Below, one piece after another: positions 1 to 64,000 of a DNA stretch of 64,000 nucleotides. The stretch comes from an uncultured delta proteobacterium (GTDB taxonomy: Bacteria; Desulfobacterota; Zymogenia; Zymogenales; Zymogenaceae), in NCBI GenBank assembly GCA_963792965.1, contig CAWBYW010000007.1, positions 448,001-512,000 of the forward strand, in the 5' to 3' direction. Below the pieces are notes generated by a model that was given only the letters and a program-made list of their open reading frames with translations, made no database searches and was not told the DNA's origin. The first letter of the stretch is position 1, and each line of letters opens with the position of its first letter. The position numbers and the translations under genes were made by a program.

Positions 1-206
1 AGGACCTCATGGCTGATAACGCCCTTTTCCCTGAGGAGCCGCGCGGTATCGGAAAGAGTGTCCCCCTTCTCGATCTCCACAACAATCGGCTCTTTAAGCG
101 TGCCGGCGGGTATGAGAAAGGTCCGATACGCAAACCAGACGCCGCCGGCCGCGCAAAGCACCAGGATACTAAGCGACAAGACGATTATTCTTTTCATTAT
201 TTTCAT
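1..206 (-). CDS. mltG: Endolytic transglycosylase MltG (YceG), N-terminal part; runs off window edge
   Basis: Manual translation MKIMKRIIVLSLSILVLCAAGGVWFAYRTFLIPAG...VVEIEKGDTLSDTARLLREKGVI: TM anchor plus the typical MltG N-terminal motif; directly downstream of ruvX. Confidence 0.75.
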   Translation of the reverse strand, partial: MKIMKRIIVLSLSILVLCAAGGVWFAYRTFLIPAGTLKEPIVVEIEKGDTLSDTARLLREKGVISHEV

Positions 207-222
207 TGATCCGTGCTTCATA

Positions 223-660
223 TTATTTCTCGTCGTCGGCCCGGGGAAACGACTGTCCGCCGCCGCTCCTGAGCCACTTTTCGAGGATAATCGCTGCGGC
301 TATACTGTCGATAGATTTTCTCCTCTTTTTTCTCCCGATGTCAGCGCTGATCATGAGTCGCTCGGCCTCGCTGGTGGTGAGTCGCTCGTCCATATAAACC
401 AGCGGGACGCTCGTCTTATTCCTGAGCTCCTTAGTAAACTCCTCGACCTTTTCTACGCGCTCTCCCCGGCTACCATCCATGTTGATCGGGAGCCCGATAA
501 CGACCTTTCCGACCTCCCTTTCAATGACGATCTGAGCGATCGTGCTCGCGACGTCGCCTTTTCTCTCGATGGTCATGAGAGGCTGTGCGAAGGTGCCCAT
601 CGGGTCGCTGATCGCAAGTCCGATCCTCTTGTCCCCCACGTCGAGCGCCAGGGTTCTCAC
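223..660 (-). CDS. ruvX: Holliday junction resolvase-like / pre-16S rRNA nuclease RuvX (YqgF)
   Basis: LALDVGDKRIGLAISDP, VIGLP, DERLTT, DSIAAAIILE motifs; GTG start at 660. Confidence 0.93.
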   Translation of the reverse strand: MRTLALDVGDKRIGLAISDPMGTFAQPLMTIERKGDVASTIAQIVIEREVGKVVIGLPINMDGSRGERVEKVEEFTKELRNKTSVPLVYMDERLTTSEAERLMISADIGRKKRRKSIDSIAAAIILEKWLRSGGGQSFPRADDEK

Positions 661-766
661 ACAAGCACCCGATGCCGAAAGCGTGGACATACTGAAGCCG
701 TTTCTTGTCCCGTCGCACTCACCGACGTTCCGAGGTCCCCGAGCGATGGCAGTCGATAACGCGTCT

Positions 767-1615
767 CTATTTTCCTCCGGTTGACGGCGGGACGTAGTCC
801 TGAACCCATCTCTTTTCGAGCATTCCCAGTCTCCCGTCCCCCTTGAGAATCTCGAGGAAGTTGTTGACCCAGTTCAGCAGGTCGACGTCGCCCTTCCGCA
901 TGCCGACGGCGATCGGCTCAAAAGTGAACGGCTCCAACAGCGCGATGGTGTTCCTTGGGTATTTCTTTGCAAAGAGAAATATCTTCGTTTTTTCGGCGAT
1001 ATAGGCTTTTGCTCTTCCCTCGATGACCTCGCGCACCGCGTCCTCGTCGTTGTCAAACCTGATGACCTGCGCGTCGGGGATATACCGATCCAGTACCATA
1101 TCGTCGGAAAACGTGGTCGTCACCGGCGTATCCTTTCGGTTGAGATCTCGATAGGTATCGATTCGTGCCGCATCGTTGATATTGATCAATAGACTCTTTC
1201 CCGAAAGATAGTATGGTGCGGAGAAATTGATCGCCTTGTTGCGCTCCATCGTAACGGACATAGCCGAGATAAGGAGATCGAACTTGCTGTCGACCAGCGC
1301 GGGGATAATGCCGTCCCAGTTCGTTTGCACGATCTCAAGGGTTACCCCCAATTCATCGGCCATCATTCGTGCCAGGTCCACGTCAAAGCCGACGATTTCG
1401 CCGTTTGCATTCTTCATTTCGAACGGTTGGTACCTGATATCCGAGACATCCATCCCCACCATGAGCTTTCCCCGCTGCATTATGGCGGTCAGGTCCGAGC
1501 TTGCCGCGATTGTGTCCGGATTTACGGAAAGGCTACCGTTATTTTTTCGTGAGCAGGAAAGAATACTCACACAGACCACAACGATGGAAATCACGACACC
1601 AATATTTCTATACAT
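767..1615 (-). CDS. Polar amino acid ABC transporter substrate-binding lipoprotein (family 3)
   Basis: Lipobox ILSC; GFDVDLA, WDGIIPAL, INFSAPYY motifs. Confidence 0.88.
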   Translation of the reverse strand: MYRNIGVVISIVVVCVSILSCSRKNNGSLSVNPDTIAASSDLTAIMQRGKLMVGMDVSDIRYQPFEMKNANGEIVGFDVDLARMMADELGVTLEIVQTNWDGIIPALVDSKFDLLISAMSVTMERNKAINFSAPYYLSGKSLLININDAARIDTYRDLNRKDTPVTTTFSDDMVLDRYIPDAQVIRFDNDEDAVREVIEGRAKAYIAEKTKIFLFAKKYPRNTIALLEPFTFEPIAVGMRKGDVDLLNWVNNFLEILKGDGRLGMLEKRWVQDYVPPSTGGK

Positions 1616-1825
1616 TTTTCAACCTTGATTTCTTCGTACGCGATATGGGGATAAAGCGGCCGATATCGGAGAAGCCAAGAAGCGGAGAGGTTCACATTCC
1701 ACGATATTTCAATAGATTATTCCAATCTTTCCGAGCTCGGGGAACCGTACCTTCTTTTCTCTGTCCGTTTCCGGTCTTGCATACCTCTCCCCTCTTTCCC
1801 TCGTCCCCTTCCCATAGTTGACCTG

Positions 1826-2560
1826 CTACAGAATCTGGCTCAGGAAGAGTTTTGCTCGGTCCGTCTTCGGGTTAAGGAAGAAATCGTCTGGTTTCCCTTC
1901 CTCGACAATTCTTCCGTCGTCCATGAAGATAACGCGGTCCCCCACCTCCCGGGCAAATCCCATTTCATGGGTTACGACCACCATCGTCATCCCCTCCCGC
2001 GCCAATGACTTCATGACGTCGAGAACCTCGCCGATCATTTCCGGGTCCAGCGCGGATGTCGGTTCATCAAAGAGCATGATCTTGGGCTGCATGGCAAGCG
2101 CCCGCGCAATGGCCACGCGCTGCTGCTGGCCGCCTGAGAGCTTGGGGGGGTACACGTTGGCCTTATCGAAGATGCCGACCTTTTCCAGAAGCTCATTGGC
2201 AATCCTCATTGACTCATCAAACGTCCGCTTTCTGACCACCAATTGTGCGAGGGTGATGTTTTCCATGACGGTCTTGTGGGGAAAGAGGTTGAAATGCTGA
2301 AAGACCATCCCGATTTCCTCGCGTACCTCATGGATCTTGCACTTTGGGTCACAGACGTCGACGCCGTCGACTGTAATGCTGCCCCGGTCTATCTGTTCCA
2401 ACTGGTTGATGCAGCGCAGGAATGTCGATTTTCCCGAACCGGACGGCCCGCACGCTACGACGACCTCGCCGGGGTAGATATCGGCCGAGACGTCCTGAAG
2501 CGCCCGGACGTGGCCGAAGTTTTTATAGACGTTCTTTATCTTAATGATCGGTTCTGCCAC
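1826..2560 (-). CDS. Polar amino acid ABC transporter ATP-binding protein (GlnQ family)
   Basis: [35 protein letters not shown]. Confidence 0.95.
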
Positions 2561-2583
2561 AGTTGTTCCTCTTCCCTATTTAG

Positions 2584-4377
2584 TTACTCCGTTGCCATGA
2601 TCTTTTCCATGTTCCAGACGACTTTTGAAAGGATCAGGGTGATAACGAGGTAGATGAGCGCTACCATCGTATAGGCCTGAAACGCGACGAAATAGACCGC
2701 CGTAAATTCCCGGCCGAGACGGAGGATATCCGCAACTGCTATAATCGATACCAATGATGAGTCTTTCAAAAGTGCGATGAAGTCATTGCCGACCGGCGGC
2801 AGGATTACCTTAACCGCCTGAGGCAGGATGACCTGGCGCATCGTCTGGTAGTTTGTCATTCCGAGGGATTTGGCCGCTTCGACCTGTCCCTTGGAAATGG
2901 ATTGGATCCCCGCCCGGAAGGTTTCTGCCAGGTAGGCTCCGTAACACCACGACATGGCGGTGATCGCCGACACGAGCGGAGGGAGATTGAGGAGGCTGCC
3001 CAGCCCAAAGTGGATGTAGAACAACTGAACCAGGAGCGGTACTCCACGCACGACCTCTACGTAGACCGAGGCGATGCCTTTAATAAAGGCGTTCTTGGAC
3101 AGCTTCCCAAGGCCGGCAAGCATTCCCAACATGAGCGCAATAAACATGGCGGCGATCGTTACCTCGAAGGTCACCACGATGCCGGGGATTACGAACGAAA
3201 ATACGTTACTGTACGGCCACGGGTAGAACTCGATGAGAATAATTATCGTCGCAATCGCGGCAAATAGAGAGACCCGCCAGGCGTTGTACGTGTCCATGTA
3301 GATCGAATGCTTAAACGCCCCCATCTTCACTTCATGGCTGACCTGGATTTTCTCGAGCTCCCGGTTTATCCTCCAAAGCAGGATACAAACGACCGCCGCA
3401 AAAATAAACAAGATGCAGCCGATTACGAAACTCGGAGATATAATCCCCTGAACGTTACCGGCAAAGAACTTATCGAAAAACTTAAAAAGTGCGAGCCCAA
3501 ACTTCGACCGCGCTCCTACCACCTCCAACTCTTCGGTTACGATCTTCCTGAGCATGGGAATATCAAAACCCGAGATGTAGACGGATACCCTTATGAGGAA
3601 TTCTTTGATATGCCAGCCCGTAAACCAGTCCCAAAGGTTACGGGTGAAGATAATTCCAAATCCTATAAGAAAATAGATCGCGTTCCTGTAGATGTGAGAC
3701 ATCTCGGAGATCTTCTTGATCTCCTCGGTGTTGAGCATGATTATTTCTTTTCGACGGATCGGGATTTTCATGAAGAAGAGGTAATGGAATGCGGCGATGA
3801 GCCACACGACGATTGTGGCCATCAAGAGGTAAAAGACAACGTGAAAGGTGAAGCTCAGGGGCAATATCCTGAAATTGATCCCAAAGTAGATGGTATTACC
3901 GGAGATAACGTCTGACATGAGATAGGGAAAAGGCCCCTTTTCATTGAGGTCGGAAATCCCCGAGCCGACGACAAGGGTATAAATAAAAATAGCAGCAATA
4001 GAGAGGACTATCGCGATATTAATAATACTCAGGTACTTCTTGGCCGCGTATTTCCTCTTCAAAAGGAGGTTCGCCGCCGCAACTATCGGAACCAGCATGA
4101 TAATGATAAACCCGATGACGAGCCCGGGCCGTAGCTCCCACATGATAGCCCGGTAGGCCTGTTCGGAAATCTTATCGAAAACGGCAATAGTGCTTGAGGC
4201 GTACGCGGAGATCATCAGGAAGAAATAGAACGCAATACCGATGATTCCGAGGAAGATATGAAAGGTTACAAGGCGTTCCTTGTTGGTCTTTTCAATTCCG
4301 CTCTGGTTCACGAGATCCATTAACAGCCAGAGCCAGAAGACGAGGTACGATATCGCAATAAGGCTGATCGCGGTCAT
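2584..4377 (-). CDS. Amino acid ABC transporter permease (HisM/GlnP type) with long N-terminal multi-TM extension
   Basis: C-terminal ~215 aa have RGVPLLVQL, AYLAETFRAGI, GQVEAAKSLG, LKDSSLVS; N-terminal ~380 aa are hydrophobic and unassigned. Confidence 0.85.
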   Translation of the reverse strand: MTAISLIAISYLVFWLWLLMDLVNQSGIEKTNKERLVTFHIFLGIIGIAFYFFLMISAYASSTIAVFDKISEQAYRAIMWELRPGLVIGFIIIMLVPIVAAANLLLKRKYAAKKYLSIINIAIVLSIAAIFIYTLVVGSGISDLNEKGPFPYLMSDVISGNTIYFGINFRILPLSFTFHVVFYLLMATIVVWLIAAFHYLFFMKIPIRRKEIIMLNTEEIKKISEMSHIYRNAIYFLIGFGIIFTRNLWDWFTGWHIKEFLIRVSVYISGFDIPMLRKIVTEELEVVGARSKFGLALFKFFDKFFAGNVQGIISPSFVIGCILFIFAAVVCILLWRINRELEKIQVSHEVKMGAFKHSIYMDTYNAWRVSLFAAIATIIILIEFYPWPYSNVFSFVIPGIVVTFEVTIAAMFIALMLGMLAGLGKLSKNAFIKGIASVYVEVVRGVPLLVQLFYIHFGLGSLLNLPPLVSAITAMSWCYGAYLAETFRAGIQSISKGQVEAAKSLGMTNYQTMRQVILPQAVKVILPPVGNDFIALLKDSSLVSIIAVADILRLGREFTAVYFVAFQAYTMVALIYLVITLILSKVVWNMEKIMATE

Positions 4378-4397
4378 GGCATTTTCCGGATTGAGAC

Positions 4398-4427
4398 AAA
4401 AAAAGAGGCGGGGCTTAAAGCCCCGCC
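4398..4427 (-). terminator. Intrinsic terminator / stabilising hairpin after the substrate-binding protein gene
   Basis: GGCGGGGC-TTAAA-GCCCCGCC stem followed by a T7 run on the minus strand. Confidence 0.7.
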
Positions 4428-4445
4428 CGTGTTATCCTGCTGATA

Positions 4446-5246
4446 TTATTTCAGTTTCCACTTCGCTTCTAACTCGGCGATCTTTTCGGGGGTCACACCC
4501 TTAAGGCCCTTGTTCATCAGATCGACAACCTTGGCGTTGCCCTTCTTGATGCAGATGCCATAGGGCTCCGGCTTGTCGTTAACCCTCGGATTGGTCACGA
4601 CCAGCTTGTCCTTGTAGGACGGATTCACGAGGGCGTAGTTGAATGCGACGGGATGGTCGCACACGACCGCGTCGACATCGCCCTTAAGGAGGGCCTCGAT
4701 GGCAAGGCCGTTGTCGTCATAGTTTACGAGCTTGACGTTGGGATCCTTGCCCACGAAGATGGCGCCGGTGGTCCCGATCTGGGCGCCGACCTTCTTTCCC
4801 TTCAGATCGGCAAGGCTCTTATACTTTTCACCGTCGACCTTGCGAACGATAAGGGCCTGGTAGATCGTGTAGTACGGATCGGAGAAATCGTAGGTCTGTT
4901 TCCGCTCGTCGGTGATGCTCACCGAGGAGATGACCGCATCGTAGTTTTTGTTATCAAGGCCAACGAATATGCCGTCCCAGGGGGTATTGACGAATTCGAC
5001 TTCAAACCCTGCGTTCTTTGCGATCTCTTTCATGAGGTCGATATCGAACCCGACGATCTCGCCCGTCGCGGCATCAACGGACTCAAAGGGCGGATATGCG
5101 GCGTCGGTGGCGACCTTCAGCTTAAGATTCTCGCCGACGGCGGTGGGGGTCATCACTTTCCCGCTGGGTTTGCAGCCCTGGAGTACGAGAGAGACGCCCA
5201 AGGCCATTACGGCCACGAGCAAAAGTGCGATAAGTTTCCTGTTCAT
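4446..5246 (-). CDS. Basic amino acid ABC transporter substrate-binding lipoprotein
   Basis: Lipobox LQGC; ATDAAYPPFE, GFDIDL, WDGIF, YDFSDPYY, GAQIGTTG. Confidence 0.9.
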   Translation of the reverse strand: MNRKLIALLLVAVMALGVSLVLQGCKPSGKVMTPTAVGENLKLKVATDAAYPPFESVDAATGEIVGFDIDLMKEIAKNAGFEVEFVNTPWDGIFVGLDNKNYDAVISSVSITDERKQTYDFSDPYYTIYQALIVRKVDGEKYKSLADLKGKKVGAQIGTTGAIFVGKDPNVKLVNYDDNGLAIEALLKGDVDAVVCDHPVAFNYALVNPSYKDKLVVTNPRVNDKPEPYGICIKKGNAKVVDLMNKGLKGVTPEKIAELEAKWKLK

Positions 5247-5443
5247 ACACTACTCTCCTCAAATAGTTAGTTTTTCTTTTGACCTTAGTCCATAAGACAG
5301 AACGAGGTTTAAAAAAAGAAAGTTCGTCTCAATTTCCTAAAATATCAATATATTCCGTCAATGTCAATACTTATTTGTACATAGTTCCCATTTTCTAAGG
5401 TAAGAGTTATCAATAATATCTCGATTCTTATCCACCTTTGGCC

Positions 5444-6154
5444 CTAATTATGCAATCTTTCGACCAATTTTGCGAGATTTCCGACCAGGATGCCAACCAT
5501 CCTATCTCCCTTCTCGCGGGACGCCTTTGTCGGATCACCCCAGACCCCGGACTTCCAATGCTCTCTTGTGTCTCGAACCAGCACCGGTCGAGGAAAGGCG
5601 GGCCAGTCCGCTGCGGGAAGCTCCCCGACTAAATCCGGCGCCAGCGCCATAATGAGGGACGTCTCGAACTCGCCCGCGTGTGAATCACCCTTCGTCTGAA
5701 GGATCTCGAAAAACTCCTTATCGCACAGATCGAGGTCTGTAATCACCGCGCATGAAATATCCTCATAGAGACCCATGAGCTCGTCGGCCGCTTCCAGGAG
5801 TGCCGCCATGTGGTTCATACCCGCGTGGCCGGAGTAAAGGATGAAGTTTTTCATTCCGTGTGAATGGAGCGCGTCTATCACGTCCCCCACGAGCGCCGTT
5901 AACGTGGAGGAGCGGATCCCTATCGTGCCGGGAAAAGATGCGGTGCTCCGGCAGACACCAAAGTTTATCGGAGGGGCCACAAAGCAAGGAATCAGCCGCG
6001 CGGTGCGCTTGGCGATCTCGTAGGCGTGAAAGATGTCGGTGTGCATCGGGAGGTGGGGCCCGTGTTCCTCGATCGATCCGAGGGGAACGATAACAGTCCG
6101 ACTCTTCTTCAGTCCCTCGGCAAACGCCTCGGTGGTCATGCTCTCAATAATCAT
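5444..6154 (-). CDS. Creatininase family amidohydrolase
   Basis: PLGSIEEHGPHLP, SGHAG, HAGEFETS, GVWGDP. Confidence 0.9.
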   Translation of the reverse strand: MIIESMTTEAFAEGLKKSRTVIVPLGSIEEHGPHLPMHTDIFHAYEIAKRTARLIPCFVAPPINFGVCRSTASFPGTIGIRSSTLTALVGDVIDALHSHGMKNFILYSGHAGMNHMAALLEAADELMGLYEDISCAVITDLDLCDKEFFEILQTKGDSHAGEFETSLIMALAPDLVGELPAADWPAFPRPVLVRDTREHWKSGVWGDPTKASREKGDRMVGILVGNLAKLVERLHN

Positions 6155-6234
6155 ATCTTCTCCCCTCCATCCACGCAAAGACTCCAATCCTGCGTCCCCT
6201 TTCCCGCCGACAAGGACCCCTCGGCCGTGTGCCT

Positions 6235-7002
6235 CTACGCCGTCGTTCCTCCGTCCAGCATAATGACCGAGCCGGTCATGAAGCTCGATGCTTCGGAGGC
6301 GAGGTAGACGGCCGCTCCGACCACCTCTTCGGGCTCACCGATTCGTCGCATCGGATTGGAGAGCTCGATCTGCTTCTTCAGATCGGCATTGCTCCAGAGG
6401 GGCTCTGAAAATTTCGTCTTGATCATCGCCAGCGCTATGGCGTTGACCTGGATGTTGTATGGAGCCAGCTCCACCGCGAGGTTCTTCGTCAGCATCTCGA
6501 CGCCCGCCTTGGCGACCCCATAGATGCCCAGCCCCGGGGTGGCTCTCCTGGCGGCGACGGTGCTGATATTGATGATCTTGCCCCTCTGCGCCGCCTTCAT
6601 CATCTTTGCTGCCCTCTGGCTGACCAGAAAGACCGCCTTGAGGTTCACGTCGATGATCTTTTCCCAGAGTGACAGGTCGGCGTCCACGATGCTCGGGGTG
6701 AAGATATTCATGCCGACGTTATTGACCACGATATCAAGCCCCCCGATCTCGGTGGAGATCTGGGCAAACAGGTTATCAATATCCGGGACGTTGCCGAGAT
6801 GGGCGGCCGTCGCCATTACCTTTGCCCCTTTTGCCTCAATCTTTTCCTTGGCCGCCGCCAGCGTATCCTGTTTCCTGCCGCAAATTACGATCGAGGCGGC
6901 GCCGGCCTCGGCAAACCCGAGGGCGATCGCCAGGCCGATCCCCCGACTTCCTCCGGTGATCAGCGCCCGTTTTCCCTTAAGCGAGAAGATATCACTATTC
7001 AC
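6235..7002 (-). CDS. Short-chain dehydrogenase/reductase
   Basis: TGGSRGIG, NNVG, YGVAK (YxxxK), DGG terminus. Confidence 0.92.
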   Translation of the reverse strand: MNSDIFSLKGKRALITGGSRGIGLAIALGFAEAGAASIVICGRKQDTLAAAKEKIEAKGAKVMATAAHLGNVPDIDNLFAQISTEIGGLDIVVNNVGMNIFTPSIVDADLSLWEKIIDVNLKAVFLVSQRAAKMMKAAQRGKIINISTVAARRATPGLGIYGVAKAGVEMLTKNLAVELAPYNIQVNAIALAMIKTKFSEPLWSNADLKKQIELSNPMRRIGEPEEVVGAAVYLASEASSFMTGSVIMLDGGTTA

Positions 7003-7103
7003 TCCGCACCCTCCGGTTATGTGTCATAAGAGGTCCTGTCCCTTGTATCACCGATTCGGATAAATTTCAAATTCTTTTTACCCCGGCGGCTTTTTGAGGA
7101 CGC

Positions 7104-9185
7104 TCATCGTATCAATTCTCTTATCCGCACCACATGTCTCTTTGCCGCATTGTTTTCCTCGGCGCTGTCCTCACGTCCGCCGAATCGCTGCCGGTAATAG
7201 ATATCAGTCAGAGCGTCGATGTCGCCGGATACGGCGGGGAAGCTTACCGCGACCCTCTCGGAGAATTCCCGCGGGGTCATCGAAGGCTCCTTTCTGACAC
7301 CCCTTTTCGCCAGGAAGCGCACCGCCGAAAGGTACGTGCGGATAACCCCACCGCCTCTCTTCTTCTGTTGTCCCCGGTCAGATACCAGACTCCGAATGGT
7401 GTGCCAGAAGAGGACCGAAAACAACACGGCAACACCGACAAAGATCGGAATCGCAACCGCCCATTTTTTCTCTTTCAGGCCCGCGAGAAACCTCTTGACA
7501 TTGCTTTGTGTGCCGGAGAACGTATCGCGGCCCTTCGTGGGCATGCCATGGATCCCCTGAATAAGCTTGAGCTGGTCTCCCATCTCGTAGTTCACGACGT
7601 AGATGTTCCATTTCATCACGAGATTATCGAACAGTTCCCGTATCGATGATCGCGCGAAGGGGGCGGAGAGCCCCGCGGGCGGGGTCGGCTCATAGACCGT
7701 CCACCCGGCGTCGTCGGTGTAGACTTCGACCCATGCGTGCGCATCGCTCGACCGGACGGTGAAAAAGGATCCCATTTCGTTATACTCCCCGGTAAGAAAC
7801 CCCGTTACGATTCGGGACGGGACCCCGGCGACCCTGAGCATGATCACCATGGCGGTGGCGAAGTGCTCGCAGTAACCCCGCTTTTCCCTGAAGAGGAAAT
7901 CGGCCAGCGGATCGTCACCGATCCCTTTGGGGTTGAGGTCATAGGACATGTTGGACAACAGCCAGTCCCGGACCAGCCGGGCCTTTATCGTGGGCGAGGG
8001 CTCGGCGCCAACTATCCCGGAGACAAGCGGCCTTATACGAGGATCCAACACCTTCGGCAGGCTGAGATAGACCGCGCGCTCTCCCGGGGAAAGCCGGACG
8101 GCGGACTCGGGGGATCTGGTGTCTACGTCCGTGGTCAGGACGGAGTCCACCGTATAGCGGATCTTATCGTTGGCGGAGCCGCCCATCTTGACCGTCCCAT
8201 ATGGGTCGGTGAAGATATCCTGGAAGGGACCGCTCAGGACCGCCGGATGTCCGAGGGAAAAGAGCACGCGGCTGTCGGCCGGCTCCAGGAAATATTCCTG
8301 GTGAATGAAACGCGAAGAGGTCTTGTCGTCCAGGATGAACCGATTCCCCATTCTTCTTGCCGCGAAGCTCTTCTTGTTTGACTTTTCCCAGTACTTTCCG
8401 TCAAAGGTGTCAAAGGAGGTGCCGCGCCAATAGACGTCCTTTCCGAGACGTGCGACATCGGCCTTGTCTATCACGATGCGCATGATGGTCTCGGAGGTGA
8501 TCTTCAGGTCTCCCACCTCTCCCAGCTCGACGTTATTGGAGAATCCCGGCACCCGGATAGGCGGAGCGATTGAGGAGGGGAAGAAACCGGCGGAAAGCCT
8601 CGGGAAGAAGATGAAGAACAGGGCCGTGGAGACGGCGGTAAAGGTCACCGATCCGAGCGTGAGCAAGGCAAGAACGGACCTCTTCAGCTCGATGTTACCC
8701 ACGCTCCCCCTGATTCTCTCGGCATCGGCGACCATCGTGAAGACAATCATCGTCGCCGTTGCAAGGACCAGGTAAAGAACAAAGAAAAGGAGAAAGGTGG
8801 GAGAAAAGGTCAATATGGTGGCGGCAACGACCGAGAACAGAGAGATGAGGTATACCTGGAGGTAATGACGCATCTCCGTCAGAAAAAGGAGCCTGACCGC
8901 CTGAACGGAGATGAGAAAGCCGGTCGTCGTGGCCACAAACGGACGGTCAAAGAAGAAAAAGCCGACCACCGACAGGACAAATATGGCAAGGATCGCCGCC
9001 GTGGCTACCGTGTCTGCCCGTGGGATCATAACCAGGCGCCTTCCGAAAAACCAGCTGGCCGCAATTGAGCTGACGATCACCCCGATCTCGAGGGCCGAGA
9101 GCTTTCCGGTGAAGATCAGGGTCAGAAAACCCGCCGTCGCCACCGCATAGCTCATGATCTTGAAGGTTTTCTTGAGATTCATCAA
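7104..9185 (-). CDS. DUF3488 / transglutaminase-like membrane protein (TgpA-like)
   Basis: N-terminal TM helices; YWRG, GYCEHFA, HAWVEV motifs; in moxR-DUF58 operon. Confidence 0.88.
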   Translation of the reverse strand: MMNLKKTFKIMSYAVATAGFLTLIFTGKLSALEIGVIVSSIAASWFFGRRLVMIPRADTVATAAILAIFVLSVVGFFFFDRPFVATTTGFLISVQAVRLLFLTEMRHYLQVYLISLFSVVAATILTFSPTFLLFFVLYLVLATATMIVFTMVADAERIRGSVGNIELKRSVLALLTLGSVTFTAVSTALFFIFFPRLSAGFFPSSIAPPIRVPGFSNNVELGEVGDLKITSETIMRIVIDKADVARLGKDVYWRGTSFDTFDGKYWEKSNKKSFAARRMGNRFILDDKTSSRFIHQEYFLEPADSRVLFSLGHPAVLSGPFQDIFTDPYGTVKMGGSANDKIRYTVDSVLTTDVDTRSPESAVRLSPGERAVYLSLPKVLDPRIRPLVSGIVGAEPSPTIKARLVRDWLLSNMSYDLNPKGIGDDPLADFLFREKRGYCEHFATAMVIMLRVAGVPSRIVTGFLTGEYNEMGSFFTVRSSDAHAWVEVYTDDAGWTVYEPTPPAGLSAPFARSSIRELFDNLVMKWNIYVVNYEMGDQLKLIQGIHGMPTKGRDTFSGTQSNVKRFLAGLKEKKWAVAIPIFVGVAVLFSVLFWHTIRSLVSDRGQQKKRGGGVIRTYLSAVRFLAKRGVRKEPSMTPREFSERVAVSFPAVSGDIDALTDIYYRQRFGGREDSAEENNAAKRHVVRIRELIR

Positions 9186-9249
9186 TTAACCTGTCGAAAT
9201 ACGGTCCGACGAGACGACATAAGAGACTCTCGGCTGACTTACCGTCCCC

Positions 9250-10254
9250 CTATATCTCGACGACGATCCCCGGTTCATCGTCCGTGGGCGGTATAGCTGT
9301 GCGCTCACGCGCGGCGTCGAAAACCGCGAGCTCTTCGAGGATGAATAGCAGGTGATCCCAGCCCCGATCGGGAAAGACCGAGGTATTTCCACAGACCAGA
9401 CCGACCGCGTACCCTTCCGTGATTAGGCGCGACGCCAACGAGGCGGCGCGCTCGATCTTCTCCTCCAGCAGATCGCTGTTGCCACCTTCATCCGGATGGA
9501 TCTTAATGGTGATCCTGCGTTCCTGCTCCCTGCTGAACTCCCTCCGCATGAATTTCCCCCGCTTTGCCGTGCTCTTCCAGTGAATATGTCGGGGGTTATC
9601 TCCCGGCTGAAAATCCTTCACGGAAAACGGGTCCGTGCCGTGCCCGACCCGCAAGATCGCCGTCTCTCCCTCCCTCCCCCTCGTGTCGTAGGGTGTCGCA
9701 TCGACCTCCGTTATCCTCGGGAAGACCAGCACCTGCTGTGTCTGCCGGACCTCCATCCCCTTGGTAAAGAGGCCGAAAGGAAAATTGGTCGAGACCTTGA
9801 TCGGGCCCATCTCATAGAGTCCACGCCTCGGGAATATCGTTTCGAGGAAGGCCTGGGCGTTCCCGTGCGCCCTTACCGACCCGATCAGGGCGGCCGATTT
9901 ACCGGTGGAGGCCGCCTCCACGACGAGAAGGAATGAAGGGATATGTCTCTTGTTGTTCTCGATCTCGATTTGAACGAGAGCGGGCGTTCGGGCAAAGAGG
10001 TGCTCCGGAAGATGCCGTTTTACGGTGAGGTTCCTCAGATCGATATTGGACAGGATCCCCGAGGCGATGATAAAGGAGAGCATGCCCCCCATGATGATAT
10101 AGAGCAGGTTGTTGCCGGTGTTCACGGCCGCAAGCTCCACGGCGATGACCAGGCCGATAAAGAACCACCCCGAGGTATTGATCTTCAGCGTGCGCGGCGG
10201 CCTGAGCCATTTAAGGAGAACACGCAGCGGCGAGAATCGTGGTTTTTCCGACAT
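9250..10254 (-). CDS. DUF58 domain-containing protein
   Basis: NTGNNLLY, RRG, FPFGLF, PGDNPRHIHWKSTAK. Confidence 0.9.
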   Translation of the reverse strand: MSEKPRFSPLRVLLKWLRPPRTLKINTSGWFFIGLVIAVELAAVNTGNNLLYIIMGGMLSFIIASGILSNIDLRNLTVKRHLPEHLFARTPALVQIEIENNKRHIPSFLLVVEAASTGKSAALIGSVRAHGNAQAFLETIFPRRGLYEMGPIKVSTNFPFGLFTKGMEVRQTQQVLVFPRITEVDATPYDTRGREGETAILRVGHGTDPFSVKDFQPGDNPRHIHWKSTAKRGKFMRREFSREQERRITIKIHPDEGGNSDLLEEKIERAASLASRLITEGYAVGLVCGNTSVFPDRGWDHLLFILEELAVFDAARERTAIPPTDDEPGIVVEI

Positions 10255-10260
10255 GATGTT

Positions 10261-11253
10261 TTACAGGGGGACGGGCACGGACTCGATGATATCTGAGAGG
10301 ACCGTTTTTGCCTCCCGGGACCTCCCCATGCCCGCATGGGAAAGCGACTTCAGAACCACGCGGTGGGAGAAGATCGGCAGGACCAGTCTCTTGATATCGT
10401 CGGGGACGACGTAGTCCCTTCCTTCCATCAGCGCCGACACCTGAGAGGCCCTCCTGAGAAAGATCGCCCCTCGCGTTGAGACGCCGAGCTTCAGGTGCTT
10501 GGAGCTCCGGGTTGCATCGACGAGGGCCATCAGATAGCCCAACAGATCATCGTCGATCGCCACCCGATCGGCCGTCCCCTGAAGCCGCGCGAGCTCCTCG
10601 AGAGTCAGCACCTCGCCGACGGCGTCAAGACGTGAATTATGGTCTTCCGTGGAAACGATGATCTTCTCGTAGTCCCCTCCGGGGTACCCGATCTCAAGGG
10701 TCATCATGAACCGGTCCAGCTGTGATTCGGGCAGCGGATAGGTGCCGTGATATTCGAGCGGATTCTGCGTGGCAAGTATCATGAACGGTTTCTTGAGCTC
10801 GTAGGCGCGGTTTTCCACCGACACCTTGGACTCGCTCATCGCTTCCAGCAGCGCGCTTTGCGTTCGCGGGGAGGTCCGATTGATCTCATCGGCCAGCACG
10901 AAATTGTGAAAGATCGGCCCGGGAATGAACTCAAACTCTTCACCCGATTTCCTCAAGACCGAGACCCCGATGATGTCGGACGGAAGCATATCGGAGGTGA
11001 ATTGGATACGCATGAAGCTGCCACCCACCGATTTAGCGATAGCGTGGGCGAGCGTCGTCTTACCCACCCCCGGAACGTCTTCTATGAGCAGATGACCGCC
11101 CGAAAGAAGGCTGGTCACGGCAAGCCTGATAACCTCGGGTTTCCCGATGATGGCCTTTTCAACATTGGAGACGAGCCGATCGATGATACGCTGCACGCCT
11201 GTTACGTCGATATTCCGTGGCTGATCAAATACGTTTAACATTTTCTTATCCAT
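10261..11253 (-). CDS. moxR: MoxR family AAA+ ATPase
   Basis: EDVPGVGKT, RIQFT, LADEINRTSPRTQSALLEAM, PLPESQLDRF. Confidence 0.93.
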   Translation of the reverse strand: MDKKMLNVFDQPRNIDVTGVQRIIDRLVSNVEKAIIGKPEVIRLAVTSLLSGGHLLIEDVPGVGKTTLAHAIAKSVGGSFMRIQFTSDMLPSDIIGVSVLRKSGEEFEFIPGPIFHNFVLADEINRTSPRTQSALLEAMSESKVSVENRAYELKKPFMILATQNPLEYHGTYPLPESQLDRFMMTLEIGYPGGDYEKIIVSTEDHNSRLDAVGEVLTLEELARLQGTADRVAIDDDLLGYLMALVDATRSSKHLKLGVSTRGAIFLRRASQVSALMEGRDYVVPDDIKRLVLPIFSHRVVLKSLSHAGMGRSREAKTVLSDIIESVPVPL

Positions 11254-11369
11254 CTTTTTATTATACCGACCTATCGCGCCCACGTCAACCCTGCTTATGA
11301 GAAAGAGGGAGACGTCCGTAAACAGGATTTGCCTTGCCAATAGGGATGGAAATCTACTATAATATATAT

Positions 11370-11627
11370 ATGGAAAGCTATGTTGAGATCTATTTCTCCT
11401 ACAACACCTTTGAGACGGACCTCATCTCCGAGATCCTGACGCGTGAAGGCATACCGTTTATTGTGAGAGACCAACGAATAACCCCCTATCCCCTGACGAT
11501 CGACCATTTCCCGGAACAACGATTTGCCGTCCCACGGTCCGAGTCCGACCACGCAAGGACGGCCATCAGAAGCGCCCGGGAGACCGGCGCCCTTCCCGGG
11601 GACGGCACCTTCGTCGAAGATGATTAG
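11370..11627 (+). CDS. Small DUF2007-like protein
   Basis: 85 aa; ETDLISEILTREGIPFIV followed by a VP-helix pattern typical of DUF2007. Confidence 0.55.
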   Translation: MESYVEIYFSYNTFETDLISEILTREGIPFIVRDQRITPYPLTIDHFPEQRFAVPRSESDHARTAIRSARETGALPGDGTFVEDD

Positions 11628-12067
11628 TCCCCACTTCATCGCCGACCCATCCCTCGGCAGGCTCTGTCGGTGGCTGAGAGCCCTCGGCTTTGACTGCGTC
11701 TACACGCGCGGGGAAGCCGAAGGCTCATTGACGGCGGCAGAAAGTGGGAGATCGCATCTATCTTACCCGGCACGCCGACCTTATCGGCAGGGGAGTCATC
11801 TATATCGGTGAGGACCGGGTCTTTGACCAGCTCAGGGTCATGAACCGATTCATCAGTCTGAGACGCGCTGCCGATCCCCTTTCCCGATGTGTGGAGTGCA
11901 ACGCCCAGCTGGTAGATGTCGGGAGGCAGGACGTCAAGGGGGAGGTCCCGGAGCATATATATATTACCTATGAGCGGTTCACCCGATGCCCCTCCTGTAA
12001 ACGGCTCTACTGGCCGGGAACCCATGTAGACCATATGCGTGAGAAAATCGAGGAGATACTCACCTGA
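11620..12067 (+). CDS. Mut7-C RNase (PIN + Zn ribbon) domain protein; one frameshift near 11740
   Basis: FIADPSLGRLCRWLRALGFD in one frame; RCVECN...RCPSCKRLYWPGTH in another. Confidence 0.82.
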
Positions 12068-12181
12068 CCTGTTCCGTTTCGTTTCCGATACATAAGCAGA
12101 ACGTCGGCCGAGGCGCACGACGGCCGTAGCCCATGGGTTTTTCATCCTTTTTCGAGTTACTATACGCCAAGGAGGAACCGT

Positions 12182-12586
12182 ATGAACCAGCGTAACCTCT
12201 GGGAAGAGATAAAAGAAGGGGCTCAGGATGGGTTCGAGGTTTTCAAAGAGGAAATGGCCAAATTCACCCAGGAGCTCGAAAAGCAGGGAAAGATCATAAA
12301 GAAGAGGATGGATCTCTCCTCGATTCAGCGGAAGGTCCACCAGAGTTTCACCCTGCTCGGGAGCCGCCTCTACGAGCTGACCGAAGAAGGTAAGGAAAAG
12401 ACCGTCTTGAAGGACCCCGAGATACTAAAGCTTATCTCTGACATCAAAGAGTATAAGGCGCAGGTTGAGGCGATCGAGGACGAGATCATGAAAATCAGGG
12501 AAGAAGGGACCGAGAGAAAGGATGAGACAACCGCAGATACCGGGGAAACGGGAAAAGAGAAAGGATCACGAGAAACGCAGAAGTAA
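12182..12586 (+). CDS. Hypothetical charged coiled-coil protein
   Basis: AGGAGG Shine-Dalgarno; E/K-rich helical 134-aa ORF followed by a hairpin. Confidence 0.7.
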   Translation: MNQRNLWEEIKEGAQDGFEVFKEEMAKFTQELEKQGKIIKKRMDLSSIQRKVHQSFTLLGSRLYELTEEGKEKTVLKDPEILKLISDIKEYKAQVEAIEDEIMKIREEGTERKDETTADTGETGKEKGSRETQK

Positions 12587-12619
12587 CACCGCCACCGACC
12601 ATCACACTCGAAGGACTAT

Positions 12620-12645
12620 TCGGGCCGCTCGAAAGAGCGGCCCGA
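12620..12645. terminator. Hairpin between convergent genes
   Basis: TCGGGCCGCTC-GAAA-GAGCGGCCCGA, perfect 11-bp stem with GNRA loop. Confidence 0.7.
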
Positions 12646-12649
12646 CTTC

Positions 12650-13739
12650 TTAGAAGATATCCCGCTCCCTATGGCTGTCGGTCAGCTGCAGGTTGATGGT
12701 GAGCACGACGTCTTTTTTTATATCATGCACTCTAAACGTCAACGGGATCTTGAATGACGAAGGCCCCGTGCGCTCCACCTCGCCCCCGAGCACGAGGTCT
12801 ACGGCAAACTCCTCCCCCTCGGGCCCTGACGGCCGGATTTCGGCGGCCTCGGGCTCCTCGATCTCGATCTTGATTTCTTCCTCGGCCGCGGGTGCGAGCT
12901 CCCCGCTCGATTCCACCCGGCTCTCCTCGTACTCGCCCATCACACCCAAATGATCCCGGGTCGTCCCCTTCCCTTTTTCGGCCTCGGGGAATTCTTCCTC
13001 CGGCTCGATGATCTCACCTTCGGAAAAGTCGGCCGTCGCCCGCCTGCCGCCGACCGCCCGTGCGTCGGTCTGAGCGGTCCGCTCCTCGATTATCTCCTCC
13101 CGTCCCGGACCCTCCTGGGTCGTCGCACCGTATCTGAGGATCTTTTGGGATTCGTAGGAGTCCTTGAGGTGGCGAAGCACCATGCGGGAGATGGCCGAGA
13201 GCGTCTCCATCACCCCTTTGCCCGTTGTTGCGATCGCTTCGAAGTGAGGGATATCCCCACTCGTTCAGTCTCTTGTTGAGATCGGACGCCGTATCGATCT
13301 CCCGGAGGTCCCGCTTATTGTACTGGATAACAAACGGGAGGTTCGTGATGCTCTTCCCATACTCGTTGAGGTTCTCCTCGAGGTTCTTGAGGCTGTCGAC
13401 GTTGTCCTGGAGTTTCTCTTTCTGGGAGTCCGCCACGAAGACGACGCCGTCGACGCCCTTGAGAACCATCTTCCTCGTTGCATTGTAGAAGACCTGCCCG
13501 GGAACGGTATAGAGGTGGAACCGGGTGGTGAATCCCTTGACATCGGGTATCTCCACCGGAAGGAAGTCAAAGAAGAGCGTCCTGTCCGTCTGCGTGGGGA
13601 GCGTAATGAGCTTGCCCCGATGCTCGGGTTTGAGCCGTTGGAAGATATACTGGATATTTGTGGTCTTGCCTGAAAGGCCCGGACCGTAATAGACGATCTT
13701 GGCGTTGATCTCTTTATTCGCGTAATTGATGAGGGCCAT
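12650..13739 (-). CDS. MglA-family small GTPase with long acidic C-terminal extension; frameshift near 13248
   Basis: KIVYYGPGLSGKTTN, RTLFFDF, LYTVPGQV, QYNKRD; removing one base restores YPHFEAIATTGKGVMETL and fuses the E-rich tail (~362 aa). Confidence 0.85.
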
Positions 13740-13753
13740 ATACCCCTTCCTTT

Positions 13754-14818
13754 TTAGCTGCTCTTTTCCTTTACGGCCATAAGCTTCTTTGCGTTGGCGT
13801 TAATCGCAGAGGGGACGTTCCTGCTGCCGGCCAGATCCTTGAGGTCTTTTTTCGTAATATACTGCATCAACCGCATGGCGATCCCGGTGGGAGTCTTCGG
13901 GTTATATACGAGAGCAAGCCGAATCGAGTAGTTCTTAAGCCATTCCTTATTTTGGGCGATCAGCCGTACCGCCTCATCATTGGCCTGTTTGTTCTGGGCG
14001 ACCTTGAGGACCTCGTCCTCGGTGATCTTCGGGCTCTTGATTACCGCGGCTATCACGAGCCTGCTTGCGTCTTTCAGCAGGATACCCCGCGTCTCCTTGT
14101 TCCCCCGTTGGGCGTATTTAATTCTCTCCGAGACGGACATACGTTGAAGCCGGGCCGCAAGGTTGTGCTCGTCCATCTTTTCGTCATCTTGGGAAGTGAG
14201 CACCGCGTCCAGCTCCTTCTCCACGGGGACGGCTGGACCCGTCGGCCCCGAGCCCTTTGTCTCCTCCGTTGAGGGTGACGCCGTCATCACCGGTGCTTCT
14301 TGTTGCGGCCTATCGATTTCCCGCTGTCTGATCGTGGGATCGGCGAACTCCATGAGGCGCTGCTTGAGTGCTCCCTTCACGGCCGGATTGGCCAAGAGGA
14401 CCTCGAGAATCCCCCGCGAGCGCGAAAGCCGCTCGTGGTTCAACGCGATTGACTCCAGAACCCTAACGTTGCCCACCGAGGCCAGGAACGCGAGCGTTTC
14501 ATCGGAGATATTCTTGTTTGAAAGCGCCTTTTCTATGAAGAGGTGGCTCTGCTGATGGTGGCGGACGATGTAATCGATAATCTGTGGCTCGATGTCCGAT
14601 TCCAGGAGGTTTTCGACGATCTTGGGAGAATACTTTTTGAGCGTATCGGCGGCAAGACCCCGAATCCCCTCATCCTTGTCGTAACAGAGTATATAGAGAA
14701 TCTTTATGACATCCCGCGCCGACAGGGGGATCATCCCCCGTGCGGCCATGACGCGGACCTCTTTCGGCGAGGAGGGGCTGACGAATTTTAGCGCACTCTG
14801 TGATATGATGATCTTCAC
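13754..14818 (-). CDS. Conserved hypothetical helical-repeat protein
   Basis: 354-aa helical ORF with LVYNPKTP repeat-like motif; overlaps the SPOR gene stop. Confidence 0.7.
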   Translation of the reverse strand: MKIIISQSALKFVSPSSPKEVRVMAARGMIPLSARDVIKILYILCYDKDEGIRGLAADTLKKYSPKIVENLLESDIEPQIIDYIVRHHQQSHLFIEKALSNKNISDETLAFLASVGNVRVLESIALNHERLSRSRGILEVLLANPAVKGALKQRLMEFADPTIRQREIDRPQQEAPVMTASPSTEETKGSGPTGPAVPVEKELDAVLTSQDDEKMDEHNLAARLQRMSVSERIKYAQRGNKETRGILLKDASRLVIAAVIKSPKITEDEVLKVAQNKQANDEAVRLIAQNKEWLKNYSIRLALVYNPKTPTGIAMRLMQYITKKDLKDLAGSRNVPSAINANAKKLMAVKEKSS

Positions 14819-15669
14819 TGATTGCCCTTGAGGACTGCCGGCGAGAACCCCTTTTCCTTGAGCAGCTTCATGTCCTTGTCGGCCTCATCGGCGGTCTTGT
14901 ATGATCCCAGTCGAAGCGCTTTCAGGACCACCGTCGCTTCCCGCCGCTCTATTAACGGGCTATAGCCGAGCTCCTTGATCTTTCTCTCAGCGTTTGCCGC
15001 ATCTGTCTGGAAGTAGTACTTCCCTGCCGAAACATCACGGAGCCCTCCCTCTCCGGGGATGACCTCTCCACTAAACCCTTTGGCGGCGAGAGCCGCCGCG
15101 ATCTCCTTGCCCTTATTTTCGTCCGTCCCTTTTTCAACAACGACGAAAAACATCGGCATCGTTCGTCTTACGTCTTTAACGTAGGGGGTAAAGCCGAGCG
15201 CCGTGACCGCATCTCGCGCCTCAGTCAGGTTCTTATCGATGATATAGGCGCCGACCTGCAGCGTGTACATATCCGCCCCGACAACCTCCGTTTTAGGAGG
15301 AGGCGCCTTTTCCGTGGGCTTCTTTGTGACCGTTTCCGGCGCTTCCTTTTTTGCGGGCGGAGGCATCCCTTCCGTCTTCTTTTTTTCAGGTATCGACGGC
15401 TCTGCGTTGGGTGTATGTATAACGGGAGTCTCGCCGGTCCCGACGGAGGTCGGGGTAAACGCGGCGGCGGGCGTGTTCCCCTTTACGGTGATGTCCTTGA
15501 GATCAAGTGGTTTGGGAGGAGTGGGTTTAGCCCCCGGCTCTTCCTGAGAGCATCCCGTCATAAAAAAGAGAGCCAGGAGTATGAGGCAGGATATCGAACA
15601 ATAGACCGCCCGCAGCGCGAAAAGACGAGCCTTCCTCCCCGTCCGTGAGCATGTCGGCACGATACTCAT
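14815..15669 (-). CDS. SPOR-domain lipoprotein
   Basis: TM/lipobox MTGC, P/K-rich linker, YTLQVGAY and LRLGSYKTADEA SPOR repeats. Confidence 0.78.
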   Translation of the reverse strand: MSIVPTCSRTGRKARLFALRAVYCSISCLILLALFFMTGCSQEEPGAKPTPPKPLDLKDITVKGNTPAAAFTPTSVGTGETPVIHTPNAEPSIPEKKKTEGMPPPAKKEAPETVTKKPTEKAPPPKTEVVGADMYTLQVGAYIIDKNLTEARDAVTALGFTPYVKDVRRTMPMFFVVVEKGTDENKGKEIAAALAAKGFSGEVIPGEGGLRDVSAGKYYFQTDAANAERKIKELGYSPLIERREATVVLKALRLGSYKTADEADKDMKLLKEKGFSPAVLKGNQ

Positions 15670-15716
15670 GGGTCCTCACCTCCCCTCACCTCTTCACCGG
15701 GACGTTCCGGAATGGG

Positions 15717-17798
15717 TTATCCTTCCTCCTTCTCCTTCTGAGCGGCCTGGACGATCTTCTCCGCGAACTGGGCCGGGACCTCCTCATAGTGATCGATCTC
15801 CATGGTAAAGGTTCCCCGCCCGCTCGTGATGGACCTGAGGTCGGGCGCGTAGGTGAGGACCTCGGCCATCGGCACCAATGCCTTGATGATCTGGATTCCG
15901 TCGTTGACGTCTATCCCCGCGACGCGGCCCCTGCGGCTGTTCAGATCACCCATGACGTCCCCGACGTAGTCCTCCGGCACGACGACTTCCATCTTCATGA
16001 TCGGCTCCAGCAGCACGGGGCCTGCCTCCATGAAGATCTTCTTGAATCCCATTGACGCCGCGATCTTGAAGGCCATCTCCGACGAATCGACGGAGTGATA
16101 CGAGCCATCCACGAGCGAGACCTTGATGTCCGTCACGGGGTAGCCGGCCATCACGCCGCCGAGCATTGCTTCTTCGATCCCCTTCTGACAGGCGGGGATA
16201 TACTGGCGGGGGATGGCACCGCCGACGATCCTGTCGGCAAACTCAAACCCCCCGCCCCTCGGCATCGGCTCGATCTCGAGCCACGTGTCGCCGAACTGGC
16301 CCCGGCCGCCGGTCTGCTTCTTGTACCGGCCCTGGCCGCGGGCTTTTTTGCGGACTGTCTCGAGGTACGGTACCTTGGGCGTGGAGAGGTCTACCTCGAC
16401 CCCGAACTTGCTCTTGAGTTTTGCCATGAGCACTTCGAGGTGTACCTGCCCCATACCTGAGAGAACCAGCTCCTTGGTCAGCTCATCACGGTGGATTCTC
16501 AGGGTCAGATCTTCTTCCATGAGGCGATGGATGGAGCTCATGACCTTATCTTCGTCGCCCTTGCTCTTGGGCTTGATGGCAAAGAACATGATCTGGGGCG
16601 GGGTCGAAAATCCCGGGAAGATGACCGGGTTCCCGTCGTCGGCCAGCGTGTCTCCGGTGCCGGTTTCTTTGAGCTTGGCGACGGCCGCGATATCGCCCGC
16701 GGGCGCACTCGCGGTCGGCTTCTGCCCCTTTCCGCGCACATACATGATCTGACCCACCCGCTCCTTGGCGCCTTTCGTGGTATTGGTGACGGTCGAGTCG
16801 GCCTTCATCGTTCCCGAGACGACCCTGAAGATCGAAAGTTTTCCGGCGTAGGGATCCGCGATCGTCTTGAAGACGAGGGCCGAAAGGGGGCCGTTGGGGT
16901 CCGCCTTGATCTGGACTTCCTGCCCGGCCTTATTGGTCGCCACAAACGGTTTCCGATCAATTGGCGAGGCCGCCGAGTTGGCGATGAAATCGAGCAGCGG
17001 ATGGACGCCGATATTCTTGAGCCCCGAGCCGCAAAAAACCGGCACGAAGCTTCCGTTGACGAACCCCGCCTTGAGCCCCTCGGCCAGCTCATCGGGGGAG
17101 ATCTCTCCGCCTTCGAGATATTTTTCCAGCAGGGCGTCGTTTGATTCGGCGATGCTCTCGATCATTTCCCCCCTGAGTGTCTCGATAGTCGAGGCCAGAT
17201 CCGCGGGGATATCAGCTTCGTCGTATTTCCCGGATGCATCCCCCGCATACTTCAGGGCCTTCCCGAGGAAGAGGTCCACCACACCCGAGAAGCCCACCTC
17301 TTTACCGATCGGGTAGGTCAGAACGGCGACCTTACACTTGAAAACTGATTTCACCGAAGAGAGGATCCGCTCGAAGTCGGCCCGCTCCCGGTCGAGTTTT
17401 GATATGAAGACGGCCTTAGGTATGCCTAATTCATCGGCCCTTTTCCACATACGCTCGGTCTGAATCTCGACACCACCCACCGCATCGACGACGATGACGG
17501 CATTGTCCGCGACCGAGAGGCAAATCTGGGAATCGGTGTTGAAATCGGCATCGCCCGGGGTATCGATCAGGTTTACCTTTTTCTTCTTCCACTCAAAATC
17601 GAAAAAAGAGGTGCTGATGGATATGTTTCTCTTGATCTCCTCCGGATCGAAATCCATTGACGTGGTCCCTGCGTCTACCTTGCCCAGCCGGTCGATCGCC
17701 TTAGCGCAAAAGAGGATTGCCTCCGCGAGGCTCGTCTTGCCGCAGCCTCCATGGCCGACAAATGCAACCGTTCGAATATCGGTGGTCTCGTATGCCAT
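15717..17798 (-). CDS. fusA: Elongation factor G-like protein (EF-G2 / FusA2 type)
   Basis: GHGGCGKT, DTPG, GMGQVHLE, KKQTGGRGQFG, DGSYHSVDSSEMAFK; divergent G2/G3 motifs. Confidence 0.9.
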   Translation of the reverse strand: MAYETTDIRTVAFVGHGGCGKTSLAEAILFCAKAIDRLGKVDAGTTSMDFDPEEIKRNISISTSFFDFEWKKKKVNLIDTPGDADFNTDSQICLSVADNAVIVVDAVGGVEIQTERMWKRADELGIPKAVFISKLDRERADFERILSSVKSVFKCKVAVLTYPIGKEVGFSGVVDLFLGKALKYAGDASGKYDEADIPADLASTIETLRGEMIESIAESNDALLEKYLEGGEISPDELAEGLKAGFVNGSFVPVFCGSGLKNIGVHPLLDFIANSAASPIDRKPFVATNKAGQEVQIKADPNGPLSALVFKTIADPYAGKLSIFRVVSGTMKADSTVTNTTKGAKERVGQIMYVRGKGQKPTASAPAGDIAAVAKLKETGTGDTLADDGNPVIFPGFSTPPQIMFFAIKPKSKGDEDKVMSSIHRLMEEDLTLRIHRDELTKELVLSGMGQVHLEVLMAKLKSKFGVEVDLSTPKVPYLETVRKKARGQGRYKKQTGGRGQFGDTWLEIEPMPRGGGFEFADRIVGGAIPRQYIPACQKGIEEAMLGGVMAGYPVTDIKVSLVDGSYHSVDSSEMAFKIAASMGFKKIFMEAGPVLLEPIMKMEVVVPEDYVGDVMGDLNSRRGRVAGIDVNDGIQIIKALVPMAEVLTYAPDLRSITSGRGTFTMEIDHYEEVPAQFAEKIVQAAQKEKEEG

Positions 17799-17898
17799 AT
17801 GCCGTCTGCTCCTACACAAAAAACCAAGTTATCATAATAGGATATTTGCCGAAAAAGTCAAGGAAAGTTTGTCCGCAGCCAATCTCTTTTGCGCGCGT

Positions 17899-18678
17899 TC
17901 ACGAACGATTCAGGTAATAGATGATTTTGAGACCCTCAAGCGTCAGGAACTTGTCCACCTCTTTGATCGTCCTGGACTCGCCGGCTATTAGCTCCGCAAG
18001 CCCCCCCGTGGCGATCACCCACGGCTGGGAGCCCGCCTCGTTTTTGATTCGATCCACCAGCCCGTCCACCATATCGACATAGCCCAACACGATGCCCGCC
18101 TGCATGCTGTTGATGGTGTTTTTCCCGATAATATTCTTCGGCTTCACCAGCTCCACCTTGAACAGCCTGCTCGCCTTGGCAAACAACGCCTCGCTGGACG
18201 TCATAAGCCCCGGGGCGATGACGCCTCCCATATACTCGCCGTTTTCCGTTACGTAGTCAAACGTGGTGGCGGTCCCGAAGTCAACGACGATCTGAGCGGA
18301 TTTTCTGCGGTGGTAAGCCGCTACCGCGTTAACGATCCGGTCGGCCCCGACCTCCTTCGGATTGTCATAGTAGATCGGCATTCCCGTCTTGATGCCGGGC
18401 TCCACGTAAAGCGGCTCCAGATCGAAATACTTCCCGCACAAGTCGTCGATGATCCCCACCATCGGGGGCACGACACACGAAACGATAATATCCTTGATAT
18501 CCCGCGAATTGATACGCGACGAGTAGTAGAGGCTTTGAATGAGGACGCCGTACTCGTCGGACGTGCGCTCGGGTAAGGTGACGACGCGCCAATTGCTTAT
18601 GAGATCATCCCCGTCATACACACCGATGACGGTATTGGTATTGCCCACATCAACGACTAACAGCATGGTTTTCCTCAC
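17899..18678 (-). CDS. coaX: Type III pantothenate kinase
   Basis: DVGNTNT, VGADRI, VDFGTATT, IATGG. Confidence 0.95.
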   Translation of the reverse strand: MRKTMLLVVDVGNTNTVIGVYDGDDLISNWRVVTLPERTSDEYGVLIQSLYYSSRINSRDIKDIIVSCVVPPMVGIIDDLCGKYFDLEPLYVEPGIKTGMPIYYDNPKEVGADRIVNAVAAYHRRKSAQIVVDFGTATTFDYVTENGEYMGGVIAPGLMTSSEALFAKASRLFKVELVKPKNIIGKNTINSMQAGIVLGYVDMVDGLVDRIKNEAGSQPWVIATGGLAELIAGESRTIKEVDKFLTLEGLKIIYYLNRS

Positions 18679-19463
18679 TCGAATTGTAGGTCCCCGGAGA
18701 TGACTTTGGATATCTTACCCGTGTCGTCTTCCACTAAAAGAAATCCGTCCTCATCGATGCCTATCGCGCTGCCGCAGATACGGGCGCCGGCCACATCTAT
18801 AAAGACCCTTTTCCCCGTCGTTTGCTCAAAGGCCCGAAACCGGCTTATGATCGACTCGAAATCCGAAGACAGATAGAGATGGTACCAATAGTCAAGGCGG
18901 TACAGGAGCTTGAACAAGACGTCTTTGATCGATACCGCGTACCCGAGCTCGAGGTAGAGCGACGTCGCGATATCCGCCACCTCAGGCGGCATTTCCCGCT
19001 TAGAGCAATTGATATTGATTCCGATGCCGAGGATATAGAATCCCTCTCCGCCTCCATCCTTTCCCATCTCCAGCAATATTCCCGAAATCTTCCTGCCTGT
19101 GACCATCACGTCGTTGGGCCACTTGATAAAGACCCCCTTCGGGATATAGTCAGCCAGCGTCTCCGCGACGGCCACGGCCGCCAGTATCGTCAGAAACGAC
19201 GCCTTCTTGGAGGGGATCTTCGGCCGCAATACCACCGACATATAGAGATTTTGTCCCCCGAGTGAGGCCCACGCCTTTCCCCTCCTTCCCTTGCCGTGCC
19301 GCTGGTTTCGAGCTATGACGACCCACCCCTCCTGCCCCCCCTTCTGGGCGAGCTTGAAGGCGTCCTCGTTGGTCGAGTCGGTCTCATCGACGGATATGAT
19401 CTCACGACCCATCACCCGGGTCTTGAGCATACCTTTGATGAAATAGGAGAGGTCTTCGCTCAT
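18675..19463 (-). CDS. birA: Biotin-protein ligase (no N-terminal HTH)
   Basis: DSTN, GKGRRG, KWPND, KISGIL, GIGININ. Confidence 0.92.
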   Translation of the reverse strand: MSEDLSYFIKGMLKTRVMGREIISVDETDSTNEDAFKLAQKGGQEGWVVIARNQRHGKGRRGKAWASLGGQNLYMSVVLRPKIPSKKASFLTILAAVAVAETLADYIPKGVFIKWPNDVMVTGRKISGILLEMGKDGGGEGFYILGIGININCSKREMPPEVADIATSLYLELGYAVSIKDVLFKLLYRLDYWYHLYLSSDFESIISRFRAFEQTTGKRVFIDVAGARICGSAIGIDEDGFLLVEDDTGKISKVISGDLQFE

Positions 19464-20299
19464 TGAATCTCGATCTTCATGTTGATATCGACTGACCGAA
19501 CCGAATGGGTCAGATATCCCATCGAGATGAAATCGACGCCGGCCTCGGCATAGCTCCTGATTGTCTCGGGCGTCATGTTTCCCGATGCTTCCGTCAGCGC
19601 TTTGCCTTTGACGAGCCGCACCGCCGCCCGGGCCTCTTCGGGAGTCATATTGTCAAGGAGCAGGATGTCGGTCCCCGCGGCCAGGGCCTCCCGGATCTCC
19701 TCGGTGTTCTTCACCTCCACCTCGATCTTAGCGGTATGGGGCGCGGATCGTCGCGCGCACGCGACGGCGCTTCCGATCGATCCCGAAGCCGTGATGTGAT
19801 TGTCTTTGATGAGCACCCCGTCGGAGAGCGAGAAACGGTGGTTATGTCCTCCGCCCGTCCGCACCGCGTACTTTTCGAGGTATCGCCAGCCGGGGGTGGT
19901 CTTTCTGGTATCAACGATCCGCGTTTTCGTCCCATCGACGAGCGCCACGCAGCGCCTCGTGGCCGTGGCGATACCCGACAGCCGCATGAGGAAGTTGAGA
20001 GCCGTCCGCTCTCCCATGAGGAGAGATGCGGTGGGGCCGGCGACTCTCGTGATGATCTCGCCCTTCTTCACCTCGTCGCCGTCCTTTTTTTCGTCCTCGA
20101 AGACGACGCCCCCCCCGATCCGATCAAAGACGGCCTCAAATACCGGCAGTCCTGCCAGCACGAGGTCCTCTTTTGCCCGCACCACCGCCCGCGACCGGGA
20201 CTCGGCACCGATCATCGACTCCGTCGTGATGTCGCCGCCGCCGAGATCCTCGGCAAGCGCCAGCTCGATGAGATGGAGGATATGGGGGGTCAGCTGCAT
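19460..20299 (-). CDS. nadC: Nicotinate-nucleotide pyrophosphorylase (quinolinate PRTase)
   Basis: GERTALN, DTRKTTPG, LIKDNH, LLDNM, EASG. Confidence 0.96.
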   Translation of the reverse strand: MQLTPHILHLIELALAEDLGGGDITTESMIGAESRSRAVVRAKEDLVLAGLPVFEAVFDRIGGGVVFEDEKKDGDEVKKGEIITRVAGPTASLLMGERTALNFLMRLSGIATATRRCVALVDGTKTRIVDTRKTTPGWRYLEKYAVRTGGGHNHRFSLSDGVLIKDNHITASGSIGSAVACARRSAPHTAKIEVEVKNTEEIREALAAGTDILLLDNMTPEEARAAVRLVKGKALTEASGNMTPETIRSYAEAGVDFISMGYLTHSVRSVDINMKIEIQ

Positions 20300-20364
20300 T
20301 TCACGCCCGTCACGATCTTCACCGGCACCGTCCCGCCTGAAGGTATGTATATATCGTGCCCGAT

Positions 20365-23037
20365 TTATCCCTGCGTCCGAAAGAACCCTTCAAGACGCTC
20401 CATGCTGCCGGCCACTTTTTCTTTCTTGGAGACAAGCTCCGCCAACCGCTCCTTCTCCTTGGCCACGACTTCTTTGGGGGCCTTGGAGACGAACTGTTCG
20501 TTGGAGAGCTTCTTGTTGACCTTTGAGAGCTCGTCATCCACTTTCTCAATCTCGGAGGTAAGCCGTTCTTTTCTCTTCCTCGAAATCGATGACCCCTGCA
20601 ACCGGGATATAGACGGTGAAGGGGCCGCACATGGCCGTCGCCGACGCCGCGGGCTGCGCAAGCGACCGGCCCAGATCTATGGTCTCGATGCCGGCAAGCG
20701 TCTTGATGTAGTCGACGTTATCCCGGATCATTTCGAGGTTTTTCTGCTGCGAGGAGACGAGCGCGGACAGCTTCTTCTTCGGGTGGATGTTCATCTCCCC
20801 ACGGACGTTCCTGATGCCGGCCACCAGCGTCTTGATCAGTTCGAACGAGCGCTCGGCCTCGGGGAAGATGAGCGTATCGTCCCTGACCGGGAACGGACCC
20901 TTCATGAGGCTGCCCGATGCCCCCGGAATCCTGCTGTGCAGCTCCTCGGTGACAAAGGGGATAATCGGGAAGAGCAGCCTGAGAAGGCGATCGAACGTGT
21001 AGACAAGCACGTCCCTGACGCGCTTTTTTCCGGCCTCATCAGTGGAGGTCAGATATATTTTCGAGACTTCGAGGTACCAGTCACAGAATTCGTGCCAGAC
21101 GAACTGGTAGAGGGTCCCTGCGGCGTTGTTGAACTCGTATCGATCCAGGTCCTCCGTCACCTCGCCCGTCACCGTCTCCAGGCGGCTGAGGATCCATTTA
21201 TCGGCAAGGGAGAAATCCCGACCGGCAAGATCGAGATCGGGGACGTACCCCTCGCCGAGGTTCATCGCGATGAAACGGGACGCGTTCCAGATCTTATTGA
21301 TGAAGAAGCGGTACCCCTCGATCCTCTCCTCGGAGAGCTTGACGTCCCTCCCCATGGCGGCAAACGCCGCCAGCGTGAACCGGAAGGCGTCGGCCCCGTA
21401 TTTGTCGATGATGGTCAGGGGATCGATGACGTTACCCTTGGACTTGCTCATCTTGGACCCCCGCTCGTCCCGCACCAGCGCGTGGATGTAGACGTCCCTG
21501 AACGGGACGTCCTTCATGAAGTAAAGGCCCATCATCATCATCCGCGCGACCCAGAAAAAGAGGATATCGAACCCGGTGACGAGGACAGAGGTAGGGTAGT
21601 AGACCGCAAGGTCCTTGGTCTTATCCGGCCAGCCGAGGGTGGAAAAGGGCCACAGCCCGCTCGAGAACCAGGTATCGAGCACGTCCGTCTCCTGCCTGAG
21701 GTGCCCGCCCTTGCATTTCGTGCACGCCGTGGGCTCCTCGAGCGAGACGATAATCTCGCCGCAGTCGTCGCAGTACCAGGCGGGGATCCGGTGGCCCCAC
21801 CAGATCTGCCGGGAGATGCACCAGTCCCGGATGTTGTACATCCACTCGAAGTAGGTCTTCTCCCATTGCGCGGGGACGATCCGGGTCCGTCCTTCCTTCA
21901 CGGCCTTGATTGCCTCTTTTGCCAGGGGCTCGGTCTTCACGAACCACTGCTTCTTGAGGATCGGCTCGACGATCGTGTGGCAACGATAACAGGTCCCCAC
22001 GGGGACGGGATAGTTTTCAAGCTTCTCCAAGCAGCCCCGCCGCCTTGAGGTCGGCCACGACCTTATCCCGCGCGGCAAAGCGGTCCATCCCGACGTACGG
22101 CCCCGCGTTTTCGTTCATAGTGCCGTCGTCGGCGATCACGAGCACCCGCTCCAGCTTGTGCTGGTTTCCGATGGCAAAGTCGTTGAGGTCATGCGCGGGC
22201 GTGACTTTCAGCGCCCCGGTGCCGAATTCGGTGCTCACGTATGAATCGAAGATGATGGGAATCTCCCGCTCGATGATCGGGAGAAGCGCCTTTTTCCCCT
22301 TCAGGTGCGTATAGCGCTTGTCCTTGGGGTTTACCGCCACGGCCGTGTCACCGAACATCGTTTCCGGCCTCGTGGTGGCAACCACGATGTATTTGCCTTC
22401 CTGCCCGATGATCGGGTACCTGATGTGATAGAGGTAGCCGCCCCGGTCCTCGTGCTCCACCTCGAGGTCGGCCAGCGCCGTGTTGCAACGGGGACACCAG
22501 TTGATGATATAATCGCCCCGGTAGATGAGGCCGTCGTTATAGAGGGTCACGAAGACGAGCCTGACCGCGCGGGAGAGGCCCTCGTCCATCGTGAAGCGCT
22601 CTCGGCTCCAGTCGCAGGAGGCGCCGAGCTTCTTGAGCTGGTTAATGATCAGACCGCCGTATTTTGCACGCCATTCCCAGACCCGCTCTACGAAGGCCTC
22701 TCGTCCGAGATCGTGCCGTGTCTTTCCCTCCTTGGCGAGCTCCTTTTCCACGACGTTCTGCGTGGCGATGCCCGCGTGGTCGGTCCCCGGCATCCAGAGG
22801 GTGTTTCTCCCCTGCATCCGCCTGTACCTGATCAGGATATCCTGCAACGTATTGTTGAGGGCGTGCCCCATGTGAAGGGTCCCCGTGACGTTCGGCGGGG
22901 GGATGACGATAGAGTACGGCTCGGCTGTCCGAGGAATTATCGGCTCGAAAGAGTCCCTCTTTTTCCCAGAATTCGTACCATCTGTCTTCGATCTGTGCAG
23001 GATTGTAGCCCTTGTCTTCCACGCTCTCTTTCCCCAT
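20365..23037 (-). CDS. valS: Valyl-tRNA synthetase; three apparent frameshifts (~22930, ~22040, ~20575)
   Basis: [49 protein letters not shown]-terminal coiled coil spread over four ORF pieces. Confidence 0.95.
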
Positions 23038-23293
23038 TGCAATAAAACCGATAAAAAATGAGGGGATAGCACATCCCCCAATTAGTCCAGAATAAAACCC
23101 CGGGAATATCACGCAATATCCCCCGGGCCCGCTTGGAAACGCTCAACCGTTGGCGCGCGGAACCGAACTATAGTGCTATCGTGAGCCGTCTCGAGTGTGC
23201 GATGGATTCCATCCGCGCAATTCACCCGGCTTTCCGTTACGAGTGTGCCGCGCGCCGATGGCACGCGGTCTGTCGCTTGCCGTAAGATACAAG

Positions 23294-24856
23294 TTACGCC
23301 TTTTCACCCTTGAGGCGCTTGATTTCCTGTTTGATAAGCTCTTCGGCCAGCTCCGGCACCACTTCCCACACCACCTTCTCAATCACCTCCCGCGCGATCT
23401 TGTCGACCGCACTGGAGAGATCCTTCTGATTGAGGGAAAGCGCGCCCTCTTCTTTCGGTGCGGAATCGAAGACGGCTTCTGCTCTGCCGCCGCCTGTCTC
23501 CTGTGCTTCCTCGAATGTGAAGTCCTCCGAGTCGAGGAATTCTCCTCTGCCGCCGTCTCTCTCGACCGAGCCCTTGAAGGAGCCCGCGGCGACCTCGGAT
23601 TCTCTTGCCTTCGGCCGGTCATCAAAATCGCCGAAGTCCGCCGAGGGCTCACCCAGATCGGCCAGTTCCTCTTCCGACGTCCTGCGAATCAGCTTATCAA
23701 AGTCGCTGTCCGCCTTCTCCGCCGCGGGTGCTTTCGCCCTTTCCGGAGCAGGTCCTTCGTCCCACTCCAGGTCTACGGGTTTATCGATGGCCTCGTCCTC
23801 GATAAAGATCTCTTCGTCTTCTTCCCCGATCTCTTCAAAGTTTTCCCGTGGAGACTCCTCAAAGTCCTCCACGAGGAATTCTTCCTCACGCCTGTCGGCG
23901 GCCTTCGTCTTTGCCCTGGGGGCCGGCGCCTCTTCGGAAGCGAACAGGGTTTCATCCGCTTCTTCGGAGAGCGGACGGTCGGCCTCCGCTATCTCCTCCC
24001 TCACCGCCGGCTCGGTCTCCTCCTCTTCCTCGAGGAATTTTTCCAGCTCATCTTCACTGATCTCCTCGCCGAGCTCAAACCCCTCCGATTCCGTTTCGTG
24101 GGCGGTTTCTCCGGCAAAAAACTCTTCGGAGGCGCCGCTTTCTTTTCCGACCTTCTCCTTCGGACCTTTCTGGGCCGGTCGGCGATCTTCTTCCCAGACG
24201 TCGGGGGCAGGCGCAGGTTTCGCGGCCGGTTTTACGGATGGCTTTGTCCCGGCGATATCCTCGAATTCCTCTACGGACCATATATCTTCCGTATCTTCCG
24301 CCTTCGGCTCCGGCTTCTTTGGCTCCGTCACCTCCTCTTCCCAGGAGGTTTCGAGGTCCGCCCCGATGACCGGCGCCCCCTTGCGGGGCGTCCCTGCGCC
24401 GCCCTTCTCGGCATATCCCGCCTCTATCGGGGTCTCAAAGCCGATATCGACTTCGCTGATATCCATCGGTTTTTCCCGCGCGACCCCCTTCTTTGAGGCC
24501 ATCTCCCTGACCTTGTTGATCAAGGTATGGGACTCGAACGGTTTCTTTATGAAGTCGTCCGCTCCCACCTCCGCCGCCCGATCGGCATCGAACGGCTCGA
24601 AGGTTCCCGTCAACAGGATGACCGGCGTGTTCTTTAGGTCGGCCGTCCCCTTGATTTCCTGGCAGACCTGATAACCGTCTTTATCCGGCATTACGACGTC
24701 AAGCAGGATCACGTCCGGCCTGATCTCTTTTGCCTTCGCGAGGGCCTTGGTGCCGTTGTCGACGATAACCAGATCGAAATCCTCGTGGGCAAGGGTAATA
24801 CTGACGACCTTCTGGATCGTGACACTGTCGTCCGCGAGAAGGATTTTCTTTGCCAT
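23294..24856 (-). CDS. romR: RomR-like response regulator (receiver + long acidic linker + conserved C-terminal helix)
   Basis: ILLADDSVTIQKVV receiver; C-terminal AREVIEKVVWEVVPELAEELIKQEI resembles the RomR C-terminus; adjacent to valS. Confidence 0.72.
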   Translation of the reverse strand: MAKKILLADDSVTIQKVVSITLAHEDFDLVIVDNGTKALAKAKEIRPDVILLDVVMPDKDGYQVCQEIKGTADLKNTPVILLTGTFEPFDADRAAEVGADDFIKKPFESHTLINKVREMASKKGVAREKPMDISEVDIGFETPIEAGYAEKGGAGTPRKGAPVIGADLETSWEEEVTEPKKPEPKAEDTEDIWSVEEFEDIAGTKPSVKPAAKPAPAPDVWEEDRRPAQKGPKEKVGKESGASEEFFAGETAHETESEGFELGEEISEDELEKFLEEEEETEPAVREEIAEADRPLSEEADETLFASEEAPAPRAKTKAADRREEEFLVEDFEESPRENFEEIGEEDEEIFIEDEAIDKPVDLEWDEGPAPERAKAPAAEKADSDFDKLIRRTSEEELADLGEPSADFGDFDDRPKARESEVAAGSFKGSVERDGGRGEFLDSEDFTFEEAQETGGGRAEAVFDSAPKEEGALSLNQKDLSSAVDKIAREVIEKVVWEVVPELAEELIKQEIKRLKGEKA

Positions 24857-24880
24857 ATCCTACAACCTTAAAAAGGTTAC

Positions 24881-25315
24881 TTATGAGGCGGGGACCAGTG
24901 CGCGTACGTTCAGAATTATGAAATTCTTGTTGTTGAGCGTCCCCCGAGCCTTAAAGAAATCTTTCACGACCCCTTTGAATTCGAGGGGAATCGGCGTGGG
25001 TTCTTTTTCGAGCTGAACGACCTCATAGTTTCCGTCGATCGAGAACCCGATCAAATCAGACCCGACCCGAACCAAGACGGCGATATCACTGTTTCTCTGA
25101 CCGGCGAGTCCCAGCCTCTTCTTCAGATTGACAAACGGAACCGGCTTATTCTCATGGATGATGAAGCCCCAAAAAAAGTCAGAGAGAAGTGGCACCGGAT
25201 ATACCCGCTCGATGGGAATGACCTTGACGACATCCGTAATCGGCACACCGAACGTCCTCTTTTCGAGGGCAAAGAGAAAGTACTGCTTTTCTATCTTACC
25301 GTCAAGAAGTCCCAT
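24881..25315 (-). CDS. CheW-like protein
   Basis: YFLFAL...FGVPITDVVKVI, PVP, PFVNLKKRLG, IILNV. Confidence 0.75.
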   Translation of the reverse strand: MGLLDGKIEKQYFLFALEKRTFGVPITDVVKVIPIERVYPVPLLSDFFWGFIIHENKPVPFVNLKKRLGLAGQRNSDIAVLVRVGSDLIGFSIDGNYEVVQLEKEPTPIPLEFKGVVKDFFKARGTLNNKNFIILNVRALVPAS

Positions 25316-25401
25316 CCGGATACCGCCCCGATTTGGAAAAAGACCAAGAGATCAATTTCAACCTTACTCCCTTTTGGGGCGTTCCCTCTTCCCGTTGTCT
25401 C

Positions 25402-25884
25402 TCACCGGGCTGTCTTTGCCGCATCCATCAGCTTGATGACATTCAACAGGAGGATAAAATCCTGTGCCTTCATCAACAGGCCCTGATAGACCTCGGTATG
25501 CTTATTCCGCGCGGCCTCGGGAAAGGGGAAAAAGGTCAACTCGCTCTCTGGATGTACCCCCTCGATTCGATCGACGACAATACCCAGTGTCACGGGTTCG
25601 TCCCCGCCGGTGCCGTTTCGCTTAAGGAGAATGAGGCTCCGAATGCCGGGGTACTGGCGAGGCGCCGGCATCCCGAAGTAACTCTCAAAATTGAGGACCG
25701 GGACCTTCTTGCCCCTCAGCTCGATCGAGCCGACGATGTATTCTTTATCCGAGCCACGCGTAATATCGGAAAGCTGAATGATCTCGGCCATGTTCTCGAC
25801 CGCGATCGCAAACAGCATATCCCCGATCGAAAAAACGGTAATGAGCTTTCTCTCGGTCTGCAGACCCCGTCCGCTTTCAAACAC
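25402..25884 (-). CDS. CheW-like protein
   Basis: FAIAVENMAEII, GSIELRGKKVPVLN, GIVVDRIEGV, ILLLNV. Confidence 0.78.
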   Translation of the reverse strand: MFESGRGLQTERKLITVFSIGDMLFAIAVENMAEIIQLSDITRGSDKEYIVGSIELRGKKVPVLNFESYFGMPAPRQYPGIRSLILLKRNGTGGDEPVTLGIVVDRIEGVHPESELTFFPFPEAARNKHTEVYQGLLMKAQDFILLLNVIKLMDAAKTAR

Positions 25885-25981
25885 TCCCGGCCACCACGGT
25901 TCCCCTCGACGCCGACGCGCACGCTCGGTCGATGATCCCTCTTGCCAATTTGCCGCTTGAACCCTGATAACTTATTGTTGA

Positions 25982-26010
25982 AAACTATCATAATTGCCCG
26001 AAAGTGTCAA
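25982..26010 (-). promoter_or_regulatory. Putative sigma70 promoter for the cheW-cheW-romR operon
   Basis: Minus strand TTGACA-N17-TAGTTT. Confidence 0.5.
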
Positions 26011-26169
26011 GTTTTTATTGGCTGGGAGAAAAAGCACTGAATATACAACATCACGAAATCATAAGGAATTTTACTTTTGCCTCCTGCGCCGTCTCGACGA
26101 GGAGCATCGCTGGGCGTGAATCAAAGAAGTGGTGAATTCCTATCCATCGAGATTTCTTTTTCCCGTGCA

Positions 26170-26198
26170 TTGACAGACCGCGGTGGTCGATATATAGT
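26170..26198 (+). promoter_or_regulatory. Putative sigma70 promoter for the MBL hydrolase
   Basis: TTGACA-N17-TATAGT, about 25 nt before the start codon. Confidence 0.6.
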
Positions 26199-26222
26199 AA
26201 AAGGAAAAGAGTGAGGAACGCT

Positions 26223-26850
26223 ATGACAAGTATCATGGAAAGGCTTCACTGGCTCGGCCAATCCTGTTTCGTTGTCGAGGGCAACCCGCGCATCTATTTC
26301 GACCCGTTTGACATCACCGCAACCAAACCTGCGGACATCATCCTGGTCTCCCATACCCATCGTGATCACTACTCCCCACCCGACATCAAGAGAATCGCGA
26401 CGAAGGACACGACCCTCGTTATCACCGCCGACGCTCAAGCCCGATTTTCCACCGACTATCATCACCGTCGGGCCGGGCGAAAAGAAAGTAATCAAAGGGG
26501 TGACGATCGAGACGGTGCGGGCCTACAACAATGAAAAACCGTTCCACCCGAAAGCAAACAATTGGGTCGGCTTTATCGTCACCATCGACGGTGGAAAGAT
26601 CTACCACGCGGGCGATACCGACTTCATCACGGAGATGAAGAGCTTGACCGCCGACGTCGGTCTCCTCCCGATCGGAGGAACCTACACGATGGAGGCCCCC
26701 GAGGCCGCCCAGGCGGTAAAAGCGATGAAGCTCACCACGGCCGTCCCCATGCACTGGGGAAAAGTCGTCGGGAGCAGGGACGATGCCGATGCCTTCAAGC
26801 GGCTCGTGGGAGACGCGGCCGACGTGGTCATCCTGGATAAGGAGGGATAA
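26223..26850 (+). CDS. MBL-fold metallo-hydrolase; frameshift near 26445
   Basis: WLGQSCF, YFDP, SHTHRDHY, then YHAGDT, PIGG, PMHW. Confidence 0.85.
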
Positions 26851-26902
26851 GGTGTCTGTGCCTCGGTTCAGGCCAAAGATGCGGCGCTGGATCCCTACTA
26901 CT

Positions 26903-27757
26903 TCAAGTTCTGAGCTTGCCTGTCGTGACGGCCGCCACCGCGTCGGAGAGCCGGCCAAACTCCTCAAGCGACAACGTCTCACCCCGACGCCCGAGATCGA
27001 TCCCCGTCACTTTCCCGACCGACTCCACACACCCCGCAAGCTCCGGGCCGAGCAGCGGCTTCAGGGCGTTCCTGAGGGTCTTTCTCCGGCCGGCGAAGGC
27101 CGCCCTGATGACTTGCAATAAGGTCTCGATATCCTCCACGTTCACCCGGGGTCGCTCGGCGACCGAAAAAACGACAACTGCTGAGTCGACCTTGGGCCGC
27201 GGATAGAAGTTCCCCCTCCCGACAAAGAAACCGATGCTGATATCACAGAAGAGCGACGCCGTTACGGTGAGCGCGCCGTATGTTTTTGTGCCGGGAGACG
27301 CGGTGAGCCGGAGGGCCACCTCCCTCTGGAGCATCAGGACGATCTTCTTGACCACCTCATGCGCGTCGAGGAGCCGAAAGAGTATCGGGGTCGAGATGTT
27401 GTATGGAAGGTTGGCGACAACCGTGAATTTTTCGCCGACGGCCTCACCTAAGGCCCGGTAGTCGTATTTCAGGGCGTCTCCGAAGACGACCTCGAGCTTC
27501 GGCGAATCGACCGTATCGCGCACCAGATCGGAAAGCTTCCGGTCGGATTCGACGGCGACAACCCGTTTTGCCCTCTTAACCAGATGGCCGGTCAGCGCCC
27601 CGGTCCCCGGCCCGATCTCGAGCACCACGTCGTCTTCCGTGATCCCGGAAACATCAACGATCCTCTTCGCAATATCCTCATTGATCAGAAAATGCTGACC
27701 CCTTCCCTTATACGGGAAGATACCGCGGGAAGCGAGCGTCTCTTTCGAGGGGGTCAT
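26903..27757 (-). CDS. rsmA: 16S rRNA adenine dimethyltransferase
   Basis: GQHFL, EIGPGTG, ANLPYNIST, PKVDSAV, RRKTLRN. Confidence 0.96.
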   Translation of the reverse strand: MTPSKETLASRGIFPYKGRGQHFLINEDIAKRIVDVSGITEDDVVLEIGPGTGALTGHLVKRAKRVVAVESDRKLSDLVRDTVDSPKLEVVFGDALKYDYRALGEAVGEKFTVVANLPYNISTPILFRLLDAHEVVKKIVLMLQREVALRLTASPGTKTYGALTVTASLFCDISIGFFVGRGNFYPRPKVDSAVVVFSVAERPRVNVEDIETLLQVIRAAFAGRRKTLRNALKPLLGPELAGCVESVGKVTGIDLGRRGETLSLEEFGRLSDAVAAVTTGKLRT

Positions 27758-28284
27758 CGTTTTCTTCTGGCGTGCCGCGCCTTAAAGAAGCGGGCGGCAG
27801 CAAAGGAAATCGGAAAGGCGACGACGGCGGCAAACAGACCCACGACCAGAAAGCCGACGATGATGGAAAGAAAAGCCTTTTCGCCGAGCGAAAAAAGACC
27901 GACGGGATTCCTCCAGACGTGCTCGGGGAGTTTCAGGTGCAGGCCGAGAACATATGACCCGACCTTCAGTTCGAATATATATAAAAACGCCATCGTGAAG
28001 GGATTGTTGACGAGAGTCCCCAGAACCGCCGCAAGCCGGCTTACCCGGAAGATCAGGGCGAGCGTGAGGGCGGCAATGGTATGGAACCCGAGGAACGGAG
28101 AGCATGCAAGATAGACCCCGATAGCAACGCCAAAGGCGATCTGCTGGGGGGAGTCGTCGGAGAGCAAGACGCGCCGGATGAGCTCCCGCACGCTCTTTCG
28201 CTTCTTGATACTACTTCCGTTTTTTTCGTCGGACGCCTTCGTGCCGCCTGACCGGGTTTGCCCGTCCTGCTTCAGATCATCCAT
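27754..28284 (-). CDS. DUF2062 membrane protein
   Basis: SPQQIAFGVAIG, PFLGFHT, VNNPFT. Confidence 0.82.
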   Translation of the reverse strand: MDDLKQDGQTRSGGTKASDEKNGSSIKKRKSVRELIRRVLLSDDSPQQIAFGVAIGVYLACSPFLGFHTIAALTLALIFRVSRLAAVLGTLVNNPFTMAFLYIFELKVGSYVLGLHLKLPEHVWRNPVGLFSLGEKAFLSIIVGFLVVGLFAAVVAFPISFAAARFFKARHARRKR

Positions 28285-29270
28285 CTGGATACCGCGTTCA
28301 TATCAAGGTTATGTGTCGTTGCCTCGGCTGCCCGGATCTTTCCTACCGCCGCGATCATGGCGGCGTTGTCGGTGCAGAGGTGTTTCGGAGGGATTATCGC
28401 GACAATATCACGCGTTGCCGCACGCCGGCTCATTTCGTCCCTCAGCCTCCCGTTTGCCGCCACCCCGCCCACGACGACAACGGTGCGAATAGACTCACGG
28501 ACGGCAAGCTCGACGGTCTTGTCCACCAGGGCGCCGACAACCGCCTCCTGAAAACCCTTGGCGACCCTTCCCACGGTGGTCCCGTCCAGGAGCTGTCGGC
28601 CGGCCACAAAGTTGCGCACCGCCGTCTTGATGCCGGAAAAAGAGAAATCGGAGGTCCCCTTCTTGACGAAGGGACGGGTAAACTCGACGGGCGCCTCCCG
28701 GCATCCCTCGGCCGCCGCCTCGATGACCTTCCCGCCGGGATAACCGAGGCCGAGGAGCTTGGCGACCTTGTCGAAAGCCTCTCCGGCCGCATCATCAAGG
28801 GTTTGCCCCGCGAGGCGATATTCTCCCTCGCGCCGCACCACATAGAGGTTCGTGTGTCCTCCGGAAACGACCAGCACCACGAACGGATACGCGGGGGGGG
28901 CGGGCAAAAGGTAACTTGAGGCGATATGCCCCTCGAGGTGATTGACTCCGACCAGCGGAATCGTGCGCGCAAGGCTGATCGCCTTTGCGGCCGACAGCCC
29001 CACCACGAGCGAGCCCACGAGCCCCGGCCCCCGGGTCACGGCGATCAGGTTGATGTCGGAGAGAGTCAGCCCCGCCGACGTGAGCGCGGAGTCGACGATC
29101 GGAATGATATTCTCGACGTGCTTCCGTGAGGCCAGCTCCGGCACGACCCCGCCGAACCTTCCGTGCACCTCGTCCTGCGACGACACGACGGTCGAGAGGA
29201 CCTCGTATTCATCCTTCAAGACCGCCGCGCAGGTGTCGTCACACGACGTATCGATTCCCAAAATAAGCAT
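28272..29270 (-). CDS. tsaD: tRNA N6-adenosine threonylcarbamoyltransferase
   Basis: GIDTSCDDT, GGVVPELASR, NHLEGH, SGGHT, DDAAGEAFDK, TDNAAMIA. Confidence 0.97.
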   Translation of the reverse strand: MLILGIDTSCDDTCAAVLKDEYEVLSTVVSSQDEVHGRFGGVVPELASRKHVENIIPIVDSALTSAGLTLSDINLIAVTRGPGLVGSLVVGLSAAKAISLARTIPLVGVNHLEGHIASSYLLPAPPAYPFVVLVVSGGHTNLYVVRREGEYRLAGQTLDDAAGEAFDKVAKLLGLGYPGGKVIEAAAEGCREAPVEFTRPFVKKGTSDFSFSGIKTAVRNFVAGRQLLDGTTVGRVAKGFQEAVVGALVDKTVELAVRESIRTVVVVGGVAANGRLRDEMSRRAATRDIVAIIPPKHLCTDNAAMIAAVGKIRAAEATTHNLDMNAVSRWMI

Positions 29271-29358
29271 ATCGAAAAAATCTATTGAGGTTGTCGTCCG
29301 TTTCGATTAAACTGTTACCTTACACGGCTTTGAGCGATAAGTCAAGTGAGTACGCGCT

Positions 29359-30666
29359 GTGGATGAGACAAGCTTTCGAAAGATCCTGACCGTCAGCGAG
29401 CTGACACGGACAATTACCGAGCTCCTCGAAGAGGCCTTCCCGTTCGTCTGGGTCCAGGGCGAGATATCGGGGCTCGCCCTTCCGGGGTCAGGCCATATCT
29501 ACTTCACCCTGAAGGACGATGCCTCACAGATCCGGGTGGCCATGTTCAAAAACCAGGCTCGCACCCTCGGAATTTCTTCCCTCCGCCCTCTTAAAGTCGA
29601 AAAAGATACCCGCGAGCCGTCATTCTTTCAGGACAAGGCGGCGACATCCGAGGCAGGTGGCCGGCTCCTCCAGGACGGACGCCAGGTCCTGGTGCTCGGG
29701 AGGATCTCGGTTTACGCACCGCGGGGCGAATACCAGCTTATCGCCGACCATATAGAGCCGGTCGGCATCGGTGCAATGACCCTTGCCCTGGAGGAGCTGA
29801 AGAGAAAGCTCTCGGAAAAGGGGTATTTCGAGCCCGCACGCAAAAAACCGCTCCCTTTCCTTCCCCTCAGGATTGCGATCGTGACCTCCCCCACCGGCGC
29901 CGCCCTCTTTGACATGCTCAAGATCATCTACCAGCGGATGCCGAGGGCCCGCGTCCTGGTCGTTCCGGTACGGGTTCAGGGCGAGGAGGCCCCGCTCGAG
30001 ATCGCCCACGCCCTCGCACTTGTGGACCGGGAAAAGCTTGCCGATGTCGTGATTGTCGGGCGCGGGGGCGGCTCGATCGAGGACCTCTGGGCGTTTAATA
30101 CCGAAGTCGTGGCCGACGCCGTCTTCAGCTCCTCAATTCCCATAATCTCGGCCGTCGGTCACGAGATAGATTTTACCGTCGCCGACCTCGTCGCCGACGT
30201 CCGCGCGCCGACGCCCACGGCCGCGGCTCAGCTCGCCACTCCGCGCATCGATGACCTCCTCATGACACTCGATTCGGCCGCCGCCCGGATGCGCGCCCGC
30301 GCCCAAAATCTGATCTTCGCCAATAAGGAGCGCCTGGTCTCCCTGACCCGCCGCATAAGGTACCCCCGGCGGGAATTCGAACGTTTCAGGCTCAGGATCA
30401 CCGTCGTGTACTCCCGGCTGCGATCGGCCGCCAGCGCGGCCGTCGGCACACGGGACAATACTTTTTCTTCGCTGGCCCACGCCCTCGAGAGGCTTTCGCC
30501 CCGCGCGGTGCTCGCCCGCGGTTATGCCGTCGTCGAGCGCGCAGATGACGGGCACCTCATCAAGAGCACTTCCGACATAGGGATCGGCCGGTCCGCCCGG
30601 ATCAGGCTCTCTCGGGGGACGTTGCTGGCCCGCATCGATAAGAAGGAGACAGATGAAAGCTCGTAG
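29359..30666 (+). CDS. xseA: Exodeoxyribonuclease VII large subunit
   Basis: SGHIYFTLKD, RGGGSIEDLWAFN, VGHEID, APTPTAAA, LARGY. Confidence 0.95.
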   Translation: MDETSFRKILTVSELTRTITELLEEAFPFVWVQGEISGLALPGSGHIYFTLKDDASQIRVAMFKNQARTLGISSLRPLKVEKDTREPSFFQDKAATSEAGGRLLQDGRQVLVLGRISVYAPRGEYQLIADHIEPVGIGAMTLALEELKRKLSEKGYFEPARKKPLPFLPLRIAIVTSPTGAALFDMLKIIYQRMPRARVLVVPVRVQGEEAPLEIAHALALVDREKLADVVIVGRGGGSIEDLWAFNTEVVADAVFSSSIPIISAVGHEIDFTVADLVADVRAPTPTAAAQLATPRIDDLLMTLDSAAARMRARAQNLIFANKERLVSLTRRIRYPRREFERFRLRITVVYSRLRSAASAAVGTRDNTFSSLAHALERLSPRAVLARGYAVVERADDGHLIKSTSDIGIGRSARIRLSRGTLLARIDKKETDESS

Positions 30667-31519
30667 ACTACCGGCTGTGTGCGCACTATTTATTATCTGC
30701 GGCCTCCTTTCGCCCTCCGCCGGCGCCGCGAACATCGACTGCCCCGACCGCATGGCGCAGGGGGGAATCTGCCCGATAATCGTTTCCGGAGACGATACCG
30801 TCTCTTCAGTCACGGGGGCCTTCGGCAAGAGACACATCTATTTCAACCCGACCGGCACCCCCGGGACGTTTAGGGGGCTCTTGGGCGTCGACCTTGCGGC
30901 GGAGCCCGAGATGAAGCTTTTGATTATCACGACAAAGAAGGTCAACGGCACCGGGGAGATCGACACGAAGAACATTACAGTGAAGCCGGGCGATTTTTCC
31001 GTCCAGCGCCTAACCCTCGACAAGAAGTGGGAAGTCTTCGACGACAAGACTCGGGAGCGGATACAACACGAAAACAAGATCGCCTCGGCCCTCTATAGTA
31101 CGGAAACCCCGAAAAGGCTCTGGGAAGAGCCGTTCATGATGCCGCTCATCGGCCGGATCACCACGGGATTCGGGCTTATTCGCTATATAAACGGAGACCC
31201 GAGCACTTCCCACGCCGGACTCGATATCGGCGCCATTTCCGGCACGCAGGTGCTGGCCGCAAACGATGGGAGAGTTGCCCTCGTGATGGATATGTTTTTC
31301 TCGGGGCTCTCACTATTCATCGATCACGGCCAGGGCCTTTATACGACGTACTTCCACCTCTCCGACGTCCTCGTTAAGGAGGGTGATATAGTCAAGAGGG
31401 GACAGAAGATAGCGCTTGTGGGTGCGACCGGCCGGGTCACGGGTCCCCATCTTCACTTCGCCGTGCGGCTCAATTCCAATAAGGTAAACCCGTACGACCT
31501 TGTGGACAAGCAGTATTAG
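30653..31519 (+). CDS. M23 family metallopeptidase
   Basis: Signal peptide; HAGLD, IDHG, YFHLS, TGPHLHF. Confidence 0.9.
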   Translation: MKARRLPAVCALFIICGLLSPSAGAANIDCPDRMAQGGICPIIVSGDDTVSSVTGAFGKRHIYFNPTGTPGTFRGLLGVDLAAEPEMKLLIITTKKVNGTGEIDTKNITVKPGDFSVQRLTLDKKWEVFDDKTRERIQHENKIASALYSTETPKRLWEEPFMMPLIGRITTGFGLIRYINGDPSTSHAGLDIGAISGTQVLAANDGRVALVMDMFFSGLSLFIDHGQGLYTTYFHLSDVLVKEGDIVKRGQKIALVGATGRVTGPHLHFAVRLNSNKVNPYDLVDKQY

Positions 31520-31533
31520 CGAAATCCTTTCCC

Positions 31534-31562
31534 TTGACTTTACGGGAGGGAAGTAATAGGAT
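31534..31562 (+). promoter_or_regulatory. Putative sigma70 promoter upstream of xseB
   Basis: TTGACT-N17-TAGGAT. Confidence 0.45.
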
Positions 31563-31679
31563 ATTAAGATACGGTACGGGGTTGGTCCTCTTGCTTTTTT
31601 AAGGTGTCCGCCCGGGCGGCGGGGTCTTCCAAATCCGCCTTCTATGGGGATAACGGATTGGATAACGGGTGAGCTTCCT

Positions 31680-31916
31680 ATGGACGACATCGATTTCGAT
31701 TCAGGGCTGAGGCAGCTGGAACAGATCGTACAGAAACTCGAGGGCGGTCAGCTCACCCTTGAGGAGTCCCTCAAGGTATTCGAGGAAGGGATCGCACTTG
31801 TTCGTCTCCTTACCAAGAAACTGGACGAGGCCGAAAAGAAGATCGAGATTCTGACACAATCGGATAACGGGTCGATTCACATCGAGGATTTTGATCCAAA
31901 GGGAAAGGGAGAGTAG
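31680..31916 (+). CDS. xseB: Exodeoxyribonuclease VII small subunit
   Basis: LEQIVQKLE, LTLEESLKVFEEG, AEKKIEIL. Confidence 0.93.
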   Translation: MDDIDFDSGLRQLEQIVQKLEGGQLTLEESLKVFEEGIALVRLLTKKLDEAEKKIEILTQSDNGSIHIEDFDPKGKGE

Positions 31917-31987
31917 CGCCCTATTCATTGCAATGGGGCGTGCGGCACAACCGCGCGCGGCGTCTTTCTTCTCGACCAGGAGGCCAT

Positions 31988-32878
31988 ATCTTTAACCTTG
32001 CCGATTACCTCACCAAAAAGACGAGACTGATCGATCGGATGCTCCGCCGGATTATTGACGATCTTGACAATGCCTCCCCAACCTTGAAGGAGGCCGTGAG
32101 CTACAGCGTCTTCGCCGGAGGAAAACGGATCAGGCCGATACTCGCTATCGCCGCCGCTCAGGCCGTCGGAGGCAAGGAAAAGGACGCACTCTACGCCGGC
32201 GCGGCCATCGAGTGCATCCATACCTACTCCCTCATACACGATGATCTTCCCGCCATGGATGACGACGATCTGCGCCGTGGGATTCCCACCAGCCATAAGG
32301 TTTTCGGCGAGGCCGTCGCAATCCTGGCCGGCGATTGCCTTCTCACCAAGGCTTTTTCGCTCCTCTCCGACGCCTCCCTGTTTAACGCCGACAGCGGCCG
32401 TCTCCTCAAGGTCGCCCATGAGATCGCCGAGGCGGCCGGGGAACGGGGAATGGTCGGCGGACAGACTTTGGATATAGAGGCCGAGCAAAAGGAGACGGAT
32501 TTGGCCTCACTTGAATTCATCCACGTCAGGAAGACCGGCGCGCTGATCGTCGCCTCGGTTCGGGCAGGCAGCATACTGGGCGGCGGCACCGAGCAACAGC
32601 TCTCTTCTCTCACCGAGTACGCCCGAAACCTGGGGCTCGCCTTTCAGATCACCGACGATGTCCTGGACGTAACCTCAACGAAGGAGAAGATGGGAAAGGC
32701 CACCGGGAAAGACCACGTCAAAGGCAAGGCGACCTACCCGGCGCTCCTTGGCCTGACCGAGTCCAAGGCGCGGGCGCGTCAGCTCATAGACCGTGCCCTC
32801 GTGTCCCTCTCGGATTTCAACGACTCCGCCGAGGGCCTTCGGGCCATCGCACGGTTCGTAATCGAAAGACAGGTATAG
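31988..32878 (+). CDS. ispA: Farnesyl/geranylgeranyl diphosphate synthase (start codon uncertain)
   Basis: GGKRIRP, SLIHDDLPAMDDDDLRRG, KTGAL, FQITDDVLD, KATYP. Confidence 0.93.
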   Translation: MFNLADYLTKKTRLIDRMLRRIIDDLDNASPTLKEAVSYSVFAGGKRIRPILAIAAAQAVGGKEKDALYAGAAIECIHTYSLIHDDLPAMDDDDLRRGIPTSHKVFGEAVAILAGDCLLTKAFSLLSDASLFNADSGRLLKVAHEIAEAAGERGMVGGQTLDIEAEQKETDLASLEFIHVRKTGALIVASVRAGSILGGGTEQQLSSLTEYARNLGLAFQITDDVLDVTSTKEKMGKATGKDHVKGKATYPALLGLTESKARARQLIDRALVSLSDFNDSAEGLRAIARFVIERQV

Positions 32879-32884
32879 AAGACC

Positions 32885-34801
32885 ATGAGACGGATCCTCG
32901 ACGACATCGACCACCCCCAGGATATCAAAAAGCTCCCCATTGAGGAGCTTCCGCTGCTTGCCGAAGAGATCAGGCACGTCATCATCGAGACCGTCGCTAA
33001 GACGGGGGGACATCTCGCGTCGAGCCTCGGGACCGTCGACCTGACCCTTGCGCTCTACTATGTCTTTGACCCCGATACGGACCAGATTGTCTGGGACGTG
33101 GGGCACCAGGCCTATTGCCACAAGATCCTCACGGGACGTAAGGACACCTTTGGGACGCTCAGGAAGCTCGGCGGCATCTCCGGTTTTCCGCGGATCGACG
33201 AGAACCCGTACGACAACTTCGGCACGGGGCACAGCTCCACCTCAATCTCCGCGGCCCTCGGGATAGCCACCGCGCGCTGCCTCAAGAACGAGGCCGGCAG
33301 GGTTATCGCCGTCATCGGCGACGGCTCCATGACCGGGGGGCAGGCCTTCGAGGCCCTCAATCAGGCGGGGCATCTCCAGAAGAACATCATCGTCGTCCTC
33401 AACGACAACGAGATGTCCATAGACCCCAACGTGGGCGCTCTCTCGTCGTTCTTATCCCGAAAGCTTTCCACCAAGACGATCGTGCGGATGAAAAAGGAGA
33501 TCGAGATATTTCTCAGGTCGTTCCCGATGATCGGGGAGGAGATGGTAAAGGTGGCCAAGCGCGCCGAGGACGCCATCAAGGGTTTTATCACCCCCGGCAT
33601 GCTTTTTGAGTCGATGAATTTTCAATACTTCGGGCCGATCGACGGGCATCGAGTCGACCAGCTCGTCGAGACGCTCCGCAACGTCAGGGATATCAATGCG
33701 CCGATCATCGTCCACGTCCTCACAAAGAAGGGAAAGGGATACGAGCCCGCCGAAAAAAACCCGACACGGTTTCACGGCATCGGCCCCTTCGACGTAAAGA
33801 CCGGAAGGAGCGTAGCCACCGGAACCCACGTCCCGACGTACACCCAGGTCTTCAGCAAAGCCCTCCTCACGCTTGCCGCCAAAGACGACAGGATCGTCGC
33901 CATTACCGCCGCCATGGGCGAAGGGACGGGGCTTTCGGCCTTCGCCGAAAAATACCCTGATAGGTTCTACGATGTGGGTATTGCCGAGCAGCACGCCATC
34001 ACCTTTGCGGCGGGCCTGGCCACCCAGGGATTCGTTCCGGTCGTGGCGATCTATTCCACCTTTCTCCAGCGGGCATACGATCAGGTTCTTCATGACGTCT
34101 CACTTCAGAACCTTCCGGTCGTTATCGCCATCGACCGGGGCGGGATCGTCGGCGAAGACGGCCCCACCCATCACGGGATCTTCGACATCGCATACCTCCG
34201 ATGCGTCCCCAACCTCATCTTAATGGCGCCCAAAGACGAAAACGAGCTTACCCGAATGCTCGTTACCGCCGTCCGGGCGGGGAGGCCCGCCGCCATTCGG
34301 TACCCGCGGGGAAGCGGCATCGGGGTAAAACTTGATCCCCACCCGACCGCGATCCCCGTCGGCCAGTCCGAGGTGATCCAGGAGGGGGACGATATTACGA
34401 TCGTCGCAATCGGCTCGATGGTCAATCCCGCCGCCGAGGCGGCCCAGAGGCTTTCGGCAATGGGGATTGCCGCAACAGTGATCAATGCCCGCTTCGTCAA
34501 ACCCCTCGACAGCGCCACCATAGGCCGCTTCGCCCGGAGGACCGGAATCGTTCTTACCGTCGAGGAGGGGATCCTCTCCGGCGGATTCGGCGGTGCCGTC
34601 CTGGAAGATCTCATGCTCACCATCGATACGCCTATCCATGTCAAATCGATGGGCATCCCGGACCGGTTCGTGGAACACGGCCCCCAGGAGATCCTCAGGG
34701 AAAAATACGATCTCTCCGCCCGGGGAATTACAAAGGCCGCGCTCGATCTTGTCACGCGCAAAGCCGAGGGCCTGCATGAGAGCGCCGACCACACGGGGTA
34801 A
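32885..34801 (+). CDS. dxs: 1-deoxy-D-xylulose-5-phosphate synthase
   Basis: [50 protein letters not shown]. Confidence 0.97.
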
Positions 34802-35539
34802 GGAGCGCATCGATCTCGTCATGGTCGATCGGGGGCTGGTGGAATCCCGCCATAAGGCCCGCGCAGTGATCCTGGCGGGCTCGGTGCTCGTCAACGGGAT
34901 CAGGGTCGATAAGGCCGGCGCGATGATCGACCCCGACGCCGATATCGTCCTGGTCGACCGACCCTCCCCTTTCGTGAGCCGGGGCGGCCAGAAGCTTGCC
35001 GCGGCCCTTGATAGAGTTCGGGGTCGATGTCACGGGCCTGACGCTCTTGGACGTGGGGGCCTCCACCGGCGGCTTCACCGACTGCCTCCTCAAGGCGGGG
35101 GCGGCGCGCGTCTATTGCGCTGGACGTTGGCTACGGTCAGCTTGCCTGGGAGCTGAGGAGCGATGCGCGCGTCATCACGATGGAGCGGACCAACATCCGG
35201 TACGCAAAGAGGTCCGACTTTCCCCACGACATAGACGGCGCTGTCATAGACGTCTCGTTCATCTCGCTCAGGTTGGTGCTGCCGGTTGTCCGGGATATCG
35301 TCGGGCCGGCGGGTTTCGTCATCGCCCTCATCAAGCCCCAGTTCGAGGTGGGGAGGCAGGACGTGGGGAAAGGCGGTGTCGTGAGGGACCCGGCGAAACA
35401 TCAGCGGGTCGTCGGAGCCATCGTGGATTTTGCGCAAGGCATCGGCTTTTCGGTCGGGGGGACGATCGACTCTCCCCTCCTGGGCCCCAAGGGAAACAAG
35501 GAGTTTCTTTATATATCTCAAGAAGGAATAATGATATGA
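34776..35539 (+). CDS. tlyA: TlyA family rRNA methyltransferase; two frameshifts (~35010, ~35120)
   Basis: ERID S4 domain, [39 protein letters not shown]. Confidence 0.9.
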
Positions 35540-36348
35540 GGCCGAATCGGGCCAAACCCTATTTCGACACGAAGCTCCCCATCGTGCTTGCCCACCGTGG
35601 GGCGAGCGGCACCGTCCCGGAAAACACGATACCGGCTTTCGAGGAGGCCGTGAAGATGGGGGCGCTCTATCTCGAAACGGACGTTCAGATCACAAAAGAC
35701 GGCGTGCTCGTCCTCGCCCACGACCCCCACCTCGGCCGGACGGCGGGCGTCGAGAAAGCGATCAAAGACCTCACCTTTAAGGAGCTCAGAGCTATCGACG
35801 TCGGCGCGGCGTTCTCGTCGGACGGGGGGAATACCTTCCCCTTCCGGGGCAAGGGGTTTGTCGTCGCCACCCTCGACGAGTTCCTGAAGCGTTTTAAGGA
35901 CCGGCGTGCGAATATCGAGGTAAAAGACGGCACGCCCGCCACCGCGCGGCTCGTCCTGGATATGCTGAAAAAGTATAGGGCCGAGGATCGGGTGCTCTTG
36001 GCATCGGAAAAGAGTGAAGCCCTCCCCTTCATCAGAAAAGAGGCCTCCCACATCGCCACGAGCGCCTGCCGAAAAGAGGTCCTCCGGTTTCTCTGGCAGT
36101 CGAAATTCATGAAAGGCTCCATGCGGGCACCGGCCTTCGATGCCCTCCAGGTCCCCGAGGGGCAGTTCGGAATAAAGGTGGTCAACGGGAATTTCCTCGA
36201 CGCGGCCCATCGGTTCGGCGTTCAGGTCCACGTCTGGACGATCAATAAAAAAGAGGATATGGAGCGTCTGTTCGCGCTCGGCGTCGACGGCATCTTTACC
36301 GACTTCCCCAAAATCGGCCTCCAAGCCGCCGCATCGCGCCGGCGATAG
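35536..36348 (+). CDS. Glycerophosphodiester phosphodiesterase
   Basis: AHRGAS, PENT, ETDV, NIEVK, VWTIN, DGIFTDFP. Confidence 0.92.
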   Translation: MRPNRAKPYFDTKLPIVLAHRGASGTVPENTIPAFEEAVKMGALYLETDVQITKDGVLVLAHDPHLGRTAGVEKAIKDLTFKELRAIDVGAAFSSDGGNTFPFRGKGFVVATLDEFLKRFKDRRANIEVKDGTPATARLVLDMLKKYRAEDRVLLASEKSEALPFIRKEASHIATSACRKEVLRFLWQSKFMKGSMRAPAFDALQVPEGQFGIKVVNGNFLDAAHRFGVQVHVWTINKKEDMERLFALGVDGIFTDFPKIGLQAAASRRR

Positions 36349-36366
36349 GCAACGGGCCCCACACCG

Positions 36367-37963
36367 ATGACTTTCACGTCAAAGCACGACGCACGATCCG
36401 GGCTCCCGGCCGCGCTTATTGTCGTCGTGCTCCTCGTGGCCTCGCTGTCGATCCATCTGATCGGCCTTGACCTCCCCTGGCGCGGGCCGCTTGATTCGAT
36501 CGGAGCGTGGAACTCCCACAACGCGGATTTCCTGATCAATCACGGGGCAGCGGTGACGAAGCTTGCCCTCGTCACGTCGGCCGGCTCTGTCGGCCCCGGC
36601 GATATAGAGTTCCGCCATACCCACCCGAGCCTCATCATTCTGTGGCTTGCGCTCTTCCGGGGCCCGCTGGGCACAGGCGAATGGACATCGAGGCTTGCGG
36701 CGATCGTGTTGTCCCTCATGCTCATCTGCTTCACCTATCTGATCGCCCGGCTGATAACCGACGCCCGGGTCTCTCGTCTTGTTCTGCTGGTCGCGGTCTT
36801 GCTGCCAATGGAGGCTTACTGGGGCAGGCTGCCGAGCGAGACACTCGCCGCATCGGCGCTGATGGCGGGCGCCGTCTATTTCTATCTCGCATACCGCCTC
36901 GGGCGCGGACACATTTTCGTCGTCTTTTTCTTCCTCTTTCATTTCCTGAGCTGTATGTCCGACTGGATCGCCTACCTGTTGCCCGCCGCCCTGATACTCT
37001 TTGAGCTCGCCGGACGCACGAGGCGCTTCCTGGTTCCCCTGGTCGCCCTCGGCCTCAATTTTATCTATTTCGGGATATTCGTCCTGCAGGGCTATTGGGC
37101 CGACGGAGACCTCTTCTTTCAGAAACTATTGGCCAGCGCATCCCCGTGGACGGGAACGAGCGCCGGCCGATATCTTATACGGTTCGGCGAAGATCGCCCT
37201 TCACATGGGGCTCTATTTCACGCTGCCGCTCTGTCTTGCGGCCGTCACCTGGCTCTTCCTCTTCCTGAGGCGATCGGCGGACAAAAAGGCGCCCGTCGAC
37301 GCGAGGACGAGCTATGTCTTCGCCGTCCCACTGATCTTCCTTTCGATCTTCGGCGTCTGGGCGCTCGTCTTCCCGAATCACGTGATCAATCACGAGGTCC
37401 TCCTCCACCCGTTGAGCCCCTTCTTCCCCCTGGCCTTCGGCCTCGTGATCTCCCGTTTCCCGGAGTGGACCCGTAAGCCTTTCCTCACGGTGCTCGTCGT
37501 AGTTTTGATGGTCGCTCAGCTCGGTGGCGTGCTTGCGTTGCGCTATTCGCGTCAGGACGGCTATCCCGTGGACTATCCCCTGTCAAGGGAGATGGAATCG
37601 GTTACGGACTATCGCGAGCATATCATCACCCACGTTACGCTCGCCCCGAGGTATTACCAGTTCTACTGCGATCGGGACATGCTTATGGGCGTCGGCACGA
37701 TACCCGAGTTCTTAAAGGCCACATCCCGTGGCAGATACACGACCTTCGTGGCGCTCGACCTCGACGCCTTCCTCTCCTCGTACCCTGAGATAGAAAGGGA
37801 CCCCGACGACCTCCTCGCAAAAGGCCGTCTCGCCGCAGACCCCGGACTCCTTTCCTACCTGAGGGTGCACTACCCTTGCGCGCGGGTATCCTATTTCCTG
37901 AAGTTCGATCTCGCAAAAAGAAACGGGCCCGACCTGTCGGCGGACCCAGATGCGGGACGATAG
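36367..37963 (+). CDS. Multi-TM glycosyltransferase (ArnT/PMT, GT-C like); frameshift near 37185
   Basis: HP motif, G-GEWTSRL, many TM helices across two ORF pieces. Confidence 0.6.
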
Positions 37964-37993
37964 GCTCCCGCACGGATTCAAAGGATATCCGTT

Positions 37994-38884
37994 CTATCCC
38001 TTCCTCCTTTCCTCCGAGGTAAACCGGACGCTCTTGAGCTCCCGGGGTATGCTCCTCTTGAACTTCACGGCGGGATAGCCGAGCATAACCCCAGCGTAGA
38101 CGCCGTTTCTTTCGGGGATGCCCAGCATTTCCTTGATTTTCTTGGCGCGGTTTACAACGGGCGGGATCAGACCGGAAACGCAACTCCCCAGCCCGAGCGA
38201 GACGGCGGCGACGGTGGCGTAAGACGACGCGATGAAGCAGTCCTGCTCGATGGATACCTTGTACTTGTCGCCGTGGAAAATCAGCAGAGCCGGGGCGCCG
38301 TAGGTGAAGTATTCCCGCTCCTTTTCGCTCTGTGTGAGTGCATGGCGCGCCGCCGGGACCACGTGACTCTTCAGGGCGTGGTACATCGGTCCGCCCTGCG
38401 CCAGCCGCATGACGCCCCTCGTCACGGGGTTGCCCATCATGAACAACAGGCCCTCGTACTGCTTTCTCACCTCCACCAGCAGCGCCTCGATGTCCGGCCT
38501 GCGGTCGAGCACGAGCACCTCCACGTCCGTCGGCGGAACGCCCATGGGCGCCGTGGCCGCCGCGGCAATAACCGACTTGATGACATCCTTCGGCACCGGG
38601 TCTTTCTTGTAGTTTCTGACGGATCTCCGGGTACGGAGAGACGCCAACAGTGTATCGAAGTCGACGGTCTTCTTTGTCAGCGGGGCGAAGTCCTTATAGT
38701 CAAGACCTTCGACCTTAATGGAGCGCGACGGGCAGATCGACATGCACAGGCCGCACCGGAAGCAGTCCCAGTCCTTGAAGGAAAGAACCTCGAACCGCCC
38801 GTCTACCTCGTGTATGATCCTGGCCCCGCAGACCCGCGCGCAGAGGCCGCAGTCGGTGCAGGTCGTGTGATTGATCCGCGTCAT
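37994..38884 (-). CDS. Nitroreductase family protein with N-terminal 2x[4Fe-4S] ferredoxin domain
   Basis: CTDCGLCARVC, CFRCGLCMSICP, RRSVRNY, GLGSC, LGYP. Confidence 0.9.
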   Translation of the reverse strand: MTRINHTTCTDCGLCARVCGARIIHEVDGRFEVLSFKDWDCFRCGLCMSICPSRSIKVEGLDYKDFAPLTKKTVDFDTLLASLRTRRSVRNYKKDPVPKDVIKSVIAAAATAPMGVPPTDVEVLVLDRRPDIEALLVEVRKQYEGLLFMMGNPVTRGVMRLAQGGPMYHALKSHVVPAARHALTQSEKEREYFTYGAPALLIFHGDKYKVSIEQDCFIASSYATVAAVSLGLGSCVSGLIPPVVNRAKKIKEMLGIPERNGVYAGVMLGYPAVKFKRSIPRELKSVRFTSEERRKG

Positions 38885-39019
38885 CCGTTTACCCCCTCGT
38901 GGTGCCGGTGTATCGCGCCCGGCATAGCCCGGCGCACCACGATTATAGACCGATTGAGCCGCGAGTCAAGCGCCGTCTTATCCGGTCCCCGAGTTAAGGG
39001 AACGCGAGCACTGCCGCAT

Positions 39020-39646
39020 CTATTCGATGGGTTTTCCCGATATCGTGAAGACACAGGCGGGCGCGCCCATCGCCCGGCACTCGGTCTCCTTCACCTGGTA
39101 GCGTTTACCCGTCGCCCAGAAGACGGACTCGTCGTCGAACCCCTCCTCCCCAAAACAGACGACACCCTCGCTCCCCTTGATGTCGTGGCACCAGCTGCAT
39201 CGGTTGATCCTGATCTCAAACCCGTCGGCCGTCTTCTTGAATTCCTGGTGTCCCTCGCCGAATATCTTGTTGGTCTCATAGCAGATGGCGCCCTGTATCG
39301 CCATGATCCGATCGTCGTCACTGCCCAGCTTCTTGAGCTCCATCCCGACAAGACCGAAGAGCTCGGGGCTCTTTTCGACGACAAACTGAAATCCGCGCCT
39401 CCCTGCCGTCTTCAGGATCGCCCGCGCGCCTTTGGGGCCGACGACGTCGATCGTCCCCTTCACGAGGTGAGAGAAATCGATCGCGTTCGATTCGGTTTGC
39501 GAGTCGTTGGGTGGATAGTTGTTCCTGAATTTCGAAAGGCCGGAGATATTGAGTATGGAGAAAAGACCGTTGAGCCCCATGATGTCTTCGATGGTAATGA
39601 GGGCGACATAGATGAGGGAATTGGGTATTTTTCGCTCTTCCAGCAT
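39020..39646 (-). CDS. Stand-alone V4R (4-vinyl reductase) domain protein
   Basis: CSWC...VC...ETECRAMGAPACVF V4R cysteine pattern. Confidence 0.75.
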   Translation of the reverse strand: MLEERKIPNSLIYVALITIEDIMGLNGLFSILNISGLSKFRNNYPPNDSQTESNAIDFSHLVKGTIDVVGPKGARAILKTAGRRGFQFVVEKSPELFGLVGMELKKLGSDDDRIMAIQGAICYETNKIFGEGHQEFKKTADGFEIRINRCSWCHDIKGSEGVVCFGEEGFDDESVFWATGKRYQVKETECRAMGAPACVFTISGKPIE

Positions 39647-39875
39647 CGGATCCTCCTGAGAAGGGGTAGGTGGGATTGTGATACGTCCGGCGGCAATCAT
39701 AATACAAAATACAGTTCGAGTGCAAAATAAATAACATATCCGCAAAAAATTTTCCCGTCACTCCGTCGACCCGGATCCCGCCTCGGGCCCATTCGTATTT
39801 GACTTGACAGCATCGCCCCAAAAGAAATATAAATGAAACAGGTTTCTTTTCCTCTTTACGCATCAAAGAGCCGAC

Positions 39876-41930
39876 GTGAGGTTTACTATGAGCCGGTGGA
39901 TAAAGGGAGTCCTGTTATGCGTGGTGACCGTCGTCGTGGTTATCGTCCTCTTCTTCCTCTTCCTCTTCAAGGTCTACCCGAGGGTTGACTACTCCGTCCC
40001 CCTTGCCGGGACGGCGGCGGACTACGAGATCAAAAAGGTCGGTGACTCGCTCATCCTGGTCGAAAATGCCCTCCCCTACCCCACTGATTTCGACACGGCC
40101 ACCTACCCGGCACAGGACCTCGGCGGAACCTGGAAGATGCGCTTTGACCCCGCCGAAATCGGGGAAAAAGACGGCTGGCAGCACGTCACAGAGCCCGACG
40201 AGAGCTGGACCGATATCACGATCCCGTCCACCTACAACAGCTACGACGGCCCGTACCGCAAGCACCTCGGCGTCGTCTGGTTCATGGTGAAGTTCGTTCC
40301 CACAAAAGACCGGACCGACAGCTCATTTGTCCGCCTCGGCTTTGACGGGGTGCTCTTGCGCTCCAAGGTCTGGCTCAACGGGATACCCGTCGGCTCCCAC
40401 GAAGGCGGCTACACGCCCTTCTATCTGGACGTGACCACGGCCGTGAGGCCCGGCAAGGAAAACGTGCTCGTCGTCAGGACCGACAACCGCCTGACGTTTG
40501 ACTCGCTTCCCGTCAAGTCGTGGAAGGGGCACACCGCCGGCTGGGGTTACTACGGCGGGATATACCGGGATGTGCATCTGGCCTGGCTCCCCCGGACCTA
40601 TCTCTTTAAGGCGGTCGTCACCTCTGAGACAAAGCCCGAATCCGGGACCGTCACCGTCGACTATTTCGTCCACAGCCGTGGGGACCATAGCGCGTACACC
40701 GTCTCGGGCGCGCTGACGGACCCCTCCGGGAGGCGCTACGAGATTCCCCCCCAGACCCACACCCCCGCCGGTGAGTTTGACGAACAGCGGATCGCCGTGC
40801 CGATCGGTCGGCCCGCCCTCTGGTCGCCGGAGTCCCCAAGGCTCTACACGCTGGCGTTGACGCTTGCCTCCGGGACGAAAAAGGAGACGTTGACCACGAA
40901 GATCGGCCTGCGCACGATCACGGTCGGCGCGGACGGCCTCTTCCTCAACGGGAAGAAGATCTTTTTGAGGGGCATCAGCAAGCACGAGGACGACCCGAAG
41001 CTCGGCGCCACGCTGACCAACAAGATAGTCGACCGCGACCTGTCGCTCATACAGGACATGGGGGCCGATTTTATCAGGCTTGCCCACTACCCGCACGACG
41101 AAAAGGAGCTCCATGCCGTCCGGGACCGGGGCATCATGGTCTCCGAGGAGATCCCCTACTATAAGGTGGGGATCGGCTGGGCGGAGTGGTTCCAGGAGAA
41201 GAAGGGCATCCTCGCCTTCCCGGTCGGGACCTTCGGGATGAAGCAGCTGGATGGCCTGCCCCTCATGAGGATCGCCCAGCGCCAGCTCATCGAGATGGTC
41301 GAGCGGGACCGCAACAACCCGGCCGTGATCATGTGGCTGGTCGCAAACGAGACCTACACGCTCTTTGAGGAGGGAGGCAGATATCACGGCTGGATGCGGG
41401 ACGTGGTCCGCGCGTTCGACGCCACGCGCCCCGTCACGATGGCCGAGCAGACCTACGACAAGCCTCTGCTCGATGACCACCGGCGCTCGGCCGACTATAT
41501 GGACGTCGTCTCGCTGAACACCTACTTCGGTTGGTACTACGGCACGTTCGACGGCATAGATGCGCACCTCGGCCATTTCCACACCCTCTTCCCCGACAAG
41601 CCGATCTTCCTGACCGAGTTCGGCGCCGAGGCCGGCCCCGGCCGGCACGACACCGACGGGCTCTGGGTGGGCGAGCGCGTGAGCCCGGGCAAGACCTACT
41701 CCGAGGAATATCAGGACAAGGTGATCCGCGGATACCTCGGGATCGCCGTGGAGAAGAAATACGTCATCGGGGTGTGCCCCTGGGTCTTCGCCGACTTCTG
41801 GGACCCCTGGTTCCCCCACAACCCGGTGCCCGACTACAACACCAAGGGGGTCGTCTCGCGCGACCGGGTCCCGAAGCTCTCCTACTATTCCCTGAAGCAG
41901 CTCTATACCGACATGAAGGAAAAGCCGTAA
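39876..41930 (+). CDS. Membrane-anchored glycoside hydrolase family 2 (beta-glucuronidase/galactosidase-like)
   Basis: N-terminal TM; [26 protein letters not shown] acid/base, TEFG nucleophile. Confidence 0.9.
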
Positions 41931-41947
41931 CCGGCAAGGACACGCAT

Positions 41948-42535
41948 ATGGCACGAAAGGCAGAGATTACCAGGAAGACCACCGAGACGAACGTAAGCCT
42001 CACGCTCGATCTCGACGGCGAGGGAAAGTATAAAGTTTCGAGCCCCGCCCCGTTTCTGAACCACATGCTGGAGCTTTTTTCCCGCCACGGGCTCTTCGAC
42101 CTGACGCTCGAGGCCACGGGGGACAGCGACATCGACCTCCACCACACGGTCGAGGATATCGGGATCTGCCTCGGCGACGCCGTGGACAAGGCCCTCGGGG
42201 ACAAATCCGGCATCACGCGCTACGGCACCTCCACCGTCCCCATGGACGAGGCGCTGGCCACCGTCGTGGTGGACCTCTCGGGGAGGCCCTTTCTGGTCTA
42301 TGAAGTGGAGTTCGGGTCCGACAAGGTCGGCGAGTTTGACCTCGAGCTCTTCGAGGAATTCTTCAAGAGCTTCGCGAACCATGCAAAGGCCAATGTCCAC
42401 GTCGTGATACACCACGGCAAGAACGCCCACCACATGGCCGAATCGTGCTTCAAGGCGTTCGCCCGGGCGCTGTCCGACGCGGTCAGGATCGACCCACGGA
42501 TAAAGGGCGTGCTGTCGACCAAGGGGAAGCTGTAA
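41948..42535 (+). CDS. hisB: Imidazoleglycerol-phosphate dehydratase
   Basis: [35 protein letters not shown]. Confidence 0.96.
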
Positions 42536-42665
42536 CCTCCCCCAAGAATGCGAGCATTTTTGGGGGCCCCGGTGTCGCCCCACGAAGCCTATTTCATGGA
42601 TACCCCCTGTTCATCCGACAGAACGGCTTTTCCGGCCGTGAGTTCTTGCCGGAGAGGATTTGTAC

Positions 42666-42706
42666 TTGACAAAAAGACACTTCATGCAATACGCTGTATA
42701 TTGCAT
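42666..42706 (+). promoter_or_regulatory. Putative promoter with overlapping palindromic operator
   Basis: TTGACA-N18-TACGCT; inverted repeat ATGCAATA-N7-TATTGCAT at 42684-42706. Confidence 0.5.
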
Positions 42707-42811
42707 AGTAACTTGCTCAGCATTTAACGTATTCGCGCGAAAAAACCAGCGCAAGGTGTATGGAGCGGTTCACCAGGATTATCGGAAAAATCTCCGTAAG
42801 GGGGCACAGGA

Positions 42812-44305
42812 ATGGCAGATTATGATGTTGTAGTAATCGGCGCGGGCTGCGGCGGTCTGAGCGCCGGGGCGCTCTTGGCCAAACAGGGACGCAAGGTTTT
42901 GGTGCTCGAACAGAGTGACCTCATTGGCGGATGCTGTTCCACCTTCGAGAAAGACGGCTACTTTTTCGACTCGGGCGCGTCCATCGTCGAGATAGTCGAT
43001 CCCATCGAGCGCGCGTTCCAGGCGCTCGGGACGACGCTCAAGGCCGAGATCGACCTCATCCCGTGCGATCCAATCGTGACGTGCCTGTTGCGCGACGGCA
43101 GCCGCATCACCTATCCCTTCTCGATGGAAGGCACCAAGAAAGCGTTGGAGGCCTTCTCCGCCGAGGACGCGCGCAACTGGGACAAGTACGTTTCCTACTT
43201 CTACGAGTTGACCGATGTTGCCTATAACACGCTCTTCAGCGAGCCGGCAAACGGCATCCTCGACATCGTGCACATGCTGCGCAAGGACCCGCGCCTGCTC
43301 AAGTACCTGCCGGCGTATTTTACCAGCTATCAATCCATGATGCGAAAGTACTTCGGCAACAAGACCCAGGAGTCCTTCGCGTTCCAATCGTTCTACTTTG
43401 GACTCCCGCCCGAGCTCTTGCCGGGCGTCTTTGCGCTGGTGCCCTGCACCGAGCATCGCGGGCTGTTCTATCCGCGCGGCGGCATGATCCAGATACCGAA
43501 AGCGCTCCAGCGGTGCGGCGAGCGGTTCGGCATGCAGCTCCGTCTCAATACGCACGTCGAGAAAGTCCTGGTGCAGGATCGCAGGGCCATCGGCGTGCGT
43601 TTTGGCGACGGGACGGAGATCACGAGCTCGCTTGTCGTGTCCAACGTCAACGCCAAGACGCTCTACCTCAAGATGATCGGCGAGGAGCATCTGCCGTGGC
43701 TCGCGCGCAAAGGCGTCAGGAGCTACGAATATTCCCTGACCGCGCCGATGGTCTACCTCGGAATCGATTACAGGCCCCAGCTCGACGCGCACCACACGCT
43801 CATCTCGCCGACGGTCGAGGAAATAAACACCTTCTGGCGGGACCGCCGTATCAAGCCGATCCCCGACAAGCAGTTCGGATTGATCGGATGGTCCACGTTC
43901 ACGGATCCTTCCATGGCTCCCAAGGACAAGCATGCGCTTGTCATCACCACGATGGGCGCCTACCACCTGAACGGGACCGATTGGGACACCGAAAAGCCTC
44001 GCTTTATCAAAAGCGTGATCAAGTACCTCTCCGACAATTTCGTGCCCGGCCTGTCCGATCATGTCAAGGTCGCCGATATGACGACGCCTCTGGACTTCGA
44101 GCGCCGGATCGGTCTCGGCGAGGGCGCGATCTACGGCCTGGCGCAGGACTTCCCGACCGGAACGATGTTCCGCCCGGCGAACAAATCGAAAAACATCCGG
44201 GGGCTTTACCTGGTCGGCTCGTCAACCAACCCGGGCGGAGGCGTGCCCACAACGATCGCCTCGGGCGCGATCACGTCACGTTTGATTGCCAAATACGAAG
44301 GATGA
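42812..44305 (+). CDS. Phytoene desaturase (CrtI)-family FAD-dependent oxidoreductase
   Basis: VVIGAGCGGL, IGGC, FDSG, YPRGG, TPLDFE, GLYLVGSSTNPGGGVP. Confidence 0.85.
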   Translation: MADYDVVVIGAGCGGLSAGALLAKQGRKVLVLEQSDLIGGCCSTFEKDGYFFDSGASIVEIVDPIERAFQALGTTLKAEIDLIPCDPIVTCLLRDGSRITYPFSMEGTKKALEAFSAEDARNWDKYVSYFYELTDVAYNTLFSEPANGILDIVHMLRKDPRLLKYLPAYFTSYQSMMRKYFGNKTQESFAFQSFYFGLPPELLPGVFALVPCTEHRGLFYPRGGMIQIPKALQRCGERFGMQLRLNTHVEKVLVQDRRAIGVRFGDGTEITSSLVVSNVNAKTLYLKMIGEEHLPWLARKGVRSYEYSLTAPMVYLGIDYRPQLDAHHTLISPTVEEINTFWRDRRIKPIPDKQFGLIGWSTFTDPSMAPKDKHALVITTMGAYHLNGTDWDTEKPRFIKSVIKYLSDNFVPGLSDHVKVADMTTPLDFERRIGLGEGAIYGLAQDFPTGTMFRPANKSKNIRGLYLVGSSTNPGGGVPTTIASGAITSRLIAKYEG

Positions 44306-44478
44306 AAAAGATGAAAATGTCAAAGGGCACTTTGATCATCACTATTTTCGGTCTGATCGCAGTCGCTCTGGTCATCGTCGGATCGATCTGGTATCTGATG
44401 ATGGACAAGTCCAAGAGGACCTATATCAAGAGCCTGGTGAAACAGATACCGCAGATGCCGGGCCGGTACTCGGTCTGA
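44302..44478 (+). CDS. Small single-TM protein (58 aa)
   Basis: ATGA overlap with the upstream stop; MKKMKMSKGTLIITIFGLIAVALVIVGSIWYLMMDKSKRTYIKSLVKQIPQMPGRYSV. Confidence 0.6.
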   Translation: MKKMKMSKGTLIITIFGLIAVALVIVGSIWYLMMDKSKRTYIKSLVKQIPQMPGRYSV

Positions 44479-44501
44479 TGTCGTCGGCGCAGGCGCCCTC
44501 C

Positions 44502-44617
44502 TCATCGTCATTGCGAGCGTTCCGCTCTCTATCGGGGCCCCCGCTTCATCGTCATTGCGAGGAGCGTCCTGCCGAAGCCGCGAGGAGCACGAGCGACGTG
44601 GCGGGACGTGGCAATCC
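44502..44617 (+). repeat. GTCATTGCGAG...GTGGCAATC palindromic (RPE/REP-like) element with duplicated left end
   Basis: TCATCGTCATTGCGAG at 44502 and 44546; closes with GACGTGGCAATCC. Confidence 0.55.
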
Positions 44618-44685
44618 CACGACTGTCACCGTGTACACAGGGTGACTCCGGCGTGCATCACAGATATTCAAGAGGAAAAGATTCC

Positions 44686-45120
44686 ATGAAGAACGGCCGT
44701 CTCTTTCCAATCGCCCTGATCGTCGTTTCTGCTTTCGTTCTGCTTGGATGCCAGCAGGTCTATTACAACTTCTGTCGCGGCGGCCTAAAGGCGCGCGGCG
44801 AGTGCGCGCGGATAGAAACAACGCCGAACTGCTTTATCGAGCGGATCAACGGCGGGCAGGTGCGAGAAGACCATATAATAATCGATGTCCCATCCGGCAA
44901 AGTGAGGCTCGTGCCGCACTGGATGACGGGCGAGTGGGAAATAGCCCGAAGGACTGAGCTGACGTACGACGTAAAGGCCGGCGGTTCGTACGTGCTCGGT
45001 GTGGAGGCACCAAGTACTGAGCCCTGCTTGGACGAGTACGGCGACATGACGATGAATGTGCATTTCTACCTGAGAGACGTAAAGACGGGCGAGAAGATAT
45101 ATCCTCTCACACAGCCCTGA
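44686..45120 (+). CDS. Hypothetical lipoprotein
   Basis: SD GAGGA; signal peptide with lipobox LLGC; 144 aa. Confidence 0.65.
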   Translation: MKNGRLFPIALIVVSAFVLLGCQQVYYNFCRGGLKARGECARIETTPNCFIERINGGQVREDHIIIDVPSGKVRLVPHWMTGEWEIARRTELTYDVKAGGSYVLGVEAPSTEPCLDEYGDMTMNVHFYLRDVKTGEKIYPLTQP

Positions 45121-45133
45121 CCGCGAGACGCGC

Positions 45134-45162
45134 GACAGGAAGAAGAATAATGGGGCCGGGTC
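45134..45162 (+). repeat. Imperfect direct repeat, copy 1 (overlaps a terminator-like hairpin)
   Basis: GACAGGAAGAAGAATAATGGGGCCGGGTC, 25/29 identical to 45755-45782. Confidence 0.65.
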
Positions 45163-45222
45163 TTTCCCCGGCCCTTTGTTATCGCCCCCCCCATCCTTAG
45201 AAAGGAGGTAATAAAACCATCT

Positions 45223-45717
45223 ATGAATCTCAAGAAAATAGTTAACTCCAGGAACATCAGTTTTGGTTCATCCTCCGCGGTAATAACGAGCCTTGCAATA
45301 ATAATTGGACTGAGCGGCACGATCAATCCCAAAATAGGCATAATTACTTCTTTGCTTATCATAGCCATCGCGGATAATGTTTCCGATTCGTTTGGTATAC
45401 ATGTACATCAGGAATCGGAATCTCGCGCCCCCGCCCTTATACGAGAAACAACCTTAGTAAATTTCTCCGCCAGATTTCTGATAACAATGATTTTTGTCTT
45501 GTTCGTCTCTCTTCTCCCATTGACTTATTCAATAGCCGTATCCATATTTTTTGGCCTGTCCATGATTACGGCCTTAAGTTACTTTATAGCAAAGAAGCAA
45601 AAAATAAGCCCCTACAAGGCGATAATCGGACATCTTGCATTAGCTCTATTTGTTATGACTATGGGGTTAGTTCTAAGGAATATACTTTCTGATTTTGCCG
45701 GTAGACTGATGAAGTGA
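45223..45717 (+). CDS. VIT1/CCC1-like membrane protein (AT-rich)
   Basis: SD AGGAGGT; SFGSSSAVIT...IADNVSDSFGIHVHQESE; about 5 TM helices. Confidence 0.65.
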   Translation: MNLKKIVNSRNISFGSSSAVITSLAIIIGLSGTINPKIGIITSLLIIAIADNVSDSFGIHVHQESESRAPALIRETTLVNFSARFLITMIFVLFVSLLPLTYSIAVSIFFGLSMITALSYFIAKKQKISPYKAIIGHLALALFVMTMGLVLRNILSDFAGRLMK

Positions 45718-45754
45718 AAGGTAACCTTCAGATACCCTGAGCAACAAAGGTGTT

Positions 45755-45782
45755 GACGGGAAGATGAACAAGGGGCCGGGTC
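45755..45782 (+). repeat. Imperfect direct repeat, copy 2
   Basis: GACGGGAAGATGAACAAGGGGCCGGGTC. Confidence 0.65.
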
Positions 45783-45817
45783 AGACGATACCGGTGATAC
45801 GCCTCGTGATCGGTATC

Positions 45818-46228
45818 TTAGTTATTATAGTATGAGTTGGAATACATGTTATCGTAGGCGTTATAATAGGCGTTGGAATAGGTATCGTCGTACGCGTTGG
45901 AGTACGCGTTGTAGTAGGCATTGTCGTATGAGTTAGTGTAGTAGGTCGAGTCCGAGTAGTCGTAGTAGGCGTCGGAATACGTATCAGAGTAGGTATCGGA
46001 GTATTTGTCATAATAGGCATCGGAGTAGACGTCACCGTAGGTGTCTGAGTACACGTCGGAATACGCGTCGGAGTAGAAACCCTGGGTGATGACGGCGCTC
46101 ACGCCGAGTGACCCGAGCAGCGCCGCCCCCTTGGCGATGCGTTTGAGGGCTTCGCGCCGGTTCAGCTTTTCATTCCCGACGGCGCCCTTCTCTTTGTCTT
46201 TGGTCGCTTTCTTCTCTTTGTCTTCCAC
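45818..46228 (-). CDS. Tat-like leader + Tyr-rich tetrapeptide-repeat protein (candidate RiPP precursor or secreted repeat peptide)
   Basis: GTG start with AGGA SD; LNRREALKRIA plus hydrophobic stretch; core of YxDx then YxNx repeats with synonymous codon variation; hairpin just downstream. Confidence 0.8.
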   Translation of the reverse strand: MEDKEKKATKDKEKGAVGNEKLNRREALKRIAKGAALLGSLGVSAVITQGFYSDAYSDVYSDTYGDVYSDAYYDKYSDTYSDTYSDAYYDYSDSTYYTNSYDNAYYNAYSNAYDDTYSNAYYNAYDNMYSNSYYNN

Positions 46229-46466
46229 TGTTCTTTCCTGGTGGCGTAATTTAGTAATTATGACGTACTGACCTGCCCCCGAGAACTACACCGGCGCCTC
46301 TGTCGGTCTATGGACATACGCTTCTCTTTGAACCACAGAATGTCGCGAGGTATAGTTTCGGGAGCAGGCACCCCCTTTGTCTGCCCCTTGAATGACAAGA
46401 CCGTAAAGCAAGGATGCTGTGTAACAGATAGGGCAGACTGCCAACTCGATCCGCGACGAGCCCGGA

Positions 46467-46684
46467 CTATTTCTTTTTCGTAGTTTTCTTCTTCTCCGCC
46501 GGCTTCTTTTTCCCCTTACTCTTAATTGCTGCCTTTGTCGGAGCCGAACCTTTTGACGCTGCTTTCTTAGGAGCTGCTTTCTTTGGGGCTGCCTTCTTGG
46601 GGCTGCCTTCTTGGGCGCTTCTTTCTTCCCAAAGAGTTTTTCCGCTATTCTCGCAAACACTCCGGGTTTACTCTTCTTTGCCAT
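46467..46684 (-). CDS. Histone H1-like Lys/Ala/Pro-rich protein (72 aa after correcting one indel near 46600)
   Basis: SD GAGGAGG; corrected MAKKSKPGVFARIAEKLFGKKEAPKKAAPKKAAPKKAAPKKAASKGSAPTKAAIKSKGKKKPAEKKKTTKKK*. Confidence 0.75.
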
Positions 46685-46834
46685 AGGTAATATTCCTCCT
46701 CAATAAAATATCTGCTATACCAGCGTTTAGGTTAGCCCATACGCGTGCATTTCATTTTGAGCTCCCGAAGATCGGAAAAGTCCGGTTTCGGGAGCCGGGG
46801 AACGCTAACCAGCATAATTGCGTGACGTGAAGAT

Positions 46835-46864
46835 GTTATACCCCTTCCGCCATTTCTCTGTCAA
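46835..46864 (-). promoter_or_regulatory. Near-consensus sigma70 promoter for the histone-like gene
   Basis: Minus strand TTGACA-N18-TATAAC. Confidence 0.65.
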
Positions 46865-46928
46865 GACTTTTACTACTATCCGTGTATCAAAGCTCTCGCC
46901 GTTGAGGCTCTTGTTGTGGGTGGTTTGC

Positions 46929-46985
46929 TATACGGTAAAGCAAATTTGGAAAGTTTTAAACTTAGCAAACTTAATTTGGCGTATA
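46929..46985. repeat. 57-bp imperfect palindrome, TATAC...GTATA (MITE-like), left of the defence cassette
   Basis: Arms 21/28 complementary; right 29 bp are 28/29 identical to 49339-49367. Confidence 0.7.
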
Positions 46986-47097
46986 AATATGGGCATAAGG
47001 ATCTAACAACAAAATCACGCTAAAGACACACCCCGTGTCCTTTTAATACGTTTGCGGGAATTTTTGAACGCGACGCAGGCCACGTCCGACGGTTTTC

Positions 47098-47942
47098 TCA
47101 ACTACTGAAAATAGTATAGCCGCTATTTTGTTGTTCCCACATTCTTAACGAAGAGTATAGGAGAGTGGAGGAGAAGCAGTTAGGATCATAGGCAATTCTG
47201 AGTGCTTTATCCAGTACTTCTAGATTTAGTTTCTTTGCTGTCCCAAACTTTTTTCTGAGCCCGATAAGGAGTAACTCCACTAAGTCATGTCCAACACAAG
47301 ACTGCAAACGGTCAAAATCCCTATCTAATAGATTTCTCAATTCATCCTCAAGATCTCTCGCATTTAAGCCGCAACTATCTGTCCTAGATATAACGACCAC
47401 AACCAATCTTCTAATATCTATATTGAGAGTCGACTTATCCGTAAAACTCTTGAATCTGAGGCCTTCAAACTTTAGCCCAAGATTTCTTTGCGACTCTGAG
47501 GAAATCCATCTTAACATGCCTATCGGAAAAGCAGCATTTAGAAGTGCGTTAAGCACAGGGACTTTTAACTTGTCTATCTTACTTCTAGAACCATGCTGAC
47601 GTAAGACTTCAGCAAGAGCTCTAGAAGCGATAAGCATTGTCTCCAAATCGTGATAGTCCGTGGAGAATACGTTATCGTTTTCAAATACAGTTCCTTCTAT
47701 CTTAGAAAAATCGGAGTCGATGATAACAATAATGCCTTTAACACCCATTTGTTTAAGAATATTATTAACTTCGAGCGCGGTTTCTTTGTTACACGCAATT
47801 TCGATAGCACACACATCCTCGTGAATAAACTTCCCGTATAGAAGCGCATCTGTATAACCCTCAACTATTATTATAGTCCAGCAAACACCTGACGTCTCTG
47901 CCATATCTTATTTACTATTCTATCTGGTTTTAGAGGATTCAT
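47098..47942 (-). CDS. DUF4435 / TOPRIM protein (PARIS AriB-like); one frameshift near 47877
   Basis: MNPLKPDRIVNKIWQRRQVFAG joins TIIIVEGYTD; IDSDF (DxD), HDLETML, GHDL; downstream of an ABC-type ATPase. Confidence 0.78.
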
Positions 47943-49281
47943 CTTTCTTCGGCCCCTTTAACACAACCGTTAGATCCGCCTATTACTTATTATGTCAGGC
48001 GAGTGCGTTGCTATCAGCACGTCGAAATTTGATAGTTCTATTGTCTGTTGAAGATCCCTAAGAAATCTTTCCTGCCATTCAACATGTAATGATAGTTCGG
48101 GCTCATCAATCAGAATCGCCGCGAGATTTTCCTCAAGTTCGAATAGTAGTCATTAGAAAATCTGGCTAGTTCGTTTGCTCACCGGAAGATAGATTCCCGA
48201 GCGGTATACGTTGTTATCTGGCCACCTGAAACAACGAAGCCATCCTTACTGTCTATTTTTAGTTTTGTATAAATAAACCGGCTATTAATAATATTCTTTA
48301 GACAGGCTTATTCTATTGTAGAGCTTCATCAAAAACGCTCAATTTTTCTCTTAATGTCTTCAACATGGATCTACAATACATCGCGATTTGTATCTTCTAA
48401 TTTCTTCAGTTCCTGGAAGTTTATCCCCTTCTCATCCTCTTCCAGAAGACCGACGTCGAACAAAAGTGAACGCTTTTGATTATTCTCCTCATATTTTGTC
48501 TCCATCTCATTTTCGTCGAGATCGGAGTTCCTATCTAGTCTCTTTACTAATCTTTTTGGAAAGCTACTATCGAGGAGTTGAGAACGAGAGGCATATTCCG
48601 CCAATGTAGATTGTATTCTCTTGGCAAGATTTCTTGAATAGACACTTACAGTTGAGAGTATCTTCACGCTGGATTCATCCTCTTCGCTCGCTCGCATTGA
48701 TCTAACTGTTCTCTGGGTATCAATGAATTTGACTTTTATGTCCTCCAAATTCATTAGCCATTCAGGTTTTGCGTGAGTCTCGTTTCTTTTGGAGGGAGGT
48801 AGTCCTAGTCTATTACCATAAACTTCGATGACTTCTTCTAATGAAAGGACTTTACCTGTATTTCTATTCCTCCAGGTGTCATAGGTTACTCTCATAAGTG
48901 CCGGGATTCTTTCTTCTATTGCTCTATAGATAAATCTCGTCGGGTAAGACGTTTCGCGAGTAAATACGTAAGGGCTCGGCCTCCGTTTCTTGCCTTTGCT
49001 ATCTGTACCATAGAATTCTAAACCGGCCCCTTTATCTGTGTCGTATTTACTCCTAACGGTAATTTGCTTTTATCATCAAATTCTAATATGAACTCTTTAA
49101 AGGGAATGCTTAATAATTCATGAAAGCGATTCTTACAAAGGGAATTTACCATTCTCAGTATGATAGTCTTACCAAACCCATTTGGACCAATAACGATAGT
49201 AATGTGCTCATTAGTATTCAGGCTAATGTTGTGGTTAAATATACCGAAGAGCTCGGTTACTTCTATTCTCGTTACCCTCAT
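47940..49281 (-). pseudogene. AAA_15/AAA_21-type ABC ATPase (PARIS AriA-like), fragmented by several frameshifts (artefact or decay)
   Basis: Walker A GPNGFGKT; LSSGEQ near 48180; ILIDEPELSLHVEWQ and IATHSPDII near 47990-48120. Confidence 0.75.
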
Positions 49282-49312
49282 CAGTAGTCTCCCCATCTAT
49301 TTAATAATGTAT

Positions 49313-49367
49313 TATACTTATTTTAGTTTCCTAACTTCTAAACTTACCAAACTTAATTTGGCGTATA
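49313..49367. repeat. 55-bp imperfect palindrome, TATAC...GTATA (MITE-like), right of the defence cassette
   Basis: Ends TAAACTTACCAAACTTAATTTGGCGTATA; left arm is more degenerate and overlaps a minus-strand TATAAT. Confidence 0.65.
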
Positions 49368-49404
49368 CCGAATACCGCCCCAAAAAGCAGATTTCCTATG
49401 TCGA

Positions 49405-49871
49405 TTATAACCGTCCCAGCAGCGGATACGTATAGAGCTCCCCGCGGGAGGCGGCAAAGGTGGCGATGAGGATGAAGATGACGTCGATGACGGCGACGAA
49501 AACCGCCGCCATGAGGAAGAAGACGCCGACAAGGATGATCAGGAGGATGATGCCGAAGAGCATGAGGAAGATCATCGCCACCGACATAATCACCTGGAAG
49601 ACCAGGGCCTGCCGCCCGTGATGGGAAACAAACTCGTCGTCCCTCCCCCTGATGAGCAGGATCACCAGCGGCGCGATGATGTTGAGCCCCGGGATCACGA
49701 ACCAGAAAAACCCCGCCAGGTGGCAGATGAACGCCAGGTTCTTGCTGTCGTTGGATATCTCGGGCGCTTTCACCTCGGGGGCCGCCTGGGCGCGGCTTTC
49801 TTTGCGGCGGGCTTCCGCCTCGGGGCGGTTTTCTTCACGTCGTCTTTTTGGACTGTCGGTTTTTTAGCCAT
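49405..49871 (-). CDS. DUF4870 membrane protein with K/A-rich N-terminus; frameshift near 49785
   Basis: LAFICHL, PLVILL, FVSHHGRQALVFQ, GELYTYP. Confidence 0.75.
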
Positions 49872-50594
49872 AGGGCCCCCCTAACCTCATCAGGTAATTC
49901 ATGATGGGGTCAAAGTCGGTGAAGAGCAAAAAGACGCCGATGGCCACCAGCATCAACCCGGACACGATGTTGACCGCGGGGATGAAGCGCTTGAAGCGGT
50001 TGAAGAGAGACAGAAACGTGTTGAAGGCAAGCGACGAGAGGAAAAACGGCACCCCCAGCCCGATCGAATAGACCAAGAGCAGCCCGATGCCGTAGCCCGC
50101 GTTCATCGACGACCCGATCATCGCAAGCCCGAGGATGCAGCCCACGATCGGCCCGAGGCACGGCGACCAGCCGGCCGCAAAGGTGATCCCCACGATGCTC
50201 GACCCGAGGTACCCGGCGGGCTTGTCGCGCAGGTGCACCTTCTTTTCCCGGCGAGAAACGGGAGCGGCACAAGTCCCGTGATATAGATCCCCATGAGGAT
50301 AATGAGGACGGCCCCGATCCTCCTGATGATCTCCTTGAACTGGAAGAGCGTCTCGCCAAGAAAACCGAAGAGCGCCCCCATCGCCACGAATACGACCGTG
50401 AAGCCGAGGATGAAAAAGAGCGAGTGGATCACGGTGGCCCGCCGGACCGTCCGCGCGTCGGCCACCGTCAGGTCCTCAAACGACATCCCGGTGATGAAGG
50501 TGAGGTAGCTGGGCAACAGCGGCAAGACGCAGGGCGAGACGAAGCTGACGACCCCCGCCCAGAAGGCGACCACTATGCTGACGTGACTATCCAT
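49864..50594 (-). CDS. ccdA: Cytochrome c biogenesis protein CcdA; frameshift near 50245
   Basis: SFVSPCVLPLLPSY, GWSPCLGPIVG, YSIGLGVPF. Confidence 0.88.
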
Positions 50595-50653
50595 CCGTTG
50601 TCTCTCGAGCCCTCAAAAGGCGACGGGCATCAGGCACAAACGCCTCGTGGCCC

Positions 50654-51163
50654 CTACCACCGGTCCCGGTGTATTTTCTTCCCGTCGTAGCGGTCCTCGC
50701 GGACCTTTACCTCGTTGGAATATCCGATGGCGATCAAGGAGAGCGGGATGACCCTCTTGGGGATGCCGAGGTGCCGCTGTATCCCCTTGACCCGGTCCGC
50801 GCGCGGGTGGCAGCCCAGCCACACGGCCCCGAGCCCGAGGGCGTTTGCCGCGATCAAGATATTCTCAGTCGCCGCGGCGCAGTCCTGCTCCCAGAAGTCG
50901 GCGTGGAGCTCCATGTCCGTGTCGCCGCAGACCACGATGGCAAGCGGCGCCTGCAACACCGGGTCGGCGTAGGGGTGGTACTCTCTGAGCCCATCCAGCG
51001 TCTCCCTGTCGGTAACCACCACGAAGCGCCAGCAGCGCTGGTCCCCGGCCGACGGCGCGCTCATGGCAGCCGTGAGGAGTGTCTTTATTTGCTTGTCGTC
51101 CACCGGGTCTTTCTTGAACTTTCGTACGCTCCGTCTCGTGAGTATTGCATCAAGGGCATCCAT
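50654..51163 (-). CDS. Nitroreductase family protein
   Basis: TRRSVRKF, APSAGD, QDCAAATENIL, GLGAVW. Confidence 0.92.
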   Translation of the reverse strand: MDALDAILTRRSVRKFKKDPVDDKQIKTLLTAAMSAPSAGDQRCWRFVVVTDRETLDGLREYHPYADPVLQAPLAIVVCGDTDMELHADFWEQDCAAATENILIAANALGLGAVWLGCHPRADRVKGIQRHLGIPKRVIPLSLIAIGYSNEVKVREDRYDGKKIHRDRW

Positions 51164-51200
51164 GTGCTGCTCCTTTTTCTCTGAATGATGAATCGTCTCT

Positions 51201-52154
51201 CTATTTACCGACCAGCCTTTCCAGCTCCTTCACCAGCTTTTCCGCCCCCGCGATGATCTCTTTGACCACATCGCCCGCATGCTTCAGCTCCGTGATCATC
51301 CCCCCGATCTGGCCGCAGTAGACCGTCCCCTCCTCCACGTCCCCGTCAACGGCCGCCATGCGCGAGCGCCCCTCCCCGATCAGATCCAGGAGGGCTTCCT
51401 TTGAGACGCCGGATTTCTCGGCATCACTGATCCGCTCGGTGAGCTTGTTCTTGACGGCGCGGGTGGGCCCGAGCGTCCGGGCAGATACCACCGTCCCCGT
51501 GTCGGAGACCTTCAGGATCGCCTCCTTGAAGTTCTTGTGCGCGCGCGCCTCGAACGTCGCGGCAAAGCGCGTCCCCATCTGGACGCCCTGGGCGCCCAAA
51601 GCCAGCGCCGCCACGAACCCCCGGGCGTCCGAGATGCCGCCGGCGGCGATCACCGGGATGTTGACCCGGGAAACGAGCTGGGGGATCAGCGCCATCGTGG
51701 TGATCTCATCAAAGCCGTCGTGTCCACCCGCCTCGATCCCCTCGCCGACGACCGCGTCCACCCCCGCCTCCTCGCCCTTTGCCGCGAGCGTCACGCTCGG
51801 CGAGACATGGATTACACGGAGCCCCGCGTCCTGGATCTTCCTGGTGAAGCGCTTGGGGCTTCCCGCCGAGGTCGCTATCGCGTGCGCCCCGCCTTTGATG
51901 CAAACGTCTATGAGCGTTTCCGCGTCCGGCCGCATGAGCGGGATGTTGACCCCGAAGGGCTTCTTGGTCATTTCTTTCGTGAGCCCTATCTCAAGGCCAA
52001 GCTCGTCCGGGGTCATGCTCCCGCCGGCAAGGATACCGAGGCCCCCCGCCTCCGAGACGGCCCCCGCCAGCTCGTGCATGCAGATCCAGACCATCCCTCC
52101 CTGGATGATGGGATACTCGATCCCGAGGATGTCGCACAGTCTCGTCCGAAACAT
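51201..52154 (-). CDS. FabK-like enoyl-ACP reductase / nitronate monooxygenase family
   Basis: YPIIQGGM, EAGGLG, PFGVN, EAGGH, AAGGI, QMGTRF. Confidence 0.88.
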   Translation of the reverse strand: MFRTRLCDILGIEYPIIQGGMVWICMHELAGAVSEAGGLGILAGGSMTPDELGLEIGLTKEMTKKPFGVNIPLMRPDAETLIDVCIKGGAHAIATSAGSPKRFTRKIQDAGLRVIHVSPSVTLAAKGEEAGVDAVVGEGIEAGGHDGFDEITTMALIPQLVSRVNIPVIAAGGISDARGFVAALALGAQGVQMGTRFAATFEARAHKNFKEAILKVSDTGTVVSARTLGPTRAVKNKLTERISDAEKSGVSKEALLDLIGEGRSRMAAVDGDVEEGTVYCGQIGGMITELKHAGDVVKEIIAGAEKLVKELERLVGK

Positions 52155-52290
52155 CTGGCCTCCATTAATCTTTAAAAAAGTATAGCCCGATTTCCGGGGT
52201 CGGTCAAAGGAAAAAGGAGAAATAAAGTCTTGAATAATCGCCGGCCGCTTGATAAGATATTCGACAGTCTTAATAGAGGTGCGTAAACGT

Positions 52291-53061
52291 ATGAAGAGGT
52301 CCGTCATCAGTTGTGCCGTCCTGTCGGCATTCATCCTCGGCTCGGTTGCCCTTGCTTTCCAGTCGGAAGATCCCCTCAAGGCGAAAGTCGTCGAGATCGT
52401 GGAGGCCTATACCTCGGGGAAGCTGCCCCCGGTGATCACCAAATACGAGGCACTCGTCAAGGAGAGCCCCAAGGACCCCACGTATCACTACCTGTTGGCC
52501 ATTGCCTATCTCTATGCCGATTTCGATAAAAAGGATACGACCTTCGACAAGTCCTACGCCGAGCTCACCGCGGCGAAAAAGCTCAACCCGAAGATGAAAT
52601 ACGTCAACTATACCATCGGGTATATCCTCTGGGCGCGCGGCCGATACGACGACGCGGTAACGTCCTACAAGACGGAGATCTCCATCGACCCAAGCTACGC
52701 CGGGAACTACTATAATCTCGGGCTGGCCTACGAGTCGCTCAAGAAGTGGGACGAGGCCGCAAGCCAGTATGTCATCGCCATCGACAAAGACCCGAAGATG
52801 GCCAAGGCCTACAACAACCTCGGCGCCATCTATCTGAACTGGAAGGGCGACTCTTTCAAGGCGCTGGACAATTTCAAGAAAGCCATGGAGCTGAAACCCA
52901 ACGTCTCGCTCTACCGGGAGAACTACAACAAGGCCGTGAGGAAGCTCCAGGCCCTCAGGGACTCCATCGGCAAGGGCGAGACGGTGCTGCCGCCGGACAT
53001 GGTGGAAAAGCTCAAGGGGATGGATCTGAAGGAGGTCGAGGTAGCCCCGGACAAGGGTTAG
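52291..53061 (+). CDS. Exported tetratricopeptide repeat protein
   Basis: Signal peptide; YYNLGLAY and AYNNLGAIY TPR motifs. Confidence 0.85.
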   Translation: MKRSVISCAVLSAFILGSVALAFQSEDPLKAKVVEIVEAYTSGKLPPVITKYEALVKESPKDPTYHYLLAIAYLYADFDKKDTTFDKSYAELTAAKKLNPKMKYVNYTIGYILWARGRYDDAVTSYKTEISIDPSYAGNYYNLGLAYESLKKWDEAASQYVIAIDKDPKMAKAYNNLGAIYLNWKGDSFKALDNFKKAMELKPNVSLYRENYNKAVRKLQALRDSIGKGETVLPPDMVEKLKGMDLKEVEVAPDKG

Positions 53062-53187
53062 GAACGACCGTGAGCCGCCCGACCGTCGCGAGTCGGCCGG
53101 GCCCCCGATGGATCGGATTTGGTTGTATCGCCCACGCACGGCGACATAAAATAGTAACTTCGAAGTCTATTGGTAAGGAAATAAGCC

Positions 53188-54024
53188 ATGAAATCGTTTT
53201 TTCAGGACGCACGGCCCGGTAAGAAGACCACCCTCAAAGGCGAGGTCTTCGAGATGCCGATCCTCTACTTTCGGGATGACGCCTTCGCGCTCTTCTACAC
53301 CGCCGACCCGGCGAAAATCAAGGCGCTCATGCCCTCCGATAAGCTTCACCCCGTGCTGATAACCCCCAAGAAGGCGCTCTTCGGCGTGGGCTGCTTCAAC
53401 TATATCGACACCTCCATTGGCCCCTACGGCGAGGTGGGGATCGTCGTCCCGGCCATATACGCGGACAAAAAGCCGCCCCTGCTCATCCCCGCGATCCGGG
53501 AGTCCTACGACCCCCGGTTCGGCACGCTGGTCTTGCACCTGCCCGTCACCAACACGAAGGCGCGTGACGGCGGGCGCGGGTTGTGGGGGTATACGAAGTT
53601 CGTCTCCGACATGAAGTTCACCATCACGCCCGAGTACCTCGAGTGCCGGCTGGCCGAGGAGAAGAAGCATATCCTGACGCTGCGCGTGGCGCGCAAGGGA
53701 TTCATCAAGAAAGACTTCCGGCCGCTCTGCACCTTCTCCGTCAAGAACAAGAAGCTCATCCAGACGACGATCCCCCAGGTCGGCACGGCCCGAAACTCCT
53801 TCATCCCGGTGGGCTCGTTCCTGGAGCTGGGCGACCACGAGGTCGCGCGTCCGCTCAAGGAGCTGGGCCTCTCCCCCAAACCCTTCATGTCCCGCTACTA
53901 TCTGGAGAGATCCGGCATCCTCCCCGAGGGGAAGGTAATCGAAGAGAACGTGCGTGAGCTGGAGGGGTACTACGGGAAGGATAGACAGGGAGAACATTCG
54001 GTGACCTATCTCGGCGGGAAATAG
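53188..54024 (+). CDS. Acetoacetate decarboxylase-like family protein
   Basis: IGPYGE, LPVT, GRGLWGYTK (Schiff-base Lys position retained). Confidence 0.72.
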   Translation: MKSFFQDARPGKKTTLKGEVFEMPILYFRDDAFALFYTADPAKIKALMPSDKLHPVLITPKKALFGVGCFNYIDTSIGPYGEVGIVVPAIYADKKPPLLIPAIRESYDPRFGTLVLHLPVTNTKARDGGRGLWGYTKFVSDMKFTITPEYLECRLAEEKKHILTLRVARKGFIKKDFRPLCTFSVKNKKLIQTTIPQVGTARNSFIPVGSFLELGDHEVARPLKELGLSPKPFMSRYYLERSGILPEGKVIEENVRELEGYYGKDRQGEHSVTYLGGK

Positions 54025-54124
54025 AGACGGGTCGAGCTTAGGACAATAAACGCGGCCTGATTGACGATCGAGCGCGGGCGGCGCAGGCACGCCGAGTTCG
54101 CCCGAATTATTTCGTTGGTATTCC

Positions 54125-54583
54125 ATGAACAAGAACACCACATGTACCGCATATTGCGGGCTCTTCTGCGGGGACTGCATCCCGTCCAACCGGACGCTCC
54201 TGGATGCCGCGGGCACGCTCATGGACGAGCTTGACCGGTCGGGCTTTGAGGACTACGCGATCCTGAAGGAGAAAAAGGACAAGGTATTCGGAGACTACAA
54301 GCGTTTCCGGGGGTATCTCTCAGCAGTGGCTTCGCTCAGGTGCAGCGGGCCGTGCGCCCTGGGCGGCGGGAAGCCCGACTGCGCGATCCGCTCGTGCGCG
54401 CAGGAAAAGGGCTTCCGTGGCTGCTGGGAGTGCGCTTCCTTTGAGACGTGCCGGCACCTCGACCCCTTCGAGGCCTTTCACGGCCGGACGCCGAGAGACA
54501 ATCTCCGGTTGATCAAAGAGTATGGGATCGAGCGGTGGGCCGATCACCGAGGCCCGCACTACTTATGGAGCAAGCGACCGTAA
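54125..54583 (+). CDS. DUF3795 Cys-rich protein
   Basis: AYCGLFCGDC, CSGPC, CAIRSCA, CWEC...C. Confidence 0.75.
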   Translation: MNKNTTCTAYCGLFCGDCIPSNRTLLDAAGTLMDELDRSGFEDYAILKEKKDKVFGDYKRFRGYLSAVASLRCSGPCALGGGKPDCAIRSCAQEKGFRGCWECASFETCRHLDPFEAFHGRTPRDNLRLIKEYGIERWADHRGPHYLWSKRP

Positions 54584-54699
54584 CCGACCGTGCCCCTCGG
54601 CGCGCCGTCCATGTCCGACGATTCGTCGCATTCATCACGGAAGAACGGAAAGCGTTCTCTTCGAGGGCGTCGCGGGGAAACCGACTTATTCCCGGGGTG

Positions 54700-56560
54700 C
54701 TATAATGCTCCCCGCTTCTTGAGGTGAATCAGCACGACAGAGACCGCCGCCGGCGTCACCCCCGGAATACGGGACGCCTGCCCCACCGAGCCCGGGCGCG
54801 CCTCCTCGAGCTTCTCCACGGCCTCCGTCGTAAGGCCGGCAAGTCCCCGATATTTGAAGTCATCGGGGATCCGTACTCCCTCAAGCTTCCTGAATCTCCT
54901 GATATCATCGTCCTGGCGCGTCAGGTATCCTTCGTACTTCACCCCAACCTCGATCTCCGAGAGCACTTCCCCGGGTATCGCCGCAAGCTCCGGCACGAGC
55001 ACGGCCAAACTCTTGATGGAAACTTCCTGCCTCCGCAAGAGCTCGCCGTACGTTATCTTGTTGATGATCGGGGATATCCCGAGTGATCCGAGCTGTTCGA
55101 TTTTCGCCCGCGTGGGAGAGATACATCCGTCGAGCAGCTCGTGCCCCTTCTCGTAAGAGTGTTTCTTTTCTGTGTAGAGGCGCCAGGCGTCATCGTCGAT
55201 GAGCCCGAGCTCACGTCCGGAGGGCGTCAGTCGGAAGACGGCGTTCCCTTCCCTGAGCGCCAGCCGGTACTCCGCGCGGGAGGTGAACATCCGGTAGGGC
55301 TCGTCGGTGCCCTTCGTGACAAGGTCGTCGATCAACACGCCGATATAGGCATCCGACCGCGAAAGCAGGAACGGATCCCGCTCTTGGACATGGAGCGCCG
55401 CGTTGATGCCCGCCATGATCCCCTGGGCCGCCGCCTCCTCATAACCGGAGGTCCCGTTGATCTGTCCCGCCAAGAAGAGCCCGGAGATCGATTTCGTCTC
55501 AAGCGATGATTTCAATTGGATCGGCGGCACATAGTCATACTTGATCGAGTAGGCAGGGCGCGTGATCCGGGCCTGTTCCAGCCCCGGTATCGCCGCGATG
55601 ATCCGTGCCTGCTCCTCGATGCCGAGCGTGGTAAAGAGGCCGTTGGGGTAGACCTCGGTGGTAAAAACACCCTCGGGCTCCAGGAATATCTGGTGGCGGA
55701 TTTTGTCAGGGAAGAAGAGGACCTTCTCCTCGATGGACGGACAGTAGCGCGGTCCCTTGCGGTTGAGCCAGCCCTCGGCCACCCGCTTGTCATCCAGTGA
55801 CTTCCGGATTACGTCGTGGGTGTGCTCGTTCGTATAGGTCACGTGGCAGGGTAGTTGCTCACGGTCGATCGCGGCGCTGCGAAATGAGAACGGGCGGATC
55901 GGCCACTGAAGCGGCTGGATCGTCGTTTTGGCATAGTCGATCGTCGTTCCGTCGAGCCGGGGGGTGGTGGCGGTCGAAAACCGCCCGACAACAAGACCCA
56001 GAGCGCCCAGCGAGTCCGAAAGAAACTCCGACGGTCCGTCGCCCAGCCTTCCTGAGGGAAACGACACCTGCCCGATCCGCACCATCCCCTTGAGGAAGGT
56101 CCCCGTGGCGATCACCACCGACGCAGCCCCGAATTCTTCCCCGAATTCGGTCTTCACCCCCACGACCGCGCCCCCCTCGGCCAGGATCTCCTTTACCATC
56201 GTCTGGCGGACGGCGAGACGCTCCGTGTTTTCGAGGACCGCCTTCATGTACGAGCGATAACCGGCTCGATCGGCCTGGGCGCGCGAGGCCTGCACGGCCG
56301 GACCCTTGGTGGTATTGAGCGTACGAAACTGGATCCCCGCGGTCGTCGGTCGCCAGGGCCATCTGGCCCCCGAGTGCATCGATCTCCTTGACGAGCTGGC
56401 CCTTGGCCAGGCCGCCGACGGCGGGGTTGCACGACATCTGGCCGATGGTGTCGATATTCCCGGTGAGCATGAGGGTATCGGCCCCCATGCGGGCCGCCGC
56501 CAGCGCCGCCTCGATGCCGGCGTGACCCGCCCCCACGACGATGACGTCATACCGATTCAT
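54700..56560 (-). CDS. mnmG: MnmG/GidA-family tRNA U34 modification flavoprotein (divergent); frameshift near 56345
   Basis: [62 protein letters not shown]. Confidence 0.88.
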
Positions 56561-56883
56561 GATCTGGATGGGTTCAGCGTGATCCCCAGCATCTTAACCT
56601 GCGCGCGGCCTCTGTTGAAAACCCCGTGGGGCGTCCTGCCTGGGACGAGCGCCGCCTGCTCGGGGCCGAGGTCCATCGTCTCATCTCCGAGCACGATCGT
56701 CGCTGTACCATCTACAACGAAGAAGAGGTGATCATGATCATGGGTGTGGATCGGCTCCGGTCCCCCTCCACCGGGCTCGATGAAGGCGAGTGCACCGTCA
56801 AGGGGGAATCCCTCCGCCTGAGAAAAAACCGTTTTTGCGACGAACCCCTGATGATGAGGCGGGGTGAAATAATCGTTCGGCAT
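56557..56883 (-). CDS. Cupin domain protein
   Basis: [25 protein letters not shown]. Confidence 0.85.
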
Positions 56884-56927
56884 CGCTGTCTCCCTTCTTC
56901 TCGTTATCCGCCGAGGACCCGATCCGG

Positions 56928-58118
56928 CTACGTCGGCCGCCGTCCTATCTCTTCATCCGTCAGATAGCAGGCCGGGTCTGACGCCCAGGTATCCCCCGTC
57001 ATCGCCTCCGCCCGCGCCCGGAAGTTCCCGCCGCAGACATCGAGCCACCGACAGGAGGCACAGCGGCCCGTAACGTACTTCTTCTTTTCCTTGAGCCGTG
57101 CCATGAGAGGATTTGTGGTGTCCGTCCATATCTCGGAGAAGGGCCGTTTTCTGACGTTGCCGAAAGAGCGGCTTCGCCAGAACTGGTCGGCGTAGACCTC
57201 GCCGTCGAAGCTGACACACGAGATCCCGACGCCGGAGGAATTCCCCTGGTTCATCCTGAGGAGCTTGAGCGCCTCCTCGGCGCGCGCCGGGTTTTCCTTG
57301 GCGAGCCTGAGGTAGACATACGGGCCGTCGGCATGGTTATCCACCGTCAGCACCTCGGGCGCCCTGCCCTTTTCGAAGAGCCGCTTCGTTCGATCCATGA
57401 TCAGATCGACGGCCGCGCGCGTCTCGTCGTGAGACGGCAGCATCCGCAACATGGCCGTGCCCCTTCCCGTGACGACAAGGTGATAGAAACAGACGCGGGG
57501 GATCCCCTCGGCCTCCATCAGGTCGAAGATCGGGCCGATCTCGCCGATGTTGAGCCTGTTTACGGTGAAACGAAGCCCCACCTTGATCCCCTGCTTCATG
57601 CACTGCCTGACGCCTGCGATCGCCTTTTTAAAGGCACCGTCGACCTTGCGGAAGGAATCGTGGGTCGCCTCCAGACCGTCGAGGCTCACCCCCACGTATG
57701 AGAGGCCGAGGTCCGCCAGAAGTGCCGCCCGGTCCTCGGTGATGAGTGTCCCGTTGGTGGAAATCACCGCGCGGAGCCCGCGTTTCGCGGCATAGGCGAT
57801 CAGCTCCTCTATGTCCGGCCGTATCAACGGCTCTCCTCCCGAAAAGAGGATCACCGGCGCGCCGAAAGAGGCCAGATCGTCCACGAGCGTCTTGACCTCG
57901 TCGGCGGTAAGCTCCCCGGCATAGGTCCGGTTTTCCGAGTCGCTGTAGCAGTGGATGCACTTGAGGTTACAGCGTCGGGTGGCATTGAAGACCACGACCG
58001 GTTTTTTGTCCCGCGAAAATTGCAGGAGGTGCGACGGAAGACGATTCGACTCTCCCCCATACCTGAGGACGTCTGATTCCTCCACCGATCCCATATAGAG
58101 CTTTGAGATACCGATCAT
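56928..58118 (-). CDS. ahbC: Radical SAM/SPASM 12,18-didecarboxysiroheme deacetylase (AhbC/NirJ1)
   Basis: MIGISKLY...LRYG N-terminus, CNLKCIHCY, LTVDNHADG, CGGNFRARA, DPACYL; in the heme cluster. Confidence 0.88.
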   Translation of the reverse strand: MIGISKLYMGSVEESDVLRYGGESNRLPSHLLQFSRDKKPVVVFNATRRCNLKCIHCYSDSENRTYAGELTADEVKTLVDDLASFGAPVILFSGGEPLIRPDIEELIAYAAKRGLRAVISTNGTLITEDRAALLADLGLSYVGVSLDGLEATHDSFRKVDGAFKKAIAGVRQCMKQGIKVGLRFTVNRLNIGEIGPIFDLMEAEGIPRVCFYHLVVTGRGTAMLRMLPSHDETRAAVDLIMDRTKRLFEKGRAPEVLTVDNHADGPYVYLRLAKENPARAEEALKLLRMNQGNSSGVGISCVSFDGEVYADQFWRSRSFGNVRKRPFSEIWTDTTNPLMARLKEKKKYVTGRCASCRWLDVCGGNFRARAEAMTGDTWASDPACYLTDEEIGRRPT

Positions 58119-59669
58119 CGCTTTTCCAGGAAATAGGTAATCAGGGCCCTGACCAGCCCCCCCATCGTGTGCTCGGACGCCTCACAGGCTACCTCAAATC
58201 CGGCCTCCCGGGCCACTTTGCTCGTAATCGGGCCAATGGTCGCCGCCGGGGGGACGGCGATCCCGCCCATATCTGATCCTCCCACCCGACCGCTTGAGGT
58301 CAATGATCGTCCTGAGGTTCTGCGCGGTCGAGCCGCTCGTGAATGTTACCAGATCCGCGCCTGACAGGGCGTCTACGAACGCTTCGTCGGTTATCTCCGG
58401 AGCGGCCGAGCGGTAGGCCGCCACGTCAGTCACCTCCGCGCCCGCGCCGGTAAGCAGTTTCGGCAGCACATCCCGCGCCCCCTCGGCGCGAAAGAGGAGA
58501 ATGTTCTTGCCCTCGATCCCGGAATCGATTATCTTCTGCGCGAGCGCCTCCGCGATATACCGATCGGGCACGATATCCGGAACGATCCCGTGATCTTCAA
58601 GGGATTCGGATGTCCCGGGACCCATCGCCGCAACGAGCAGGCCGCCGAGTGCCCGACCGTCGCGCCTCTCGGCGGTAAGCTCCCCAAAGAAGGTCGCCAC
58701 CCCGTTGGGGCTGGTGAAGACGATCAGGTCATACGCCGGAAGACTCCGGATCGCCCTCGTGATAGGTCCTTGATCCTCGGGCGGGACGATCGTAATGGTC
58801 GGCAGCTCCACGGGACGCGCGCCGAGATCGCGGAGCATCCGCGAGAGCCCGCCCTTCTGGTGCTCCGATCGCGTGACGACGATCCTCCTGCCGAAGAGCG
58901 GAAGCGTCTCAAACCAGGCAAGTCTGTCCTTGAGGCTCACCACCTCTCCGACGACCATCACCGCCGGCGCGCCGATCTTGTTCCGCTCCACTTCTTTCGC
59001 TATTTCGCCGAGCGTCGCCGAGACGCCCCGTTGCGCCGGCGTGGTCCCCCACGAGATCACCACGCAGGGAGTCAGGGGGGGCTTGCCCCCCGAGATCAGA
59101 GCCTGTGCATTGTCCCCGATACGCCTGACCCCCATTAGGATCACGATCGTCCCATCAAAACGGGCCAGATACTCCCAGTCGATCGATTCCGTGTCCTTCG
59201 TCGGATCCTCGTGCCCCGTCACGAAAACAACCATCGACGAGACCCCCCGGTGGGTCACCGGGATGCCGGCGTACGCGGGGACGGCCGACGCCGAGCTTAC
59301 GCCGGGCACGACCTCGAACGGTATGCCCGCGCGCGCGAGCTCAAGCGCCTCCTCTCCACCGCGTCCAAAGATAAACGGATCGCCCCCTTTCAGGCGTACG
59401 ACCGTCTCCCCGTCCCGCGCCGTCTCGACGATGAGCCTGTTGATCTCGTCCTGGGACAGGGTATGCCGCCCCCCCTCTTTGCCCGCGTACATGCGCCGGG
59501 CACGGGGCCGGACATGCGAGAGGATTTCTTCATCAACGAGATGGTCGTAAACCACCGCGTCGGCCTCCGAGAGCACCCGGGCGGCCTTGAGCGTCAAAAG
59601 CCCCGGGTCCCCCGGCCCCGCCCCCACAAGGTAGACCTTACCGATTTTCTTTTGCTTCTCGTCGGTCAT
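58115..59669 (-). CDS. cobA/hemD: Uroporphyrinogen-III C-methyltransferase / synthase fusion; frameshift near 58290
   Basis: VGAGPGDPGLLT, RLKGGDPFIFGRGGEE, VVTR, FTSPNGV, IGPIT. Confidence 0.92.
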
Positions 59670-60587
59670 CTACACATCCGAAAGGAGGGCGCGCGCCCCC
59701 CTGGTCAGGAAATCCTCCGCCAGCGCCCGCCCGACGGCATAAAAAGTGTCTACGTCCCCCGACCGTGTCCCCTCGATTGACCGCTTCCCGTCGGTGGAAA
59801 GGACGATGCCGGTGAGCCTGACACGTGTCCCCTCGATGCGCGCGTATGCACCCACCGCCGAGTGGCACGACGCCCCAAGGGTCGAGACAAACGCCCGCTC
59901 GCAGAAGACCGCACATCGGGCCTCCATATCGTCGAGTGCACGGATCATCTCCTCGTCCCCGATCCTGACCTCAAGCGCCAGCGCCCCCTGACCGGCCGCC
60001 GGCACGAACTCCTCCGGGGAGAGAATAAGAGTGGGCACGTCGTCGATCCCGAGCCGATTAATGCCCGCCGCCGCCACGATCACCGCCCCGCACGAACCAT
60101 CGGAGAGCTTCTTGAGCCGTGTGCCGACGTTGCCGCGAAGATTGGCCACCGCGAGGTCCGGCCTAACCCTGAGCAGCTGAGCCCGACGCCTCAGGCTCGA
60201 CGTCCCGACGACGGCGCCGCGCGGTATCTCGGCAAGTCCGGCTATCGGTTGGGCGGCGACGAGGGTATCACGCGCGTCCTGGCGCCTCGGCACCACCGGA
60301 ATCGTCAGTCCCTTCGCACAATCCTCAGGCATGTCCTTCATGCTGTGAACCGCAATATCGATCCTGCCCACCAGCAGCGCCTGCTCGATCTCCTGCACGA
60401 AAAGTCCCTTCCCCCCGACTTCCCAGAGGGCGGCCTTCGTTATCCGGTCGCCCGCGGTCTTGATCGAGACGATCTCGCATGCGGTGCCCGCATGGGCGGC
60501 CGCCAGCATACGGGCGACCTCCTGGGCCTGGACGAGTGCGAGTGGGCTACCCCTTGTCCCGATCCTGATCTTTCGTTTCTTCTCCAT
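59670..60587 (-). CDS. hemC: Hydroxymethylbilane synthase
   Basis: GTRGSPLA, GKGLF, VHSMKD, GTSSLRR, RGNVGTRL. Confidence 0.95.
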   Translation of the reverse strand: MEKKRKIRIGTRGSPLALVQAQEVARMLAAAHAGTACEIVSIKTAGDRITKAALWEVGGKGLFVQEIEQALLVGRIDIAVHSMKDMPEDCAKGLTIPVVPRRQDARDTLVAAQPIAGLAEIPRGAVVGTSSLRRRAQLLRVRPDLAVANLRGNVGTRLKKLSDGSCGAVIVAAAGINRLGIDDVPTLILSPEEFVPAAGQGALALEVRIGDEEMIRALDDMEARCAVFCERAFVSTLGASCHSAVGAYARIEGTRVRLTGIVLSTDGKRSIEGTRSGDVDTFYAVGRALAEDFLTRGARALLSDV

Positions 60588-61854
60588 CAATACCGAACAG
60601 CCCCCTGACCACCTCGCCGGTCGATCCCGTTTCTTCCTTGGCCTTCTTTTTCAGGTAGACCGTTGGATCATGAAGGATTTTATTGATTATTGAATCGACG
60701 AGATACGAAATCCGCTTGACCTCATCGGTGCTGACCCCGTTCCATGACGAGACCGTCTTCTTGATTTCTTCCTCTCCGATCCTCTTGAACTTTTGCCGTA
60801 TGAGCACGATCGTCGGCACGACGTCAAGCGAGGCAAACCATTTCATGAATTTTTCCGTTTCCTCTTCGATGATTCGCTCACAGAGAAGGGCGTCGGACTC
60901 GCGCTCGTATCTGTTTTTCTGTACCACCGCGTTGAGGTCGTCGATGTTGAAAAGGGAGACTCCCGCAATGTCTCCCGCCTCATCCTCGACATCGCGCGGG
61001 ACGGCGATATCGATGAGCGCCAGCGGCCTTCCGTTTCTGCGTCCCATGGCGCGCTCGATCATGGGCCCCGTGATGATCGGCCGCTCGGCCCCGGTCGAGC
61101 TTATGACGATCTCGGAATCCGTCAGGGCGTCCTCCAGCTCCTCCCAGGGGATGAGCCTTCCCACGAATTGACGGCAGAGCCTCTCGGCATGTTCCCGTGT
61201 GCGGTTTGCGATGACGATCTCCTTGGGCTGGCAGCAGGCGAGGTTCTTCAGCGTCTCCTCCCCCATCAGGCCTGCCCCGATCATGAGAACGCTCTTCCCG
61301 GATACGCCGCCGAGTGTCTCCTCGCAGAGCCACATAGCGGCTGAGCTGACCGATACCGGCCGGGATGCAATGCCGGTCTCGTTCTTGACGCGTTTTGCGG
61401 TAAAGAACGCCCGGTGAAGCAGCCGGTTGAGGACCGGGCCCGACGTTTCGGACGCGGTCGCCGCGCGATAGGAGTCCTTTACCTGCCCGAGGATCTGCGG
61501 CTCACCGACGACCATCGAATCCAGTGAGGAGCTGACCCGAAAAACGTGTTGTACCGCCTCCCTGTCCTCCCTGATGTAAAAATAGTTCTCCATCACCTTC
61601 GGGTCTTTGGCGTGAAACGAGCCGAGATATTGGATGGAACAGTTGACCGCCGCCTCCACGTCGGGGGAAAGGCCGAGAATCTCCACGCGGTTGCATGTGG
61701 ACAGGACCATGCACTCATCTATATCGGGAAAGGTCATCAGCCCCTTGAGAAACTTATCGATCGACTCCGGCCCAATGCCCATTCTTTCACGCACGTCTAC
61801 CGGCGCCGACTTATGGCTCATCCCGACCAAGAAGATTGTCATGTTCTTTTTCAT
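60547..61854 (-). CDS. hemA: Glutamyl-tRNA reductase
   Basis: HKSAP, STCNRVE, LDSMVVGEPQILGQVK, IGAG, DIAVPRD. Confidence 0.95.
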   Translation of the reverse strand: MKKNMTIFLVGMSHKSAPVDVRERMGIGPESIDKFLKGLMTFPDIDECMVLSTCNRVEILGLSPDVEAAVNCSIQYLGSFHAKDPKVMENYFYIREDREAVQHVFRVSSSLDSMVVGEPQILGQVKDSYRAATASETSGPVLNRLLHRAFFTAKRVKNETGIASRPVSVSSAAMWLCEETLGGVSGKSVLMIGAGLMGEETLKNLACCQPKEIVIANRTREHAERLCRQFVGRLIPWEELEDALTDSEIVISSTGAERPIITGPMIERAMGRRNGRPLALIDIAVPRDVEDEAGDIAGVSLFNIDDLNAVVQKNRYERESDALLCERIIEEETEKFMKWFASLDVVPTIVLIRQKFKRIGEEEIKKTVSSWNGVSTDEVKRISYLVDSIINKILHDPTVYLKKKAKEETGSTGEVVRGLFGIDGEETKDQDRDKG

Positions 61855-61857
61855 CGT

Positions 61858-62535
61858 CTATTTACGGCCGATCGGGTCAACGGGGCCGAATCCCGACGGC
61901 AATCCTTCCTCAACAAGGATCTTATTCACGAGGGCCTGTATTTCGTACATCTTCCCTTCTCGTATCATCTTCGCCAGGGGCAGCTCCGCCGCCCGCTCCA
62001 TTACCTCCGAGAGGCGGTCGCCCACAACTCCCGAATCCCTCAAGAGGTTCCTGAGTCTGCCCATGATCGTCATGACGGATTCATATTCCGGGCCGTACCG
62101 GGCTTCCAGCTCCCGGCGGATCTTCTTAACCTCGGTGGGCGAAACCCCTCCCGAAGAGATTGCGATGACCAGTTCACCCCTCGTGACGACCGAGGGAAAG
62201 AAGAAGTCTGACAAACCGGGGTCATCCACCACGTTGACCAGGACCCCCCGTTCCCTGCACCGCCGGGCCACCGTTTCATTGAGGGTGCGGTCATCGAGCG
62301 CGGAGACGCAGATGAACTTGCCGTCAAGATGTTCGGGTACGAACTCTCCTCTTATATACGTCACGTTCCCGCCGCCAATGAGGAGGTTCAGCTCGTCGGT
62401 TACCTCGCACGACACCACCGTCACCCGAGAGCCCACACTCAGGAGCGACTCCACCTTCCGCGTCCCCACGCTCCCGCCCCCCACCACGAGGGCCTCTCTG
62501 TCGGTAAGCCTCATAAACATCGGGAAGAGAGCCAT
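61858..62535 (-). CDS. sirC: Precorrin-2 dehydrogenase / sirohydrochlorin ferrochelatase (SirC / CysG N-terminal type)
   Basis: VVGGGSVGTRK, VNVVDDP, FFFPS, ISSGGVSP. Confidence 0.88.
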   Translation of the reverse strand: MALFPMFMRLTDREALVVGGGSVGTRKVESLLSVGSRVTVVSCEVTDELNLLIGGGNVTYIRGEFVPEHLDGKFICVSALDDRTLNETVARRCRERGVLVNVVDDPGLSDFFFPSVVTRGELVIAISSGGVSPTEVKKIRRELEARYGPEYESVMTIMGRLRNLLRDSGVVGDRLSEVMERAAELPLAKMIREGKMYEIQALVNKILVEEGLPSGFGPVDPIGRK

Positions 62536-62602
62536 CAATGCTCCACGTAAAAAGCCGCCTTGATTCGGCGGCGGGTATAAGGGCAAATTAAGTATCTTTG
62601 CT

Positions 62603-62992
62603 CTATTTTGCCTTCTTCCTCATGAGGAGCTGTTCCACCAGGATCACAATATCCACGGGCTTTGTGGTCTTCGGGATATGTACCTTAGACCCGAGGACAT
62701 CATGATGGTGCTCATGGGGAGGTTCGGAGATCATCGAGCTAACGGTGACAAAGAGGACATCCTTGGAGAAATCCATCTCCTGCGCCTTCTTCATGAAACG
62801 CGTGCCGCCCATCTTAGGCATGATCTTGTCCACGATGACGACGTCAGGCCGCACCTGCTTGAATACCTCGATTCCGCGTTCGCCGTCTTCGGCCGTCGAC
62901 ACTTCAAATCCTGCGTCCGCGAACTCATTGGTCATCACTTCCCTGAAGAAGTGGTTGTCATCGACGATCAGAATCCTTTTCTTATACTCCAT
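62603..62992 (-). CDS. Single-domain response regulator
   Basis: ILIVDD, D phosphoacceptor in DKIMPKMGG. Confidence 0.85.
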   Translation of the reverse strand: MEYKKRILIVDDNHFFREVMTNEFADAGFEVSTAEDGERGIEVFKQVRPDVVIVDKIMPKMGGTRFMKKAQEMDFSKDVLFVTVSSMISEPPHEHHHDVLGSKVHIPKTTKPVDIVILVEQLLMRKKAK

Positions 62993-63108
62993 GGTCCCCC
63001 CGGTATCCCATAGCCGATAGATTAGCGCCCTGGACCCGCGGTAGCTTTATTAGTATATCGTATAATCTGTTCTCGGTCAAGGCACCATTATTCCCGTCAA
63101 GAAATAGT

Positions 63109-64000
63109 TTATGAGAAACCCGCTGAGCGTTCATCCCGAAGGGCTCTATTTGATCCCACGCCGGCCGACACCCGACTCCGACGACGCCCGTCCGGAACAG
63201 CGGGGCGGAAGGAGAGCGCCCACCCACTTTGTCTCCGCTTCCTTACCTTCACCTCCAGCGCGTCGATGATCCCGGCGCACAGAAGCGGCACCATGATCTC
63301 GTGGTGCCCGACGAGGGTTATTCCTCTCCCTGATCCCGCCGTCGGCCGGGATACCACGTTCGTCTGAGGGCGGTAGTGCCGGATGAAGTCCATGTTGACC
63401 GTCATGAAGTTCTCTATCTGTGCGCCGAGGTTCCTGGCAAGGGATATCGCCTTGAGGAAGACCTCCGGCAGGATCACCGCGGATCCGATGTTGAGGTAAA
63501 CCCCACCCGAGAGAGTGGCCACTGCCGACGCGAAGGTGAAGAAATCGGCCAGCGATCCCTTTCCGATGGCCTCACCTGACGCCTCGGGATGCATGTGGAT
63601 GATATCCGTGCCCAGCGCTACGTGCACCGTTACGGGGATGTTCGAGCCGGTATCCCGCCGCCAGGATGCTGTGTTGGCGATGGGGAAGCTCGTCGTGCTG
63701 GATCATCGCCCCCACGGCCCGTCCGATCCCCTCATCGCGCTGGGCGCCTTCCCGTATGGCTTCGTTGACGAATTGCGCGGTTTCCTCGGCCATGCCGAAC
63801 TCTCCCCCGGACAGGACTGCGTCCACGTCCTCCGAGGTATACCCCGCATAGGCCATCTCGAAATCATGGACGATTCCCGCGCCGTTGAGGGCCACAAGAC
63901 TTGACCACCCCCCGCTCCATGAGATCAATGATCAGGGGGGACAGCCCCACCTTGATCACGTGGGCTCCCATAGCGATGATCACCGGCCTTTTCTTTTTCG
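63109..64000 (-). CDS. Conserved hypothetical protein (possibly deoxyhypusine-synthase-like fold); partial, frameshifted, 3' end uncertain
   Basis: MGAHVIKVGLSP, NGAGIVHDFE, FGMAEET, TVHVALGTDIIH, GSAVILPEVFLKA, GHHEIM across frames. Confidence 0.6.

Follow-up and report, generated by a model that had tools for sequence, protein, structure and literature searches.

The window analysed here, a stretch of 64,000 nucleotides, contains a small gene whose product carries a long run of regularly spaced tyrosines, and no enzyme that could modify such a product is encoded next to it. The question is therefore what this protein is, and which enzymes, if any, would act on it. Our analysis indicates that the window gene is probably genuine and the orphan copy of a small, undescribed family whose Tyr-repeat peptides are exported and serve as substrates of a conserved radical-SAM module.

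The features of the gene are collected in Table 1. The translation matched exactly the sequence quoted in an earlier note on this DNA, with a 51-residue leader ending in TQGF and an 85-residue core. In the alignment, the GTG start occupies the position of the ATG start of the paralogs found in the same genome, and the AGGAAAG site aligns with the AGGAG-type sites of the five clustered paralogs. The exact protein was absent from a collection of 15 billion proteins, so gene callers missed this ORF with its GTG start. For 30 leader codons, the window gene was compared with every paralog. Synonymous differences (pS 0.38-0.59) exceeded non-synonymous ones (pN 0.18-0.35), with dN/dS of 0.18-0.51. 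Judged by these codon comparisons, the leader is under purifying selection.

Table 1. Features of the Tyr-repeat gene, in positions of the window
Feature	Position	Strand	Basis
Whole gene, 136 codons and stop (45818-45820); orphan Tyr-repeat precursor	45818..46228	-	ORF and translation
Ribosome-binding site AGGAAAG, 4 nt 5' of the GTG start (46226-46228)	46233..46239	-	paralog alignment
N-region, residues 1-21; rich in Lys, Glu and Asp, weakly conserved	46166..46228	-	translation, paralog alignment
Twin-arginine motif LNRREALKRIAKG, residues 22-34; conserved leader core, predicted to dock to the maturase pair	46127..46165	-	alignment, complex prediction
Uncharged hydrophobic stretch AALLGSLGVSAVI, residues 35-47; read as signal-peptide h-region	46088..46126	-	translation; L-x-x-C lipobox-like ends in relatives
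TQGF, residues 48-51; possible signal-peptidase I site (Thr -3, Gly -1)	46076..46087	-	paralog alignment; cleavage putative
Core, residues 52-136; about 20 units, Y-x-D-x then Y-x-N-x, 27 Tyr; presumed modification site	45821..46075	-	periodicity counts, family-wide Y-x-[N/D/S] unit

In the core, two Tyr stand four residues apart 18 times, as compared with 7.9 ± 2.0 times in shuffled sequences, and eight residues apart also 18 times (7.5 ± 1.9 in shuffles). The earlier note had estimated about 20 Y-x-D/N sites. The count bears this out, since Asp or Asn occupies the second position after 22 of the 27 Tyr, a number reached by 0 of 20000 shuffles (mean 7.75, sd 1.96, maximum 15). The division into a first half rich in Asp and a second half rich in Asn likewise agrees with the note. 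The composition count showed that the core contains no Cys, Pro, Arg or His. The codons indeed vary between the units, as had been claimed (TAC 18 and TAT 9 for Tyr, GAC 10 and GAT 5 for Asp, and four Ser codons), and in the DNA Tandem Repeats Finder detected only loose repeats, with periods of 12, 24 and 36 nt and 61-75% matches. Because the codons vary and the periodicity of the DNA is loose, the repeat pattern is kept at the level of protein.

Known models gave little guidance to the nature of the protein. None of the models of Pfam and NCBIfam, including those for Tat signals if present, matched the precursor at E up to 10. Recognition of the precursor by the ESM Atlas was low: the top match (0.90) was to an unnamed cluster, and the weak leads were a Cxxx-repeat radical-SAM target (0.85) and a Tat-signal domain (0.84). 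The AlphaFold2 model, built with 38 sequences, had a mean pLDDT of 48.4, and values above 70 were observed solely in the leader helix. A beta-solenoid or amyloid-like core, offered earlier as an alternative to a modified peptide, received no support, and this low-confidence fold is still compatible with it.

A paralog search revealed six further copies in the same genome. Five of them stand in tandem on another contig (C36:5086-8142), directly upstream of a radical-SAM module; the precursors are followed, in this order, by genes for a 343-aa radical-SAM protein, a 292-aa protein, a 692-aa radical-SAM/SPASM protein with a glycosyltransferase-9 (GT9) domain, and Lgt, which is the third Lgt copy of the genome. 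An Lgt copy also follows the module in related clusters of the window gene's own family. Nine leader residues (R24, R25, E26, A27, K29, R30, A32, K33 and G34) are invariant in the seven paralogs, and the window orphan retains each of them. Across 38 family sequences, R24, A27 and R30 are invariant, and R25, K29 and A32 are present in at least 90%. The TQG motif is common to most paralogs, and the RREALKRIAKGAAL stretch of the window protein recurs identically in a cluster-encoded precursor of another genome (L041:11836-12159). The window copy differs from the clustered paralogs in its period of 4 rather than 3, in its richness in Asp and in the lack of the Q-[DG]-[EQ]-C motif that stands after the h-region in 5 of 6 paralogs (QDQC in one, Q-[DG]-E-C in the clustered ones). 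Together with the module, the paralogs point to maturation of the window orphan in trans.

The same arrangement was found elsewhere. The precursor, the 343-aa gene and the 292-aa gene occurred together in each of the 14 genomic clusters that we examined, and likewise in all 8 metagenome contigs that were informative. In each of the 14 distinct clusters (L008, L014, L015 and L032-L042), an ORF with the leader motif lies immediately 5' of the 343-aa gene, and this ORF is Tyr-rich in 13. At 12 metagenome loci, the 343-aa gene came next after the precursor in 8, and the contig ended within 300 bp downstream in the other 4. A sample of 401 genomes of the phylum yielded the 292-aa protein in 13, the precursor profile in 11 and both in 9; the two genes were adjacent in all 9. 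The two genomes with a precursor only are 88-89% complete, and in one of them the precursor lies at a contig end. The neighbourhood check proposed in the earlier note showed radical-SAM genes adjoining the precursors in every cluster examined. The window gene itself does not lie directly upstream of a 343-aa gene, and the module of this genome is on contig C36. A cluster accompanied by an orphan copy on a different contig was also observed in three other genomes.

The membership of the window protein in the family is indicated by a profile match at 2.4e-26 and by the leader, which carries every invariant residue of the family motif R-R-E/D-A-L/M/I-K-R-I/M-A followed by an uncharged stretch. 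It also has the Tyr-periodic Y-x-[N/D/S] core, with a period of 4 where 3 is commoner in the family; a period-4 Tyr core stands beside the module in the cluster-linked L032. In 130 distinct family cores, N, D or S occupies the second position after Tyr in 67%, Gly at this position is down to 0.31 of background, and another Tyr stands at the third position in 53%. Among 5.8 billion sequence clusters, we found 33 clusters of the precursor and 51 of the 292-aa protein, and a broader precursor profile retrieved 248 cluster representatives. Both families are named "hypothetical protein" throughout the source. A Tyr-repeat precursor family with a radical-SAM module was not found in a search of the openly available full-text literature. 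The Tyr-repeat family linked to the 343-aa radical-SAM and 292-aa pseudo-radical-SAM proteins is undescribed and rare.

The earlier note was correct that no maturase adjoins the window gene. The sole SPASM gene of the window (56928-58118) was considered as a maturase and rejected, as it lies 11 kb away, beside ORFs read as haem-synthesis genes. The proposal of a RiPP-type precursor matured in trans gained strong genomic support, in that paralogs and relatives with the same leader are linked to radical-SAM genes; the universally linked enzyme is a compact radical-SAM protein paired with a pseudo-radical-SAM protein. Because the clusters of its relatives adjoin radical-SAM enzymes, the window peptide is probably modified and then exported.

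The 343-aa protein contains an invariant CxxxCxxC motif and 7 other invariant Cys. Its likeness to known families is limited to the first 100 residues, the radical-SAM core, and its top PDB match, PqqE, covers residues 6-87 only. The 292-aa protein lacks the CxxxCxxC motif, and no Pfam or NCBIfam model names it. Its structural model (pLDDT 84.8) was closest to ChlB, CteB, anSME, PqqE and SuiB (TM 0.5-0.58), which suggests a catalytically dead pseudo-radical-SAM/SPASM-like partner. The 692-aa protein is an anSME-like radical-SAM/SPASM enzyme fused to a GT9 domain. The latter was assigned from Pfam PF01075 at 1e-6, and its sole match in the PDB was heptosyltransferase II at E 0.29. No protease or cofactor-tailoring genes were found linked to the module.

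In the case of the 692-aa enzyme, the best NCBIfam match was DynA (4e-41, 141 bits, residues 4-346), under its cut-off of 450, followed by anSME (7.5e-38, 130.5 bits, under its cut-off of 349) and then by DarE, AmcB (84.3 bits, cut-off 425), GrrM/OscB (82.2, cut-off 310), YhhB (75.5, cut-off 445) and FxsB (57.8, cut-off 370). XyeB scored 38.6 bits against a cut-off of 450. The suggestion that the maturase belongs to the XyeB, GrrM or FxsB families was not sustained, since every such model scored far under its cut-off. In the PDB, the best matches were anSME (4k36, 6e-18) and the cyclophane synthase ChlB (2.6e-8).

Triceptide precursors generally contain just a few modification motifs. The triceptide motif is Omega1-X2-X3, an aromatic-x-x unit, and the precursor MicA has three such motifs (PMC12912966). 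The window core shows the aromatic-x-x pattern in this sense, and the triceptide systems (XyeB, GrrM/OscB, FxsB, YhhB, AmcB, ChlB and MicB) are alike in their repeated aromatic-x-x core units and in one enzyme acting at several sites. The 692-aa enzyme resembles their synthases in being anSME-like, in having no N-terminal RRE, in matching their models at E of 1e-10 to 1e-24 and in the presence of ChlB among its PDB matches; however, it scores far under the cut-offs of these models (82 versus 310 for GrrM/OscB). The triceptide systems lack the second compact radical-SAM enzyme and the pseudo-radical-SAM protein of the module, and the family described here differs further in its export-signal-like leader, in about 20 units as opposed to the three reported for MicA (PMC12912966), in the GT9 fusion, in the lack of a linked dedicated protease and in a copy, that of the window, which is away from the enzymes.

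DarE and DynA are comparable in cross-linking aromatic side chains in ribosomal peptides, but their precursors are short, with a single core and motifs of the W-x-W type that have no likeness here, no Tat-like leader and no second radical-SAM enzyme. The CefA/CefB system, with Cys at every fifth position, and the targets with Cys-Xaa-Xaa-Xaa repeats share a short fixed period (4 or 5), a low-complexity peptide and a radical-SAM/SPASM enzyme, and CefB was among the NCBIfam matches of the module enzymes; they differ in having Cys in place of Tyr, in weak similarity scores and in the absence of a shared leader. The anaerobic sulfatase-maturing enzyme, anSME, acts in the cytoplasm on sulfatases with an export signal, and its substrate motif is C/S-x-P/A-x-R. 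The exported substrate is thus a point of likeness, which adds to the PDB match of the 692-aa enzyme. The motif is impossible in the window core because Cys, Pro and Arg are missing.

The chemistry we consider the best guess is a triceptide-like cross-link between Tyr and the residue at +2. It is possible, with a lower probability, that the module acts on the peptide by some other reaction, such as Tyr-Tyr biaryl or ether formation, tyramine excision in the manner of a splicease, beta-hydroxylation or oxidation of Ser, Asp or Asn, or mainly glycosylation by GT9. The universal 343-aa enzyme matches known families just over the radical-SAM core, the 692-aa enzyme scores about equally against an oxidase (anSME, 130.5 bits) and a cross-linker (DynA, 141.2 bits), Tyr at +3 or +4 would suit Tyr-Tyr links, and most clusters encode the enzyme as a fusion with GT9. 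Against this, the residue at Tyr+2 is strongly held to N, D or S and is depleted of Gly, which fits a reaction at its beta-carbon. The splicease motif is x-Y-G, which occurs once only in the window core, and the composition of the core speaks against an anSME-like reaction.

The next question was whether the leader connects the window protein to these enzymes. In the complex prediction, the LNRREALKRIAKGAA segment of the window protein was placed between the 343-aa and 292-aa enzymes. The score was 0.78 (median of three runs), with 0.00 for the best of 3 controls; in the calibration of the tool, this mark was reached by 58 of 80 solved complexes and by 2 of 110 mismatched pairs, counts that hold only roughly here, where, unlike in the calibration, our own alignments and three chains were used. 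The runs shared at least 31% of contacts, and the partner pLDDT was 39-42. Confident contacts fell on precursor residues 22-36, and on the enzyme side the predicted contacts involve conserved residues, namely Y39, S266, F268 and E269 in the 343-aa protein and D139 and Y143 in its 292-aa partner. The leader helix is thus predicted to be clamped by this pair. In cluster L035, the motif KRREALKRIS is kept on a precursor without the hydrophobic stretch, and for this reason the motif has a role beyond export.

These observations bear on the view that the window gene encodes an unmodified member of the family, an exported, disordered envelope or matrix peptide rich in Tyr, Asp and Asn (adhesive, metal-binding or self-assembling) that has escaped the module or never needed it. 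We regard this as unlikely. None of the invariant leader residues, some of them with predicted contacts to the enzymes, has been lost from the orphan; the motif is more conserved than export needs and survives in L035; the full module is encoded in the genome; and period-4 Tyr cores adjoin a module in L032. The view draws on the absence of an adjacent maturase, on a period and composition unlike those of the clustered paralogs, on the missing Cys motif, and on the 248 representatives of the broad profile, a minority of which have a known gene context. It draws also on a look-alike from Muribaculaceae (L016), which shares the short leader motif, has a Tyr/Ser-rich tail and was treated as an uncertain relative. 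No 343-aa homologue was found in its assembly at E <= 1e-10, and therefore Tyr-repeat proteins with such a leader can occur module-free.

The genomic setting of the window gene was also examined. The gene sits within an island of low GC (0.35-0.52, as compared with 0.57 for the contig), and on base composition the copy could be a recent arrival or be decaying. None of its 11 window neighbours had a homologue in loci L010-L016, so the genomic place of the orphan is not conserved. A broken defence pair stands beside the gene. Both orphans of this genome have a defence gene as neighbour, which is AriB for the window copy and PD-Lambda-5 for the second; in three related genomes, the genes around the orphans were read as metabolic, from the starts of their translations only. 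PADLOC gave weak viperin-like matches to radical-SAM proteins and otherwise contains no model for the module, and a defence-island role of the orphan copies is a low-probability lead. That the window gene is a non-functional relic, a decaying and unexpressed duplicate on a mobile low-GC island, seems very improbable. The island, the broken neighbours, the GTG start and the absence of the protein with this start from the protein collection would suit such a relic, and a search for sequencing runs over positions 45600-46500 listed none. However, the 136-codon frame is intact, with all 27 TAY codons for Tyr preserved, each one base change short of a stop codon; moreover, the ribosome-binding site has been conserved, the leader shows more synonymous than non-synonymous change, and the repeat codons have diverged with the protein pattern retained.

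The consensus of Tat signals is S/T-R-R-x-F-L-K. The window leader reads N-R-R-E-A-L-K, in which the two Arg, the Leu and the Lys fit the consensus and Ala stands in place of Phe. It is followed by 13 uncharged residues (35-47), with no A-x-A motif; T-Q-G could serve in its place. Many distant relatives have a classical lipobox Cys after the uncharged stretch, as exemplified by the ends LTITGC in the cluster-linked L054 and SLTGC in P0034. The window protein contains no Cys and hence no lipobox. TatC is encoded in the genome (C9:214954-215655, 254 bits), and a tblastn search with this protein found no Tat genes next to the module in 57 loci. Any Tat-signal profiles that Pfam and NCBIfam contain gave no match to the precursor at E up to 10, though such short models are insensitive. 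The twin arginine, the uncharged stretch, the TatC gene and the lipobox Cys of relatives make a Tat-like reading of the leader plausible. Conservation of the two Arg is no proof of Tat use, because they are also predicted to contact the enzymes.

Tat signals have signal-binding proofreading chaperones, such as TorD, DmsD and NapD. The likeness lies in the twin arginine with its uncharged stretch and in a predicted cytoplasmic binder that would retain the signal until the cargo is complete, but here the predicted binder is the pair of modifying proteins itself. The leader also departs from usual Tat signals in the Ala for Phe, in the extra basic residues (RIAK) before the hydrophobic stretch and in the lack of a Tat-profile match. 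A very improbable reading, in which the leader is a maturase-recognition helix only and the product stays in the cytoplasm, for example to give rise to a redox cofactor made from Tyr, in the way that PqqA yields PQQ, would agree with the predicted burial of the RR motif in the clamp, with the motif of L035 and with the PqqE match (residues 6-87 only), but it is opposed by the 13-residue uncharged stretch in nearly all members, by the lipobox Cys of many members as a signature of export, by the dedicated Lgt copy after the module and by the lack of linked protease or cofactor-tailoring genes.

With moderate confidence, we propose the following course, in which an orphan precursor is modified by the module and exported. 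The 136-residue precursor would be made in the cytoplasm, and its conserved helix LNRREALKRIAKG would be clamped between the compact 343-aa radical-SAM enzyme and the dead 292-aa partner, both encoded on the other contig beside the five paralogs. The 343-aa and 692-aa enzymes, the latter the anSME-like radical-SAM/SPASM-GT9 protein, would then modify the Tyr-x-Asp/Asn units through the Tyr-centred cross-link, possibly with subsequent glycosylation. Release of the leader would free the twin-arginine signal, and the rigid product would be exported, probably by Tat, with the signal cut near TQG. The chemistry, the route of export, the site of cleavage and the service of the window copy in trans are what we infer.

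A comparable course is known from the HXS antiphage system (HxsA-D), in which two radical-SAM enzymes act together with an accessory protein, the partner of one of the two (PMC13128918). The HXS substrate, which has a signal peptide and repeated tripeptides, matures in the cytoplasm and acts in the periplasm (PMC13128918). Two radical-SAM enzymes with an accessory partner, and a repeat substrate with a signal peptide, are the points of likeness. In the models, the module reached 57.4 bits for HxsB (cut-off 370) and 19.9 for HxsC (cut-off 267.9); no match to HxsD was found, and the 292-aa protein matched no model. The five HXS repeats are of the H-x-S type, in contrast to about 20 repeats of Y-x-N/D/S in a window core with no His, and the peptidoglycan-binding domain of HXS has no counterpart here. 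A more speculative extension, which is quite unlikely as a whole, is that the export signal is the handle of a clamp, made of the radical-SAM and pseudo-radical-SAM proteins, that couples modification to Tat export. The pair would then proofread the precursor, and the roughly 20 units would become a rigid ladder of cross-linked rings, a periplasmic or lipid-anchored barrier or a redox or metal scaffold, perhaps an anti-phage gatekeeper similar to HXS.

Radical-SAM-modified peptides rank among the chief sources of new enzyme chemistry, and also of rigid macrocyclic scaffolds. The family would add some twenty evenly spaced Tyr sites in one substrate, a two-enzyme module with a dead radical-SAM paralog, and a glycosyltransferase fused to a radical-SAM enzyme. 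Because its leader would at the same time be an export signal, it would also make testable how cytoplasmic modification and Tat or lipoprotein export are kept in order. The window gene shows that precursors of the Tyr-repeat family can be encoded far from their enzymes, and genome mining based on clusters would therefore miss such copies.

The reading frame of the Tyr-repeat gene was translated exactly as the earlier note had given it, with a 51-residue leader ending in TQGF followed by an 85-residue core. The Tyr period of about four with Asp or Asn two residues on, proposed there, was borne out by comparison with shuffles of the same residues. The core contains 27 Tyr. Tyr pairs occur 18 times at lag 4 (7.9 ± 2.0 in shuffles) and 18 times at lag 8 (7.5 ± 1.9), and Asp or Asn stands at Tyr+2 for 22 of the 27 Tyr, a count reached by 0 of 20,000 shuffles (mean 7.75, sd 1.96). 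The Asp half followed by an Asn half was also recovered, as Y-x-D-x in the first ten units and x-Y-x-N in the last nine. The codon usage varies across the units (TAC 18 and TAT 9, GAC 10 and GAT 5, four Ser codons), and the DNA periodicity is loose (12, 24 and 36 nt with 61-75% matches in Tandem Repeats Finder). Therefore, the pattern is maintained at the protein level and not by DNA slippage, as had been claimed. In another frame of the minus strand, a shadow ORF is present at window 45781-46035; the Tyr-repeat frames read Thr/Pro/Ile-rich when shifted. The database protein P0091 carries the family leader followed by a poly-Thr/Ile tail like these shifted-frame ORFs, a probable sign of a frameshift in its assembly.

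The ribosome-binding site and the GTG of the window gene align with the AGGAG-type sites and ATG starts of its paralogs. Over the 30 leader codons compared with every paralog, the synonymous changes per site (0.38-0.59) exceed the non-synonymous ones (0.18-0.35), with a dN/dS of 0.18-0.51 in this small sample. All 27 Tyr codons are unbroken, each being one base change from a stop. As points against the gene, the exact window protein was absent from a 15-billion-protein collection, so the gene was not called there with the GTG start used here, and a look-up of sequencing runs covering it gave none.

Features of the precursor genes, the enzyme module on contig C36 and the orphan surroundings
Feature	Location	Strand	Remarks
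Orphan precursor gene	window 45818-46228	minus	136-codon open frame, GTG start
Ribosome-binding site AGGAAAG	4 nt upstream of GTG	minus	read from sequence
343-aa radical-SAM protein	C36, gene 1 after precursors		invariant CxxxCxxC; seven invariant Cys in C-terminal half
292-aa protein	C36, gene 2 after precursors		
692-aa protein	C36, gene 3		rSAM/SPASM domain and glycosyltransferase-9 domain (PF01075, 1e-6)
Lgt homologue	C36, gene 4; L008:12218-12985		
Unassigned 164-aa membrane protein	window 45223-45717		low-GC island
AriB/DUF4435 homologue	window 47098-47904		low-GC island; PADLOC 2.5e-22
AriA-like AAA ATPase pieces	window 48371-48895 and 49018-49296		low-GC island
Second orphan precursor of the genome	L009:9496-9921		

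The genome of the window was searched as 3.36 Mb in 42 contigs, 88.85% complete. This search revealed six further copies of the precursor, one on the window contig at a distance of 8 kb on the upstream side and five in tandem on C36 (5086-8142). The leaders of all seven copies share the invariant residues R24, R25, E26, A27, K29, R30, A32, K33, G34, G39 and G42, and the cores vary, with a high content of Tyr, Asn, Asp and Ser. The window gene almost certainly belongs to this Tyr-repeat precursor family. Two C36 copies (L008:5734-6189 and L008:7033-7392) and the database proteins P0006 and P0019 have long C-terminal tails rich in His, Asp, Glu and Arg, for example RDRDSDHDRDRDRDRDHDRDR or EERGEHEEHEEHEGGERR; these tails look metal-binding, and the window copy does not have one.

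The fifth C36 copy is directly followed by four co-directional genes, the first three of which overlap at their ends. For the 692-aa enzyme, the best NCBIfam matches were peptide cross-linkers and anSME (DynA 4e-41, anSME 7.5e-38, DarE 4e-28), followed by AmcB (7.8e-24), GrrM/OscB (3.6e-23), YhhB (3.6e-21) and FxsB (9.4e-16), all of them far under their curated cut-offs. Its best PDB matches were anSME (6e-18) and ChlB (2.6e-8), the latter cited in the references of PMC12912966 as a multiple cyclophane synthase. The 292-aa protein had no sequence match in Pfam, NCBIfam or PDB. Its predicted fold is confident (pLDDT 84.8), and the solved structures nearest to the model are the rSAM/SPASM peptide maturases ChlB, CteB, anSME, PqqE and SuiB (TM 0.5-0.58). 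The protein lacks CxxxCxxC, having four invariant C-terminal Cys only, and is read as a catalytically dead radical-SAM paralog. Three Lgt copies are encoded in the genome (263, 218 and 156 bits). The most divergent (156 bits) is the module copy, which follows the module in all window-family clusters fetched and is a possible dedicated enzyme of lipidation. In the clustered paralogs, the hydrophobic stretch is followed by Q-[DG]-E-C in place of a canonical lipobox; because of this motif and the third Lgt copy, they may be lipid-anchored. Convergent to Lgt, at the end of the module, a conserved minus-strand gene of the window's family (L008:12996-13604) encodes a 202-aa protein with a weak match to type IV pilin PilA (7.2e-7) and homologues in the loci L038-L042, L047 and L052.

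The neighbourhoods of leader homologues, to which the earlier note had pointed, contained the rSAM module. Fourteen distinct clusters with the 343-aa gene were obtained from genome collections (L008, L014, L015 and L032-L042; L012 and L013 coincide with L041 and L042). All 14 have a leader-motif ORF directly upstream, then the 343-aa gene and then the 292-aa gene. The ORF is Tyr-rich in 13 of them; the exception is L035, whose 54-residue precursor has only 3 Tyr and keeps KRREALKRIS without the hydrophobic stretch. This locus is a variant module (L035:6842-9667, G371:C21), in which a 535-aa open frame seems to join the 292-aa protein to a GT9-like part, and an anSME-like domain was not detected there. 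The 343-aa gene also comes right after the precursor in 8 of 12 metagenome loci found via the leader motif; the remaining four end less than 300 bp downstream of the precursor and are hence uninformative. In a 401-genome sample of the phylum, the 292-aa protein was detected in 13 genomes, the precursor profile in 11 and both in nine, counts that overstate independence because the genomes are related to one another. The two genes are adjacent in all nine. The four enzyme-only genomes have more divergent precursors next to the enzymes, and the two precursor-only genomes are 88-89% complete, with the precursor at the very contig end in one. The anSME-like enzyme and the GT9 domain occur in most clusters, not all, and some clusters encode them separately; the locus L054 lacks GT9, and only in the window's own family is the module followed by the Lgt copy and the convergent pilin-like gene. 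Thus, the constant core consists of the precursor, the 343-aa rSAM and the 292-aa pseudo-rSAM. Three related genomes contain a cluster and one orphan copy on another contig, which makes orphans a recurrent feature.

A gene with the NRREALKRIAK motif, an uncharged stretch and a Tyr/Ser/Asn-rich tail was observed in a Muribaculaceae MAG (L016:4379-4738). Its start overlaps the end of an upstream 661-aa ORF, and a downstream 503-aa ORF was taken, from its translation, for a transposase. The 343-aa rSAM homologue was not found in this assembly.

In the window leader, LNRREALKRIAKG and the 13 uncharged residues after it resemble a twin-arginine signal, and TatC is encoded in the genome. The window protein matched no signal profile in Pfam or NCBIfam, and its leader has Ala at the position where Phe is usual and no A-x-A site. 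Because the same stretch ends in a lipobox in relatives (LTITGC in the cluster-linked L054, SLTGC in the database protein P0034), export of the precursors in some way is strongly suggested. The twin-arginine motif is also conserved beyond the needs of export, and L035 retains it with no hydrophobic stretch. For this reason, an enzyme hold on the leader was tested by complex prediction with three chains, namely the 343-aa and 292-aa proteins and residues 18-80 of the window precursor. In two controls the partner was exchanged, and in a third the 343-aa chain. The score was 0.78 (median of three runs) versus 0.00 for the best of the three controls. When the tool was calibrated, 58 of 80 solved complexes came up to this mark, as did 2 of 110 mismatched pairs, counts that are only rough here because of our own alignments and the three chains. 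Contact agreement between runs was at least 31%, and the partner pLDDT was 39-42. The confident contacts were predicted between precursor residues 22-36 and, on the enzyme side, residues 35-36, 39, 46, 251, 266-269 and 271 of the 343-aa protein, and residues 138-139, 142-143, 146-148, 271, 274-275 and 278 of the 292-aa protein; Y39, S266, F268 and E269 of the former and D139 and Y143 of the latter are (nearly) invariant. The model supports a clamp of the pair on the twin-arginine helix, as predicted contact and not as binding shown. The window RREALKRIAKGAAL is identical to the segment of a cluster-encoded precursor in another genome, so the handle of the orphan is within the range served by the module.

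A search of 5.8 billion clusters with the seven-paralog profile gave 33 proteins, each either unnamed or labelled "hypothetical", and the 292-aa profile gave 51 matches with no Pfam domains on record. A broader profile of 38 sequences retrieved 248 representatives at E <= 1e-3, 26 of them at <= 1e-10, among 1.84 billion. The 28 representatives inspected share the leader motif, an uncharged stretch, often with a classical lipobox at its end, and a tail with periodic Tyr. The named records with members are uncultured "delta proteobacterium" and Candidatus Zymogenaceae MAGs and one Nitrospirae MAG. Nothing on a Tyr-repeat precursor family was found in the literature search; the family is undescribed and rare. 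One family-like protein, P0190 (220 aa), combines the leader, lipobox and Tyr-rich region with an additional domain of some 90 residues at its C-terminus.

Among 130 distinct family cores, the Tyr+2 residue is Asn in 25%, Asp in 13% and Ser in 29%, Gly at this position is depleted to 0.31 of background, and Tyr+3 is Tyr in 53%; Ser reaches 54% at Tyr+2 within the 60 Asn/Asp-poor cores. Accordingly, the family repeats a Y-x-[N/D/S] unit, most often at period 3. Period 4 was observed in the window copy (Y-x-D/N-x) and the cluster-linked L032 (Y-T/S-S-G/A). The closest solved enzyme to the module is anSME, which acts on exported proteins. Triceptides are the closest known system in likely chemistry, and an excerpt of PMC12912966 describes for them an aromatic-x-x motif in which a bond links the ring to the beta-carbon of residue three. 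The Y-x-[N/D/S] unit fits this motif, a compatibility that is not proof of that chemistry. In architecture, the closest system is HXS. As described in part of PMC13128918, it has two radical-SAM enzymes, an accessory protein pairing with one of them, and an effector with a signal peptide and tripeptide repeats that acts in the periplasm after its maturation in the cytoplasm. The module is a member of none of the three, since every model score is far under its cut-off.

The window orphan is located in a low-GC island (window 45000-49400; GC of 0.35-0.52 versus about 0.57 for the contig), in which the AriB homologue and AriA-like pieces have the appearance of a broken PARIS-like defence pair. 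The second orphan, close to the window on its upstream side, is separated by 295 bp from a PD-Lambda-5 pair that appears intact (L009:6887-9921, G000:C7:436887-439921; A 3.3e-97, B 2.4e-110). Both orphans of the genome thus abut defence genes. The orphans of the three related genomes are among genes read as metabolic, so the association with defence is only a weak lead.

The proposal of a RiPP precursor matured in trans is supported in outline by the paralogs with the same leader beside the rSAM module, and the window copy is probably modified in this way. A cross-link from Tyr to the residue two on, as the specific modification, is a tentative reading. The orphan precursor would be translated, its leader helix would be held by the C36-encoded 343-aa/292-aa pair, and the radical-SAM enzymes would modify the Y-x-D/N units, at best guess by such cross-links, possibly followed by sugar transfer by the GT9 domain. 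Release would free the signal for export, and signal peptidase would cut near TQG. Tat proofreading chaperones gate export; by analogy, modification could gate export here, since the twin arginine would lie beneath the enzymes. The window copy has no Cys, and its product would be released as a soluble peptide, unlike the possibly lipid-anchored paralogs.
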